Of a DNA stretch of 5,966 bases, positions 1 through 5,966 are shown piece after piece (within the stretch, counting starts at the first letter, position 1; every line of letters begins with the position of its first letter). Location of the stretch: NCBI GenBank assembly GCA_018985225.1, contig JADGIF010000613.1:1-5966 (forward strand), in the 5' to 3' direction. A program made the position numbers and the translations under genes. The DNA is from Amoeboradix gromovi X-113 (lineage: Eukaryota; Fungi; Sanchytriomycota). The notes beneath the pieces were generated by a model. That model was not told the origin of the DNA, did no database searches, and worked only from the letters and a program-made list of their open reading frames with translations.

Positions 1-150
1 TTTTGCTTAGATGCTCAAAGACCTCATATATTTGAACGAGATGCAGGGTCTTCTAGTTTTATTTTGAAGAGGGGATTGATAGTAATGAAAGAAAATTGGT
101 ATGATAGAAGATTTTTTGTTAATTTCCTCCGTATGGTGCGCCTTCTTTAA
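1..150 (+). CDS. 5'-truncated C-terminus of a putative Fanzor/TnpB-like RuvC nuclease (left copy)
   Basis: Frame +1 is open from base 1 to TAA at 148-150: FCLDAQRPHIFERDAGSSSFILKRGLIVMKENWYDRRFFVNFLRMVRLL*. Nearly identical to the right-end ORF, where the preceding RLRKCTFC is visible. C..C-x9-ERDAGSSSFI aligns by eye with the TnpB/Fanzor C-terminal CxxC...(D/N)RDxNAAxNI motif. Confidence 0.62.
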   Translation, partial: FCLDAQRPHIFERDAGSSSFILKRGLIVMKENWYDRRFFVNFLRMVRLL

Positions 151-186
151 AAACGAGTTAGTCTAGTTTTTATATTTGGTGTCCCA
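1..186 (+). mobile_element. 3' (right) end of a repeated putative Fanzor-carrying element, left copy
   Basis: Matches the reverse complement of 5699..5889: bases 1-63 identical, scattered substitutions and two small indels in the middle, last 31 nt (156-186, AGTTAGTCTAGTTTTTATATTTGGTGTCCCA) identical. Similarity ends abruptly after 186. Confidence 0.8.
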
Positions 187-206
187 AATATTATAATCAC
201 TTCTCA
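124..206 (+). ncRNA. Putative omegaRNA (scaffold to 186 plus about 20-nt flank-derived guide AATATTATAATCACTTCTCA); 5' end unknown
   Basis: Overlaps the ORF end and runs to the element boundary. Hairpin 148-172 (TAAAAACGAG-TTAGT-CTAGTTTTTA). Potential GCGCC(138-142)/GGTGT(178-182) pairing. Both are retained in the other copy. Boundaries are inferred by analogy with TnpB/Fanzor loci. Confidence 0.45.
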
Positions 207-754
207 TAAAAAGTCCAGGTTTTCAGGAAATCGAAAATTAGCATATAGAAACTAGCAATGCCAGCCGCTCAACAGCAGGCGCTCACACTTTCCTGAATTG
301 AGATGTATATTCCAGGCACATGTTCCTAGTTGCCATATGGTTACTATCTGCTTCGAAATGACAGTGTGCATTTGTGTGACATCAAATTGGTTTGTTCAGA
401 GTACCCACATTGCAAAACTACTGGTCTTCAAGTTTGCAACGAAATAAATAACGGCAGCTGATAAGTCAAGACATTGTCTTGGCATCATGCGACAATTAAG
501 TAGAAAACTCTTAATGCTAAGAATCCTAATACATGCTTATCTCTAGATTTTCAAAACAGCTAAAGAAACTTAGTACAATTGATAGACATGAGAGTTGTTT
601 CAGTATTAGACAAGAGTTTTTTGATGCAACAACCATCCTAATTCTTGAACTTCATCTTAATATTTATACTGGTATGACTATTTAACATTTTTGCTTTTAA
701 AGCAAGAAATAAACATAACGTATTTTACCCTTTCATTCTTAGCCTAGTTCTTAA

Positions 755-777
755 ATGCCGAAGCGCGCATTCGGCAT
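755..777. repeat. GC-rich perfect 8-bp inverted repeat (hairpin)
   Basis: ATGCCGAA(755-762)-GCGCGCA-TTCGGCAT(770-777) in an otherwise AT-rich intergenic stretch. Confidence 0.8.
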
Positions 778-1058
778 CTATTGGTAGTTCGTTTAAGCTC
801 AGTATATTCAGAAGACGGTTTGAAGCCATTCACGACTGAAGAGAGCAAAAGCATCGAGTATCTTTGCAGTTAGAAAGTCTAGAAAGTGAATATATTGCAG
901 AGATATTGCTTATATAATTACGGCAAATGGTTTACTTACTGAAAATCAGGAGCTACCGTTTTACAAGAAATAATTCAACAGCACAACCAACTTCATGGTT
1001 TTTCTAGAGTATATGCTACTAGCAAACAAAAGCAGTGTTGGTAAAAATATAAAATTTA

Positions 1059-1334
1059 TTAGGTAAATGCTAAACTGATAGTTCTACTTGCAAGCAGATC
1101 GGATTTTAGGATTTTGTTTCGTTTACAATAATTTTGAAATCCGATACATCCAGATAATAGATGCCTGGCTTGAAGATCCCTCCGCAAGTAGCATTTTAAA
1201 CCTTTTCCACATAAATTACAGTTAACCGTGGGCCCATGAACACTTTTCTCATGTCGAATCATTGATCTTTTTGTCGTAAATGATTGTCCACAACAGCATA
1301 AGTAGTCGGAATTAAGTAACTCAGAAATTTGCAT
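1059..1334 (-). CDS. Small zinc-finger protein (C2H2-like finger plus C2HC-like finger), 91 aa
   Basis: YLCCCGQSFTTKRSMIRHEKSVH fits Y-x-C-x-C-G-x2-F-x8-H-x4-H. CNLCGKGLKCYLRRDLQARHLLSGC gives C-x2-C...H-x4-C. An in-frame TAA lies immediately before the ATG, fixing the start unless there is an upstream intron. Confidence 0.75.
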   Translation of the reverse strand: MQISELLNSDYLCCCGQSFTTKRSMIRHEKSVHGPTVNCNLCGKGLKCYLRRDLQARHLLSGCIGFQNYCKRNKILKSDLLASRTISLAFT

Positions 1335-1557
1335 TTACTTTATGAGATTCGCACGGCCCGTTAAATACGCACCTCCCCGAGTGACCTGAATTCATTTTCA
1401 TGATTTCATGATAAAAGTAGGTAATTTACCAATCATGTGGAAATAAGATACCGCATCAACAGATCACAATCTTTGTCGATAAGATTGCATTTCACACTGG
1501 ATCTTCTACTTTCAAGCCGTGTTAATATGCTACACATTCCAGATAATCCAGATGTAC

Positions 1558-1587
1558 GCGTTGCTATAATGCCCTTCATAGCAACGC
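1558..1587. repeat. Perfect 10-bp inverted repeat (hairpin)
   Basis: GCGTTGCTAT(1558-1567)-AATGCCCTTC-ATAGCAACGC(1578-1587). Confidence 0.8.
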
Positions 1588-2030
1588 TGTTGCAAACTTG
1601 AATAACAAAAGTTGAAATTACTTATCCTAGCATCTAAGGAAAGCCTAAATGGCAAAAATAGCCGATTGTTTGAGCAAATGTGTTAAAGGTGGACTTTTTT
1701 GGAAGAAAGGCCCATACTTTATCATCTATGCTTTAAATGACAAATTTCTGTTATCAGTTTCTCTCTTTTTATTCTGAGCTCATTAATAACCAGCACCAGC
1801 GTCTTTCCATAAGCAGGCAGGCAGGAATGTGGTTGCGAACATACCCTACATATCAGATCCACCTCTGCTAAGCTTACTAGAGTTGTAATGATTGTGTATT
1901 TTGAAGTCTTTCTAATTGCGCCGAGGCCATCGATTGAGTGAAAAAACTCTCTTTATACCGCCTACTTTTATGCCCTCTAGTCTAGCTTTCACAAAGCATG
2001 TCACGCTTGCTTAAACATGTAAATAGGGAA

Positions 2031-3911
<1,881 letters not shown>

Positions 3912-3934
3912 CTATTAATATTGAATCAAATTTA

Positions 3935-5258
3935 TTACTCAAAGTAATCCTCGCTTAATTTGATCCAATACAATGTGCCTACATCGTTGCATAGTAACAA
4001 ATTATCATCCTGTATAAAACTGTTCACTATACATCCACTGATTTCTACACTGATATCACTCATCCAGCCCTGCAGCGTATAAACAGATATCTTATCAGTG
4101 GTGGTAATTATAAAGTTATTTCTCGTCAACCAGTGAATCCCTGATGGCGGGCATTCTATTTGAAATGATCTTATCGGTGTAACTATTTCCGGCAATTTAG
4201 TCTAAATTAGCATAAATTACAGGGATGTGCCATAAACTTACATGATCTATAGATGCAGTTAATGCAAATTCATTTAAGCAAGTCATTAAATAAACTGAAT
4301 CAACTTTAAATTTTGCATCATTGATTAATGGCCTGTTATTCATTTGCATAGTTATACTATACATACCATATAGACACCCTACTATATACTGATGCATCTT
4401 CACTAGACACAATGCACCAGGTTTTGTTGATATGGAAGCTATTGGTTCATTAATCATTTTTATATTCCATAGAAGCAGCTCACCATCTTCCGACAGAGTA
4501 GAAAGTGTGTTGCTATTATGCGATATCTGCTTTACAGGATACTTATGGCGATCCAGGAGGTTGATTTCTTTATTTGTGCGGGGGTCAATAATATGTATTT
4601 GACCGTATTCAGTACCAATGTAAATAAGATCATGACATAAAGATGCAGTAGTATTTTCAACTAGTATCGAAGATGACCTAAAGTGAACTCCAGACTCGGT
4701 AGTGAGTACAATGTCATTCCTGTAAAACTGACAAGATATGACAAAAGACTGCTTAAGCTCAATCTGGTCGTAAATATATACATGCTTAGTAGTAGCATGT
4801 ATGCTCATCATTAGTTCAATCTTTTTGGCAGCTTCAACCACGAAATCATTTAGTGGAATGATTTCAGATTTATTTTCGACTTCCAATACTTGTTGAACGT
4901 CCTCACTAAGTCTAGACTCATTGTCTGAAAGTGAAAGCATTTCAATGTCCTGAATATCTTCTACTTCTGGCTCAATTTGAGTTGATTTATCATATTTGAC
5001 GTTGTTGATAATCATCTCAAAATGTTTGAATTTGGCAACTGATAATACAATAGGCGATTTTATAGATGTATCTTCAGCTGCCGGTTCAGTCGTTTCTACG
5101 TTTTCATCAGCAACAGCGGGTACCTCGATAGACTCTAAAATATTTTGAATACTTTCCGTCGAAGACATATTGGTACCGGAGTATCTTTTTTGCCTAAGCC
5201 TTCTTAGCTCTGCTAATTTGCGCTTCTTTTGTTCCAATAGTGCAGCTCTATCCGACAT
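3935..5258 (-). CDS. Cytoplasmic dynein intermediate chain (PAC11/DYNC1I-like), join(5258..4221,4201..3935), 434 aa
   Basis: N-terminal charged helix MSDRAALLEQKKRKLAELRRLRQKR. LSVAKFKHFEM...KYDKSTQI resembles the adjacent Tctex1- and LC8 (KxTQT)-binding sites. LNDFVVEAAKKIE resembles the Roadblock/LC7-binding helix. WD40 segments HKYPV...LSEDGELLLWNIKM and LTASID.VSLW. Removing a 19-nt intron fuses the 353-aa and 86-aa ORFs (..WHIP|TKLPEIV..), adding a final WD-like segment (CNDVGTLYWIKL). Confidence 0.88.
4202..4220 (-). other. Predicted 19-nt spliceosomal intron (phase 0)
   Basis: Minus strand reads GTAATTTATGCTAATTTAG: GTAA donor, GCTAAT branch-point-like motif, TAG acceptor. Excision bypasses the premature stop and restores the frame exactly into the 3935..4195 ORF. 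Confidence 0.8.
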
Positions 5259-5678
5259 TAAATAAGGATGAGATATAATTTTTGAAGTTTTGAAAAATAT
5301 TTTGTAACACTTATCGACTTCAGTTGAACAACCATTTATCGCGATTACACGACTATCATTGCATAAACAATTTTTTATAAATACTTACAATGGCATAAAA
5401 ACTCGTCCTTCTTTCATTCATCATCGATTGCAAATGCGTCCTAGTATCGAGATCCTGAATATGCCAATCTTAAGACATCACTAATAGATCCTAGGTGTTT
5501 AAATTTTCAGATTATAATTTTATAGAGTCTTAGCTGAATCATAAGTTAGTGAAGTAGTAACAAACACAGCGTTGCAGACAGCAGTTAGAAACAAAACAAG
5601 TGCCTCGCTCTCCATCTTCCTCTGCCACTACATCAATGTCACTCACACGTGACGTTGAATAAATAGACTTTTTGACCT

Positions 5679-5760
5679 CGATATTCAGATTTCACAACTG
5701 GGACACCAAATATAAAAACTAGACTAACTAGCTTTTAAAGGTGCAACATACGCAGGAAAT
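5679..5760 (-). ncRNA. Putative omegaRNA of the right copy (scaffold to 5699 plus about 20-nt guide GTTGTGAAATCTGAATATCG); 5' end unknown
   Basis: Minus-strand hairpin 5737-5713 (TAAAAGCTAG-TTAGT-CTAGTTTTTA, 10-bp stem with one G-U). Potential GCACC(5744-5740)/GGTGT(5707-5703) pairing. Same terminal 31 nt as the left copy, followed by a different flank. Confidence 0.45.
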
Positions 5761-5966
5761 GCTATTATTAATAAAAGTCCTTCTGTTATACCAATTTTCT
5801 TTCATCACTTTCAATCCCCTCTTCATAATAAAACTAGAAGACCCTGCATCTCGTTCAAATATATGAGGTCTTTGAGCATCTAAGCAAAAGGTGCATTTTC
5901 TTAGACGGTACTCTTTTCTAGAGTCATTTTGTAATGTCATACTAACATCATTACTCTTATCTATTC
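5699..5966 (-). mobile_element. 3' (right) end of the repeated putative Fanzor-carrying element, right copy; continues beyond the window
   Basis: 5699..5889 is the reverse-complement match to 1..186. The element's ORF stays open to the window edge. Confidence 0.8.
5728..5964 (-). CDS. 5'-truncated C-terminus of a putative Fanzor/TnpB-like RuvC nuclease (right copy)
   Basis: The frame of the 70-aa ORF is open upstream of its ATG to the window edge (IDKSNDVS-MTLQNDSRKEYRLRKCTFCLDAQRPHIFERDAGSSSFIMKRG...), so that Met is probably internal. RLRKCTFC followed by ERD matches the second Zn-finger CxxC pair and RuvC-III R-D arrangement of TnpB/Fanzor. Confidence 0.65.
   Translation of the reverse strand: MDKSNDVSMTLQNDSRKEYRLRKCTFCLDAQRPHIFERDAGSSSFIMKRGLKVMKENWYNRRTFINNSISCVCCTFKS

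Follow-up and report, generated by a model that had tools for sequence, protein, structure and literature searches.

The window, meaning the whole stretch of DNA analysed here, is an entire contig of 5966 bp (C893) from the Amoeboradix assembly, which comprises 10.55 Mb in 1319 contigs. Both of its ends, positions 1–190 on the plus strand and 5694–5966 on the minus strand, carry one repeat in the form of two partial inverted copies, A and B, which are 93–95% complementary. The repeat belongs to a family that we refer to as family 1, and two host genes lie between the copies. The features of the window are listed below.

1–190, plus strand: copy A, 3' part of a probable Fanzor1-derived mini-element of family 1, clipped by the contig start
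1–150, plus strand: copy A ORF tail, stop codon at 148–150, frameshifted relative to the family consensus
100–191, plus strand (copy A), and 5694–5785, minus strand (copy B): predicted terminal hairpin, candidate omegaRNA scaffold
157–186, plus strand: copy A right inverted repeat of 30 nt, placed by alignment of 42 right ends and followed by the flank AATA
About 199–440, minus strand: decayed Fanzor2/IS607-type mini-element stub, TNB/RuvC-III remnants with stops, adjoining the right end of copy A
2031–3890, minus strand: CDC5-like protein of 619 aa with two Myb repeats (PF13921, 3.5e-23; PF00249, 1.8e-22), a host gene outside the element
3935–5258, minus strand: WD40-repeat protein in two exons, a host gene outside the element
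4202–4241, minus strand: 40-nt intron of the WD40 gene (GTAAGT..TTTAG), read from the sequence; the frames join in phase
5694–5966, minus strand: copy B, 3' part of a probable family-1 mini-element, clipped by the contig end
5699–5728, minus strand: copy B right inverted repeat of 30 nt; the flank at 5694–5698 reads AGTTG on the minus strand
5731–5966, minus strand: copy B open frame, 70 aa from a Met at 5940, TAG stop at 5728–5730

The CDC5-like Myb gene and the WD40 gene are both supported by Pfam, which bears out the eukaryotic housekeeping neighbours of the original prediction. The intron of the WD40 gene joins the ORF at 4197–5258 to the ORF at 3935–4195 in frame, both on the minus strand. 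Positions 440–2030 are poor in ORFs apart from a frame of 91 aa at 1059–1334 on the minus strand, a putative gene with weak matches to C2H2 zinc fingers (E = 0.0016).

Translation of copy B (5728–5940, minus strand) gives MTLQNDSRKEYRLRKCTFCLDAQRPHIFERDAGSSSFIMKRGLKVMKENWYNRRTFINNSISCVCCTFKS, and translation of copy A (1–150, plus strand) gives FCLDAQRPHIFERDAGSSSFILKRGLIVMKENWYDRRFFVNFLRMVRLL. Both contain the motif RLRKCTFC-x9-ERDAGSSSFI(M/L)KRG. The edge of the element is sharp, at 186/190 in copy A and at 5699/5694 in copy B, and the distance from the stop codon to the GTCCC/GGGAC edge measures 36 nt in copy A and 29 nt in copy B, close to the 30–36 nt that had been predicted. The ORF had also been predicted to end at KRG, which proved incorrect, as the frame continues for about 33 aa beyond this point. 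In the family consensus the frame terminates with STFKNELV*, and its stop codon lies within the inverted repeat; relative to this consensus, the TAG of copy B is premature. Of the two CxxC pairs that make up the zinc ribbon, the window has the second and lacks the first. Copies A and B are 3' stubs from which RuvC-I and RuvC-II are absent, and therefore they cannot be nucleases.

Both contig ends are situated inside the repeat, and the end at 5966 is about 270 nt from the right end of the repeat. Copies on several other contigs are clipped by the contig end at this same point of about 270 nt, and a genome-wide scan with a 27-mer places many right ends 45–300 nt away from the end of a contig. 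Since the assembly is broken up by this repeat family, the numbers of copies given below, those of long copies included, are lower bounds.

The repeat family and its ends

An alignment with copies from other contigs shows a repeat unit of 420–730 bp, roughly 500 bp as a round figure, with terminal inverted repeats (TIRs) of 29–30 nt. The TIR sequence, about 30 nt long, is TGGGACA(C/T)CAAATATAAAAACT(A/G)GACTAAC. A 27-mer from the right end has 807 matches in the genome when at most one mismatch is allowed, against none for the reversed control. Together with the translations of the two window copies, this confirms that the predicted motif is part of a multicopy ORF. The first genome-wide look gave 953 candidate places by DNA and 988 by protein, and the family accounts for approximately 4–5% of the DNA in this 10.5 Mb genome. 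Internal Fanzor sequence is found at about 44 candidate places, compared with about 800–1000 right ends.

The short forms, or mini-elements, retain both 30-nt repeats, a left part of about 250 bp and a right part of about 270 bp. The right part codes for the last ~80 codons, which include the second CxxC and the RuvC-III RD motif, and RuvC-I and RuvC-II are both missing. Among 150 copies scored, the longest open frame that holds the stub motif is about 164 aa. A C-terminal block of about 82 aa is conserved, and three kinds of sequence are found upstream of it, designated types A, B and C. In types B and C the upstream frame is unrelated sequence. When type A was mapped onto a long copy of the element (L076), it proved to join the first 46 codons of the parent gene in frame to the last ~80 codons of that gene; examples are an ORF of 130 aa at L013:1355–1744 and one of 128 aa at L045:1501–1884. 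The type A ORF begins at a Met with the basic N terminus MAKRKQKLSYTSKSKKKK. By eye, basic, NLS-like N termini are seen in type A (MAKRKQK..KSKKKK) and in the related protein P0015 (MTKRKKK). The final bases of copy B, ctattc, are those of the short type C continuation (ctattctag), unlike those of type B (ctatttcttt).

For the flank statistics, each copy was oriented by its ORF. The dinucleotide CA is invariant at positions −5/−4 upstream of the left end (21 of 21 copies). At the right end, the flank has A at +1 in 42 of 44 copies and T at +4 in 36 of 44, with G at +5 in only 23 of 44. Identical 4-mers are present on both sides in 5 of the 21 complete copies, as well as in the long copy L076 and in a metagenomic relative (L101), and the other 16 complete copies differ; the matching 4-mers are ATAG, AAAC, ATTT, ACTT, AAAT, ATTT and AATT. 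A scan for target-site duplications of 2–10 bp at all offsets did not reveal a consistent duplication.

A hairpin is predicted for the ~55 nt at the 3' end of the sense strand, formed by base-pairing between the right repeat and the last codons of the ORF. For the two window copies, the z-scores of the sense strand are −2.5 and −1.7, against −0.7 for the antisense strand. An equivalent hairpin is built from different bases in L101 (z = −2.6). RNAalifold on 42 right ends gave −10.4 kcal/mol with one compensatory pair and no usable covariation; the copies of the family are too alike for covariation to support the hairpin.

The parent gene and its relatives

The parent element is about 1.7–2.1 kb long, and its single gene codes for a divergent Fanzor1-type protein. 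One long copy of 1.66 kb (L076:1256–2915, on C33) has the same TIRs at both ends and contains only a frameshifted Fanzor-like frame in three pieces. As expected of ghost elements, the short forms share both inverted repeats with this copy, their internal deletions can be mapped onto it, and the right end is retained. A second long copy (L079:30–1313, on C1157), which is 63% identical, has an open frame of at least 427 aa that reaches the contig start. Its ORF contains, in order, the motifs IGIDPGVK, YRQWKFRKYG, LIFWGDGQF, INESYTSKHCSVCEN and YRLRKCTFCLDTQRPSLFERDVGSSSFILKRG, and within it GIDPGVK and LIFWGDGQF are accompanied by INESYTSKHCSVC, RLRKCTFC and FERDVGSSSFILKRG. The two long copies carry a RuvC-I GIDPG and, where the canonical RuvC-II Glu would be expected, WGDG; an alternative Glu in E-x-x-TS, the two CxxC pairs and RD are also present. 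The proteins P0005, which is encoded in this genome on C33, and P0001 extend the stub upstream with VDEYHTSKMCSVCENEIDKSN, which comprises the first CxxC pair and the E-x-x-TS motif. Because the stub is continuous, inside the same TIRs, with copies that have the RuvC-I Asp, the rearranged RuvC-II, the first CxxC and RD, it belongs to the Fanzor1-type family. The genome assembly has no complete, intact gene that belongs to exactly this lineage. The region between the repeats contains no transposase, and no DDE transposase was found within any long copy.

An intact Fanzor1-type ORF of 685 aa, which represents a sister lineage, is encoded elsewhere in the genome (P0012; L091:1460–3517, minus strand, on C363). 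It matches PF07282 with 33 bits and contains the motifs CIDPG, IYWGDGSY and PEFKTSKLCCDC..CPNC..EDRD. It is a candidate for an active nuclease in this genome.

The signature described for Fanzor and TnpB proteins is D-x(125,275)-[TS][TS]-x-x-C4-x(5,50)-RD in the C-terminal half (Bao & Jurka 2013, PMC3627910). The L079 ORF conforms to it as D116-x217-TS334-CSVC-x28-CTFC-x10-RD384, as do seven relatives (P0015–18 and P0012–14). The window stubs do not, having only the second CxxC and RD. In Fanzors the RuvC-II Glu is replaced by Gly or Pro, and an alternative conserved Glu is located about 45 residues downstream (PMC10530073). In this family WG(D/N)G is invariant in 13 of 13 sequences, and a conserved Glu occurs 34–39 residues downstream, three residues before TS. 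As far as motifs can tell, this arrangement fits the rearranged RuvC-II of Fanzors.

By BLASTP, the L079 ORF matches P0012 with an E value of 7e-9. Against PF07282, for which the cut-off is 26.3 bits, proteins of this lineage score 20.8–24.4 bits (E = 3e-5 to 4e-4), below the cut-off, and those of the sister lineage (P0012–14) score 32–36 bits, above it. The window stub and the two type A ORFs of 130 and 128 aa (L013 and L045) gave no match to PF07282. The stub, and a profile of 17 stub sequences, also had no match in Pfam or among the PDB sequences, and phmmer with the 427-aa L079 ORF found none among the PDB sequences. When a profile of 13 family sequences was compared with the PDB, the best match was Fanzor1 from Guillardia theta (PDB code 9cer), with E = 0.0019 and a collinear alignment of about 310 positions.

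The AlphaFold2 models are poor, with a mean pLDDT of 37 for the L079 ORF and of 50 for an intact relative, whose RuvC half is below 50. A Foldseek search of 350,542 PDB chains placed Fanzor1 proteins (PpFz, SpuFz and GtFz) in all of the top seven positions, with E = 0.012–0.46 and TM of about 0.3 for a poor query model; this ranking gives specific but weak support. The intact relative has approximately 350 aa before RuvC-I, and residues 50–270 are modelled as a confident helical region. Taken with the PDB profile match and the Foldseek ranking, the model suggests that the family is closer to Fanzor1 than to Fanzor2 or TnpB, with an enlarged helical REC region.

The original prediction of a Fanzor-family element is therefore upheld as regards ancestry, by the long copies and by the Fanzor1 proteins as best structure matches, and not as regards the window, which contains no candidate nuclease. 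It had been tied to the presence of RuvC-I and RuvC-II motifs in the full-length frame, and the longer copies do not lack them. The RuvC-I Asp and the first CxxC pair that had been looked for are found in the longer copies (L079) and not in the window. The expected RuvC-II Glu is not at its canonical site, where the longer copies have WGDG, and an alternative Glu is found in E-x-x-TS. Of the comparisons that had been proposed, the profile search returned Fanzor1 as the best structure match, with PF07282 falling short of its cut-off for this lineage and the stub unmatched; the structural search was uniform in its ranking of Fanzor1, with weak E values and poor models.

Relatives outside the genome are few. 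The stub profile had nine matches among 1.84 billion representatives, all of them short fragments save for a single spurious repeat protein. Word-index searches of 5.8 billion proteins gave three, three and five matches. The lineage is rare in databases, with about ten relatives among 1.8–5.8 billion proteins. Scans of viral contigs, whether by protein, by alignment or by TIR, revealed no relative; five 18-mer matches were attributed to chance, as they had neither a partner repeat nor an extension. A metagenome scan found one intact relative of 642 aa, approximately 30% identical, at L101:4185–6113 on a contig of 31.5 kb (JACCDR011043409.1). The element extends over 4066–6132, its TIRs match those of family 1 at 23 of 29 positions, and AATT is present on both sides. 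The stop codon of the 642-aa gene is inside the right repeat. Neighbouring genes on the contig code for a dUTPase, a TFIIB-like protein and an SMC/RecF-like ATPase, among unknown genes. To judge by its gene set, the contig may be giant-virus DNA.

Comparison with known elements and origin of the mini-elements

The element Spu-1 from Spizellomyces punctatus is about 2.1 kb long and has a single Fanzor1 ORF, repeats of 30–33 nt and no internal transposase (PMC10432273, PMC3627910). CA is conserved just upstream of Spu-1, and its TAM is CATA (PMC10432273). The S. punctatus genome also contains 134 ghost loci of about 550 nt, and RNAs from their right ends work with SpuFz1 (PMC10432273). The parent element of family 1 is similarly an element of about 2 kb with a single Fanzor1 gene, inverted repeats of about 30 nt, CA outside the left repeat and no transposase inside. 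As with the Spu-1 ghosts, the short derivatives keep the repeats and the right-end region, and the host is a zoosporic fungus. In contrast to Spu-1, the protein is too divergent for phmmer, no intact gene of its own lineage is assembled, and the short forms outnumber the long ones by about 20–50 to 1, with about 800–1000 copies versus 134 ghosts. Unlike the Spu-1 ghosts, the short forms here keep the last ~80 codons, with the stop within the repeat.

The family is collinear with GtFz1 (9cer) through the RuvC-I DPG, the GWG found at the site of the RuvC-II Glu, E-x-YTS-x-C-x-x-C and the C-terminal motif. The last codons of the GtFz1 ORF are also part of its omegaRNA (PMC10432273), and those of the present ORF are part of the predicted hairpin. 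The E value of this match is only 0.0019, however, the host and the transposon context differ, and the GtFz1 loci are reported without inverted repeats. In the Sola2-type Fanzor1 elements of Dictyostelium and Polysphondylium (DFa, PPa), the gene is a passenger in TIR elements with 4-bp AWWT duplications (PMC3627910). The four nucleotides on each side of the family-1 elements resemble these in being A-W-N-T-like, and they are identical in the 5 of 21 copies and in L076 and L101 described above. In contrast to the Sola2-type elements, 16 of the 21 copies have mismatched 4-mers, and the TIRs are 30 nt long, compared with 12–21 nt. With TnpB of IS200/IS605 (ISDra2) the family shares a split RuvC and a zinc ribbon before RuvC-III. 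The omegaRNA of TnpB, which takes its guide from the flank, comes from the right end and shares sequence with the 3' end of the TnpB gene; for this arrangement there is a candidate parallel here. TnpB has a canonical RuvC-II Glu, no TIRs and an HUH TnpA partner, whereas the present family has a rearranged RuvC-II, a much larger N-terminal helical region and TIRs as boundaries.

The two ends of the window are very probably partial copies of a non-autonomous mini-transposon, of the 'ghost' or MITE-like kind, that was formed by internal deletion of a Fanzor1-type element. Both copies run off the contig, so that the part upstream is unreadable, and many contigs break at the same point within the repeat, as would also be seen if one or both copies were full-length and possibly active Fanzor1 genes clipped only by the contig ends. 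This is extremely unlikely, since the small number of places with internal Fanzor sequence relative to the number of right ends sets a prior of a few percent; moreover, the end of copy B matches the short type C and not the long form, a frameshift disrupts the tail of copy A, and compared with the consensus the TAG of copy B comes early. An ordinary MITE of a DDE transposon, in which the Fanzor-like motif arose by chance or from an unrelated zinc-finger gene, would account for a window stub that has no Pfam or PDB match of its own and holds a single CxxC, and the TIRs and possible AWWT 4-mers are typical of a cut-and-paste element. Such an origin is scarcely credible, because within the same TIRs the stub continues into frames with the full signature that are collinear with GtFz1, and the long copies have no internal DDE transposase.

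The frame of about 110–130 aa in the mini-elements could also be a small protein under selection, for example an NLS with half a zinc ribbon, acting by guide-RNA binding or by interference with the nuclease. An open frame of 107–138 aa is indeed found in many copies, type A joins its first 46 codons to the tail in frame, and pN/pS is 0.60, below 1, for the 67-codon tail of 39 mini copies compared with the family consensus. However, indels occur in 17 of these 39 copies and new stops in 7, and the changes are distributed 110/78/89 over the three codon positions, without an excess at the third. The three types have different upstream frames, those of B and C being unrelated sequence, and a value of 0.6 for pN/pS can be a legacy of the evolution of master copies. 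The substitution pattern of the tail fits mostly neutral decay, and we regard selection for such a protein as very improbable.

The element that very probably gave rise to the mini-elements by internal deletion is about 1.7–2.1 kb long, bounded by TIRs, and carries one divergent, TnpB-derived Fanzor1-type gene. Because no transposase is present between the repeats, they would have been spread by a transposase supplied in trans. The right end may have been retained for its transposase-binding repeat and its candidate omegaRNA scaffold, as at the SpuFz1 ghost loci. The guide of the putative omegaRNA would then be the adjacent host sequence, and the CA upstream of the left repeat would be equivalent to the TAM, comparable with CATA in SpuFz1.

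It is conceivable, if rather unlikely, that the 800–1000 mini-elements act as a working guide library, in which omegaRNAs with guides from their own flanks would be loaded in trans by a remaining Fanzor1, either of their own lineage or the 685-aa protein of C363. If true, this could explain how a streamlined genome of 10.5 Mb tolerates 4–5% of its DNA in one family. In a related scenario, the in-frame mini-protein of 130 aa, with its NLS and zinc ribbon, might modulate the guide system.

A literature search found no paper on both Fanzor and Amoeboradix. Through this family, a sanchytrid-type fungal genome is seen to harbour a divergent Fanzor1 lineage that is rare in databases. Compared with the one chytrid from which the ghost architecture is known, there are about six times as many ghost copies here, and the genome has less than half the size. 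Tests of a new Fanzor1 and of its TAM could start from the intact relatives (642 aa in L101 and 685 aa in C363) and from the invariant CA. Annotation of short 'zinc-finger' ORFs in this genome calls for caution, as hundreds of them are transposon stubs.

A second family of the Fanzor2/IS607 type

The decayed stub that adjoins the right end of copy A belongs to a second family, unrelated to family 1. The frame at 199–440 on the minus strand reads ..HCHFEADSNHMATRNM.., compared with ..NCHLKIDRDHMAARNI.. in family 2. With a PF07282 score of 74 bits, family 2 has at least 560 candidate places in the genome, as miniature derivatives. An hhalign comparison of the family-1 alignment with a family-2 protein aligned only the zinc-ribbon/RuvC-III stretch, with a probability of 24%. 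The end sequence of family 2 also flanks family-1 copies in L015 and L029. The juxtaposition of the two families suggests nested or adjacent insertion.

A full-length TnpB/Fanzor2-like ORF of 671 aa is located at L072:1473–3488 on the minus strand (C542). It matches PF07282 with 67 bits, and its best match in the PDB is 9b0l (mimivirus L79; 1.6e-13). The 5' third of this ORF is overlapped, in another frame, by a serine-recombinase frame of 171 aa (L072:2767–3282, minus strand; PF00239, 6.6e-16).
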